DNA of 64,000 bases from Scyliorhinus canicula (Eukaryota). Made by a program: the position numbers and the translations under genes. Of the stretch, positions 1-64,000 are shown piece after piece. The first letter of the stretch is position 1; each line of letters opens with the position of its first letter. The notes below the pieces were generated by a model. That model saw nothing but the letters and a program-made list of their open reading frames with translations, did not search any database and was not told the DNA's origin. The stretch lies in NCBI RefSeq assembly GCF_902713615.1, contig NC_052158.1, positions 41,097,729 to 41,161,728 of the forward strand, written 5' to 3'.

Positions 1-1307
1 GAGGCACATGACCGACCTGAGCCAATGGGCAGCGACTGCTCTGCACCAATGGCAGATAGGTACCGTAAACCTCCTAGTCATACCACCACATTCACCCCTT
101 GTGGAGAAAGAAGCCGGGTGGGGGGCAGGAGTAAGAAGGGGGGGCTGTTGGACTGGTGGTATGACTAGAGAGAACGAGGTGTATCGAGGTAAATGGTGGC
201 TGCCCACTGGCTCGCGACGACTGTGCAGATACAATGGGCAGCAATGAACAGTACAGAAATAGAAAGACGAAGAAAAAAAAATGTGCAACTTGTACATTGG
301 AACTCTGAATGACACAAGGAGTCCGATAAAAGTCTTGTGGAACATCAGATCGGTGTGATCAGTCTGTCAGGTGCCCTCGATGTTCTGCTGGTCCGTCGCA
401 GTGGTGCAGGTGACGTCAGGCCGGTGGCCGTTCTTGACTCCGGGAGCGGTGGTCGTGATCCTGTGTCCGTACCCCTGGTCGGTGCTAGTGAAGCTCTGGC
501 CAGGGGAGGGGGTTCCTGTGCGCTGGGTTGCGGGGGCGCCGGGGAGGGGGGGGGTTGTGACTGGGAGAAGGGTGTTGATGTGGGGGGTTGAGGCCGCACG
601 CCGGCGGGTGCCGAGTCTCGAAGGGACCGTGTCCTGCCGACCGTCGGAATACTCCACATACGCGTACTGCGGGTTAGCGTGGAGTAACTGGACTCGTTCC
701 ACCAACGGGTCGGACTTGTTCACCCGCACGTGCTTCCGGAGCAAGATGGGTGTGGCCAGCCAAGTCGGGAGTGGGGATCTGGAGGACGGCTTCCTAGGGA
801 AAACAAGAAGATGTTCATGAGGCGTTTGGTTTGTGGCAGTGCAGAGGAGAGACCGAATTGAATGGAGGGCATCGGGGATGACCTCTTGCCAGTGGGAGAT
901 AGGGAGATCTTTGGACCATAGGGCCAGTAGGACGGTCTTCCAGACTGTGCCATTCTCCCGGTCGACCTGCCCGTCCTGACCTCCTAAATGGAGTAGGTCT
1001 TGATAAAAGTGATAGAAGCGGGCTACCCCCGGATGGCAGAGGTCCGCGTGGAGGGTGCGGAGGCAGTGAATCTGCGCGCTGGCGCAGGTACTGCGGGACA
1101 GGGCATCAGGAGGCTCGTTGAGCTTCCCAGGACGATACAAGATATCATAGTTGTACGTGGACAACTCGATCCGCCATCGCAAGATCTTGTCGTTCTTGAT
1201 CTTGCCCCTCTGTGCATTGTCAAACATGAAGGCCACTGACCGCTGGTCTGTGAGGAGGGTGAACCTCCTGCCGGCCAGATAGTGCCTCTAGTATCGCAAA
1301 GCTTCAA

Positions 1308-2708
1308 CTATGGCCTGTGCCTCCACTGAGAAATGGCGGAGTTCCGAAGCGTGGAGGGTCCGGGAGAAGAAGGCCACGGGTCTGCCCGCTTGGTTGAGGG
1401 TGGCCGCAGAGCTACATCCGACACGTCGCTCTCGACCTGAAATGGGAGGGACTCGTTGATAGCACGCATCGTGGCCTTTGCGATATCCTCTTTGATGCGG
1501 CTGAAGGCCTGGCGGGCTTCCATCGACAGTGGAAAAGTGTTGGATTGGATGAGGGGGCGGGCTTTGTCGGCGTAGTTCGGGACCCACTTGGCGTAATAAG
1601 AGAAGAAGCCCAGACAGCGTTTGAGGGAGTTGGGGAGATGGAGTTCCATCAGGGGGCGCATGCATTCGGGATCGGGGCCTATCACTCCGTTACGCACTAT
1701 GTAGCCGAGGATGGCTAGACGATTGGTGCGAAACACGCACTTATCCTTATTATATGTGAGGTTAAGGAGTTTTGCGGTACGGAGGAATTTTTGGAGGTTG
1801 ATGTCATGGTCCTGCTGGTCGTGGCCATAGATGGTGACGTTATCAAGATACGGGAAGGTCGCCCGTAAACCGTATTGGTTAACCATTCGGTCCATCTCCC
1901 GTTGGAAGACTGAGACCCCATTTGTGACACCGAATGGAACCCTTAGAAAGTGATAGAGGTGCCCACCTGCCTCGAACGCGATGTACTTGCGGTCACTCGC
2001 GCGGATGGGAAGCTGGTGATAGGCGGACTTAAGGTCCACAGTGGAGAAGACTTTGTACTTCGCGATCCTGTTAACCAGGTTGGAAATACGAGGGAGAGGG
2101 TACGCGTCCAGCTGCGTAAACCTGTTGATGGTCTGACTGTAGTCAATGACCATTCGGTTTTTCTCCCCAGTCCGAACTACCAGCACTTGGGCTCGCCAGG
2201 GACTGTTGCTGGCCTCGATGACTCCTTCCTTTAGTAGCCTCTGGACCTCGGACCTGATGAAGGTCCGGTCCTGGGCACTGCATCGTCTGCTCCTAATGGC
2301 GACGGGTTTGCAATCCGGGGTGAGGTTCGCAAACAAGGAAGGGGGGTCCACTTTCAGGGACGCGAGGCTGCAGACAGTAAGGGGGGGAATAGGGCCGCTG
2401 AGTTTAAAGGTCAAACTCTGCAGGTTGCACTGGAAATCCAGTCCTAAGAGTGCCAGTGCGCAGAGGCGGGGGAGGACGAGGAGTTTGTAATTTTTAAAAA
2501 CCCTCCCCTGGACCGTGATGTCCGCTACGCAGCATCCGGTGATGTGGACGGAGTGCGAACCTGAGGCTAGAGCTATCTTATGCTTGACCGGGTGAACGGG
2601 GAGCAAGCAGCGTCTTACCGTGTCGGGGTGGACAAAACTCTCTGTGCTCCCGGAGTCTAGTAGGCAGCTCGTTTCGTGTCCATTGAAAAGGATCTGTGTC
2701 GTCGCCAT
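1308..2708 (-). pseudogene. Gypsy pol fragment: aspartic protease, reverse transcriptase and start of RNase H
   Basis: 466-aa ORF with CLLDSGSTESF (protease), LDAYPLP, VDLKSAYHQ, PFGVTNG and FPYLDNV (RT); frameshifted in RNase H. Confidence 0.9.
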
Positions 2709-3122
2709 GGAGAGCGTGTGTGGTCATGACTGGTCGAGAGTCACTGCAGTGAGTCATGGCAGGAGGTCTGGGTCGTCTTCGCTTGCGGAGTAGTCGCTGG
2801 TGGGGTCTTCTGTGTTGGTCCAAAATGGCGGCGCCCGTCGGCCGCACGTGGGGTCGGGGCCCCAAGATGGCGGCGCCCGGGACCCACACGTGGCGTCTGG
2901 AACCCAAAATGGCGGCGCCCGTTGGTCACTCGAGGTGGCTAGAGGCAGGGGCAAAGAGGTCCGTGGGTCGCTCGTGGTGGCCGGGAGCGGGGGCAGAGAG
3001 GCCTGTGTGCCGCGTGGGGCCCTGGGGAAGCGCAGGGGGGCGATCTGCGGTCGCTGCGCGGAACAGCAGCGACCGACTTTGATTGGCAGGTCATTGAATA
3101 ATGACCTTTCTGACCGCAGCTC

Positions 3123-3836
3123 TTACATACTGCGGAGCGGGCCGGACAGCGCAGGCGGGGGTGCTTGGCCAGGCCACAGAAGTAACAGCGGGCCCCGTGA
3201 GCTTATCGGGGCCTCCCACAGCGCAGACCTGGGGGGGTCGGAGTCGGCGGGGGACAGGGGGGTTGCATGCCACGTTGCCCAAGTGGCTGCCGCGCGGCCG
3301 GGGGCATATGCACAGGCGTTTCGGTCAGCAACCTCCAGAGAGGATGCGAGGGTCCATGCCTCAGCGAGGCTTAAAGTGTCTTTTTCTAACAACCGCTGGC
3401 GTATTGAAGAAGGTTGCCTGCCTGCAACGAAGGCATCCCGGATTAATAGTTCCGTATGTTCTGCCGCAGTAGCTTGCGAGCAGGCGCAATTTCTCCCCAA
3501 GACAACGAGGGCCCGATAAAATTCATCAAGGGACTCACCGGGGAACTGTTGCCTTGTAGCCAGGAGATGCCGTGCGTAGACTAGGTGAACAGGCCTGAGA
3601 AAATGTCCTTTCAGAAGATCCATGGCCGCGTCATAGTCTTGTTCATCCTTAATCATCGAGTAGATGGCGGTGCCCACGCACGAGTGGAGGATGTGGAGTT
3701 TCTGCTCCTTGGTGGGTTGGCTGCCTGTGGTGGAGAGGTAGCTGTTGAAGCACGCCAGCCAATGTTTAAAAGTTGCTGACGCGTTTGTAGCTTGCGGGCT
3801 GATGCGGAGGCAGTCTGGTTTGATCCGAAGCTCCAT
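3123..3836 (-). pseudogene. Gypsy gag (frameshifted at its 3' end)
   Basis: 237-aa ORF directly downstream of the 5' LTR. It is homologous to the gag ORFs at about 41100-41800 and 43150-44170 (IRQRLLE and LAxSLEVA motifs). Confidence 0.85.
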
Positions 3837-4154
3837 TTCAAAATTCTAGCTGATTAAATTGATGTACCATCAATTGGACTCGAGTCGTGAAGAAGTTCCA
3901 AATATCAGGCTTTAATCAACTAGTTGTGTGCCCGGCAGTCGACTTACAGAGAAAGGCCGACTGCCGGGTCCTATGGGTTCTTATACCCCGCCTCGTAGGC
4001 GGGACTACTTGCCTCTCGGCCAGTGGGTGAGCAGTCACATGACTAGCCTCAGCCAATCAGCAGAGAGGCACATGACCAACCTGAGCCAATGGGCAGCGAG
4101 TGCTCTGCACCAATGGCAGATAGGTACCGTAAACCTCCTAGTCATACCACCACA

Positions 4155-6939
4155 ATGATTTTATTGGTATTACTGAGACTTGGTTGAGGGAAGGGCAAGA
4201 TTGGCAACTAAATATCCCAGGGTATAGATGCTTCTGGAGGGATAGAGAGAGAGGTAAAAGGGGTAGAGGAGTTGCATTACTGGTCAGAGATGATATCACA
4301 GCTGTGATTAAGGAGGGCACTATGGAGGATTCGAGCACTGAGGCAGTATGGGTAGAGTTAAGAAATAGGATGGGTGCAGTAACATTGTTGGGACTTTACT
4401 ACAGGATTCCCAAAAGCGAGCGTGAAGTAGAGGTACAAATATGTAGACAGATTATAGAAAAATGTAGGAGCAATAGGGTGGTCGTGATGGGAGATTTTAA
4501 CTTCCCCAACATTGAATGGGACTCATGTAGTGTTGGAGGCGTAGATGGAGCAGAATTTGAAAGGAGCATCCAGGAGAGTTTTTTAGAGCAATATGTAAAT
4601 AGTCCAACTCGGGAACGGGCCATACAGGACCTGGTATTGGGGAATGATCCCGTCCAGGTGGTTGAAGTTTCAGTCGGTGATTACTTTGGGAATAGCAATC
4701 ACAATTCCTTAAGTTTTAGAATACTCATGGACAAAGACGAGAGTGGTTCGAAAGGAAGAGTGCTAAATTGGGAAAGGCCAAGTATAACAAAATTCGGCAG
4801 GAGCTAGGGAATGTGGATTGGGAGCAGGTGTTTAAGGGTAAATCCACATTTGAAATGTGGGAGTCTTTTAAGGAAAGGTTGATTAGAGTGCAGGACAGAC
4901 ATGTCCCTGTGAAAATGAGGGATAGAAATGGCAAGATTAGGAAACCATGGATGACGGGTGGAATCGTGAGACGAGCTGAGTTGAAAAAGGAAGCATACAT
5001 AAGATCTAGGCGACTTAAAACTGAAGAAGCTTTGGAGGAATATCAGGAAAGTAGGACAAATCTCAAACGTGCAATAAAGAGGGCCAACAGAGGTCATGAA
5101 ATATCTTTGGCTAACAGGGTTATGGAAAATCTCAAAGCCTTTTATACGTATATAAGGAGCAAGAGGGTAACTAGAGAAAGGATTGGCCCACTCAAAGACA
5201 AAAGAGGGAATTTGTGCGTGGAGTCAGAGGAAATGGATGAGATTCTTAATGAGTACTTTGCATCGGTATTCACCAAGGAGAGGGACATGACGGATGTTGA
5301 GGTTAGGGATGGATGTTTAAATACTCCAGGTCAAGTCGGCATAAGGAAGGGGGAAGTTTTGGGTATTCTAAAAGGCATTAAGGTGGACAAGTCCCCAGGT
5401 CCAGATGGGATCTATCCCAGGTTACTGAGGGAAGCGAGGGACAAAATAGCTGGGGCCTTAACAGATATCTTTGCAGCATCCTTGAGCACGGGTGAGGTCC
5501 CGGAGACTGGAGAATTGCTAATGTTGTTCCTTTGTTTAAGAAGGGTAGCAGGGATAATCCAGGGAATTATAGACCTGTGAGCTTGATGTCAGTGGTAGGC
5601 AAACTGTTGGAGAAGATACTGAGGGATAGGATCTATTCACATTTGGAAGAAAATAGACATCAGTGATAGACAGCAGGTTGTGCAGGGAAGGTCATGTCTT
5701 ACAAACCTAATAGAATTCTTTGAGGAAGTGACAAAGTTAATTGATATGGAGAGGGCTGTAGATGTCATATGCATGGATTTCAGTAAGGCGTTTGATAAAG
5801 TTTCCCATGGCAGGTTGATGGAAAAAGTGAAGTCGCATGGGTTCAGGGTGTACGAGCTAGATGGATAAAGAACTGGCTGGGCAACAGGAGACAGAGAGTA
5901 GTGGTGGAAGGGAGTGTCTCAAAATGGAGAGGGGTGACTAGTGGTGTTCCACAGGGATCCGTGCTCGGACCACTGTTGTTTGTGATATACATAAATGATC
6001 TGGAGGAAGGTATAGGTGGTCTGATTAGCAAGTTTGCAGATGATACTAAGATTGGTGGAGTTGCAGATAGCGAGGAGGACTGTCAGAGAATACAGCAAAA
6101 TATAGATAGATTGGAGAGTTGGGCAGAGAAATGGCAGATGGAGTTCAATCCAGGCAAATGCGAGGTGATGCATTTTGGAAGATCCAATTCAAGAGCGGAC
6201 TATATGGTCAATGAAAGAGTCCTGGGTAAAATTGATGCACAGAGAGATCTGGATCTGGGAATTCAGGTCCATTGTACCCTGAAGGTGGCAACGCAGGTTG
6301 ATAGAGTGGTCAAGAAGGCATACAGCATGCTTGCCTTCATCAGACGGGGTATTGAGTACAAGAGTCGGCAGGTCATGTTACAGCTGTATAGGACTTTGGT
6401 TAGACCACGTTTAGAATACTGCATGCAGTTCTGGTTGACACATTACCAGAAGGATGTGGATGCTTTAGAGAGAGTGCAGAGGAGGTTCACCAGGATGTTG
6501 CCTGGTATGGAGGGTGCTAGCTATGAAGAAAGGTTGAGTAGATTAGGATTGTTTTCGTTGTAAAGACGGAGATTGAGGGGGGACCTGATTGAGGTCTACA
6601 AAATTCTGAGAGGTATGGACAGGATGGACAGAGTCGGGGTGTCAATTACAAGCGGTCACGATTTCAAGGTGAGAGGGGGAAAGTTTAAGGGAGATGTGCA
6701 TGGAAAGTTTTTTACGCAGAGGGTGGTGGGTACCTGGAACGCTTTACCAGTGGAGGTGGTAGAGGCGGGCACGATAGCATCATTTAAGATGCATCTAGAC
6801 AGATCCGGGAAACAGAGGGAAGTAGATCCTTGGAAAATAGGCGACAGGTTTAGATAAAGGATCTGGATCGGTGCAGGCTGGGAGGGCCGAAGGTCCTGTT
6901 CCTGTGCTGTAATTTTCTTTGTTCTTATTTTCTTTGTTC
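4155..6939 (+). mobile_element. CR1 LINE ORF2 (endonuclease and RT) with 3' tail; its 5' part is displaced by Gypsy element 1
   Basis: ORF fragments with TETW, MGDFNFP, KSPGPDG, DFSKAFD, GVPQGSVLGP and KFADD motifs. Ends in a TTTTCTTTGTTC repeat tail. Several frameshifts. Confidence 0.93.
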
Positions 6940-6960
6940 AGCCCCGACTGGTTTGAAAAA

Positions 6961-7205
6961 TCTATTACTGTAATACTGAGCCCATGGAGAGATATATTAC
7001 TGAAATACTGAATCCATGGAGAGTTATATTACTGTAATGCTGAACCCATAGTGAGATCTACTACTGTAATACTGAACCTGCAGAGATATATTACTGTAAT
7101 ACTGACCCACAGTGAAATATATTACTCTAATACTGCATCCACACAGAGATATATTATCCTAACACTGAGCCCACACAGAGAGATCTATTGTAATCCTGAG
7201 CCCAG
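6961..7205 (+). repeat. AT-rich minisatellite, unit about 32 bp (GAGATATATTACTGTAATACTGAGCCCA...), about 7-8 degenerate copies
   Basis: Directly visible tandem units ending about 80 bp upstream of the alpha2 acceptor. Confidence 0.8.
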
Positions 7206-7286
7206 AAAGCAATCCAGCAATATAAAAATAGGCTTTTCTTAAACAATTGACCTTTGATTCTCTGATTCTCTGTTGATCATTGACAG

Positions 7287-7562
7287 GAATTCATATTTTC
7301 CAATGGATAAGGACTGTCGAGGTCACTGAAAACGGCTCCATTAAGAGGTCGATGCGGTTTGGATTTGATGGAAAGGATTATATTAGTTTAGAGCCAGACA
7401 GGATGAAATGGATTGCAACCGATGATGTTGCAGTGAAGACCATGGAGAAATGGAATTCGGATGAATCCTGGAACAAGTATTGGAAATGGCAGTTGGAAGT
7501 AGAATTGGTTGAACGTTTAAAACTACGTTTACACTTTGGAAAGGAATATCTTAAAAGGAAAG
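7287..7562 (+). CDS. MHC class I-like heavy chain, alpha2 domain exon (nonclassical; no Cys101 or Cys164)
   Basis: Pyrimidine tract plus ACAG acceptor (7283-7286) and GT donor (7563). 276 bp, phase 1-1, the canonical alpha2 exon size. Translation GIHIFQW...FGFDGKDYISL...W...KTMEKW...LE...L...GKEYLKRK aligns with the class I alpha2 pattern. Confidence 0.93.
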
Positions 7563-7587
7563 GTATTTTTTTTCTATATATAACTTC

Positions 7588-9192
7588 TGTTACAACACCC
7601 TTGTCTAGTGCATGGCCGATTCCAGTTCCACAGACGCCGGAGTCCCAACACAAGTGAATTAACCAATAATTCGTATAACATTGCAGAATCTTTGGCCCAT
7701 GACTACCTGATAAGTGATAGCTACCAGGTTTATAAGTTGAACACAATAACTGTTTATCTATAACCGAAACAAAGATAAAATGCAGTAATTGTAATGGAAT
7801 AAAGACAAGCTAACCTACTACCCCTCTTTTACCGTCCCACATTCTACCCAACACTCACAAGACAAACAAACACAGGGGGGGAGGTGTGAAATAATAAGGA
7901 TTAAGGCAAATAAAATAAAGATGAGAGTATTTGCTTCAGTTGCAAATTTCTTTAGTGCACCCATTTCCTGATATGAGTGAGGTTTAAGCCTCTAATGTTG
8001 CAGCCCACTGACTTTCCTGTATTTTAAAAAAACTCAACACACATCTTTCCTGGAGCGTCAGAGGCTTTGTTCCTTCTACTTTGTTCTCAGCCCGTTGGGT
8101 CTCTCCCAGGCCCTGTTTTCAGGAATAAAACATTCACAAGCTTATTAGAACATACAACATAGAACGATACAGCGCAGTACAGGCCCTTCGGCCCTCGATG
8201 TTGCACCGACATGGAAAAAAACTAAAGGCCATCTAACCTACACTATGCCCTTATCATCCATATGCTTATCCAATAAACTTTTAAATGCCCTCAATGTTGG
8301 CGAGTTCACTACTGTTGCAGGTAGGGCATTCCACGGCCTCACCACTCTTTGCGTAAAAAACCCACCTCTGACCTCTGTCCTATATCTATTACCCCTCAAT
8401 TTAAGGCTATGTCCCCTCGTGCTAGCCACCTCCATCTGCGGGAGAAGGCTCTCGTTGTCCACCCTATCTAACCCTCTGATCATTTTGTATGCCTCTATTA
8501 AGTCACCTCTTAACCTTCTTCTCTCTAACGAAAACAACCTCAAGTCCATCAGCCTTTCCTCATAAGATTTTCCCTCCATACCAGGCAACATCCTGGTAAA
8601 TCTCCTCTGCACCCGTTCCAAAGCTTCCACGTCCTTCCTATAATGAGGCAACCAGAACTGTACGCAATACTCCAAATGCGGCTGTACTAGAGTTTTGTAC
8701 AACTGCAACATGACCTCATGGCTCCGGAACTCAATCCCTCTACCAGTAAAGGCCAACACACCATAGGCCTTCTTCACAACCCTATCAACCTGGGTCTTAT
8801 TGGAGAGAAAGAGTTGGCTGGATCGTTTCATGCAGAGAGAGTTTCCGGAGAAACTTCAGTTGGGGTCCTTCCCCTCCACTGCCAGAATTCAAACTGAAAG
8901 TCAAAAATGGAACCTAGTCTCACTGAGGAACATTCCAGAGGCAGCAGAGCTAATCAAAGCCTTTCCCCGAACAGGACAGCTTCTGAGGTCAGTTCATTGG
9001 CCACCAGCCAAGCGAATGAGTCCAGTTCACCACTGATGTCAGACTAAAACAGCACAACCTGCTGGAGGTTCCTGTTTTAAATTAAAGGTAACTCGCTTGG
9101 CCTTGAGGACAAAATTTGTAATAGCCAAAAGAATATGGAATTTAAAAGGTGAAACAAGAAACAAACCAGGGTTAAACAGAAGGATCCTTACA
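7588..9192. mobile_element. Probable solo LTR in the alpha2-alpha3 intron, interrupted by a CR1 3' fragment
   Basis: TGTTACA...CCTTACA termini; near-TSD CTTC/TTTC. Confidence 0.55.
8147..8795 (-). mobile_element. 5'-truncated CR1 LINE (3' end of ORF2 and tail)
   Basis: ORF 8238-8831 (VQFWLPHY, LERVQRRFTRMLPG); (TTCTATG)n-type tail; TSD CTTATT at 8141-8146 and 8796-8801. Confidence 0.92.
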
Positions 9193-9272
9193 TTTCACTG
9201 ATCTATCAAACCGTTCTCCCATTCCATTCAGTGTCTGTCTATTGTTTGTGTTTTCACCCTTTCCCATTACAG

Positions 9273-9551
9273 ATCAGCCTGAAGTCTTCATCTCTAAAAG
9301 CGAGCCCAATAGTCAGTACAAGCCGCTCACTCTCTCCTGCCTGGTTACTGGGTTTTATCCTGTAGACATCGAGGTGACCTGGCTAAGGAATGGAACAGTA
9401 ATGTCGGAGATACAATCCTCGGGGGTTCGACCGAACCACGATGGAACCCATCAGATACTGAAAGAGATTGAAATAAATGCTGGGGATGAGGATCAATACT
9501 CCTGTCAAATTGAACACAGCAGCCTGGCAGAGCCCAAGCTCCATCAGTGGG
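9273..9551 (+). CDS. MHC class I-like heavy chain, alpha3 (Ig C1) exon
   Basis: TTTCCCATTACAG acceptor and GTAAGG donor at 9552. 279 bp, phase 1-1. LSCLVTGFYPVDIEVTWL...RPNHDGTHQ...YSCQIEHSSL is a class I C1 domain with both Cys and the Trp. Confidence 0.95.
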
Positions 9552-10955
9552 GTAAGGAACTGTACTAGATGTGTGTGTACTCCGTGTGTGTGAAAAAGAT
9601 CAAAAGCAAGTGAAAGGGAGCCTATCTGACTACTCAGAGGGGTGAATGAATGGAACATACATGGTGACAGGCAAGAGAAACTGAGACTGTGCTATGGAGC
9701 AGCCAGGGTGCCCTCCCACGGAATTGGGGCGGTGCCTAGGCATCAACCGCCGTCTTGCTGAACACCCACCAAACAGTACCCTTGGCAGCAGGAATGTGCG
9801 CCAGGACCAGAAACACCAACGGGGTCGGATACAGACGGGCCAGGGGTGCGGGTGTTGACGGGGGGGGGCAATGCGTGGGCGGGGCCAGCAGTGCCAACCA
9901 GGGTCACCATGTAGCCCATGGTACCTGGACGGACACAGGAGTATGCGCCATGCTAACATGGTGGCCTTTCACCTCTTGCAGACAATGGCATTCGGGCATC
10001 AACCCTTGATGCTGGCTGCTTTGGTGATGGTCGCAGCCCTGCGAGATACCCTGCGCCGCATGAGTGGGGGTCGGTCAGAGAGGAGGGGGAAGCTGCAGGA
10101 TAGAACCGGGCTGCAGAGGAACGGGCTGCAGAAGGGTAGGTGACGACCGCGTGTACCAGCACCACATGTCATTCGACGACCTGTTGGACTGGGTGTGCAG
10201 ACGAGACTGTGGATAACAGAGGGACTGTGTGACACATCTGCCAGATCTCCTGCCTGGTTACTGGGTTTTATCGCAGGAGTATAGGGGAGGACAACCACTC
10301 CCAGTGATTGTTAAGGTGATGATCGCCCTGAACATTTATCAACGGGGTTCTTCCAGGCTCTGAGTGGGGACCTGTCTGGGACCTCGCAGGCCTCGGCGCC
10401 ATCACAGATCCCCTATATGCACAGTCGGACCAGTATATCCAGTTCCATATGGCCAGTGTCCACCAGGATGCCTGCAGGGTTCGCTGCCATCGCCAGGCAC
10501 AGGCAGATAACAGGCCACTGTACACCAACCAAATGGGTTTCACGCCATGAACATTCAGTTGGTCTGCGATCAACAGATGCACATCATGCACGTCTGTGCC
10601 CAATACCCAGGCAGTGTGCACGACTCCTTCATCTTGGCACAATCGGCGATCCCCGGCATGTTTGAGAAGAACCCCACCCCTGCGGGGTTGGCTGCTGGGC
10701 GACAGGAGTTTATCCGCTGTGGTCATGGCAGATGATACCTATCCGGAGACCACAACGTGGAGATCCGATAGAATGAAACCCTTACAGCGACCAGGGGTGT
10801 GGTCGAGGAGTGCTTAGGCATCCTCAAGATGCGCTTCAGGTGCCTTGGTCATTTTGGAATGACCCTCCAGTACGAGGCTGAGAGTGTCACCCTCATCGTG
10901 GTGGCCTGCTGCATCCTCCACAATATAGCACAGCAGAGGGGCGATGTGCTGGATA

Positions 10956-11282
10956 CATAGAACATAGAATATACAGTGCAGAAGGAGGCCCTTCGGCACA
11001 TCAAGTCTGCACCGACCCACTTAAGCCCTCATTTCCACCCTATCCCCGTAATCCAATAACCCCTCATAACCCTTTGGTCACTAAGGGCAATTTATCATGG
11101 CCAATCCACCTAACCTGTACGTCTTTGAACTGTGGGAGGAAACCAGAGCACCCGGAGGAAACTCACGCAGACACGTTGAGAACTTGCAGACTCTGCACAG
11201 ACAGTGACCCAGCGGGGAATCGAACCTGGGACCCTGCCGCTGTGAAGCCACAGTGCTATCCAATTGTGCTACCGTGCTACCC
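10956..11282 (-). mobile_element. HE1-like tRNA-derived SINE inserted in the Harbinger transposase
   Basis: Minus strand GGGTAGCACGGTAGCA...GGTTCGATTCCC A/B boxes; CR1-derived 3' tail (TTCTATG)n. Confidence 0.9.
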
Positions 11283-12637
11283 ATAAATGGGGCATGAGGT
11301 ATGCGGGGCATAGGTACATGAGGCAATGAGGAGGAAGGGCATATCTTGTCCGACGAGGAGGATGCAGGCAAGGGGAACGATGAGCAGGACATGGGGCCCA
11401 GGCAGGCACAGGAGACCGCAAGATGCCATCGCCAGGACCGGTATGCACGAGATGCCCTCATCGCGACACGATTCACCAGCTAAGAGGGAGGGGGTGGTTA
11501 CTGGCTAGGGGCACGGGCACCACATCCCAGACCTACAGCCCCTCATCTCCTACGCCACCAAACTGCCCGCATGCACACCCCCTCCATGACATATACCTGT
11601 GGCGCAACGAACTGGGGACTCTGGGTTTGCAGTACAGCGGGTCTGGTCCATGGGATGGATGATGACAACCTGCTCTGCGATGAGCTCCGGTGCTCCACAT
11701 CGTGTGACAATGTCTGATTCATGCCCATAGTACCACCTTCCACTAGGGTGATCATTGCATGCGAGCTGGCCAAGCCATCACATGGTTGTGTCGGATCCCT
11801 GCGGTGGGGGTTTGGGGACGGCCGGTGCAGGGAGGTGGGGAGGACGTTCCACCCATGGGGCCTGCACTGGTCCAACTCCCCCCGGCCAGCACTGACCGGC
11901 CCACCCCCACACCCATCAGACAGAGCACCGAGGAAGGTTTCAACGATGTTAACTGTTGTTTATTGTGGAGAAATATATACAATCGCTACCCAAGCCTCTA
12001 CTGTACCCTACACCCATGCCAACTGAACTGGTGTCTAACTTTCGGGCCTTGCGGGCCCTAACACTATGCCTAGGTGGTTTCCCAGGCGGTACAGCAGGAG
12101 TGGAGGCAACCTGCTGTGACTCCTGCCCTGCAACATTAGTCCCCGTTGGCGCCCGTCTCCTGGGGCGGCCTGGCCTGGATGGGCCCAGCTGCTGCTTGGG
12201 TGTCCCGGGAGGTGTGGTGCCGGCCTGTTCTGCTTGCTTCCCACCAGATGCACCAGGGGAGTCCGCAGTTCTGCGGTGTTCTGGCACCTCCCCTGAGGGA
12301 GTCACTGGGACAGGCCCCATCACCACCTCCGGGGGTGCGAACGGAGCCATCCCCTGAGGCCTGCCAGTCCTGGAATTCACTCTGGTCTTGACCAGGATCT
12401 GTATGTTCATGGCCTGGGAGCACAAGGAGTGGACCATCTCCGTCTAGGACTGTGCCACACCACGCTGCAATTGTGCCACCCTGAGGGTCTGCCACATCAG
12501 CTAGTGACTGGGTCACCTCCCTCTGGGTCTGGCCCTCCTCCTTCTGGGACTGGAACACCTCCATCTGGGACTCGGACACCTCCCTCTGGGACTGGACCAT
12601 CTTCCTCTGTGTCTGTGCAACACTGGCCAGCGCCTGG

Positions 12638-13257
12638 TGTCATGTGAGAGAACTTTTAACAAATGGGCGTTTATAAATGGGTGTGTATATAAATATCTGT
12701 AGTGACAGTACCTTTAAGAAATGAGTGTTTATTACAGCAGTGATGTCAGAGAGTGGGTGGAGCTGGGCTGTCTGTCAGCTTTTTACTTTCATTTTAAGCT
12801 GTTTGCTGCAGGGTGTGTTTTAGTTTCGTTTTCAGAGCTGGATAGCTGCAGTCACAGCCAGAAGGTGTATTAGAGTCTCGTAACCTAAAGACTGTAAATC
12901 GATCCTGGTGATTTAAAACTAATAACAGGAGTGACTTTAACCTGATGTGCTTCTGGTAAAAGGTGTTTTAAAGTCTTATGGATGTTAAAAGGAAAGCTTA
13001 AAGGATACTTAGTGTTGGATTCTTTGGGGGTTGTATTTGAATTAATGGTTGCTAAGATGTTCACTGTATGTTTTAAAAAGGTTACCTTGAGTTCACAGAA
13101 TAAACATTGTTTTGCTTTAAAAAATATTTTTCCATTTCTGCTGTGCCACACCTGTAGAGTGGGCCGTGTGCTCCCCATACCACAATCTATTGAAAAGTTG
13201 TGGGTCAGGTGAACTCCATGATACACTTTGGGGTTCTCTAAACCCTGGGCCATAACA
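12638..13257 (+). mobile_element. Solo LTR inserted in the Harbinger Myb/SANT gene
   Basis: TGTCATG...CATAACA termini; 4-bp TSD CTGG on both sides; AATAAA at about 13098. Confidence 0.88.
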
Positions 13258-13597
13258 CTGGGCAATGCGCCGACATTCTCAGCCGTGACCTGCTATGACT
13301 GGGCCATGCTGAGGAGCGCCGCAGGAATTTCCAGATGTCTCAGGCACATGGCTGCCTGAGAGGGCAGCCATGTCCTGGGTATCGTCCCCGCTTGCACAGA
13401 ATGTCCCAGGCCCTGGACACTCTGACCCATGTCTGACACCGTCGCCCCCATTGCCTCCAACGCCGTCGCCACCCATGCGGTGTTGGCCTGAATGGCACGC
13501 ATGACCAGTACCATTAGCTGCTCCTGCACGCGGATAGACTCCTCCACCTGCGCCTGCAGGTGCTGTATGCCCTCCGTCATCCCCTCTTGTAGTCCCT

Positions 13598-14997
13598 GGG
13601 CGCGATTCTCCACTCCTCATGCTGGGTGGGAGAATCGCAGGAAGGCCGGGCGAATCACGACACGCCGCCGTGGCACCCCCCCTGATTCTCCCACCCCCCC
13701 CCCCCCCCAAAATGGTGTGGCGCGTTTTGCGACACGCTGCTCGGAGAATCGCTGCTAGCCATTTCTCACGGCGACTGGCCATTCTCTGGCCCGGATGGGC
13801 CGAGCGGCCTGACGAACCCGACCGATTTACGGCGGCGCCAACCACACCTGGTCGCAGTCGGCGTGAACATCACGCGACCGGTAAGTGTGGGGCCTGTGGG
13901 GGCGGAGGGAGGATTGAGCTCGACGGGCGTGCTCATCAGATGTCTGGCCCGCGAACGGTGCCCATCAATCATCGGGCCGGCGTCTGTAAACGACGCACTC
14001 TTTCCCCTCCACCGCCCCGCAAGATCAAGCCGCCATGTCTTGCGGGGCAGCGGAGGGGAAGACGGCAAACGCGCATGCGCGGGTGATGTCACTTCGGCGC
14101 CGCGGGCCGCATCATTCTCAGCGCGCTGCTTTGACGCAAGCGTCAAGCCCGGCGCCCGAGATTTGCGCACCGCCGCTCCTAGACCCCGGTGGGGGGGAGA
14201 ATAGGAGGCGAGGAGCGGAGTCGGACGCCGGAGTGAAACACTCCGGGCGCGATTCTCCCCAAAGGCGGCGGGTCGTGAAGGCTGCCACGAAAACGGCCGT
14301 GTTTCACGGCAGCCTCCGAGCCCCCGCCCGGGACCCGATTCTGCTCCCCGGTCGGGGCTAGCATCGCAGCCCCGTGAACTACGGCATTTCGTTAAGCCCG
14401 CGCGCCAAAGTTAGCGACGGCTGACGCGTATGATGACGTCAGCTGCGCATGCGCGGATTGGACGACTCCAACCCGCGCATGCGCGGATGACGTCATCACG
14501 CATATGCCATTATGCCCCTCAGAAGCCATCAGATCCATTGGGGTGGCGGAGTAAGAAAGAGTGCGCGGGGTAAGTACCCGCTGCCTGCGATCGGTGCCCA
14601 CCGATTGCGGGCCCATGGCACCCTTGGCACGGCCATGGTGCGGCCGTGAAAAATCGGTGCCATGGTTCCCCAGAACGGCACTTTACAGCCGTTTTTACGA
14701 ACGGTGAGAGCAGGTGTGTTTTTAGTTCGTAAAAACGGCCGTAAAGGCCTTGGAAATCGGCCCATCGCCCAGGGGAGAATCCCGATTCGTGTCGGGGGGT
14801 GGCCGTGGGGGTGGGGGGGGGGGGGGGGGGGGGCAGAATAGCGGGAGGGCGTCGGACCAGCGTGGCTGTAAAAATTTGCGCCGCACGCTATTCCCCCCCC
14901 CCCCCCCCCCCCCCCCGTCGTGAGTGCGGAGAATCGCGCCCTCCGGGTTTCACTCCGGCGTCGGCTGTTTCTCTCAGTTTTGGAGAATCGCGCGCCC
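13598..14997. mobile_element. Harbinger-type MITE containing a nested MITE (14245-14941)
   Basis: TIRs GGGCGCGATTCTCC / GGAGAATCGCGCGCCC. The inner element has the same TIRs and a 3-bp TSD TCC (14242-14244 and 14942-14944). Confidence 0.88.
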
Positions 14998-16789
14998 TGT
15001 CTCTGACTGTACCTGCACTGTAGCTGGGACTGGATGTTCCAGGAGCCCGGAACCCACCTGGGTGACAGCTGGTTCCTGGGGCTGATCTGCCCTCCGACCA
15101 TCCGGCTCCTTGGCTGCTCCTACCTCCACCTGCCGTACTGGATGTGGTGTGTGGTGCGCACCAGATAGTGTCCCAGCAGCATCTTCCCGAATGTCCCCAA
15201 CCGAGGTGACAGTCTCTGGGATGTTGGAGGGTGTTGGAGACAACAGTGACGGAAAGTCGGTGTTCTCCGACCCGAGCTCCGGGGTCTTAAGTCTCGAGCA
15301 GAGAGCTGGTGTTCGGGCTGCGCTCCTCGTCAGTGCTTCGACATTTGAGGGGCACCAGCCCTGGCACTGGCTGGGGAAGGGGGTCTCAGGATGGGCCAGC
15401 CCCATCTCAGACATGTCCTGGAAGACACAAGACGACATGTATGGTTAGAGAGCGGGCCGGAGGGGGGTTGCGGGGTTGAGGGAGGTACGGGCGAAGGGGG
15501 TATGGGCTGAGGAGGGTGAGGAGTTAGGGGGAGTGGTGTCCAGTCACGTGTCATGGGGATCTCACATGCTCGCCCGCTACCGACCTCCGCATCGGTGACC
15601 TTCCTTTCCTCCAGGCCTCCGACCACGTTCAGTGCCCTCTGCTCGGGCATGATGAGGAGCCACAGGTTTGGTGGTCTCCTTCCAGTCTTCTCCGGCTCCC
15701 GGCGGTGTGCGCGGCCTTCTCCTTGGGGTGGGGGGGGGAGGGGGGGGGGGGGGGGGGGGGGGAGGTGAGGAGGGGGGGGGGGGAGAGGAAACACAAACAA
15801 CGACACTGTTAAACGTTCCGACGCATGCAGCCAAGAGACACGTGACTGGATACCACTCCCCCTCACTCCTCAACCTCCTCAGCCCAGAGATTGGGTAGAT
15901 GATAGCATCAGTGGCCAGGGCACCCTGATATGTGTGCTGGCATATGGGGGTGAGGCTGTACTCCGCGGGGGTGGGGGGGGGAGGCGGGTTGTGCGTGTGG
16001 GAGGGGGGGGTTAGTGCCAGGGACACCATACTGTCTACTCACCCTGGCCGCCCTGAGGAGTTTCTTCTGGCACTGCATGCCAATCCGGACGACTTTGCCC
16101 ACCCCGCTGACCGCGTCTGCCACCTGCGCCCAAGCATGGCGAACAGTGGCGGCTGGGGGCCTATCTCCCAGGCCAGGGATGATCATCCTTCTCTCCTACA
16201 CGGCGTCATGGAGGGTTTCCAGCTCAGCGTCCCTGAACCGTGGCGCTGCTCTCCTGCAGCCATCTTGTTGGCTGGGGGGAAGGACCGTTTAAGTGTGGCT
16301 GCGGAATGTGAGCCTCATGTGTGCCAATCATGGACCCAGCGGATCCGTCACCGTTTTGCATGGAACCGGTTGAATTCCATGTGGCGATGGTGCTAGCGCA
16401 TTCAGAGTTGCTGAATCGGTGCAGCTGTTGCGCCGTTTTTCATGTCATAAAACACCACTGTTCCCACGCCGGCGTCAGCACTAAGTCTTGGAAACTGAGA
16501 ATCCAGCCCCCGATTAGAGAAAAACATAGTACAAGTAATAAAGATGTCAATCAAACGAAGCTTGCACTTCCCTGTAAGCTGAGTCAACAGGTCCCTGTGG
16601 AACTAAGCGTTCATTATTCTTGGAGTTAAGCCAGGTTTTTGTAATGAGACCATCTGGAAAATAGATATCTACCATCTTCTGTTTCTGAAGGACACAACCT
16701 GAAACATTAATTCTGTTTCTTTCCACAAATGCTGCTAAAACTGCTGAGCATTTCCAACGTTTTCTGTTTCAGATTTCCAGCACCGAGAA

Positions 16790-19050
16790 AAGTTTCAGCT
16801 CAAAAGGAGGCCATTCTGTCCATCTTGTCCATGTCAGCCTGAGGACACCCAGATGCCCTTTCTAATCCCATCTTCCTGCACCCGGTCCATTGTCCTATAG
16901 CCACAGCACTTAAGGTGCAAGTCCAGGTACATTTTTAAAGAGTTTAGGGTCTCTGCCTCCAGCACCAACTTAGGCAGGGAATTCCAGACTGCCACCACCC
17001 TCTACTTAAAAAAGTTCTTCCTCGTGTCCCCTCTACACCTTCTGCCACTTATCTTGAATCTATATCCCCTGGTTCTAGAATTCTCCACCAAGGGAAACAA
17101 TTTCATCCTCTCCACTCTATCTCTTCCCCTCATAATTTTGCACACCTCAATTAAGTGTTCCAAGGAAAATAACCACAAATATCAATCTCTCCGCATAACT
17201 ACACTTTTCTAGCCCTGGCAGCTTTCTTGTAAACCTCTTCTGCACTCTCTCCAGAGCAATTAAATCCTTCCTGTGATGTGGTGACCAGGGCCGGGATTCT
17301 CCCCTACCCGGCGGGGCGGGGGTCCTGGCGGGATGGAGTGGCGTGAACGACTCCTGTGTCATGCCGCCCCAAAGGTGCAGATTTCTCCGCACCTTTGGAG
17401 TGGTTGGCGCCCCGCCAGCTGGCGAGAAAGGCCTTTGGCGCCACACCAGCCGGCACTGAAGGGACTTCGCCGGCCGGTGGAAGTCCGCCCCTGTACTGGA
17501 CCGTTCGCGGCTGCTGACGTCATCCCCGCACATGCACAGCGGAGGGGGTCACTTCCGCGTCCGCCAACGTGAAGACTATGGCCAACGCGGAAGGAAAAGA
17601 GTGCCCTCACGGCACAGGCCCGCCCGCCGATCGGTGGGCCCCGATCACAGGCCAGGCCACCGTGGGGGCAGCCCCCAGGGCCAGATCGCCCCGCGTCCTC
17701 CGAGGACCCCGGAGCCTGCCCGCGCCACCTGGTCCCGCCGGTAAGATAGTTGGTTTGATTCCCGCCGGCGTGACAGCTGCGGGACTTCGGCCCATCGTGG
17801 ACCCGAGTATCGGCGGGGGTGACCCGCCGACAGGCGCGGCGCGATTCCCGCCCCCGCCGAATCTCTGGTGCCGGAGACTTCGGGAGACGGCGGGGGCGGG
17901 ATTCACGCCGCCGCCCCCCCCCCCCCCCCCGGCGATTCTCCAATCGGAGAATCCGTCCCCAGAACTGCACACAATACTCCAGTTATGGCCTCACCAGTGT
18001 TTTATTAAATTCCAACATTATGGACGGGATTCTCCCAACGGGAGACTAAGTGCCGACGCCGGAGTGAAAAGCTGAGTGTTTCACTCCGGCGTCGGAGACC
18101 GCTCCTCGCCCCCTATTCTACGCCCCCCCCTCCCCGGGGGGGAGGGGGGGGGGGCTAGGAGCGGCGCCGCGTCTTTTACGTGCACATGGCGTCAACCGCG
18201 CATGTGCAGGTTGGCCGGCGCTAACCCACACATGCGTGGTTTCCGTCCTCCCCGCGGGCGCACCGCAAGACATGGAAGAGTGATCTTGCAGGGCTGCGGA
18301 GTAAAAGAGTGCGTCCTTCAGAGACACCAGCCCCCCATGGGCACCGATCGTGGGCCAGACTCCTTCTGAGACCCCCCCGTGCTCTATCCTCCCTCCTCCC
18401 CACAGGCCGCCATGCAGCGTTCGCACGCTGTTCACGTCGGCAGCGACCAGGTGTAGTTGGCGCCGGCGTGAACCCGTCATATTGGGCAGGCCGCTCGGCC
18501 CATCCGGGCCGGAGAATCGGCGCTCGCCCGTTACAAACGGCGATTCTCCGAGCGGCCTGTCGTAAATCTCGGCGCGCCATTTTGGGTGGGGTGGGAGAAT
18601 CGCGTGCGGGTGACGGGGCAGCGTTGTCGGACTCGCCCGGCCCCCCCACGATTCTCCCACCTGGCGTGGGGGGCGGAGAATTGCGCCCTATATCCTTACT
18701 TTTTTAATCTATACCTCTGAAAGTGGAGGAGAGCATTCCATATGCTTTCTTTACAACCTTGTTCACTTGAACTGTTGCCTTTAGGGATCTGTGTACTTGT
18801 ATGCCAAGATCTCACTTCATCTACCCCTCATAGTACATTTCCATTTTGTACTCACTATAACTGTTTGACCTCCTTAAATGCATGACCTCACACTTCTCTC
18901 TGTTAAATTCCACCTGCCATTTTTTTCGTCCAATCCACCAACCCACATATATCATTTTGTAAATTATAGCTATCCTCTACACTGGCCACTTTGGCCAACC
19001 TTTGTGTCGTCTGAAAATTTCCCAATCATGCCCCTCACATTCACGTCCAA
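16790..19050 (-). mobile_element. Degenerate CR1 3' fragment split by two Harbinger MITEs (17289-17957 and 18021-18688)
   Basis: CR1 sequence (GGTGACCAG|AACTGCACAC) resumes across the MITEs. TSDs CAG and TAT; GGxCGGGATTCTCC-type TIRs. Confidence 0.8.
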
Positions 19051-19068
19051 ATTGTTTTTTGTGTTGTT

Positions 19069-20004
19069 TGTTGCTCGTTCTGGGTGAGTGTGCTTAACAC
19101 TCAATTTGGCTCTGTTTTGTTACTTAGCTTTGGAGTCGCCAGGTATCGTTAAGATACCGCCACAAGTTTCAAGGTCAAGCTCAAAGCAATAAAACCATAC
19201 ACCAATTAATAAGTTCAAACAAGACACGTTTATTATATTACAGTAATCTACTAATCATGCATATAAAACTATAAGACTAGGCTAATCCTACCACTAATAG
19301 GCCAAATACTTATCTGGACAAGGGGACTGCCAGATCAGGGAACAACGGCTTCTAGCTTTGTCCTGGGTCCACAGACTTCCAGTAGTTATGGTCTAAAGGG
19401 GTCAGGAGTGTCTATTCCCGTAGCGTGCATTGTGACACTTACTTGTTGGCAGCTGCTGTCCAGACCTCTTCTCCACAAGGTTCTTCTGCTGCAGTGGTGT
19501 TCTGCTGGGAGGGCTAGCTGGTCAAGGAGAGGCTGGCAGAGAGAGCGAGCTGGGGTCGGGTCTCTGTTTTATACTCCTCTCGGGGTCTTGCGCCCACCTG
19601 GGCGGACCCTCTATACTCTCGCAATCGATTGGGTCTCTTCCCAATCGATTGATTTGAATTCCCCAATAACGGGACAGTATCTCGATCACTGGGGGGGGGG
19701 TTCTTGGGACTCATTGTTTTGGGCTTCTTTGGCGCTGAAAAGTCTGGCCTTCCATTGAATGTATCGATTAGTGTTAACTTGTTTCTTTTGTGCCTGGGGA
19801 TCGCCCGGTATCGCCTCATTAATATGCTAACTGTTTCTTTTCATAGTGCTGTCTGGTTTCTGCAACAGCCAAACTGGTTTCTGCAGCAGTCCAAATATAC
19901 AAGCGCTCTGCAGGCTGCTTGCTTTTTACAACATGTCCATTTTCCCTGCATTCCTTGCAATCTTCCATTTTGTGTTTGGGCAGTGGTCACCCCAGGTGGC
20001 TACA
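19069..20004. mobile_element. Solo LTR (same family as 33817-34750)
   Basis: TGTTGCTCGTTCTGGG...GGTGGCTACA termini shared with the second copy. Confidence 0.85.
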
Positions 20005-20170
20005 TGTATTATTAGCCTTTGTCAGACTGCTAATACGTGTAAGATCCTGTAGTATTTTTTAACATGCTGCTCATGTGTAAAGTTTGCCAGCAGCTGACAT
20101 GTGAGATTCATCAATTCCACTGTCCCCTGAGAACAACGACAATGACACAAACAGAATAAATCAGAACTGG

Positions 20171-20392
20171 AAGGCGGCACGGTGTTGCAGTGGTTAGCAC
20201 TGTTGCCTCACGTCACCGAGGTCCCAGGTTCGATCCCGGCCCTGGGTCACTGTCGGTGTGGAGTTTTCATTCTCCCCGTGTTTGCATGGGTTTCGCTCCC
20301 ACAATCCGAAGATGTGCAGGGTAGGTGGATTGGCCACGCTAAATTGCCCCTTAATTGGAAAAAAATCATTTAAAAAAAATAAAATTAAAAAA
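20171..20392 (+). mobile_element. HE1-like SINE with A-rich tail, about 65 bp upstream of the TM exon
   Basis: A/B box head; 13-bp TSD AAATCAGAACTGG (20158-20170 and 20393-20405). Confidence 0.92.
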
Positions 20393-20458
20393 AAATCAGA
20401 ACTGGGAATGAATCCGGGAACAGAAAGACAATCCTGACATTATTCTAATGTGTTTCAG

Positions 20459-20578
20459 AAATCCCGGGAAACAGATCGGGACAATTGCATACTGGACTTA
20501 TAACAGGATTAATGCTCAATGCACTTGCTGTTATATTTGGGATAATCGGAATAATCATCTGGAAAAAACAACGGAGAG
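20459..20578 (+). CDS. MHC class I-like connecting peptide and transmembrane exon
   Basis: TGTTTCAG acceptor and GTAAG donor at 20579. 120 bp, phase 1-1. In frame with alpha3 it reads EIPGNRSGQLHTGLITGLMLNALAVIFGIIGIIIWKKQRR, a hydrophobic span plus basic stop-transfer. The sequence is non-repetitive. Confidence 0.87.
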
Positions 20579-21169
20579 GTAAGAATCCAAGAGATAAGAA
20601 TGTGGAACTCGGGGGACAGAGCAAGTGTGGGGGAATCTCCAGTACTGGGAGTACAGGACTGAGTCCAAAGATATGCGGGTTAGGTGGATTGGCCATGCTA
20701 AATTTCCCTTACTGTCCCAAAAATTTTAAGTGCCGGGAGGGGGCATTTGAGAGTCAACCAGATTGTTGTGAGTCAGGAGTCACATGTAGGCCAAACCAGG
20801 TATGGGCGACATATTTCTTTCCTTAAAGGACATTAGTGAACCAGATGGTTTTTTTATGACAATGCTTTTGCAGTCATCATTAGACTTTTAATTCCAGATT
20901 TTTAGTCACATTTCACCATCTGCTGTGGTGGGATTCAAACCAGGAACCCAGACCATTACCCTGGGCCTCTGGATTATTACTCCAGTGGCCACTGCCTCTC
21001 CTATAGTGATGTTTTATCATGCTGTAACCTCCTTAATAATGCATTCCTGCACTTTCCCTATGACAGATGTTTGGCTTCTCATCTCTTGCTTTCTACCTCC
21101 CTCCTTTCTTGAATAAATATGTTACATCAACTATTTTCCAATCTCCTGGGATTGTTCCAGAAAACAAGG

Positions 21170-21782
21170 GGTGGGATTCTCCGAGCCCGCACTGGGTCAG
21201 AGAATCACCGGGGGCGTGGGAAATTCCTGCCATGCCACTCTGACGCCGGGACGCGATTCACCAGCGACAGGAGAATCGGCAGCAATCGCGCCCACCGGCC
21301 GGGGGTCGATGAAATAGGCCCTCACGGCGATTCTTTGCAGGCGACGAGCCGAACTCCCACCAAGTTCCACCAAGTCCCGCCGGTGTGGTTCCAACCTGGT
21401 ACCACCTGGGAGCTCAGATCCGCGGCTGCAGTGGACATCCTGTTTTGGGGGGGGGGGATATGACTTCAGGGGGTCTCCGCAGGGTCCAGGTCCCCGATCG
21501 GGGACTTCCGATTGGTGGGCGGCCGCGATCTGAACGGGGCCTACCTCCCACCGCATTGCCAGCTGTAAGGTCCCCACCATGTTGCTCCACGCCGGCGCGG
21601 AGACAGCAACCACGCACATGCGCCGGCCGTGCAGGGCTGCCTTTCAGCGCCGGAGCAGCGCGCAGCACTCCAGCGCCGTGCTAGCCCCCTGTGACCGATA
21701 AATTGCTGGGCGAGGAGGCCCATTGACACCGGCGTACACCACTCCGGTGTTTACGCCGTCGTCAATATTTGAAATCCCAGCC
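21170..21782. mobile_element. Harbinger-type MITE
   Basis: GGGTGGGATTCTCC ... GAAATCCCAGCC ends, probable TSD AAG; shares internal motifs with the other MITEs. Confidence 0.7.
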
Positions 21783-22216
21783 AAGGACTTTTGGAAGATT
21801 ATAATTAATGCATTTACTCTCTATGCTAACACTTTTTTAAGTTACAGAGATATGTAGCAAAGCAAATTGTAAGCAGGATACAGAGAGTCTGCAAAGGGAT
21901 AGAGATAGGTTAAGTCAATGGGCACTGGGTGAGATGGTAGCGTACTGGTAATATCACAGGACTAGAAGCTGGAGACGCAGGGTAACACTGGTGACCTGGG
22001 TTCAAATACCAACGTGGCAGATGATGAAATTTGAATTCAGTAAAAAAAATCTGGAATTATAAGTCTAGCAATGAAACCACTGTCGATTGTTGTCAAAACC
22101 CATCTGGCTCACTGATGACCTTTAGGGAAAGAAATCTGCCATCCTTATCTGGTCTGGCTTACATGTGACTCCAGATCCACAGCAACATGTTTGGCTCTTA
22201 AATTGAATACCCTCTG

Positions 22217-24635
22217 AACATAAGACATAGAAGCAAAATTAAGCCATTCAACCCATCGAGTCTGCTCCGCCATTCAATCATGGCTGATATGTTTCTCATC
22301 TCCATTCTACTGCCTTCTGCCCATAACCACTGATCCCCTTATTAATCAAGAACCTGTCTATCTCTGTCTTAAAGACACTCAGTGATTTGGCCTCCACAGT
22401 GCTTTGCCGCAATGAGTTCCACAGATTCACCATCCTCTGGAAGAAATTCCTCCTCATCTCAGTTTTAAAGGATCGTCCCTTCAGTCTGACTCTGTGCTCT
22501 CTGCTTCTAGTTTTTCCTACTGGTGAAACATCCTCTCCATGTCCACTCTATCCAGGCCTCACAGTATCCTGTAAGTTTCAATAAGATCCCCTCATCCTTC
22601 TAAACTCCAACGAGTACAGACCCAGAATCCTCAACTGTTCCTCACATGACAAGCTCTTAATTCCAGGGATCACTCTTGTGAACCTCCTCTGGACTTTTTC
22701 CAAGGCCAGCACATCCTTCCTTTGATACAGGCCCCAAATTTGCTTACAATACTTCAAATGGGGTCTGGCTGGAGCCTTATACAGCCTCAGAAGTATATCC
22801 CTGCTCTTGTATTCTAGCCCTCTCGACACAAATGCTAACATTGCATTTGTCTTCCTAACTGCTGACTGAACCTGCACGTTAACCTAACAGAATCTTGAAC
22901 TAGGATGCCCAAGTCCCTCTGGCTTCTGATTTTCTAAGCATTTCCCCATTTAGAAAAGTCTATGCTTCCATTCCTCCTTCCAAAGTGCATAACCTCACAC
23001 TTTTCCACATTGTATTCCATCTGCAATTAGGATGAGGTGCTGTTCCTCAGTACCTCCAGGAACAAACAGAACTAATCTTCTGATTAGACACCAAAACAGC
23101 CTTCCGGACTTAACATTGCCTTCAACAGTTTCAGACTGTGAACTCTCTCCTCCACCTTCACATTATTTTTATTTCTATCAATTTATTTTCATTTCTTCCA
23201 TTGATCTGTTTTTCCCTCACCATTGTTCCCCCTCCCCCTCCCCTCATTCCATTTGGGCCATCTGTTCTTCGTTGCCCTTTGACACACTGCTCACTTCTGT
23301 TCTGCCATTCACATAATCTAATCTCTTTATGTGCCACTATCTGCACCCTACTTAGCCTTAACCAACACTATTTACGTTCCATTTGTCTTTCTGTACTCAA
23401 CACCTTTATCAGTCTCCGCCAATTGCTGGCCTCCCACCCCACAACAGTGTAAATCTGATCTTATTTCCAGTTCTCTAGCTTTGACAAAGATTCATCCGGA
23501 CTTGGAACATTAGCTCCCTTCTCGCTCCACAAATGCTGTCAGATCTGATCTGCTGCTAGAATACCTGCCCAGTATTTTCTGTTTTTGAATCACAAAAATA
23601 TACTATTACAGCAAATAATTAAGAAGGCAATTTGAACGTTGGACTTTTTCACAAGACAGGTAGAGTGCAAAAGTTGCAAAGTCTTTCTGCAACCAAGTAA
23701 GACATTGGTGAGACCACATCTAGAGTACTGAGTAGAGTTTGGGTCTTCTTCATTAAACATTGGAAGCAGTTCAGAGAAGGTTCGCCAGGCTGATTCCTCG
23801 GATGAAGGGGGCTTGTTTTACAAGGACAGGTTGAGAAGGTCGGGTCGACACTCATTGGAGTTTCAAAGAATGAGAAGTGATCTTATTGAAATATTTAAGG
23901 TTCTGAGGGAACTTGACAAGGAAGCTGCTGAGAGGATGTTTCCCATTGTGGGAAAGTCTAGAAATAGGGAGCACAGTTTGAAAATAAGGGCCCCATTTAA
24001 GGTTTGGGATGGGGAAGAATGTCTTCTCTCAAATGGTCATTAATCTTTGGGATTCTCTTCTATACAGAGCAGTGAAGTCTGGGTTATTGAGCATCTTCAA
24101 TGCTTAGTGAGACAGATTTTTGATCTTCAAGGAAGTCAAGGGTTATGGGTGGGAGCCAGGCAGAAAAGTGGAGTTAATGTCACATTAGATCAACTATTGA
24201 ATGGCAGAGTATGCTCATGGGGCCCAATAGTCTATTCCTGCTCTTATTTGTTAGGGTCTTATTTGCACCGGAGCAGTATTCAAGTATAAGAGACAAATTC
24301 ATTGAAGCATCAGGAGTCTGAAGGGGCTTGACAGTGTAGGCATTGAGAAATTGTTTCCCCTGGCTGGAGAAACTAGAACATTGGCAAGAAGGGTGAGACA
24401 TATTCTCAGTATAAGGGGATGTTCATTGGAATGCTCTACCCCAGAAAGTTATGGATGTTTCATCATTTAATACATTTAAGGATTGAATAGATAGATTTGT
24501 GGTCCCTTAGGAAATCAAAGGGATACGGTGAGAAGGTTGGAAAGTGGAGTTTAAGCCCATGATTATATTGATAGGTGGAGCAAGCTTGACAGGTCATATT
24601 GTCAACTCCACGTTCCTATTTCTGATGCTCTTATG
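22217..24635. mobile_element. Cluster of old CR1 3' fragments (minus 22217-23030, plus 23600-24635) and a Penelope-like remnant (about 23060-23590)
   Basis: ORF 22578-22877 (QSAVRKTNAMLAF, LEKVQRRFTRVIPG); degenerate LINE tails. Confidence 0.65.
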
Positions 24636-24665
24636 TTTACGTTGTTCCATCGTCATTTTTCCCAG

Positions 24666-24734
24666 AATGTACCACAAGCAGGGGAAAAAATATAGTCCAG
24701 GAGAAGGTTCTCCAGAACTATCACATCTCAGTGG
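24666..24734 (+). CDS. Probable first cytoplasmic exon of the class I-like gene
   Basis: TTTTTCCCAG acceptor and GTAAC donor at 24735. 69 bp, phase 1-1, open in the required frame (ECTTSRGKNIVQEKVLQNYHISV). Predicted only; no transcript evidence. Confidence 0.6.
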
Positions 24735-24960
24735 GTAACATGTAGTTAAAAAATGTTTGCAGTTAAAACGTTTTACTCTTGTCCATAGTAACAGATGAAA
24801 CAGGAAACCGACAGCAACCATTCCATAGGAATTTTGGTAAAGAACATCAAATCGGTGAGAATCCAAGTTTTATAAAATCCTGTTTAAATTATTAGCCTAT
24901 TAATGTCCACATTTAGACTTTTCCCAAATATCGTAAAGTTGACTTTAATATTTTCATTAG

Positions 24961-25289
24961 ATTTAGCACAACCATTTCTGAAGGCCGGCCTCCCTCGCCA
25001 TCACCCGGAAACCAGGAATGATAATGTGGAACAGGAGCTGAGTGACTTCTATCCTCAGCTCAAACCGGGGTCTTTTCAGACAGGGTCACAACCCGGAGCA
25101 CATTACCCAGTGGAAGGTAGCAAAACCAGAGCTGAACAGGACAAGAGTTCAGTCCAAACAGACACTTCAAATCCTGCAAACAATGTTTCTGATGTAAATA
25201 CAGTAAAATGTGATGTGGATAACGACACAGCAGAACGCTTAATTAACTGTGAGGAAGGGGAGACAACACAGAGTTTGCTGAGACACTGA
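24961..25289 (+). CDS. Probable terminal cytoplasmic exon of the class I-like gene (109 aa and stop)
   Basis: TTTTCATTAG acceptor in phase 1 exactly in frame with ORF 24903-25289 (DLAQPF...QSLLRH*). Unique, non-TE sequence. Confidence 0.7.
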
Positions 25290-25519
25290 TCACATTGTAA
25301 AATGGAAATAACCCACTGTTAGAAAAAATCTAATCAAAGCCCAGGAGACTGGAAGAACTGTCAATAATTGCAAAGCACATGGGAATTAAAATAGAGGATG
25401 ACAAGCTTTCATAAGTCCCAAAAACATATTAAAAGAGAAAACATCAACCAATTCATGCAGAATTGGAAAATATGTTATTTGTCAAATGTCATGTAATTCA
25501 ACTACCAATATTCATTCCA

Positions 25520-26095
25520 AGCCCACTGACTCGCACAGCTACTTCAACTACAACTCCTCATACCCTGCTTCCGATAAGGACTCCATCCTACTGTCCCAAT
25601 TTCTCCACCACCTTCACATCTGTTACGAGTGTGCTACCTTCTGTGACAAGTGCTCCTGAAAAGCCTTTTTCCTGAGCTGTGGTTTACCCTCCCAACCGAC
25701 TGTGATTACCAGGGCACGCAACTGTATCCAAACTATTTGCTGCACTTCTGTCCTTAACTCTTCCCCTCCCTCCCAGAACCATGGTATGTGAATAAATGCC
25801 GCTACTAACATCTGCTATAGTCTTTGACACTGTCATTTCCAATCTCTTTGTGTTGTGTCCATGACTTCTTTGTCATTTCACCTCTCTGGGGTTCCAACCT
25901 ATCCCAGACTCTCTAATTTGCTCCACCTGCTCCACCCCCTCTTTGCAGCAGCATAAAACTCATCACATTTCTCCCTCTCTACAGTTCTGAAGAAGTAATG
26001 TGGTTCACCTTGTTTTCTCTCTCCACAGGCGCTGCTAGACTTGTTGAGTTTTTCCAACATTTCCTGTTGTGATTACAATTTTCCAGCATCCACAA
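25520..26095 (+). mobile_element. Penelope-like retroelement remnant
   Basis: Reads YNSSYPASDKDSILLSQFLHHLHIC, resembling the Penelope RT C-terminal HPxSxKxSIPxSQFLRLRRIC motif. Followed by a CCACAG..GCTGC..GAC.TG.TGAG.TTTTCCA.CATTT terminus also seen at about 16730 and 23530. Confidence 0.6.
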
Positions 26096-29000
26096 TATTT
26101 TGCTTTTATGTCACTTCAGGAAAAATCATTGGCAAAATAACTAGGACTGGCAATTGCACAGTAATGAGGCACAGCATTAAAGGTGATAAATTGAGTCTGA
26201 TGTAACATTTGAAGGAAGGAAACAGTTTTGATGATTATTACCATATATACAATGCAATGTGCCATTTTAAAAAAAGACTTGAGTTTCTGAACAAGTAAAC
26301 ACAGAAATCAAATGTAAACAAGTCTTTTCTAGTTATATCATTGAATATATTGAGAATTAGGAAGATGCACTCAGTCACAAATACATTTGCCAGCTACATA
26401 GCCCCCTCTCAATAACCACTGATCAAACCACCCTCCCATGGCGCCTTAACAATAACCTCTGGAAGGAGTACCCACTTTAGGAGTGGCTAACCTGGTAATC
26501 ATTTTTTAAAGTTTTTTTGTTAAAAAAATACTTAAGTTTTACCTTTTGTCCTTTTTAATGGGAGGAATGAACTGGAAAGTTGATTCTCATCTTGGATACA
26601 CACACATCTCTCTCCCTCACACACTCACTCATACACTCACCCCTCTCTCCCTCATCAGCTCACTTCTCAAACACTACTCCAAGGCCAGCCCATCTGCTCC
26701 AAGGACTATCCATTTGCTCGCTCCAAGAACCGGCTGCTAGGCCAGACCGCTCACTGCGAAGCTGGCCCATCCACTCTGAGGCCAGCCTTCTCCAAGGACT
26801 GCGAGGCTCACTCACTGCAAGGTTGGCCTGCCCATTCTGAGGACCCATAGCATCACCTCTCCCCCACGCAACTTTCATTGTTGACTGCGGGCGTTTCTGC
26901 CCAGCAACAGCAAGATCGAAGAAATCAAATGGGCCAATCAGAGAAAGGCCTCTTGGAGCATCCAGTTCTACAAAAGGCCTTAATCTGATCGTCCTATTTG
27001 CTCCAATTATTCTTTTAAAACTTTGCACGATCGGACCGGCGTTTGCCCGTCACTTGGCAGCTACCAGTTTCAGGGATCACCTAGAAAGCCTTCACGGAAG
27101 ACCCCAGTTTGGGAACTCCTGCTCTGAAGGATGGTATGGCAGCACAGTGGTTAGCACTGCTGCCTCACAGTGCCAGGGACCCGGGTTCAATTTCAACCAT
27201 GAGTGACTACCTTTGTGGAGTTTGTACATTCTCCCCGAGTCTGCATGGGTTTCTCCTGGGTGCTCTGGTTTCCTCCCACAATCCAAAGGTAAGCAAGGTT
27301 AGGTGGATTGGCCATGCTACATTGCCCTTAGGTAGGTGGCGTTACCAGGATAGGGATGGGGAATGTAATGATATGTCGACAGACATGTATTTTAAGAGTT
27401 AGTCACAACACCTAGCTGTGGCACTACAACTAGAGGGATTTATAAGACCCACGATATAACTCAGCTTCCAGAAGGCCAACTCTCTTTCCATGTAGGAGTT
27501 ACCAGATAGCAGTGTAGCAGAGTAAGATCACAGATTAGACACCAGGTGTAGCTTAGATACAGTTTGTACAGTTATTTATCCTTACTTTATTGCTAGAGTT
27601 CCTAGAATTTACAGTGCAGAAGGAGGCCATTTGGCCCATCAAGTCTGCACCGGCCCTCTCCGGCCCTTGGAAAGAGCACCCTATTTAAGTCCACACCTCC
27701 ACCCCATCCCCCTAACCTAACCTTACTGGACACCAAGGACAATTTAGCATGGCCAACCCACACATCTTTGAACTGTGGGAGGAAACCGGAGCGCCCGGAG
27801 GAAACCCACACAGACACGAGGAGAAAGCACAGACAGTTAGTTCAGTGGAGTGTCAAACTCATTTATTAGTTTTATCGTTACTTAATAAATTCTTTAAGCT
27901 GACTTCGAAGACTCAAGTGTTCAACATCATCTACAGTTAGTAACGACATATATTACTTAAACCAAGTAATATAACATGGCACCACGAGTGGCTACTGAAT
28001 CTACCTAGTTAAATTTAGTGAGTACAGAGAGACGAATTGACAGCTATTTGACAACAGAGGCATCGCCTTCGAAACAAAGCTTCACTGATTCCAGGCACAA
28101 TGGACAGAACACAAGCTCCTCATCACCTCAGGATCACTGGTAACTTTAATGTTGTATCTGTTATAAAATAACTTTGAGCTCAATCCTGCAATTTTGCTGC
28201 ATGAAAAGACTCGATGATTAGAGACCAGATAGTATTTGGAATAGACGGTGAATACCTGAGAGAGATTACTTCGGCAAAAGGATTTGGCCCTTGAAATAGC
28301 TATTGAAACATATTTGGTGCATAAACAGTCCAAAAATCGATACTTGCAATATAAACTCAGTAAAAGTGGCCCAAAACCCTCCATGAGGTCGAGTGTATCC
28401 AGGCAGCATCGCAAATGAAGAGGCTCCATGTTTCCGACGACAACCATCTTGCACGCGCGCACTTGGGCCCTGCAAATGCGCAGTTCACAAGAAAGTGCGA
28501 GACAGCCAAGAACCGTACCGCGCATGCATAGAATGTCATGACGTTGTCGCGATGACGTGCACGAGGTGTGGAAGCGCCCACTTCCGAAAACAATGCCCTG
28601 CAAAATGCAAACAACGGGTGGGATTCTCTATAAATGGGGCTATGTCCTCACGCCGGTGTGAAAACCGGCGCCAACAACTCCTGCGTCAATGGCCCCCGAA
28701 AGTGAGGAATTCTCACCTTTCTAGGAGGCTAGGTTGCCGCCGGAGTCGTCCCCACAGCTCCAGCCGGCGGGTAACAGCCTGCGCGAGTCCGCGCATGCAC
28801 GGAACGGCCAGCGTATTTCCACACATGCGCAGGTTCCCTTCCACGGCAGGAAGGTTCCCTTCCACGGCAATATGGCGGAGTAAAGTAGGCCCCACGGAAC
28901 CAGCTGATCGGTAAGCCTCAATCGCGGACCAGGCCACCGTACCCACCCCCCACCCGGGGTCGGATCCCCCGCACCCCCCTCCTGGACGGCCCCCGCACAC

Positions 29001-30784
29001 TTACCTTCCAGGTCCCGCCATGTGGGAGGTGAGTAATCCATGCTGGCGGGACTCGGTCAAACTCGTCAGCCACTCAGCCCATCGAGGCCCTGAGAATCGC
29101 CGGGGGGGGGCCGCTGTCAATGGCCCCCGACCGGCGTGGCGGTGATCCCACCAGCGCCCGAAAAACGGCACCGGAGAATGGTGCCACCCACGTCGGGGCG
29201 CGAGATTCTCCGACCCGCTGCTGGGTCAGAGAATCCTGGCCAATGTCTCCAATGTGGGAGACTGATCCACTATGCTGCACAGTGCAGATCTGCACTTCCT
29301 TTTAAAACGTAGACAAAAAATTTAAAGCAGAGTAACATTGGAAGTGTTCAACTGAAAACATATGAGGCTGATCAAGATAGTGATCTTGAAGATGATTGCC
29401 TGGATAAAGCATTCCAAGTTGGAATAATTTATCAGTTTGTAAACTCCACAGAAAATACATCGCTTACAAAATCAATCCATACCATTGATTCTGACGCTGA
29501 ATGGAACAGTGTTAGATGTAAATAGATGCCCTATTAAATTCAAACTGCCTGCAGTTGCCTCCGCTAATCTGCTTCGAAGCTCGACTTCACGAAGCTCGAG
29601 CAAGCTCCCAAACTCCTTCCAGCTGCCTGCAAACTTCAGAACTACAATGGCAACGTAATCTCGTCATTGGGGTCATGCCATTTAGTAGTGTCCAACAAGA
29701 GACGAGTCTGAGATTTGAAATAATCCGATCAGGCATGTCGTCGCTCTTAGGTGGGAAAGCCTGCAAACAGTTGAACCTTATTCAAAGGATTTACATATTG
29801 ACGTCATCTCATTAAGTTCTTCAGATCAGAATTGAAGGAATACTGGATCAATACCCAGATATCTTCAGGGGAATGGGCACACTTCCATTTGAATACAAAA
29901 TTCTGCTGCGTGCTGATGCAAAACCAACAGTTCAAGGAGAGTTCCTGCTTCACTGAGGGAAAGGTTAAAATTAGAACGCACAAGTATACAGGAGAAAGGC
30001 ATCATCTCCAAATGAACCGACTGATTGGGTCAGTTTGATGGTGTGCCTACGGGTGATTTCAGAATTTGTATCAACCCCAAGGATCTAAACCCGAAACATC
30101 ATGCGGGAACACTACCCGATCCCAAAAAGAGAAGAGATTACAAGCAAGGTGGCACACACGCACATCTTCACCAAACTAGATGCATCCCAAGGATTCTGGC
30201 AAATACAACTAGAAGAATCCAGCAGAATCCTGCACTTTCAATACACCTTTTGGCAGATATTGTTACAATCGAATGCCAGTGGAATCATCTCGGCGTCTGA
30301 AATATTCCACCGCATCATGGAACATATGATCAAAGAAATAGACAGATTTTGTGTCTATGTGGATGATATCATCTGGTCTTCGACTCCAGAGGAAAATGTG
30401 TCGAGACTGCAGAGAGTCTTCAAACGCATACACAAGCATGGTCTCAAGCTAACAAATCCAAATGCAGGTGACCAGATGTCGGAACACGGTGCGAGACCGG
30501 ACACAGACAAGATAAAAGCGATTGAAGCAATGAAAGTCCCTGAGGACAAGAAAGCAGTTCTACGCTTCCTTGGTATGGCACATTTTTGAGGCAAATTTAT
30601 CCTGAATTTGGCCAACCACACAACAACTCTAAGAAAGTTAATCAAGAAATCAACCTCGTTGACTATTACTCAAATTACCCTGAGGTATTGAAGCTGTCAG
30701 ACCTCACCTCGAAGACCGTGATCAGAGCATGCAGGGAAACTTTCTCTCATCATGGCATACCGAATACTGTTATGACTGACAAAC

Positions 30785-33667
30785 TAGGGGGAGGGCAACG
30801 CTGAGCAAGGCACTTGCACCACCATTCCGCACACACGCACCACCCAGCACCCCCCCCCCTCCACCTCCCGCACCAACCGACAACCGTAGCGCCCACTACC
30901 ACTTTCACAGCAACTTACACCTGCGGCACAACAGGATGGTATCACACAGTTGCTTGTGTAAGCGGGTGTGATCAGTGCCATGTTGAGTGATGACAACCTG
31001 TTCTGCAATGAGATGTGAGCTCCGGATCGTTAGACAATGTCTGACTCATGATCATAACTAAAACCGCCACCTCGGTTGTCCCTGTATGCTTCACGGACAT
31101 TCCATCACATGCCCATGTAGGGTAGCTGGCATCAGTGTGCCGAGGACGAAGGGGTTTGGGGGGAGGGGGGAGGGAACACACACCCAGCATCACCATTGCA
31201 GCGAACTTCGACCCCAGCGCCACTCGGTGCCCCTCATGACCCCTCAGGCACCGGACATAGCACAGAGTCATCTAGGTTTTGTGCAACAGTGACTTTATTC
31301 GTGACATTCACAGACAAGTGCCCTAGACCCTAGAACTAAGCTGTGCCCTGCACCATGCCAACTTACTACGTGTCTAACTTCTTTGCCTTACGGGCCCTAC
31401 CACTACGCCTTGGTGTTTCCCCAGACGGCACTGCAGGAGTGGAGGCGGACTGCTGAGACTCCTACCCTGCGACGTGGCTCCCCGTCGGCGCGTTTTTCCT
31501 GGGCGGCCCGGCTTCGATGAGGCAGGCTGCTCAGCAGGCGTGCTGGGTGGTTTGGTGCAACCTGTCCTGCCCCCCGCCACCAGATGCACCAGGGACGGTA
31601 CCGGGGGTGGGGGTGGGGAGGGGGGTGGGGGAGTGGAGACAAGCGCTGTTGCACCACCGACACATGGCGCTGCCAGTCCTGGAAGCCGGCTGCGACATCG
31701 ATCAGGGTCTGAACGTTCGCAGCGACGGAGTTCAGGGAGTGCGACATCCCTGTCATGGACTGTGCAACCACCCGTTGTGATTGTACGGCGCCATCCAGCA
31801 CATGCGCAAGGCAGCCGATGCTCTCAGCGATGGCCTGCTGAGACAGGGCCAGAGTCCGGAGCCCGGCAGCAATGTCCAGTTGGCTCTGGCACATGGCTGC
31901 CTGAGAGAGGGCAGCCCTCTCCAGGGCCACGGATGACGCTTGCAGAACCTGACCCATGGCCGAAACCGTTGCCCCCATTGCCTCCACCTCAGACAGCACC
32001 CATGCGGTGTCAGCCTGGGTGGCAGCCATGACTGGCACCACTCCCTGCTCCTGGATGCGGATGGACTTCTCCAACTCTGCAGATGCTGGAAGACGGCCGT
32101 CATCCCGTTGTCCACTCCCTGGGTTTCCAAAGGTCTGTGGGTGGGTCTGGTCAATCCAGGCACCCGGGAACCATCTGGGCGGCACTGGGTGCTGGGCCTG
32201 GCCTGACCTCCGACTGTCCAGCCCCTCGGTTGCTGATACCTCCACCTGCTGTACTGGTTCGGCTGTGTGGTACGCGCCAGTCAGTGACCCAGAAGCCTCA
32301 TCACTAAAATTGCCAACCGAGGTGAGTGTATCTGCAAGGGTGGATGTTGTGGCTGATAACAGTGATGCAAACTCGAGGTCCTCATCTGTTCCCATGTCTG
32401 GGGTCTCCTGGGTCAATCCTTGGACCGATGCACGTAGTCCGTGGCCCGTGTTAGGTGCCGTATCCGGTCCGTCCATCATCTGTCTGGCCGTCCTCTGTGC
32501 ATCACGGTCCAGAGTCCCCGTCCTCTCTCCATCACTGTCCTAACCCACAGCCTTCTCGTCCGTCTCACGGCCATCAGTGTCCTGACTGTCCGTCTTGTGT
32601 TCATCAGTGTTGTCTCTGTCTGTCCTCTGTACATCCCCCTCCAGTGCCCCGGCCTCAGAAGAGGGTCCTCCTGTCCGTCTTCCTTCCCCTCTCTGCCGTG
32701 CGACCCTGTGGCCAGATGAGCTTGGAGCTGGACGGCGGGTGCTTGTCCAAGACTTCCCTGGACTATCGGCTCCTGGTCCTGGAGAACACAATAAGGCATG
32801 TATCGTTAGATACGCGGAGTCGGGTGTGAGGGGGCTGTGTGAGGGGGTGGAGTGTGAGGGGGGATTAGGGAGTGGAGGGATATGTGTCAGGGTATGGTTG
32901 AGGGGAGAGGTTTGGGGGCACAGGTAGGGAGTGCAGTGTGAGGGGGGGGAAGCATTACAGTCAGCATCAAGACGCGCAGATGTTGGCAACATTATGACTG
33001 GGTGGGGGACACTGGGCACCACGCCATGGCAGCTCTCAAGGGGGGGGTGTTGCCCATGTGGGTCGGATGCAATGTGATGCCCCCCCCCCCTCCTGCGTAG
33101 GCAGGGGTTCCAGCGAAATGTGGTGGGGGGGGGGGGGGGGGGAGGGAGGGGTGGGGTGTGGCCCAGGGGAACTCTTGGGGTACTTACCTGGCAGTCCTCG
33201 TGAGGTTGTGCAGCTTCTACCGGCACTGGTCTCCAGAGTGGGGTGTGTGCCCCACAGCGCCAACCGTAGTGTCCACTTCACGCCAGCCACGCTTCACAGT
33301 GCTAGACGGGTGCCAGTGCCCATCTCTTGGGCACAGGATGGCCCTGCGCTCTTCTACTGCGTCTAATAGAGTCTCTAGATCACTGTCCAGGAACCTGGGA
33401 GCGGCACGGCGGGCCTCAGCCATCTCTATCCTTCGGGTCCTGTGCACGGATCACGCACTTTAAATTACACGGCGCGGCGTCAGCCGGGCGTTGCGCAATG
33501 ATGCCGCTGCTGTGGCACCACGCCCACAGCATTTCTCACAGCCCCGCTGTTGGCTCCTTTTCGGGGCCTGAATCGATCGTGCCCGCGGCCGTTTCGTGCC
33601 GTCATGAAACACAACGGCGTTCACCACGGCGCGGACACTCTGCCAAAAATATCAGACAATCCCGTTG
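30785..33667 (-). mobile_element. Harbinger derivative carrying a spliced Myb/SANT-like pseudogene
   Basis: Exon 1 at 33423-33188 (MAEARRAAPRFLDSDLETLLDAVEERR...WREV...QCR*KLHNL, premature TAG) with GTAAGT donor; acceptor near 32779. Coiled-coil C-terminal ORF 31403-32479; homologous to the minus-strand gene at 11900-16263. Confidence 0.82.
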
Positions 33668-33816
33668 ATCATGTTCTTACCTTTTAATATTGTTATCCAT
33701 TTTTCCTTGCTACCAAGTAAGAAATGTAAAATAAAAAGCGGGGGAGGCGGGGGGATGTAATGATATGTAGATAGACAAGTAACTAAAGGGTTAATCACAA
33801 CACCTAGCTGTGGCAC

Positions 33817-34750
33817 TGTTGCTCGTTCTGGGAGAGTGTGCTCAACACTCGATTTGGCTCTGTTTCGTTCGTTGGCTTTGGAGTCGCCAGGTATCGTTAA
33901 GATACCGCCACAAGTTTCAAGGTCAAGTTCAAAGCAATAAAACCAGACACCAATTAGTAAGTTCAAACAAATGAGTTTATTATAATACAATTATAAACTA
34001 CTCATGCACATGCTAAGATGACTAAACTATTCCTACCACTAAATAGACCAATACTTATCTGAATAAGGACCTGCCGGATCAGGGGACAAGGCCTCTTGCT
34101 CTGCACTGGGTCCGCAGACTTCAGGTTGGTACGGGTTAAAAGGGGTCAGGAGTCTATCTCTGGTAGCGATCGTTGTGAGACACTTACTTGCTGGCGGCTG
34201 CTGTCCGAACCTGTCCTCTCTCTCGGTCAAGGTCTTCTTCGGTGAAGGCTGGTCGAGAGGGCTGGTCAAGAGAGGAGGGCTGGTCAAGAGGAAGAAACTG
34301 AGTTTGGGACCTGTCTTTTATAGGTCCCAGGGCTTCATGCCCTTTTGGGCGGACCCTCTATCTGCTGGGGATTGATTGGGTCTCTTCCCAATCGATTTGT
34401 TTGAATCCCCCCCAATACTGAGGCTGTCCCTCGGCTACTGGGCGGGCTTTCAGGTGCTTTGTCTTCGAACCCCGCTGGTGCCGGGGTGTCTGGTTTCCCA
34501 TACACTGTTGCAATCACTTCCCTATTTGTGTCCATTGTCTCTGGGATTGTTCCATTACTATGCTAACTGTCCCGGAAATTGCCTCATTAGTATGCGGAAT
34601 GTTCGTTTCAGTGCTGTCTGCACTCTTAGCAGACAGAATACACAGTGGCTTGTTGCAGCCTGCTTGTGCTGCAAACTTTGTCCATTTTACCCTGCAAGCT
34701 TTGCATACCTCCATTTTATATTGAGGGAATGGCCAACTTCGGTGGCTACA
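33817..34750. mobile_element. Solo LTR inserted into the 3' LTR of the 27364-35075 element
   Basis: Perfect 5-bp TSD GGCAC (33812-33816 and 34751-34755); absent from the 5' LTR. Confidence 0.92.
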
Positions 34751-35258
34751 GGCACTACCACCAGAGGGCATTACAAGACCCACTATATAACTGAGCTCCC
34801 AGAGCTCTAGCTCTCTTTCCATGCAGGAGTTACCTGATAGCAGCAGTGTGGCAGAGTAAGATCACAGCCTAGACACCACGTGTAGCTTAGATACAATTTA
34901 TACAGTTATTTATCCGTACTTTATTGCTAAAGTTCGTTCAGTGGAGTATCAAATTCATTAATTAGTTTAATCATTACTTAATAAATTCTTTCAGTTTACT
35001 TCGAAGACTCAAGTGTTCTTCAATATCATCAACAGTTAGTAACAAAATATATTACTGAAACCAAGTAATATAACAGGGAGTGGGCCTCGTTAGAGTGCTC
35101 TTTCAGAGGGTCGGTGAAGACTTGATGGGTGGAATGGCCTCCTTCTGCACTGTAGGAATTCTGCGGCTTCTATAATACCTCAAAATATTGAGATTCAGAT
35201 ATTATTTGGTAATTAAACAGAAACCTGGGGAAGTGGTACAGAAAGAGCAAGAGACATT

Positions 35259-35972
35259 GGGCACGATTCTCCGCTCCCCACCCCGGGTGGGAGAATCGCG
35301 GGAGGGCCCTCAACAAATTTCACGCCCCCCTGGTACCCCCCGCGATGCTCACCCCCCCCCCCCCCCCCCCCCCCCCCACCGGCTCGGAAGAATCGCCGCT
35401 CGTCGTTTTTCACGGCGAACGGCGATTCTCTGACCCAGATGGGCCGAGCGGCCTGCCGTTCGAGGCCGTTTCACGACGGCGGCAAACACACCTGGTCGCT
35501 GCCGTTGTGAAGCGGGTTTGAGAAGCCCATTTGGGGCTTGTAGGTGGCCTAGCAAGGAAAGAGCACCACGACTGTGCTCGGGAGGGGACAGGCCCACGAT
35601 CGGTGCCCACCGATCATCGGGCCGGCGTCCAAATCAGACGCACTATTTCCCCTCCGCCGCCCGGCAAGATCAAGCCGCCACGTCTTGCGGGGCGGCTGAG
35701 GGGAAAGATGGCCACCACACATGCGTGGGTTCGTGCCGTCAGCGTCATGACGTCAGCCGCACATGCGTGGGTTGGAGCCGGCCAACCTGCGCATGCGCGG
35801 CTGATGTCATTCTTGGCGAGACACCCCCGCGGCCGAGAGTTACGGAGCGCCGCTCCTAGCACCGCCGGGATGGGAGAATAGGGGGCGAGGAGCGGCCTCC
35901 GAGGCCGTCGTGAAACTCAACCGAGTTCACGACGGCCCTCCTGATTTTTCCCGGGAGCGGAGAATTACGCCC
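35259..35972. mobile_element. Harbinger-type MITE
   Basis: TIRs GGGCACGATTCTCC / GGAGAATTACGCCC; 3-bp TSD ATT. Confidence 0.88.
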
Positions 35973-37302
35973 ATTGGGTCTGTTACTTTTTAGTCTGAAA
36001 ACATAAATCCACAGAACTTGAAAACAGAAATTGCAAGTTTTATTAATACAAATGATTTGACTGAAAGGGTTAAGGATTGGGGAATGGATGTTGCTGGGAA
36101 AATCATTTCTCTCCCTCCAGATCCATCCAATGAATTGTACACCTTGACCGAGAACTTCCAGTCCCAGGGGAGTTAAATCCTTGAGTACCCCAGAAGATAC
36201 AATGACCTCCAAGGTCCCCAAAAAGGACTTCACAGTAATCTCTTGCACTTGGAATCATCTAAATTTCCTGTTTAGATCAGAAACTTCAGATGGTTCCAAC
36301 TCTCTTAGCAGAATAGTGATCCTGGCAAAGTTAGAAATATTAAAACCGTTTCTACTCCTGGATAACTATGGTACTGATCCCTCCCCCCAGTGGACCCCAT
36401 AACTACATGTCAAACCCCTTTGAGCTCTCTCATTCTCAAAGCACCCCACCCCTTGTTCTCCAGCTCCTGATATTGTCCAGCCCCCTGTCTACATACCGAA
36501 CCGTGACCACCCAACATGCCACTGATTCCCTCAGCCTCCTGACTACTCCCCACCCCCAAGATTACCCTCCCAATCCCTCCAACATCCCCCTGACTACCCT
36601 TTCAGCGCCTCAACTACCTACCACCCCTTAAAGTACTCTGGGGAAGATATGCTGCATATTTCTCACCAGGCCTAGGTTGGAAGACAAGAAATATACAGCC
36701 TGGATAAGTAATGAGGAGCAGAGTGGCAGGATGTCCTCTGGAGGCCCAAGGCCTGGACGGCCTTGGACCATTCAGGGTCTCCTCCTCTGGTAAGTTGCCC
36801 CTCCTCGGCCTGACCTGCTGGAATGGCCGATTTAGAAGAAGCTAGACCCCCTTTCAGGCTCCTCGGTGGGTGGTCTGGATTTTCTGGCTTAGGCTACACC
36901 TTCTTTTGGGTGCCTAGAAGCAGCGCCCGGGAGAGGTCAAAGTATTAATGCAACTCACCCATGACTCGAGCGATGGTGTGTTGGCCCATGCACAAATCCA
37001 GCAGAAACTGGACCAGGTTCTCGTCCACCCTCCCAATGGATGTCTCAATATGATTATGTGCCAGATCCAACATCAGGCCGAATGTGGATGGACTGCTCTA
37101 TGCTTCATTCTAATCTACTGACAGTCTCTGTCAAACCTGCCTGATGTTTCGCTGCCTGTCTTTCCATCTTCAACATGTCACTGAGGGCCGAATCCAAACG
37201 CTCATCGTCAGACTTAGACTCAGCAGGGGCCTGGTCTTCAGCAGTCCCCCAAATGCAAGACACCTTGTCTGTTACTGCCTCCACCTTCTGTGAACCCTGG
37301 CT

Positions 37303-40300
37303 TGATCACCAGATTATGAACCTGAGGCTTTATTACACTAAGATGTGTGGCCTCCTACAGCAGCTGATGAAATGGCTGTTGTATGAGGAGCATACATATT
37401 TATACTCCACCTTCTGGGCAGAGGCAGCAGGCAGGGACTACCCCTGTACAGGGTCTTACCACACACCTCCTAATATATACAACAGTGGTGATTACCATAT
37501 TCACCCCCTGTTAAAATTGAGTCCGGTGGGGGTGGCGGAGAACTATATACAGAACAAGTTTAGTATACAGAGGCAAAAAAAAATTTTTTTGAAGTCCAGT
37601 ACAAGGTGCTTTAACAGTCCCGAACCAATTACAGGTTTTGCCGGTCCGGGGCCTTAATATGACGTTGGGAGCGATGCAGTGGTGGCGTCGATTCCGGTGG
37701 TGGTCTGATCCTTGGTGACTCTGGGAGCGTGCCAAAATCCTCTTCATCCTCGGGCGTGGGCAGAAGAAGGACGGATGGTCCTGGGAGGGTGCCGCTGGGT
37801 GCGCGGGGGGGAGGGGAGGGTGGCGCCGGGCCGGAGGGGTGTATGTGCGTGGAACCTGCTTGTGCCAGGTCCCTGAAGGAGACAGTATCCTGGCAGCCGT
37901 CGGGGTACGCTACATAGGCATACTGGGGGTTAGCGTGGAGTAACTGCACCCAATCCAACAGGTCTGCCTTGTGGAGTCGTACGTGTTTATGGAGGAGTAC
38001 GGGTCCTGGAGCTGTGAGCCAAGTCGGGAGCGACACCCCGGACGTGGACTTCCTGGGGAAGGCAAAGAGACGTTCATGGGGTGTGTCGTTAGTCGCAGTG
38101 CACAGGAGCGACCGAATGGGGTGCAGTACATCGGGGAGGATGTCCTGCCAGCGAGAAGCTGGGCGATGTCTGGACCGTAGGGCCAGCTGGACGGCCCTAC
38201 AGACCCTCCCATTCTCCCTCTCCACCTGCCCGTTTCGCTGGGCGTTATAGCTGGTCGTCCTGCTGGAGGCGATACCCCTGCTGAGCAGGAACTAACGCAG
38301 CTCATCATTCATGAATGAGGATCCCCTGTCACAATGGATGAAGACGGGGAAGCCGAACAGAGCGAAGATGGTGTTGAGGGCTTTGATGACGTTGGCAAAC
38401 GTCATGTCAGGGCATGGGATGGCGAAGGCGAATCTGGAGTACTCATCGACCACACTGAGGAAATACGTGTTTCGGTCGGTGGAGGGGAGGGGCCCTTTGA
38501 AATCCACGCTGAGGCGTTCAAAGGGGCAGAAGGCCTTCACCAGGCGCACGCGGTCCGGCTGGCAGAAGTGCAGTTTGCACTCCGTACAGACCCGACAGTC
38601 CCTGGTGATGGTCCTGACTTCCTCGACGGAGTAGGGAAGATTGCGGGCCTTGGTGAAGTGGTACAACTGTGTGACTCCTGTCATAATATACACCAGTATA
38701 TCATGGTGCAGACACACACTGATGGACATACACTAGGACCAATCAACATGCACAAACACCTATCACCCAGTTAGAACACACGCACTATAAAGACAGAGGG
38801 CATCACTTTTCCCGCTCATTCTGGATGCTGCCTCTCAGAAGCACAAGAGCTCATCAAGTACAGTACAGACTCACACCACATGCTGAGTGATTCAACTGGT
38901 TCGGACAGGCACATGTCTCTAGTTAAACTAGCATCTTGTTAACCCACAATTATAGTATGTACAGCATTTTATAAGAGTTAATAAAATAGTGTTGAACCAT
39001 CTTCAGTGCTGGTGGCATATGTCTGCTTCACGAGTCCACAGTGCCCAACACTTCAACTTCTGGGTGACAAAGGTTGTCATGCAGAGTCTGGAGTCGGTCT
39101 ACTTGTGCGCTGGCACATGTACCTCGGGATAGGGCATCTGGGGGCTTGTTGAGCTTACCAGGGCGATACAAAATCTCGTAGTTGGAGGTGGAGAGTTCGA
39201 TCCTCCACCGCAAGATTTTATGGTTCTTGATCTTGCCCCGTTGTGTGTTTTTAAACATAAAGTAGAGTGAATCTTCTGCCGGCCAGGTAATGCCTCCAAT
39301 GCCGCACAGCTTCAACAATGGCCTGGGCCTCTTTTTTGACGGATGAGTGCCGAATTTCTGAGGCATGAAGGGTGCGGGAAAAGAATGCCACAGGTCTGCC
39401 TGCCTGATTTAGAGTGGCGGCAACGGCAACATCTGAAGCGTCGCTTTCTACTTGGAAGGGCAGTGTCTTGTCTACTGTGTGCATCCCGGCCTTGGCTATG
39501 TCTGCTCTGATACGGGCGAAGGCCTGTTGTGCTTCGGCCGTGAGGGGAAATTGTGTGGACTGTATGAGTGGGCGGGCCTTGTCCGCATAGTTTGGGACCC
39601 ACTGAGCGTAGTATGAAAAGAACCCCAAGCAGCGTTTGAGGCCCTTGGGGCAGTGGGGGAGGGGAAGCTCCATGAGGAAGCGCATGCGGTCGGAATCGGG
39701 CCCCAGAAGTTCGTTCTGGACTACATAGCTGAGGATGGCTAAGCGGGTCGTGCTGAACACACACTTCTCTTTATTATACGTAAGGTTGAGAAGAGTGGCG
39801 GTGCAGAGGAATTTAGCGAGGTTGGCATCGTGGTCCTGCTGATCATGGCCGCAGATGGTGACATTATCCAAGTGCGGAAACGTGGCCCGCAAACCGTACC
39901 GGTCGACCATTCGGTCCATCTCCTTTTGGAAGACCGAGACCCCGTCAGTAACGCCAAAGGGAACTCAAAGAAAGTGATAGAGCCGACCGTCCGCCTCTAA
40001 GGCAGTGTATGGATGGTCCGATTTACGGATGGGGAGCTGGTAGTAGGCGGATTTCAGGTCAATTGTTGAGAAGACCCGGTACTGCGCAATCTGATTCACC
40101 ATATCAGATATGCGTGGGAGGGGGTACCCGTCAAGCTGCATGTACCAATTAATGGTCTGGCTGTAGTCCACGACAGTTCTGTCTTTCTCTTCAGTTTGAA
40201 CTACTACCACTTGGGCTCTCCAGGGGCTGTTGCTGGCCTCGATGATACCCTCCCGAAGCAGCCTCTGGACCTCGGACCTGATGAAGGCCTTGTCGTGGGC

Positions 40301-43300
40301 ACTGTACCGTCTGCTCCTGGTGGCAACAGATTTGCAATCGGAAGTTAGATTGGCAAAGAGGGAGGGGGGGTCAACCTTTAGGGTCGTGAGACCGCAAATG
40401 GTGAGTGGAGGTAGGGGCCCGCCGAATTTGAGGGTGAGGCTCTGGAGATTGCACTGAAAATCCAGGCCCAGCAATCGTGCAGCGCAGTGATTAGGAAGGA
40501 CGTAGAGATGGCAACCGCTGAAGTCTACGCCCTGGACTGTGAGAGTGACCATGCAGAACCCTCGCATCAGGACAGAATGGGATCCGGAGGCCAGGGAGAT
40601 GCGTTGATTGGCGGGGTAGACCACGAAGGAGCAGCGCCTTACCGTATCCGGGAGTATGAAGCTTTCGGTGCTCTCGGAGTCCAGCAGGCACGAGGTCACG
40701 TGGCAGTTGTTTATCACCATTGTTGAAGCAGTGGCCAGGTTATGTGGACGAGGCTGGTCCAGCATCATCGAGGCGAGCTGCGGGTGATCATCAGGGGTGT
40801 CAGACGGAGAGCGTTGGCGGCCCAGATCGTGGGATGTTGTTGGCGTTCCTGCCCCGTGGGGAAGGCAAGATAGCGGCGTCCGGAGGTCCTGCGGGGAACA
40901 AAATGGCGGCGCCCATGGCACATTGTGGGGCGGGACAAGATGGCGGCACTCATGGGCCGCACGTGGACAGAGGGGAAGAAGATGGCGGCGACCACTGGCC
41001 GCACGTGGCCCTGGGAGGAGAGGATGGCGGCGCCCATTGTGCGTTTGGCGGGGGGAAGGGGCGATAGCGCGACGGCGCGGGCCTGGCACACTGCGGCGAA
41101 GTGGCCCTTTTTTTTTACAAGACTTGCAAGTGGTGGCGGGGGCCGGGCAGCGTTGGCGGGGGTGCTTCTGTTGGCCGCAGAAGTAGCAGCAGGGACTCCC
41201 GGGGTGCGCGGACTGGCGTGCGCGCAGGCGTATTGGTTAGGCAGGGCCCCAGCTGGGGGGGTCGTTTGTGGGGTCCAGGAGGGATAGGAGGGGTGGGCCG
41301 CACGGCGAGAGGGGTAGGCCTGAACATTACGGGAGGCAACCGTCATGGAGAGCGCTAATGTTTTTGTCTCCGCTAGGTCAAGCGTGGTCACCTTCCAGCA
41401 GTCGTTGTCGGATGAGGTTCGACCCAATCCCCGTTACGAACGCATCGCGCAAGAGGAGATTAGAATGTTCGGTGGCCGTAACGGCCTAACAGTCACAGTC
41501 CCAGACGAGTGGGATTAGGGCCCGCCAGAAGTCTTCGATGGACTCACCAGGGAGTTGAGAGTGAGTGGCGAGTATGTGCCTGGCAAAGAGCGCGTAGTTG
41601 TCTTTTAGGAGTGCCATGGCTTCCGCGTAAGTCGGGGCGTCCTGGATCAGCGGGAACACGCTTGAGCTCAGCCTAGAATACAGGACCTATATCTTCTGAG
41701 CCTCCGTCAGTGTGGGGTTCGCTGCGTTGATGTAAGATAGCCAGTGATTAAAGTCCTTTCTGGCGTCGGGCAAGTGCGGATCCAGCTGCAGGTGATCTGG
41801 TTTGATTCTGATATCCATCTTGTTGAAAATCTGACTGCAATAAATTGATACACGATCAATTGCACAAAGACTAAGGTTGGGTACAACCGTGGCTTTATTG
41901 CAGTCAGATGCGTGGCATCCTGCTGCAACTGGCGAAATGGCAGATCAATGGAGGACACGCATATTTATACAGCTCCTGCTGGTCGGAGCCAGCCGGCAGG
42001 GGCTACCGGCGAACCTGTAGTACAGATCCTACCTTACATCCACTAATACAGGTGTACAGTGGTTCACCAAAAACCCCAGGCAGCGCTTGAGGGCCTTGGG
42101 GCAGTGGGGAAGGGGGAGCTCCATGAGGGGGCACATGCGGTCAAGATCGGGCCCCAGAACTCTATTCTGGACCACAGAGCCGAGGGTGGCTAAGCGGTTC
42201 GTGCTAAATATGCACTTCTCCTTGTTATAGGTGAGGTTTAGGAGAGAGGCGGTGTGGAGAAATTTGGCAAGATTGGCATCGTGGTCCTGCTGATCGTGGC
42301 CGCAGATGGTGATATTATCTAGGTATGGGAAAGTGGCCCGCAGCCCGTACCGGTCGACCATTCGGTCCATCTCCCTTTGGAAGACCGAGACCCCATTGGT
42401 GAAGCCGAAGGGAACCCTGAGAAAATGGTAGAGGCGGCAATCTGCCTCGAAGGCAGTATATGGGCCTTACGGATTGGGAGCTGGTGGTAGGCGGATTTCA
42501 GGTCCACAGTTGAGAAGACCCAGTACTGTGCAATCTGATTGACCATATCAGATATGCGTGGGAGTGGGTACGCGTCGACCATCCTGTGTTTCTCCCCAGA
42601 TTTCACCACTACCACTTGGGCTCTCCAGGGGCTGTTGCTGGCCTCGATAATGCCTTCCCGAAGCAGTCGCTGGACTTTGGACCTGATGAAGGCCCTGTCC
42701 TGGGCGCTGTACTGTCTGCTCCTGGTGGCGACAGGTTTGCAGTCCGGAGTTAAGTTTGCAAATAGGGAAGGTGGGTCGACCTTTAGGGTCGCGAGGCCGC
42801 ACACAGTAAGGGGTGGTAGGGGCCCGCCGAATTTCAGTATTAGGTTCTGGAGGTTACACTGGAAGTCCAGGTCGAGTAGCAGGGCAGCGCAGACTTTGGG
42901 GAGGACGTAGAGACGTGAATTCTACGCCCCTGGACCGTGGCTATACAGTACCCCCGGATCGCCACAGATTGGGTCCCGGAGGGCAGGGTGATTCTCTGAT
43001 TGCGGGGTATACCGCAAGGGAGCAGCGCCTTACCATATCTGGATGGGTGAAGTTTTGGGTGCTCCCGAAATCCAGCAGGCAGGAGATCTCGTGCCCATCA
43101 ATCTTCACGCTTGTCGAGGCGGAGGCTAGATTGTTTGGACGAGACTGGTCAATCGTGACCGAGGTGAGTCGCAGCTGGTTGTCGTTGGTGTCGAACGATG
43201 GGGTGCCCGGGGCATGGGTCCTGGAACGATGATGGCACCCATGTGCCGTGGGGGAGACATGATGACCTGATGATCTTGGGGTGGACAAGATGGAAGCACC

Positions 43301-44422
43301 CACAGGCCGCACGTGTCGGGGGTTGACAAAGATGGTGGCGCCCATGGGCCACACGTGGTCCGAGGAGGGGATGATGGCGGCGCCCACTGTCTGTACGCGA
43401 GGGAGTCGGAGCGATAGCGGCAACTGCGCGGGCCTGGCACGCCGCAGCGAAGTACCCCTTTTTGCCGCAGGCCTTGCAAAGGGCGCTGCGGGCCGAGCAG
43501 TGTTGGCGGGGATGTTTCTGTTGCCCGCAAAAGTGGCTGGCTGGCGTGTGGCATAAGTGTAGGGTTGGCTGAGTGGGGTCCCCGGTGGGGCGGCTGACTG
43601 TGGAGTCCACGATGTGTTGGAGGGGTGGGCCACAGGGCTGGGGGTGTAGGCCTGAAGATTGCACGAGGCGACCGTCATCGATAGTGCCAGCTTTTCGGTT
43701 TCTGTGAGGTCGAGTATGGCCCCTTCTAAAAGTCGCTGACGTATGAGGTCTGACCCTATCCCCGTGATGAAAGCGTACCGCATGAGGAGATTCAATTGTT
43801 CCGTGGTCGTGACAGCCTGGACAGTCACAGTCTCTGACCAGAGGAATTAAAGTACTCCAGAAATCTTCTACGGACTCACCAGGTAGTTCCCGACAAGTAG
43901 AGAGTACGTGTCTGGCGAAGAGCATGTTCGTCCGCTGGGTGTAGTTCTCTTTCAGTAGTGCGATGGCTTCATCGTAGGTCGGCGCCTCCTGGATAAGAGG
44001 AAATACGTTGGAGCTCAGCCGCGAGTAGAGTATCTGGATCTTCTGAGCTTCCGGAATTGGGTCCTGTGCAGACCTGATGTAAGCTTCAGAACAAGCTAGC
44101 CAATGTTGAAAGTCCTTTTTGACGTCGCTTGATTGCGGATCCAGCTGCAGGCGATCCGGCTTGATCCACCTTCTGAAAACTTTATTGGAATAAATTGATG
44201 CCCGATCAATTGTACAAAGACGAGAGTTGAATACAACTGAGGCTTTATTACACTAAGATATGTGGCCTCCTGCAGCAGCTGGCGAAATAGCTGCTGTATG
44301 GGGAGCACACATATTTACACTCTGCCTACTGGGCAGGGCCAGCAGGCTGGGACTACCCCCGTATCTGTAGTACGGGTCTTACCACACACCTCCTAATATA
44401 TACAATAGTGGTGATTACCACA
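37303..44422 (-). mobile_element. Composite Gypsy locus: element A (5' LTR 44196-44422, 3' LTR about 37303-37499) enclosing element B (single LTR 41846-42070 plus gag-pol)
   Basis: Two gag-PR-RT sets in tandem on the minus strand but only one RNase H-integrase (37629-38729: LSVDFKG, VDEYSRF, CDRGSSF, ERENG). The outer LTRs match each other; the middle LTR is a related but different family. PPT at 37500-37510. Confidence 0.88.
38679..39055 (+). mobile_element. Solo LTR inserted in the integrase HHCC region
   Basis: TGTCATA...CTTCA termini; TSD ACTCC/ACTTC; AATAAA at about 38980; splits LCHP|GVTQ. Confidence 0.85.
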
Positions 44423-44776
44423 TTCAGCATGTTGGAGCAAGGTCTGAGATTCTCACTATCACACAGCAGTTTAGGCCACAAAGGAAATTTATCAAGAATA
44501 ACAACTTTTGTTTAAAATTTCCTGCAAGAAAATACAATTCACATATTTCACATGATTTGAAAAAGGGAAATTGATTATTGCTACAAATTGCTGACCAATG
44601 TAATGTATAAAAGGGAAGATGCAGGATGTTGCTCATACAAGATGGTGAAACAGCACAAGATGGTGAAACAGCACAAGATGGTGAAACAGCACCATCTGGT
44701 GGCCGAGGCAGTAACTTTCTCTCTGCCCAGTGACATCATGATGTGGAGATGCCAGCATTGGACTGGGGTGAGCACA

Positions 44777-44907
44777 GTAAGAAGTCTTACAACACCAGGT
44801 TAAAGTCCAACAGGTTTGTTTCAAACAGGAGCTTTCGGAGCGCATCCGAAAGCTCGTGTTTGAAACAAACCTGTTGGACTTTAACCTGGTGTTGTAAGAC
44901 TTCTTAC
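44777..44907. repeat. 131-bp near-perfect inverted repeat (retroelement-terminus derived)
   Basis: 51-bp perfect arms (44777-44827 and 44857-44907), one G-G mismatch, an 11-bp inner stem and a 5-nt loop. Preceded by an 18-bp tandem triplication at about 44640-44692. Confidence 0.92.
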
Positions 44908-45235
44908 AGTGATATCATAGAACTGGAATGTGTGGAATTCAGAACTTAATTTGCCCAGAGCTCTGTTTAGATGGGGATCTGTGGTTACAAACCCCTTTGA
45001 AGATGAGCCCTGCAACCAAACAGAAATTTGAGAAACAGCTCACACAACTCATGAACTTTGGAAAGTACTAGAATAGATATCCTATCAGACATGGGGCTGG
45101 ACTAAAACTATGAAGCAAATTAATCCAGAACAACAACTTGTATTTATATAGAGTTGTTAACCTGGATAAACTCCCAAAGTGCTTCACAGAGGAAGGATAA
45201 AAGACCAAATGAGATGTCAGGAGAGGTGATCAACA

Positions 45236-45370
45236 GGCAGCACGGTGGTGCAGTGGTTAGCAATGCTGCCTCATGGCGCCGAGGTCCCAGGTTTGATCCC
45301 TGCTCTGGGTCACTGTCCGTGTGGAGTTTGCACATTCTCCTCGTATCTGCGTGGGTTTCGTCCCCACAAC
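45236..45370 (+). mobile_element. 3'-truncated HE1-like SINE
   Basis: GGCAGCACGGTGGTGCAGTGGTTAGCA...GGTTTGATCCC head. Confidence 0.85.
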
Positions 45371-45379
45371 ACAAAATTA

Positions 45380-48300
45380 AGCATTGTTAAACTAATTAAA
45401 CATAATTACTTAATTATAATTTAGAGGGGTACCTAAGCCAGAGATCGGAGAGTACTGTATTTAGCTTTCACATTTATAGTAGAAATCTAGTGCTCGGAAA
45501 CATATAGTTAACAGTAACTTTTTTTTTTAATTTAAATTTAATTTACTAATTAATTGACGCAATGTCAATTAGAGGGGTGCGGTGCTCTGACTGTGAGATG
45601 TGGCAGGTCCAGGAGGCGTCCAGCGTCCCGGATGGCTTCATCTGCAGAAAGTGCACCCAACTAAAGCTCCTCGCAGACCGCAAGGTTCGGTTGGAGCAGC
45701 AGTTGGATGCACTTAGGAGCATGCAGGTGGCAGAAAGCGTCATAGATAGCAGTTATATAAATGTGGTCACACCCAAGGTGCAGGCAGAGAAATGGGTGAC
45801 CACCAGAAGGGGTAGGCAGTCAGTGCAGGAATCCCCTGTGGTTGTCCCCCTATTGAAAGGGTATACCCCTTTAGATACTGTCGGGGGGGATAGCCTATCA
45901 GGGGAAAACAGCAGCAGCCAGAGCAGTGGTATCACGGCTGGCTCTGATGTTCAGCAGGGAGGGTCAAAGCGCAGAAGAGCAATAGTCACAGGGGACTCTA
46001 TAATTAGGGGCACATATAGGCGCTTCTGTGGACGTGAAAGAGACTCCAGGATGGTATGTTGCCTCCCTGGTGCCAGGGTCCAAGATGTCTCTGAACAGGT
46101 AGCGGGCATCCTGAAGGGGGAGGACAAACAAGCAGAGGTCATTGTACATCTTGGTATTAACGACATAGGCAGGAACAGGCATGAGGTCCTGCAGCAGGAG
46201 TTCAGGGAGCTAGGCAGAAAGTTAAAAGACAGGACCTCTAGGGTTGTAATCTCGAGATTACTCCCTGTGCCACGTGCCAGTGAGGCTAGAAATAGGAAGA
46301 TAGAGCAGCTAAACACGTGGCTAAACAGCTGGTGTAGGAGGGAGGGTTTCCGTTATCTGGACCACTGGGAGCTCTTCCGGGGCAGGTCTGACCTGTATAA
46401 GAAGGACAGGTTGCATCTAAACTGGAGAGGCATAAATATCCTGGCCATGTGGTTTGCTGGTGTCACACGGGAGGGTTTAAACTAGTATGGCAGGGGGGTG
46501 GGTACAGGAGCAATAGGTCAGAAGATGAAAGCATTGAGAGAGAACTAGGGAATAGGGCCAATATGGCTATGAGGAAGAGCAGACAGGGAGATGTTGCTGA
46601 AAACAGCAAGTCTGAAGTGCATATTTTTTAATGCAAGAAGTATTACGGGTAAGGCAGATGAACTTAGAGCTTGGATTAGTACTTGGAACTATGGTGTTGT
46701 TGCCATTACAGAGACCTGGTTAAGGAAAGGCCAGGATTGGCACCTAAACGTTCCAGGATTTAGATGTTTCAGGCGGGATAGAGGGGGATGTAAAAGGGGT
46801 GGCGGAGTCGCGCTACTTGTTAGGGAGAATATCACAGCTGTACTATGGGAGACACCTCCCATAGGAGGCTATATGGATAGAGATCAGAAATAAGAAGGGT
46901 GCAGTCACAATGTTGGGGGTTTACTACAGGCCTCCCAACAGCCAGCGGGAGATAGAGGAGCAGATAGGTAGACAGATTTTGGTAACTAGTGAAAACAACA
47001 GGGTTATTGTGATGGGAGACTTCAACTTCCCCAATATTTACTGGGACTCACTTAGTGCTGGGGACTTAGACGGGGCACAGTTTGTAAGGAGAATCCAGAG
47101 GACTTATTCAAACAATATGTAGACAGTCCAACTAGAGAAGGGGCTGTACTGGACCTGGTATTGGGGAATGAGCCCGGCCAGTTGGTAGACGTTTCAGTAG
47201 GGGAGCATTTCGGGAACAGTGACCACAAGTCAGTAAGTTTTAAAGTGCTGGTGGACAAGGATAAGAGTGGTCCTAGGGTGAATGTGCTAAATTAGGGGGA
47301 GGCTAATTATAACAATATTAGGCGGGAACTGAAGAACCTAGATTGTGGGCGGATGTTTGAGGGTAAATCAACATCTGGCATGTGGAAGGCTTTCAAATGT
47401 CAGTTGAAAGGAACTCAGGACCGGCATGTTCCTGTGCGGAAGAAGGATAAATACAGCAAATTTCGGGAACCTTGGATAACGAGAGATATTGTAGGCCTCG
47501 TCAAAAAGAAAAAGGAGGCATTTGTCAGGGCTAGAAGGCTGCAACAGACAAAGCCGGTGTGGAAAAAGGAAAGTAGGAAGGAACTTAAGCAAGGAGTCAG
47601 GAGGGCTAGAAGAGGTCACGAAAAGTCATTGGCAAATAGGGTTAAGGAAAATCCTAAGGCTTTTTACACATGTATAAAAACCAAGAGGGTAGCCAGGGAA
47701 AGGGTTGGCCCACTGAAAGATAGGCAATGGAATCTAGATGTGGAGCCAGAGGAAATGGGTGAGGTACTAAATGAATACTTTGCATCAGTATTCACCAAAG
47801 AGAAGGAATTGGTGGATTTTGAGTCTGGAGACGGGTGCATAGATAGCCTGGGTCACATTGAGATCCAAAAAGACGAGGTGTTGGGCGTCTTGAAAAATAT
47901 TAAGGTAGATAAGTCCCCAGGGCCTGATGGGATCTACCCCAGAATACTGAAGGAGGCTAGAGAGGAAATTGCTGAGGCCTTGACAAAAATCTTTGGATCC
48001 TCACTGTCTTCAGGTGATGTCCCAGAGGACTGGGGAATAGCCAATGTTGTTCCTTTGTTTAAGAAGGGTAGCAAGGATAATCCAGGGAACTACAGGCCGG
48101 TGAGCCGTACGTCCCTGGTAGGGAAATTACTGGAGAGAATTCTTCGAGACAGGATCTACTCCCATTTGGAAGCAAATGGACGTATTCGTGAGAGGCAGCA
48201 TGGTTTTGTGATTGGGATGTCATGTCCCACTAACTTGATAGAGCTTTTCGAAGAGGTCACAAAGATGATTGATTCAGGTAGGACAGTGGATATTGTCTAT

Positions 48301-49480
48301 ACTGACTTCAGTAAGGCCTTTGACAAGGTCCCTCATGGTAGACTGGTACAAAAGCTGAAGTCGCACGGGATCAGGAGTGAGCTGGCAAGGTGGATACAGA
48401 ACTGGCTAGGTCATAGAAGGTTTAGAGTAGCAATGGAAGGGTGCTTTTCTAATTGGAGGGCTGTGACTAGTGGTGTTCCGCAGGGATCAGTGCTGGGACC
48501 TTTGCTGTTCATAGTATATATAAATGATTTGGAGGAAAATGTAACTGGTCTGCTTAGTAACTTTGCAGACGACACAAAGGTTGGTGGAATTGCGGATAGC
48601 GATGAGGACTGTCAGAGGATACAGCAGGATTTAGATAGTTTGGAAAATTGGGCCGAGAGATGACAGATGGAGTTTAATCCAGACAAATGTGAGGTAATGC
48701 ATTTTGGAAGGTCTAATGCAGGTAGGGAATATACAGTGAATGACAGAACCCTCAAGAGTATTGAAAGTCAGAGAGATCTAGGTGTACAGGTCCACAGGTC
48801 ACTGAAAGGGGCAACACAGGTGGAGAAGGTGTCAAGAAGGCATACGGCATGCTTGCCTTCATTGGCCGGGGCATTGAGTATAAGAATTGTCAAGTTATGT
48901 TGCAGCTGTATGGAACTTTAGTTAGGCTACACTTGGAGTATAGTGTTCAATTCTGGTCGCCACACTACCAGAAGGATGTGGAGGCTTTAGAGAGGGTGCA
49001 GAAGAGATTTACCAAGATGTTGCCTGGTATGGAGGGAATTATCTATGAGGAGCGGTTGAATAATTCGGTTTGTTCTCACTGGAACAACGGGGGTTGAGGG
49101 GCGACTCATAGAGGTCTACAAAATTATGAGGGGCACAGACAGAGTGGATAGTCAGAGGCTTTTCCCCAGGGTCGAGGGGTCAATTACTAGGGGACATAGG
49201 TTTAAGGTGCGAGGGGCAAGGTTTAGAGATGTACGAGGCAAGATGTTTACACAGAGGGTAGTTGGTGCCTGGAACTCGCTGCCGAAGGAGGTGGTGGAAG
49301 CAGGGATGATAGTGACATGTAAGGGGCATCTTGACAAATACATGAATAGGATGGGAATAGAGGGATACGGTACCAGGAAGTGTAGAAGATTTTAGTTTAG
49401 ATGGGCAGCATGGTCGGCACGGGCTTGGAGGGCCGAAGGGCCTGTTCCTGTGCTGTACTTTTCTTTGTGCTTTGTTCTAT
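45380..49480 (+). mobile_element. Essentially full-length CR1 LINE (open ORF1, disrupted ORF2)
   Basis: ORF1 45562-46485; ORF2 fragments 46591-49395 with EN (TETW, GDFNFP) and RT (DFSKAFD, GVPQGSVLGP, FADD) motifs; T-rich tail. Confidence 0.93.
45562..46485 (+). CDS. CR1 ORF1p: CxxC-CxxC zinc finger, coiled coil and SGNH esterase-like domain
   Basis: 307 aa: CSDC...CRKC, LEQQLDAL, GDSIIRG, LPGARV, HLGINDIG and DRLHLN (normally DGxH). Confidence 0.85.
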   Translation: MSIRGVRCSDCEMWQVQEASSVPDGFICRKCTQLKLLADRKVRLEQQLDALRSMQVAESVIDSSYINVVTPKVQAEKWVTTRRGRQSVQESPVVVPLLKGYTPLDTVGGDSLSGENSSSQSSGITAGSDVQQGGSKRRRAIVTGDSIIRGTYRRFCGRERDSRMVCCLPGARVQDVSEQVAGILKGEDKQAEVIVHLGINDIGRNRHEVLQQEFRELGRKLKDRTSRVVISRLLPVPRASEARNRKIEQLNTWLNSWCRREGFRYLDHWELFRGRSDLYKKDRLHLNWRGINILAMWFAGVTREGLN

Positions 49481-49559
49481 GTGCAGGGTAGGTGGATTGG
49501 CCACACTAAATTGCACTTTAATTGGAAAAAATGAATTAGGTACTCTAAATTTATTAACA

Positions 49560-52545
49560 AAGGAGAGGTGATCAAACCTTTGTCAAGGAGGAGGATTATA
49601 AAGATAAATATGGTAAATATAATGGACAATGGTCACCTCCGAGCCCACCGGAAGGGACTTGTGAATGAAACATTTCCTCAATGGACTATACATACCAGTT
49701 GTGGGGGAGGATAGGACACGGGGACTGGAAGCACCAGCTGAACTGAGAGAAATCATGGAGAGTATCAACTCCATGCAAACGGGGAAGGCACCAGGCCCAG
49801 ACGGATTCCCGGCAGACTTCTATGCAAAACTCGTGGCAGCACTAGCCCCGCACCTACTCGTTCATGGACCCATTGGCGAGGGGCACCCTGCCGCCTTCAC
49901 TAGCGCTAGCCTCAATTTCACTGATACCCAAGAATGTTAAGGACTAAACAGAATGCGGGTACCTACAGACCCATTTGGCTGTTAAACGTTGACACAAATA
50001 TACTAGCCAAGATCCAAACCAGGTGACTGGAGAATTGCGTATCAGAGGTGGTGGCAGAAGACCAGACGGGCTTTGTGAAGGGTAGATAGCTAACATGGCT
50101 TGGCACAGGGTTCACCTCCTGGGTAAAACTCCTGTACAGCGCTCCCATGGCGAGCGTACGGACAAATATCACCTGCTCTAGGTGCTTCCAGCTGCACAGA
50201 GACAAAAGGTAGGGATGCCCGCTCTCCCCGCTGCTATTCACCCTAGCGATCGAGGCTCTAGTGATCGCACTCGGCGATAAAGAATTGGAAAAGGATCCAA
50301 AGAGGAGACAGAGAGCACCGAGTCTCGCTCCATGCGGATGACCTGCTCCTCTAGTTTGCTGACCCACAAAGCAGCATGGAGGGAATCATAACGTTCTTGA
50401 AAGAATTAGGACCTTCTCAAGCTACAAATTCAACCTAAGCAAAAGTGAGATCTTCCCAGTGAATCCGCAAGGGGAAGAGACAAAGCTGGATGGACTGTCA
50501 TTTAAACAGTTGCAAAACAAATTCCTCTATCTGGGAATCCAACTGGCCCATTACTGGACACGGATCCACAAGTGGAACATGATCAACCTAGTGGAGGAAG
50601 TTAAAAAGGACCTGCAAAGATTGGACACACTCCCACTCTCCCTGGTGGGGAGGGTGCAGATGATCCAGATGGACGTACTGCCCAGGTTTCTCTTCCTATT
50701 CAGATCCATACCGATCTTCATCCCAAGGCGTTTTTCAACTCAGTGGAAAAACTGATCATGACGTAAGTGTGTGGGGGAGGGGGGGGGCGGGGGGAAGAAC
50801 ACTAGGATCCCCAAAAAGGCCCTGCAAAGAATGAGAATCATGGGAGCCCAGCCCTCCCATACCTGCAGTATTACCTCTGGGCAGCAACAGCGGAAAGTGT
50901 AAAGGGATGGATGAAGGAACCAGAGGCCAAATAGGTAAAAATGGAGGGTGGACACTGGCTACAGCAGGGCTCCCACTCCACTGATCAGGCACTCAATGAA
51001 CCCAGTCGTGATAGCCACACTCATGTCGTGGAATCAACGATGACAGCACTTTGGTCTAACCGAGATGTCCATTAAGGTCTCCATCTGCAACAACCACAGG
51101 TTCGCACCAGCCAAAATAGACGCCACTGTCAAAAGGTGAAGACAGAACCGGGGGCCATTGACATTACATTTGACATATTATGCAGACAAGGCATATCACT
51201 GATACAGTAAGCAAGTTTGACAGAAAGTGCAGAAATCAATGTTTCAAATCGGTGTCCACTTCTGCAGAGTCGGGCACACTTGCCGACTTCGTGCTTGTCT
51301 TGCTCTTCGCCCGGTGCCGTTGAAAGGCCTTTGTCCAAGTTCGCTCAATCTGCATCAGCAGTCGCTTTCGCTTTTGTTTTCTGGCACGTTTATAGAATAG
51401 ATAGAACAGTACAGCACAGAACAGGCCCTTCGGCCCTCAATGTTGTGCCGAGCCATGATCACCCTACTCAAACCCACGTATCCACCCTATACCCGTAACC
51501 CAACAACCCCCCCCTTAACCTTACTTTTATTAGGACACTACGGGCAATTTAGCATGGCCAATCCACCTAACCCGCACATCTTTGGACTGTGGGAGGAAAC
51601 CGGAGCACCCGGAGGAAACCCACGCACACAGGGGGAGGACGTGCAGACTCCACACAGACAGTGACCCAGCCGGGAATCGAACCTGGGACCCTGGAGCTGT
51701 GAAGCATTTATGCTAACCACCATGCTACCCTGCTGCCCCTTGAACCTGTTGTTGCTTGTAATCTGCAAGTGCGTTCGATATTGGCTGGCTGGCAGGATTC
51801 GGTGGTTCTCCCAGCCTTTTCTTCTTCCTACACAGACACCACTAGAGGAACTGACAGAGAAGTTCCAACTAACCGGGCAAACAAATTAAGATACATGCAA
51901 GTCAACAACTTCTTACGTAGGGAAACAAAGACATACCCATGACCACCGCAACAATCACTATGAGAGGTCCTACTGGACGCGGACATCCGAGGGAAAGGAA
52001 ACTGCAGAAACCTGTATGGGTGACGACAGGGAAGGGCACACTCGCCACCGGACGATTCAAGGGAAAAATGGGAGGAGGACCTGGGGTTTGAAATAGGATG
52101 GGGACTCTGGAGCGAAGCACTGACAAGTCCAACTCCACCTCCACTTGCGCAAGGCTAAGCCTAATTCAGCTGTAGAACATTTAACCAGAACCCGAATGAG
52201 TAGCTTCTTCCGAGAGGTGGATGACAAATGTGAACGGTGTCAAGGGTGCTTGGCCAATCACGCCCACAGAGGCACAGAACCCAACCATACCTAAAACGAA
52301 ACAGTATACATCGCACCATGCCACCCCAACAGAGCCAGGTTGGAAGATCCAACGAACAAAGTAGACACACCAGATAGCAAGAAGGGGAGGGGAAATCTGG
52401 AGGAAAGAACTACCCAAAACCTGCTGAGAAATATAAATTGTAAGTTATGTATATAGTGAATGGTATCTAATGTATATAGTTTGTGTATGTTCATGTTCAT
52501 CTTTGCATTATATAAAAAGAGAATCCCAAATAAAATTTTTTTTTA
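49560..52545 (+). mobile_element. Degenerate L1/Tx1-clade LINE ORF2 with poly(A) end; minus-strand SINE nested at about 51393-51739
   Basis: GKAPGPDGFPADFY, GCPLSPLLF, ADDLLL, FLYLGIQL and LPLSLVGRVQMI motifs across frameshifts. Confidence 0.82.
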
Positions 52546-54360
52546 AGTATAATGGAACAAAGGTTGAGGATGAAATACACAGAAAAATTAGAAAATGCAT
52601 GGAAAGTATAGGGTGGGGTTTTACGGCCCTGCCGCGGAAGAAGGGGAGCTGTAAATTGCAGTTAGCCATTCAAATGTCCATTGAGTTCAGTGGGACTGGA
52701 AAATCCCTCCGGCAGGAGGAGCTCTAAAATTCCACCGATAGAATAATAATCATGGGGAATTTCAACTACCATGCTAGTAATTATCCAGAATAGGATATGA
52801 TAAAGAGGATATGACAGTACAGTCCCTACAATGTATGCAAAATGATATATTGCCCAATTATTTGGAAGCCCAACAAAAGAGGATTGATCAGTGGATCTAA
52901 TAATGGAAAATGAGCCAGAGCAGATAAAACATGAAAATTGGAGAACACTTCGGCAATAGTGGTCATGATATAATACACCTTTAGGTAATAATTGTTAAAG
53001 ACTTAAACATGGCTAAAACCAGTGCAACTAATTGGAGTAAAGTTGATTTTGAGGGTCTGAGAATAGAATTTGAAAAAATAAGGACAACCATATTGATAGA
53101 ACTCTCAATGCCCCACACAGTTACTGCTGTGCCTCCTTTACAGTGCTGTTCCCAGGGGATCCTGTATCTCTGACCTGTTGAGCAGAGATTGGAGAGAGTG
53201 GTACCCTCCAGCACATACTTGCACAATTGTTTCAGTCTCTGCTACCTGCTCCTCTTTACTTGAACAATGAGGGTCATCAGGTGCCACCCCATCCATCTGA
53301 GTAAGTGACTTAGTCGAGCTGTTGGTATTGATGAATGGATCTGATTGGTGTTGCTGAAAGTGATGAAAGGGTGAGCAGTGCTGTGAATGATATTGAATTG
53401 AGAGGAGTAAAAGGGGTGCTTTAGAGGATTTAGGTCATTATTACTGTCTGCCGACCATTCCTGAATGAGTCAGCTCATTAAATGTTTCTAGCAATGTATC
53501 CATGACCTTATCATCATACCCCATTGACACAATTCTCCGGTCACCTCCCACGCGTTTTGCCATTTTTTGGGAAATAACATTTCCCTCCTGGACCTGAGAG
53601 AAAAAAGCAGTAAAGTGACTTTCTCTCTGTTTGCAATCCTCTGAATCTTTTCTGCTGTCAAGAAACCTTCAAAATCCACCCAAGGTGCTGCACTGGGCCT
53701 TTCAGTAGGAGCTGGAAATTGGGTGAGTGCAGCAGTATAAGAAGCACAAGCGTGCAGTGTCTGACGAGAAACTAAAGAGTTTTAGTCAAATGAAATATTG
53801 GTCACTGAGTCGGAATCCTCAAACCATGATGTTGTGGCTTTGTCACTCCAAACACCTGGGCCAACCTTCCAAACCCATTTCTGGGTTAATGTTAGAGTCT
53901 GAGTGTGAGTTGGTTATTACACATGAACAAGGAGAAGGAGGAGACCATTCTGCCCCTCAAGCCTGTTCAGCCATTTAATAAGATCATGGCTGATCTGCCA
54001 GTAACCTCAAATCTGTGTCCCACCTACCCCTGGTAACCTATTACCCCAACCCCCCTTGTTAATCAAGAATCTTTCCACCTCTGTCTTAAAAGTATTCAAA
54101 AATTCTGCTTCTACTGCCTTTTCAGGAGGAGAGTTGCAAACTCTCACATCCTCTGAGTGAAAGAATGTTACCTCAACTCCTTTGTAAATGGATGACCCTT
54201 GTTTTTAAACAGTATTTGATTGCATTCTTCGGTTTGGCATTAACTCTGCCTCGGAGCAAACTGAAATAGTGGCTGTTAGAAGGAGTACTCTTACAATGAC
54301 TGGGATTTTCTGGTCCCATTCTTTTTGTGCGGGAGTGGTGACAGGAGCGGAAAATCTCGC

Positions 54361-55392
54361 GAGAGCTTGCACATTCGACATACTCATTCACACAGCTCAC
54401 ACGCACACATTCACGCAGCTCACAAAGACATATTTGCACAGCTTGCACACAACATATTCACATATTCGCACAGCTTGCACACTCGACATACTCACACATT
54501 CACACAGCTCACACGCACACATTCACAGCCCACATGCACACATTTGTACAGGTCACAGACATATTTGCACAGCTTGCACACTCGATATACACATTCACAC
54601 AGCTCACAGACATATTTGCAGAGCTTGCACACTCGACATACACATTCACACAGCTCACAAAGACATATTCGCAGAGCTTGCACACTCGACGTATTCACAC
54701 ATTCACACAGCTCACGCACACATTCACAAAGCAGACATGCACACATTTGCACAGGTCACAAAGACATATTCGCACAGCTTGTATGCTAGATATACTCATA
54801 CATTCACACAGTTCACGCACACATTCACGCAGCTCACAAAGACATATTCGCAGCTTGCACACTTGACATATTCACACAGTTCACGCACACATTCACGCAG
54901 CTCACAAAGACATATTCGCAGCTTGCACACTTGACATATTCACACAGTTCACGCACACATTCACACAGCAGACATGCACACATTTGCACAGGTCACAAAG
55001 ACATATTCGCACAGCTTGCACACTCGACATACTCACATTCACACAGCTCACGCACACATTCACAAAGCATACATGAACACATTGGCACGGGTCACAAAAA
55101 ATATTCGCACAGCTTGCACGCTCAACATACTCACACATTCACACAGTTCACACACACACATTCACACAGCTCACAAAGACATATTTGCACAGATTGCACA
55201 CTCGACATACTCACACATTCACATGCACCCATTCACACAGCTCACAGACACGTTCGCATAGAATCATAGTCATAGATTTGCTCACACATTTGCTCAGGTC
55301 ACAAAGACATATTCGCACAACTTGCACGCTCGTCATACTCACACATTCACACAGCTCACACACAGACATTTGCACAGCCCACACACTCAGAT
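54361..55392 (+). repeat. CA-rich minisatellite, about 1 kb, composite unit about 78 bp built from ~18-24-bp subunits
   Basis: Repeated GCTTGCACACTCGACATACTCACACATTCACACAGCTCACGCACACATTCAC...CACAAAGACATATTCGCACA. Confidence 0.92.
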
Positions 55393-55398
55393 CATAAA

Positions 55399-55686
55399 AG
55401 GGCAGCACGGCACCACAGTGGTTAGTGCTTCACAGTACCAGGGACCCGGTTTCGATTCCTGGCTTGTCTTGAGAGTCTGCGCGTTCTCCCCCTGTCTGCG
55501 TGGGTTTCCTCCGGGTGCTCCAGTTTCCTCCCACTGTCCAAAGATGTGCGGATTAGGTGGATTGGTCACGCTAAATTGCCTTGTAGTCTCCAAAAGTTGG
55601 GTGGGATTGCTCAGTTAAGGGGATAGGGTGGAGGTGTGGGCTTAGGTAGGGTGCTCTTTCAGGGGCCGGTGTAGACTTGATGGGCC
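55399..55686 (+). mobile_element. HE1-like SINE
   Basis: tRNA-like head with GGTTTCGATTCC; body matches the other copies. Confidence 0.85.
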
Positions 55687-55689
55687 AAA

Positions 55690-57915
55690 AAGGCAGGAAA
55701 CTTCAGAAAAGATGGCGGGAAAGTTCCTGCAGCTCTTTTCACACCAGGTTAATGGTCAGGATGAAGTATTTCTGTGTAAAATATGTGGTCAAAGGCACAA
55801 ATTAAGGCAATGTTCAGCATTTGGCAAGTTTTGTTCCAGATGCAAATCGCTTTAGATTGGATTGGATTTGTTTATTGTCACGTGTACCCAGGTACGGTGA
55901 AACGTATTTTTCTGCGTGCAGCTCTGTTAGAGGGCATTTTGTGATACTGAACAATGATATAAACTATAGGTGGCCCTGTAACTACATTTGTGCTCCTATA
56001 TTACTTTTGAATAGCTCTGATGAGACAAAGGATACTCATTGGCTTAGATGCCTGTTTAGAAGAGGCAATTTGTAGAAATAGATAGTGAATACACAATTCT
56101 TGTTAATATCAGAAAGGACACAAAATGGCTGTTAACTATTTTAGCAATACTAAGGACACAAAATGGCTGAACTGGCCACTTTCCTTTAAAAATAAGTTAT
56201 TAACTGTGTAAACTACCTCATGAGAACCTAGGGAGTATTTCAACAGTCGCTGATAACAGCTTCTCAGGACAAGAAACGCTCTGTGTTCTTGATAAGATCA
56301 AGGACCGCAGTTGCAGAAGGACATCATTATACTAGATTTGAATGACTTCTGTATGAAGTTAGGGGCGGGTAAGACAATATCTACTTTAACCCATATATGT
56401 GATAACTGGGATGTTAGGAAAATTGATTGACTGCATGTAATGAAGTGTGATGCAAATATAGTTGATTGATTGTATGTAAATGAGAAAACAACTAATTTTG
56501 CCCCTTGAATCTGTATATTAACCCGTGTGAACCTTAGCTCAAGTGAGAAAAGGTGCTGTCAAAGGCTGCGGAGCATCAGCCTTTCCTCCCAGAATTCTGA
56601 TATAATAAACTGCTTTTTTACTTATACTCAGGCCTTCGTGTGAATATTTTCACCTCTAACAAGCTCAGATCTGTAGAACATGGAAAGCAAATACGTAATA
56701 GGGCAACACAAGGTCCACAATGTAAATACATAGACACCGACATCAGGTGAAGCATACAGGAGTGTAATATTAATCAGATCAGACCACAAGAGTTTGGAGT
56801 CTGATAACAATGCTCATAATTGTTACTCTAAGCTCAACCCCAGATTAGTCAGCACAGAGGAAGACATAGTCTCCAGTGATGAAACATCATTGTTTGTTGG
56901 AGTCATCACTTAAAAAATGCACTTACTAAAATGCAAACTGGTGCTCCATTTAAAATAAATGTGGTTAATGAGGACAAATGGTTGCTACCATTTGAAGTGA
57001 ACGGTACAGTGGTCCAATTGAAGTTAGACACTGGTGCCAAAGCCAATTTAATCAGCATGACTGATTTTAAACATCTAAAAATTCAGCCGATTAGAAGAAA
57101 TCACAAAATATCTCTGAGAGATTATAATGGTCCAAGCAGTAAATGTTATGGTGCTTGTCACCTGAATGTGGTGGTGAAGAACACAGTTTATTCCGTCCAA
57201 TTCTATATTGAATCTGAAGGCTTGGATTCATTATTAGGTGATCAGTCCTGTGAGGAATTAGGTCTAGTGCAGTTGGTATGTAACATCCACAATGGATTGG
57301 ATCAACACTCCAACAATTTCAAGAAAATTATCAGTAAATTTAGCGATGTGTTCACAGGTTTTGGTACTCTGCATTCACCAATAAGATACAACTCAAAGAG
57401 GATACAAAACCTGTGATCCAGGCACCTCAAAAAGAAGCTAGACAGAGTGACAAAATTAAAGTAATCAGAAAGATAGAAGAACCTACTGACTGGATAAACT
57501 CCATGGTTTGTGTAAAGAAAAAGAATGGCGATACTCGCATATGCATGGATTCTAAGGATCTTAACGAGAATACCAAAAGAGAACATTACTAAATACCAAA
57601 GCATGAGGAAATCACAGCTGAGATGGCTGGTGTTCAATTCTTTACAAAACTATTCATTCCAAACCCGTCGGCAAAAACAACACATCTATATGATCTCCTG
57701 CACAAGACAACAGATTTCACTTGGACTGAGCAACATGAGCAAGAGTGGATGACACTCTCAAGACCTCACTAACCACCACGGCAGTTGTCAAATTTTTTGA
57801 CCAGTCTAAGCAGATAAATGTGTCAAAAGGTTATCTGGGAGCAGTTCTTCTGCAACTCGAGCCTGGCGATTGGGAACCAGTCGCTTATGCATCACAACCC
57901 ATGACGACAACAGAA
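55690..57915 (+). mobile_element. Gypsy gag-pol remnant (no LTRs found), interrupted by an L2/CR1 3' end carrying a solo LTR
   Basis: Zn-knuckle CKICG..H..QC..F...C; protease LKLDTGA (56931-57416); RT and RNase H fragments (GAVLLQ, PVAYAS). Confidence 0.8.
55925..56661 (+). mobile_element. Solo LTR (737 bp)
   Basis: 8-bp inverted termini TGTTAGAG/CTCTAACA; perfect TSD AGCTC; AATAAA at about 56606. Confidence 0.92.
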
Positions 57916-59278
57916 CACCCTCCTCTCCCCCACACTTGCTTCTCCCCATACACACCAATCACCCTCTGCCCAGTCCTTGCCCTGAGTCCTCCACTACCCT
58001 CTCTGCCCTGAGACCCCGTTCATAATTGGTCCTGTCAGTAAGTGGCGCATGATCAGAAGGAGACTTCATTTTGAGTGAGATACAGACCGAATGCGTATAT
58101 TTGGAAATTTGGTTCAAAGTTGGGAATTTGGTGCATAGAAGAAAGAGGTGCTTTCTAACTTTCTAAGCCTTCAGGAAGTGGCCTTACCCTCCCTGCTGCA
58201 GGGGAAGAGGCTTATTATTTGGTGAGTATTTCAGCTGCTGTGAAAAGAAAGTATCCATGATGCCACAGGAAAGTTGTTTGGCTGTTGCTCAGTGTAAGGG
58301 GCAGTGTATGAAAAACAAGCATCTGGAATAAAGGGACGTTAGGACCCATAGTAAGGTGATACAAGTAATCCAAAGTACAATCCAAAGTAAAGTTAAGACA
58401 TGGCATGGCAGCTCAGTCAAGTGGAATGCATGTCCTGTAGTATGTGCAAAGACATCAATGCTACCAGTGTCCTAGATATCACATATGCAGGAAGTGCTGC
58501 CAGCTGCAGAAACGTGAGCTCCAGCTAGAGTCACTGCCACATTTCTGAGGCTGAGAGCCACATAAATAGCACAGGTAGTCACACCGCAATTAAGGATCTG
58601 GAGACAGAGAGGGAATGGGTGACCACCAGACAGTAAAAGAGAACTAGGCAGGTAGTTCATGAGTCCCCTGAGGTTTCAGTCAAAAATCGTTTTCCATTTT
58701 GGAAGCTGGTGAGGGTGTTGGTTCCTCAGAGGAGTGTAGTCAGAGCCAGGTTTGTGGCACCACAGCAGCTCAATTACAGTAGCAGGGTAAGACAGTAGCA
58801 CAGTGGTTAGCACAGTTGCTTCACAATGTCAGGGTCCCAAGTTCGATTCTTGGCTTGGGTCACTGTCTGTGCAGAGTCTGCACGTTCTCCCCATGCCTGC
58901 GTGGGTTTCCTCCAGGTGCTCTGGTTTCCTGCAAGTCCCAAACAACGTGCTGTTAGGTAACTTGGACATTCTGAATTTTTCCCGTGTACCCGAACAGGCG
59001 CCAGAATGTGGCGACTAGGGGCTTTTCCCAGTAACTCATTGCAGTGTTAATGTAAGCCTATTTGTGACAATAAAGATTATTATTATTTTCAATTGTGCAT
59101 GAGGGGAGTAAGAAGGGAAGAAGGTAATAGTATTCGGAGGTTCCTTAGTTAGGAGAACAGACAGTTGTTTCTGTGAAGGTAGATATGAGTTCAGATGGTA
59201 TGTTGCCTCCCTGGTGCCAGGGTCGAGGATGTCACAGGGCACCTACAGGACATCCTTCTGGGGAAAGGGTGAACACCC

Positions 59279-60048
59279 TGTGGCCACTTAAAATGGCGTC
59301 CAGCAAGGGATGCTGGGAAAAGTGGCCAAGTTCAAGGACAAGCAGGCTGCAGCTCAGAATAAACACTAAAGCTGCAGCCCATGCTCTTGCAGTACACAGG
59401 AAAATGGCCATATCCAGGCCATTGCGGGACAATAGGACTTGCATGTTAATTTCACACAGCTAACAGACACAACAGCGCCTACTTTCCTTATTTGGAAGGG
59501 CATACGTGGCCTGAACACCTACCGACATGGCCAGTAAGGACACGCCCCATCATCAAGGTAACGGACCTTGATTGGACTTTATCGATCAGAGTGATCGAAC
59601 CCTGATCGATTGATTGGTAGCCAGCCTGGGACCGCCCAAAAGAGCACAAAATCCCCAGGGTTAAAAGATGCTGTGCAACCCTACGATCTCTCACTGTAGC
59701 AGCAACCAACGACGTTGACCATCACCGGCCAACGAAGAAGACCATCAACCTAACAAGCAGAAGGAAGACCAGAGGCAGGAACAGACCAGACCAGGACTGA
59801 ACATTGAGGACTGCAAGACTTAGGATCACAGATAAAGGCCAATATCTGCCCAGTACTTGTTAGTCACTCCAAAGTTAAGTCAAGATCTTGCATGAACTTA
59901 TTCTGTAATATAATTTGTGTTGAATGTGTGTGTGATTGTATAACTTTGACATTGTTCCACTTAATTAAAATTGATTGTTTAATGAAACAGACTTGAGTCA
60001 TTTGTCTATTGTATACAGGTTAAGACACACTGTGGCTTAGCGATAACA
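59279..60048 (+). mobile_element. Solo LTR (770 bp)
   Basis: TGTGGCC...ATAACA termini; 4-bp TSD ACCC (59275-59278 and 60049-60052). Confidence 0.88.
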
Positions 60049-60567
60049 ACCCATATCATGGTCCACATTGGTACCAATGACTTAGGTGGAAAGGGGATGG
60101 GGTCTTAAAATCAGACTTTAGGGAGCTCAGTATAAAATTAACAAGCAGGACACCAATTGCAACTTCCGGATTACCCCCAGTGCCATGTGCGAGTACAAAA
60201 ATAGGAAGATAAGGAAGATGAATGTATGGCTTGAAAGATGGTTCAGAAGAGAGAGATTTAGATCTCTGGGAGCCTGGGACTGGCTCTGAGGGTGATGGAA
60301 CCTGCACAAGTCAGACAGGTTGCACCTGAAATGAGCCGGGACTGAGTTCCTGGTGGGGTATACTGTTGTAAGGGCTTTAAACTAACTCGACAGGGGTGTG
60401 GGAACCAAGAGGAAATATTAGAAAAGTATACCAGGATGCACAAATTACTGGGAGGGACAGAAAGCAGAGTGGAGAGTACATTAAGTTAATGGAGGAAGTC
60501 AGAATAACGGAGTAAGTAATTACATCTAATTAAGGGTTACTGTGCATGTATGTGAATGCACAGAGTA

Positions 60568-61046
60568 TGTTTTGGGGTTGCAAAAAAATTGGAAAGATTC
60601 TGGGCGGGAGTGTTCGCAGTCTTAGCCAGGATAGTGGAGGAGGTGGTGGATCTTTGGTGGCAATATTTGGGGTCAGAGACCCCATGGAGAGGAGGAAGGC
60701 CGAAGTCTTGGCCTTCGCCTCTCTGATTGCACAGCGGCGAATTCTGCTGGAGTGGCGGTCGGCATTGCCACCGGGGGTAACGGCTTGGTTGGATGACCTG
60801 TACGACTTCCTGCGATCAGAGAAGATAAAGTATGAGTTAAGGGGCTCTTCAGGGGGGTTTGAGGAAAGGTGGGGGATGTGTGTGACCGTGTTTGAGGGGC
60901 TGTTTGCCACGGGGGAGGGGGGGTGAAAAAGAGGGAAAACCTGTACAGACTGAAGAGTTGATTGTAGGGAAGCATGTTTCCCGGGGTGTTTGTTCGCTGT
61001 AACCTGTTTTGATACATGTTTGTAATAAAATACATTTTTTAAAAAA
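60568..61046 (+). mobile_element. 5'-truncated L1/Tx1-like LINE 3' end
   Basis: 16-bp TSD GTGAATGCACAGAGTA (60552-60567 and 61047-61062); ORF2 C-terminal AFASLIAQRRILLEWRS; AATAAA and A-tail. Confidence 0.9.
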
Positions 61047-61244
61047 GTGAATGCACAGAGTACAGTAACTCGGATTGGGGAGCTCAGATTGTATTGTGGA
61101 AATTTGATGTTGTGGCAATAGCAGAGACCTGGCACAGGAAGGGAAGACTGGGTGTTAAATATTCCTAGGTACAAGGTGTTCAGAAAAGATAGGAAAGGAA
61201 GGAAAGGAGAAAGGATGGTGATATTAGTGACAATTAGTCAAGGA

Positions 61245-61472
61245 AAGGGCAGCACGGTGGCCTAGTGGTTAGCACAGCTGCCTCATGGCGCTGAGGTCCC
61301 AGGTTCAATCCCGGCCCTGGGTCACTGTCCGTGTGGAGTTTGCACATTCTCCCGTGTCTGCGTGGGTTTCGCCCCCACAACCCAAAAAATGTGCAGAGTA
61401 GGTGGATTGACCATGCTAAATTGCCCCTTAATTGGAAAAAAAATAATTGGGTACTCTAAATTTTTTTTTAAA
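61245..61472 (+). mobile_element. HE1-like SINE
   Basis: 13-bp TSD AATTAGTCAAGGA (61232-61244 and 61473-61485). Confidence 0.92.
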
Positions 61473-62489
61473 AATTAGTCAAGGAGAACATTGCAGTGCT
61501 GGAGAAAGGATGTCCCAAGGACTGAATCACTCTGGCTAGACCTAAGGAACTAAAAGAGAATTTGTTCAGGGATGTGGGCATTGCTGGTTGGGCCAACATT
61601 TGTTGACCATCCCTGAGGGCACTTAAGAGTCAACCACATTGCTGTGGATCTGGAGTCACATGTAGGCCAGACCAGGTAAGGATGACAGATTTCCTTCCCA
61701 AAAGTACATTAGTGATCCAGATGGGTTTTTAACGACAATCGACACTGGTTTCATCGTCATCATTTGACTTTTAGTTTCAGATTTTTATTGAATTAAAATT
61801 CCACATCTGCCATGGGCATTGGGCCTGGGTATTTATGTCCCAGTGGACCCTTGCTTAAGAGTGTAGCTCCGCCCCCTCATCTGGGGACATCATATTCAGG
61901 TGAGACCACTGGGACTCTGATGTTCCAGACCCCATGACCTCCGGTCGGGTTAGAACACTTACAAGTGATACATTGTTCACCAACATCTTCTCATGAGTAA
62001 TTAGAGATGGGTTATAAATTCTGATCTTTCCAGCAATGCTGCAACCACAGGAACTAATGAACAAAAATAAAACACAACACACATAAACCAGGAAAGGGCC
62101 AGCAAAAAAGAGATCTGCTTTTCCTAAGAAATCTTTATTCTTAGTTATTTTCTTATTCCAAGTTTCCGGGACTATGTGTATTTCATTGACATGCTCTTGC
62201 TCTCTTCTTTCAATTACGTGTTTAGATTTACAGAACACCTTGAAGTGTTGTTCTGCATTGTTAGCCCTGCTGAATAATCTTGCCTTCTATGCTGATTTTT
62301 AGCACATTTTAAAATGGTTGCTGCAGGATTTTCGCCCATTTTGATGGACTTTTGAACAGACGGGACTGCTGCCTTTGGGGCCTATTCAACGAACAGACTG
62401 GTCTAAAGCCTCAGTTTTTCCACAGATTATGGCCCACATTTGCTTCCTAAATTCAGCCTTCCTAAAGCATTGAACAATGTGTTAGGTTG

Positions 62490-63045
62490 TCATTTGTCTG
62501 GAAAAGTCCCCAAGCCAGCGTGAAAATGGTGGTGTTTATGTCAAGAAAAATGGCACACAACGGCCACCGATTCCCTGTTCCGGGGGAAACTAGCAGCCAG
62601 GCGACGTAGTGCTCCCAGCTCTAGCTGCCGATACAGCCTGGAGAATTGCCGGGTCATGCTTCATGGCGCACGCAGCGGACCGGGGCCGCGAAATAGTTCC
62701 AACTTGCGGCCAGCTCGCCCGCCCTGGACCGCCCCACCACAGTGCTCCCAGCACCAAATAATGCCTCCCCTGACTGAGTCTGTAGCCGCCACGTTGAGTT
62801 CCCAACGGGTGAGACCTTGAAAAACTCAAGGCATCGGGGACGGAGCATCGCGGTGCGGGCCTCGTTCAACGTGCGGTGGCTGTGGATACGGCATGTGCCA
62901 TACTCCTAGAGAACGCCGCTATTCAGGGGCCGGCACATCGCGAAAGTGCCCCTCCTCCTCCGATATTGTCGTCATCGGGGATTCTCTTCCCCGTCGCCGA
63001 ATGAATTTTCGACGTCGGAGAGCGGAGAATCCAGCTCCTGATAGC
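62490..63045. mobile_element. Degenerate Harbinger-type MITE (a smaller one at about 63476-63680)
   Basis: Ends in GGAGAATCCAGC; internal motifs shared with the other MITEs. Confidence 0.6.
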
Positions 63046-63924
63046 ATTTTGCCACGGACTCTGACAACAATGCAGTTGTTAATGAATTAATCTTTCAGTT
63101 CACTGGAAACACATATACAAGTTTGCAAGGAACAATTTGACCAATTTCATGGTTTTGGGGGTCTCTAATTGAACCACGCTTGCTTAATTACAAGATTCCA
63201 TTCTGAGGTGAAATATCCATTGAATGCTTTTATGACCGTTTCAAAATCTGCACAGCTCTGTCTCTTCTACCTCCAGCAACAGGCCCCATTGCACAGAGAA
63301 ACAAATGGATATGGTGCTTCTACTCTTTGGCATGCAAATTGATGTTGTTCGATATTTCATGGTGTTTTTTCTATGACGCCCTATGCTGGCCTCTCTGTGG
63401 ACCTTCAAGTTTTCAAATGGCTGGGGAAGGATCGGTGATTGCCCGACTGGTGCTAACACTGCTACCAATTCCTCGGACGGGATTTTCCGGCCCCCTGCCA
63501 ATGTGTGTTTCAACAGCAGAGGTGGCTTGTCATTGGCCGCTGGAGGGATCTTCTAGTCCGTCAATGTCGACAGCATTTTGCGTGGCTCGCCAGTCCCACC
63601 ACCTAGGAACCCGCACCAGGGGTCACCTGCAGCACGACTGGAAGATCCCACCGGCAAGAAGGACCGAAAACTCTGGCCTTCAGTGTGCCTCTCACCACGG
63701 TAAGTCTTCTAATTTGTCCTTTGAAGCATTTTTCTAATTTCTTCCCATGGGTGTCCCGTTGATGGCACCAAATCATTGTTTGATTAGTGCCCTCATCACT
63801 ATTACCATCGTCAGTGGTTTGATTTCCACTTTGAACAGTATTTGGATTCCACTTTGAACAGGATTTAGAATCTACTTAAAATAAATTGTGGCCTAAACAA
63901 TATTGGGAAGACTTCCCTCCACTT

Positions 63925-64000
63925 ATTTTTTTTTTCTTTTTTTAAAAACATTTTTTTACAGTACCCAATTAATTTTTTCCAATTAAGGGGCAATTTAGCG
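63925..64000 (-). mobile_element. 3' end of an HE1-like SINE running off the window
   Basis: Reverse complement of CGCTAAATTGCCCCTTAATTGGAAAAAA...GGGTAC plus A-tail. Confidence 0.8.

What the first reader, a model, noticed from the sequence alone, without database searches (positions are those of the whole stretch)
7287..7562. MHC class I-like alpha2 domain that has lost both disulfide cysteines and the N-terminal peptide anchors but kept the C-terminal ones
Seen, by manual alignment to the class I pattern (HLA numbering): QxMYGCEL reads QWIRTVEV (C101V, codon GTC) and YLExxCxEWLxxYL reads QLEVELVERLKLRL (Y159Q, C164L codon TTG, W167R, Y171R). Y123, T143, K146, W147 and the beta2m-contact residues Q96, D119, G120 and D122 are intact. 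The exon has no stops, intact splice sites and the canonical 276 bp. Established: C101-C164 is nearly invariant in class I, and Y159/Y171 bind the peptide N-terminus. Inference: paired, multi-nucleotide replacement by hydrophobic residues suggests an old functional nonclassical lineage rather than decay. The A-pocket end of the groove is remodelled and cationic (R167, R171) and may bind a non-peptide or N-terminally extended, acidic ligand. Cartilaginous fish have several described nonclassical lineages (UBA, UCA, UDA, UEA); I cannot tell from here whether this gene belongs to one or is new.
Basis: partly seen in the sequence, partly recalled or inferred. Interest (0 to 1): 0.8.

Follow-up and report, generated by a model that had tools for sequence, protein, structure and literature searches.

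The report
Catshark nonclassical MHC-I alpha2 exon
This is a real, expressed exon of a small-spotted catshark nonclassical MHC class I gene, and its missing disulfide cysteines are an old trait shared by a whole shark-only gene family that is already annotated and mapped, so it is interesting biology but not a new discovery.

Summary
Window 7287-7562 (+) is a 276-bp, phase-1, AG/GT-bounded exon that matches Pfam MHC_I (E 7.8e-14). It has V (GTC) at position 101 and L (TTG) at 164. Y159, W167 and Y171 are replaced; Y123, T143, K146, W147, Q96, D119, G120 and D122 are kept.

It is exon 3 of an annotated Scyliorhinus canicula gene (RefSeq XP_038671460-64). By position this is most likely LOC119975713 on chromosome 13, which Verissimo et al. 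2023 flag as 'MHC-Ib', the last such gene before B2M and BRD2. Assembled run contigs splice this exon to the alpha3 exon and to about 261 upstream letters, the size of an alpha1 exon.

The missing cysteines are not special to this gene. In 72 family members from 13 shark species that cover the position, none has C101 and five keep C164. All 16 other cartilaginous-fish and lungfish class I sequences compared keep both.

The gene belongs to a conserved one-per-species orthogroup (alpha1 90%, alpha2 86% identical between catshark and horn shark). A confident AlphaFold model shows the normal class I fold.

Shark-only distribution, many copies and map position fit the published UEA lineage. I could not read the UEA paper or obtain a named UEA sequence. 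The scan had already noted another Cys-less alpha2 exon 622 kb upstream.

Verdict: real and functional, but already known.

The parts
7287..7562 (+). alpha2 exon (exon 3) of the MHC-Ib heavy-chain gene; 276 bp, phase 1; no cysteine
   Evidence: AG/GT borders and open frame. Pfam MHC_I E 7.8e-14. Identical to the alpha2 stretch (from residue 106) of RefSeq protein P0156. Run contigs start or end exactly at 7286/7562.
9273..9551 (+). alpha3 exon (immunoglobulin C1-set domain), 279 bp, both cysteines present
   Evidence: Pfam C1-set E 8.4e-19. 100% identical to P0156 residues 197-289. A GT..AG joint from 7562 to 9273 is seen in contigs of runs X2 and X15.
20459..20578 (+). connecting-peptide and transmembrane exon, 120 bp
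   Evidence: 100% identical to P0156 residues 290-329. Splice borders read from the sequence.
24789..24854 (+). small cytoplasmic exon, 66 bp; an alternative acceptor 6 nt downstream gives isoform X2
   Evidence: Motif search and sequence reading. The isoforms P0156 and P0270 differ by the two residues VT.
24961..25289 (+). last coding exon (long cytoplasmic tail) including the TGA stop at 25287-25289
   Evidence: The tblastn match is 99% identical to P0156 residues 351-460 and starts just upstream of the splice acceptor; the exon borders are read from the sequence.

Best explanation
The exon encodes the alpha2 half of the ligand-binding platform of a functional, membrane-anchored nonclassical MHC class I (MHC-Ib) heavy chain of the small-spotted catshark. 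The gene is a conserved, one-per-species member of a large shark-only class I family in the MHC-Ib cluster beside B2M and BRD2; this family is almost certainly the published UEA lineage.

Shown here:
- The gene is intact, annotated and spliced.
- The whole family lacks C101, and nearly all of it lacks C164.
- The fold is predicted to be a normal class I fold.
- The groove domains are as conserved between species as the Ig-like alpha3 domain.

Inferred:
- The heavy chain pairs with beta2-microglobulin, because Q96, D119, G120 and D122 are invariant or nearly so in the family.
- The lost disulfide, which normally ties the alpha2 helix to the sheet floor, is replaced by hydrophobic packing of V101 against L164.
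- The F-pocket end (Y123, T143, K146, W147) still holds a carboxylate-bearing end of a ligand.
- The A-pocket end is rebuilt (V7, L63, R66, R99, Q159, R167, R171) and no longer holds a free peptide N-terminus.
- The molecule therefore displays one conserved, non-polymorphic ligand, or acts as a receptor ligand itself, in the manner of monomorphic class Ib molecules.
For: - Identity with RefSeq: the window's alpha2, alpha3, TM and tail exons match S. canicula XP_038671462 (P0156) essentially perfectly.
- Map position: the coding span of 105,936 bp, with a 338-aa single-exon gene 439 bp upstream, fits LOC119975713. That locus is at 41,016,461-41,124,046 on NC_052158.1 and is flagged 'MHC-Ib' in the published catshark map. 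B2M lies at 41.36 Mb and BRD2 at 41.46 Mb.
- Expression and splicing: a GT..AG joint from 7562 to 9273 appears in two runs. Contigs in four runs begin at 7286 and carry 94-335 further upstream letters that do not lie on the window; in two of these runs the upstream part is 260-261 letters, the expected size of an alpha1 exon. The window's alpha2 allele is found without any difference in contigs of two runs (X2, X15) from different studies, and a third run (X1) has a contig over the exon and 112 bases of intron with a single difference, in the intron at 7574.
- Family-wide cysteine loss: C101 is present in 0 of 72 family members and C164 in 5 of 72. All 16 comparison sequences (classical shark UAA, other shark Ib genes, chimaera, lungfish) keep both cysteines.
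- Phylogeny: the family is one clade with 100% support. This gene lies in a starred 10-row orthogroup with short branches.
- Conservation: catshark versus horn shark identity is 90% in alpha1, 86% in alpha2 and 86% in alpha3.
- Structure: the AlphaFold2 model has mean pLDDT 92.2, with 95-96 in the blocks that hold V101 and L164. Its best structural matches are chicken, duck and shark class I, at TM 0.86-0.92.
- Literature: UEA is the multicopy Ib lineage in the cluster bounded by B2M and BRD2. UBA and UEA are the two expanded shark Ib families.
Against: - No sequence named UEA could be obtained, and the paper that defines UEA is not held. The lineage name therefore rests on distribution, copy number and map position.
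- No orthologue DNA could be fetched, so no dN/dS was computed.
- The only nucleotide comparison with a sister species is too small to tell anything. Its alpha2 contig shows 6 differences: the five listed are 3 non-synonymous and 2 synonymous, and the sixth was inferred from the S. torazame protein to be non-synonymous.
- The runs are only guessed to be RNA.
- Beta2-microglobulin pairing, the V101-L164 contact and the ligand are all inferred; none was tested.
- The leader and alpha1 exons lie outside the window. I know them only from the RefSeq model and from the size of the spliced contigs.
Confidence: 0.85

Rival explanations
1. The family is a class I lineage distinct from every described shark lineage (UAA to UGA), so the Cys-less alpha2 marks an undescribed lineage.
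For: I could not place any sequence named UEA in my tree, and no hit carried a lineage name. The abstract of the UEA paper, as I remember it, says the nine anchor residues are not conserved; yet T143, K146 and W147 are well conserved here.
Against: The family has dozens of genes in every shark genome examined, and 16 loci are flagged MHC-Ib in the catshark cluster between SLC39A7 and B2M. The authors who mapped that cluster say it holds single-copy UDA plus multicopy UEA. A family this large and this obvious could hardly have been missed by them. The only other expanded family, UBA, lies in a different cluster beside C4.
Confidence: 0.07
2. The gene is an expressed but decaying class I relic. 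Under this reading, loss of the disulfide and of the N-terminal anchors reflects relaxed constraint.
For: Four of the nine anchors and both cysteines are gone. The introns are full of transposable elements and the gene spans about 106 kb. The catshark versus sister-species comparison of alpha2, counted as 4 non-synonymous to 2 synonymous (one of the six inferred), cannot exclude neutrality.
Against: Open reading frames are intact in at least 9 species across the orders Carcharhiniformes, Lamniformes, Orectolobiformes and Heterodontiformes, with a close relative in Hexanchiformes. Groove domains are 86-90% identical between catshark and horn shark, and the alpha1 helix is almost unchanged. Branches in the tree are short. 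Splicing is correct. The fold is predicted with confidence.
Confidence: 0.03
3. The gene is functional but presents nothing: the groove is filled or closed, and the molecule acts only as a ligand or receptor, as MIC, HFE or FcRn do.
For: Bulky residues line the floor at the positions equivalent to 95, 97, 99, 114 and 116 (F, W, R, M, F; my own mapping). The long conserved cytoplasmic tail suggests a trafficking or signalling role.
Against: The carboxylate-binding set T143, K146 and W147 is conserved in 54, 65 and 73 of 73 family members. That is hard to explain without a bound ligand. The model's nearest neighbours are open-groove class I molecules.
Confidence: 0.2

Closest known systems
Shark UEA nonclassical class I lineage (Almeida et al. 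2021, J Immunol 207:824; mapped by Verissimo et al. 2023, PMC10751288)
   Same: Both are found only in sharks (13 species here, including Heptranchias and Pristiophorus). Both are large multigene families and both are MHC-linked, in the Ib cluster bounded by B2M and BRD2. Both have several peptide-terminus anchors replaced, mostly by hydrophobic residues.
   Different: Nothing I tested differs. Still open: no named reference sequence was compared, and I could not check whether the paper states the loss of the alpha2 cysteines. This particular gene is unusual within the family: it is one copy per species, highly conserved, carries R167 and R171, has a free Cys in the alpha1 helix, and has a tail of about 130 residues.
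Classical shark class I, UAA (Triakis scyllium; solved structure 6lup)
   Same: The exon plan, the domain order, the N86 glycosylation site, the beta2-microglobulin contact residues and the alpha3 disulfide are the same. The predicted fold matches at TM 0.86 to 6lup.
   Different: Overall identity is 33-35%. UAA keeps C101-C164 and eight of the nine anchors (position 123 is S); this gene keeps five anchors and neither cysteine. The two form separate clades with 100% support.
Monomorphic ligand-presenting class Ib molecules such as MR1 and CD1, and the shark CD1-like UFA and UGA
   Same: Strong cross-species conservation of the groove domains, a single copy per species and no differences seen in the window allele across runs all resemble MR1-type molecules. 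MR1 is also the top sequence match in the PDB, at 186 bits.
   Different: MR1 and CD1 keep the alpha2 disulfide (from my own knowledge). No orthology is implied. UFA and UGA are described as separate single-copy genes in the same cluster, and this gene nests inside the multicopy family instead.
Teleost nonclassical class I lineages (S and P; Grimholt et al. 2015, PMC4364491)
   Same: These are also nonclassical class I genes with altered anchors and odd extra cysteines in alpha1.
   Different: The S and P lineages are reported to keep the alpha2 cysteine pair, which that paper describes as 'conserved in most MHC molecules'. Loss across a whole family, as seen here, is therefore unusual among class I molecules.

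Membership tests
MHC class I heavy chain | The alpha2 domain matches the MHC_I profile | tested here: met
   PF00129 at E 7.8e-14, profile positions 93-179 of 179
MHC class I heavy chain | A membrane-proximal C1-set Ig domain with its disulfide, followed by a TM exon | tested here: met
   PF07654 at E 8.4e-19; TM exon at 20459-20578
MHC class I heavy chain | The C101-C164 disulfide in alpha2 (nearly invariant, not strictly defining) | tested here: not met
   V101 and L164; C101 is absent from all 72 family members that cover the position
MHC class I heavy chain | The class I fold (alpha1/alpha2 platform on an Ig domain) | tested here: met
   AlphaFold2 pLDDT 92.2; TM 0.9 to chicken BF2 and 0.86 to shark 6lup
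MHC class I heavy chain | Association with beta2-microglobulin | not testable with these tools
   The contact residues Q96, D119, G120 and D122 are conserved.
Classical class I (UAA) | The nine conserved residues that hold the peptide termini | tested here: not met
   V7, N84, Q159 and R171 replace four of them; Y59, Y123, T143, K146 and W147 are kept
Classical class I (UAA) | Clusters with UAA in a tree | tested here: not met
   Separate clades, each with 100% support
UEA lineage | Present in sharks only, not in rays or chimaeras | tested here: met
   All hits above 50% identity are sharks; the nearest chimaera hit is 30% identical and keeps both cysteines. Among the best 150 of 1.84 billion representative proteins, only shark proteins lack both cysteines.
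UEA lineage | A large multigene family | tested here: met
   More than 100 clusters at 90% identity across 13 species, and at least 8 protein clusters in S. canicula on one chromosome
UEA lineage | Lies in the MHC-Ib cluster bounded by B2M/BRD2 and HSD17B8/RXRB | tested here: met
   Matched by position to LOC119975713, the last MHC-Ib locus before B2M. The match rests on gene span and neighbouring gene, not on coordinates given for the window.
UEA lineage | Groups with reference sequences named UEA | not testable with these tools
   No named UEA sequence was returned by any search, and the defining paper is not held

The most novel reading that the evidence does not exclude
Within the UEA family, this one-per-species orthogroup may be a distinct, undescribed functional unit. 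Its marks are the basic residues R167 and R171, fixed across the orthogroup, with R99 and R66 in nearly all members, at the A-pocket end; the retained carboxylate-binding F pocket; a free cysteine in the alpha1 helix; a long conserved tail; and isoforms without the TM exon. On this reading it would be a shark counterpart of MR1-type monomorphic presenters, holding a small anionic or N-terminally modified ligand on a platform that works without the alpha2 disulfide.
Probability: 0.12. Interest if true: 0.6.

Novelty: already known. Interest (0 to 1): 0.25.

Why it matters
A whole class I family that has worked for hundreds of millions of years without the alpha2 disulfide shows that this bond is not essential to the class I platform. 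The bond is kept in nearly every other class I and class I-like molecule. The conserved orthogroup would be a good candidate for the first ligand and structure study of the shark UEA family, whose function is unknown. As a discovery it adds little: the gene is annotated, mapped and part of a described lineage.

Tried and rejected
- Search for alpha1 in the window. I looked in 1-7286 by ORF listing, motif scan and tblastn. It is not there; that stretch holds an LTR retroelement and a LINE. The leader and alpha1 lie upstream of the window.
- Orthologue DNA for dN/dS. I tried to fetch the catshark gene and its orthologues: the first look-up (P0156) found no gene on record and the other six (S. 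canicula, Mustelus, Carcharodon, Heterodontus, Chiloscyllium, S. torazame) returned gene ranges but no DNA. No dN/dS was computed.
- The papers defining the shark Ib lineages. Neither Almeida 2020 nor Almeida 2021 could be opened by PMC id, DOI or PubMed id. Further text searches found no accessible statement on UEA cysteines.
- Beta2-microglobulin complex prediction.
- Groove geometry. Pocket volume and the V101-L164 distance could not be measured, because model coordinates are not exposed to scripts (one search shows that /data holds only FASTA files).
- Pseudogene reading. Considered and rejected; see the rival explanations.

Full report
**The observation.** Window 7287-7562 on the + strand is bounded by an AG acceptor (7285-7286) and a GT donor (7563-7564) and is 276 bp long. 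Read in phase 1, from 7289, it gives 91 codons with no stop. This translation matches the second half of the Pfam MHC_I profile (positions 93-179 of 179) at E 7.8e-14. The residue aligned to C101 is V (codon GTC) and the one aligned to C164 is L (TTG). Y159, W167 and Y171 are Q, R and R. Q96, D119, G120, D122, Y123, T143, K146 and W147 are kept.

**The gene.**
- An alpha3 exon follows at 9273-9551 (C1-set, E 8.4e-19).
- A connecting-peptide/TM exon lies at 20459-20578.
- A 66-bp cytoplasmic exon lies at 24789-24854, and the last coding exon at 24961-25289.
- The leader and alpha1 (P0156 residues 1-104) are not in the window. The 7.3 kb upstream of the exon holds retroelement ORFs.
- The annotated coding range is 105,936 bp, with a 338-aa single-exon gene 439 bp upstream.
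- This fits LOC119975713 on chromosome 13 (NC_052158.1, 41,016,461-41,124,046). Verissimo et al. 2023 flag that locus 'MHC-Ib'. It is the last such locus before B2M (41.36 Mb), BRD2 (41.46 Mb) and the class II genes (42.0 Mb).

**Expression.** I laid the contigs of four public runs on 6900-9800.
- Two runs (X2, X15) carry a contig that joins 7562 to 9273 across a GT..AG intron.
- Four runs carry contigs that begin exactly at 7286 and continue upstream for 94 to 335 letters that do not lie on the window.
- In two of these runs the upstream part is 260-261 letters, which equals the 87 codons of alpha1 in P0156.
- The window's alpha2 allele appears without any difference in contigs of two runs (X2, X15) from different studies; a third run (X1) has one difference, in the intron at 7574.
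- A second, roughly 85-90% identical spliced contig shows that paralogues are expressed as well.
- The runs are only guessed to be RNA, but spliced joints are hard to explain otherwise.

**The family.**
- An exhaustive profile-free search with the exon against 1.84 billion representative proteins gave 352 hits.
- The only hits that lack both cysteines are shark proteins.
- A search with the closest full-length relative (horn shark, P0001) returned more than 100 clusters at 50-91% identity. All were from sharks: Scyliorhinus, Mustelus, Carcharodon, Cetorhinus, Chiloscyllium, Hemiscyllium, Stegostoma, Rhincodon, Heterodontus, Heptranchias and Pristiophorus. Identity then dropped to 30-39% for other cartilaginous-fish class I.
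- In an alignment of 73 family members and 16 outgroups, C101 is present in none of the 72 members that cover the position (V 68, I 2, A 1, L 1). C164 is present in 5; the rest have L 26, F 19, Y 7, S 6, G 4, D 2, and W, H and T once each.
- Every outgroup keeps both cysteines.
- The disulfide loss is therefore a shared, ancestral trait of the family. The simplest history is that C101 was lost once and position 164 then became free to vary.
- W147, Q96, G120, D122 and N86 are invariant wherever the position is covered. D119 is present in 71 members, K146 in 65 and T143 in 54 of 73.

**Position in the family.**
- A maximum-likelihood tree (85 rows, 276 columns, quick search) gives the family 100% support as one clade on a long branch.
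- This gene falls in a starred group of ten: two Scyliorhinus species, two Mustelus genes, Carcharodon, Cetorhinus, Chiloscyllium, Stegostoma and Heterodontus. The end branches for this gene and its nearest orthologues are 0.025-0.09.
- That group sits inside a starred 17-row clade that also holds Heptranchias genes.
- Catshark versus horn shark identity is 90% in alpha1, 86% in alpha2 and 86% in alpha3, and the alpha1 helix is almost unchanged across five genera.
- Groove domains that are at least as conserved as the Ig domain point to a non-polymorphic class Ib molecule with a fixed partner or ligand, not to a decaying gene.

**Structure.**
- AlphaFold2, run on the 88-row alignment, gives mean pLDDT 92.2 and pTM 0.81.
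- The strand that holds V101 and the helix that holds L164 lie in blocks with pLDDT 95-96.
- Foldseek places the model with chicken, duck and shark classical class I (TM 0.86-0.92), and also with chicken YF1*7.1 and MR1.
- No solved structure matched the query closely by sequence; the best match scored 186 bits.

**Which lineage.**
- Accessible literature names two expanded shark Ib families, UBA and UEA, plus the single-copy genes UDA, UFA and UGA.
- It places UDA and multicopy UEA in the cluster bounded by B2M/BRD2 on one side and HSD17B8/RXRB/SLC39A7/COL11A2 on the other. It places UBA in a separate cluster beside C4.
- In the catshark map, 16 loci flagged MHC-Ib lie between SLC39A7 and B2M, and three more lie near C4.
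- A shark-only, multicopy family in the first cluster fits UEA and nothing else described.
- I could not open the paper that defines UEA, and no search returned a sequence named UEA. The lineage name is therefore an inference, which I put at about 0.9.
- From memory of that paper's abstract, UEA is shark-restricted, very large, MHC-linked and has lost conserved anchors in favour of hydrophobic residues. This agrees with what I found.
- I cannot say whether the paper states the loss of the cysteines, but any alignment figure would show it.

**How it most likely works.** All of the following is inferred.
- The heavy chain pairs with beta2-microglobulin and reaches the membrane through its TM segment. 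RefSeq isoforms of the orthologues that skip the TM exon suggest there may also be a soluble form.
- V101 and L164 pack against each other where the disulfide used to be.
- Y123, T143, K146 and W147 keep an F pocket able to hold a terminal carboxylate.
- At the other end, V7, L63, R66, R99, Q159, R167 and R171 replace the tyrosine cluster that binds a free amino terminus, leaving a more basic pocket. These residues are my own mapping onto HLA numbering.
- The ligand is unknown.

**What could not be done.** No orthologue DNA could be retrieved, so there is no dN/dS. The one sister-species comparison shows 6 differences in alpha2, counted as 4 non-synonymous and 2 synonymous (one inferred), and has no statistical power. 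There was no beta2-microglobulin sequence for a complex test, and no model coordinates for pocket geometry.

**Verdict.** The reading as an old, functional nonclassical gene is supported. The suggestion that it might be a new lineage is not. The feature is a family trait of an annotated, mapped and described shark lineage. The scan had already noted a second Cys-less alpha2 exon 622 kb upstream (s1-249372), and what is probably this gene's own alpha1 region 16-32 kb upstream of the window (s1-270776).

Noticed in passing
window 10245-10271: This stretch matches the alpha3 exon (9332-9358) at 26 of 27 bases and translates as ISCLVTGFY. It lies inside transposon-like sequence in the alpha3-TM intron.
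   Followed up: partly
orthologue proteins P0157 (S. torazame) and P0001 (Heterodontus): These RefSeq isoforms join alpha3 directly to the cytoplasmic exons and skip the TM exon. That would give a soluble form of the molecule in two genera.
   Followed up: no
P0267 (isoform X1 of this gene), upstream of the window: Isoform X1 uses a far-upstream alternative first exon whose product does not look like a signal peptide. This explains the gene span of about 106 kb. Isoform X3 (P0156) has a normal leader.
   Followed up: no
P0156 residue 86 (alpha1 helix, equivalent to HLA position 71), outside the window: An unpaired cysteine is conserved in most of the orthogroup (Scyliorhinus, Mustelus P0158, Carcharodon, Chiloscyllium, Stegostoma, Heterodontus) and in Heptranchias, but is present in only 10 of 73 family members. 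There is no partner cysteine in alpha1 or alpha2.
   Followed up: partly
window 8160-8840 (- strand): A LINE fragment in the alpha2-alpha3 intron is extremely abundant in the run contigs, with summed depth up to about 3e5. This swamps any depth signal from the gene itself.
   Followed up: no
window 24961-25289: The cytoplasmic tail carries YPQL (a YxxPhi-type motif) in Scyliorhinus, but this is not kept in Mustelus or Heterodontus. The C-terminal ETTQSLLRH is conserved between catshark and horn shark.
   Followed up: partly
window 1-6857: An LTR retroelement on the - strand (protease, RT and integrase ORFs, with LTR-like repeats near 8-247 and 3928-4158) and a LINE with an RT ORF on the + strand (4184-6857) fill the intron upstream of the alpha2 exon.
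   Followed up: no
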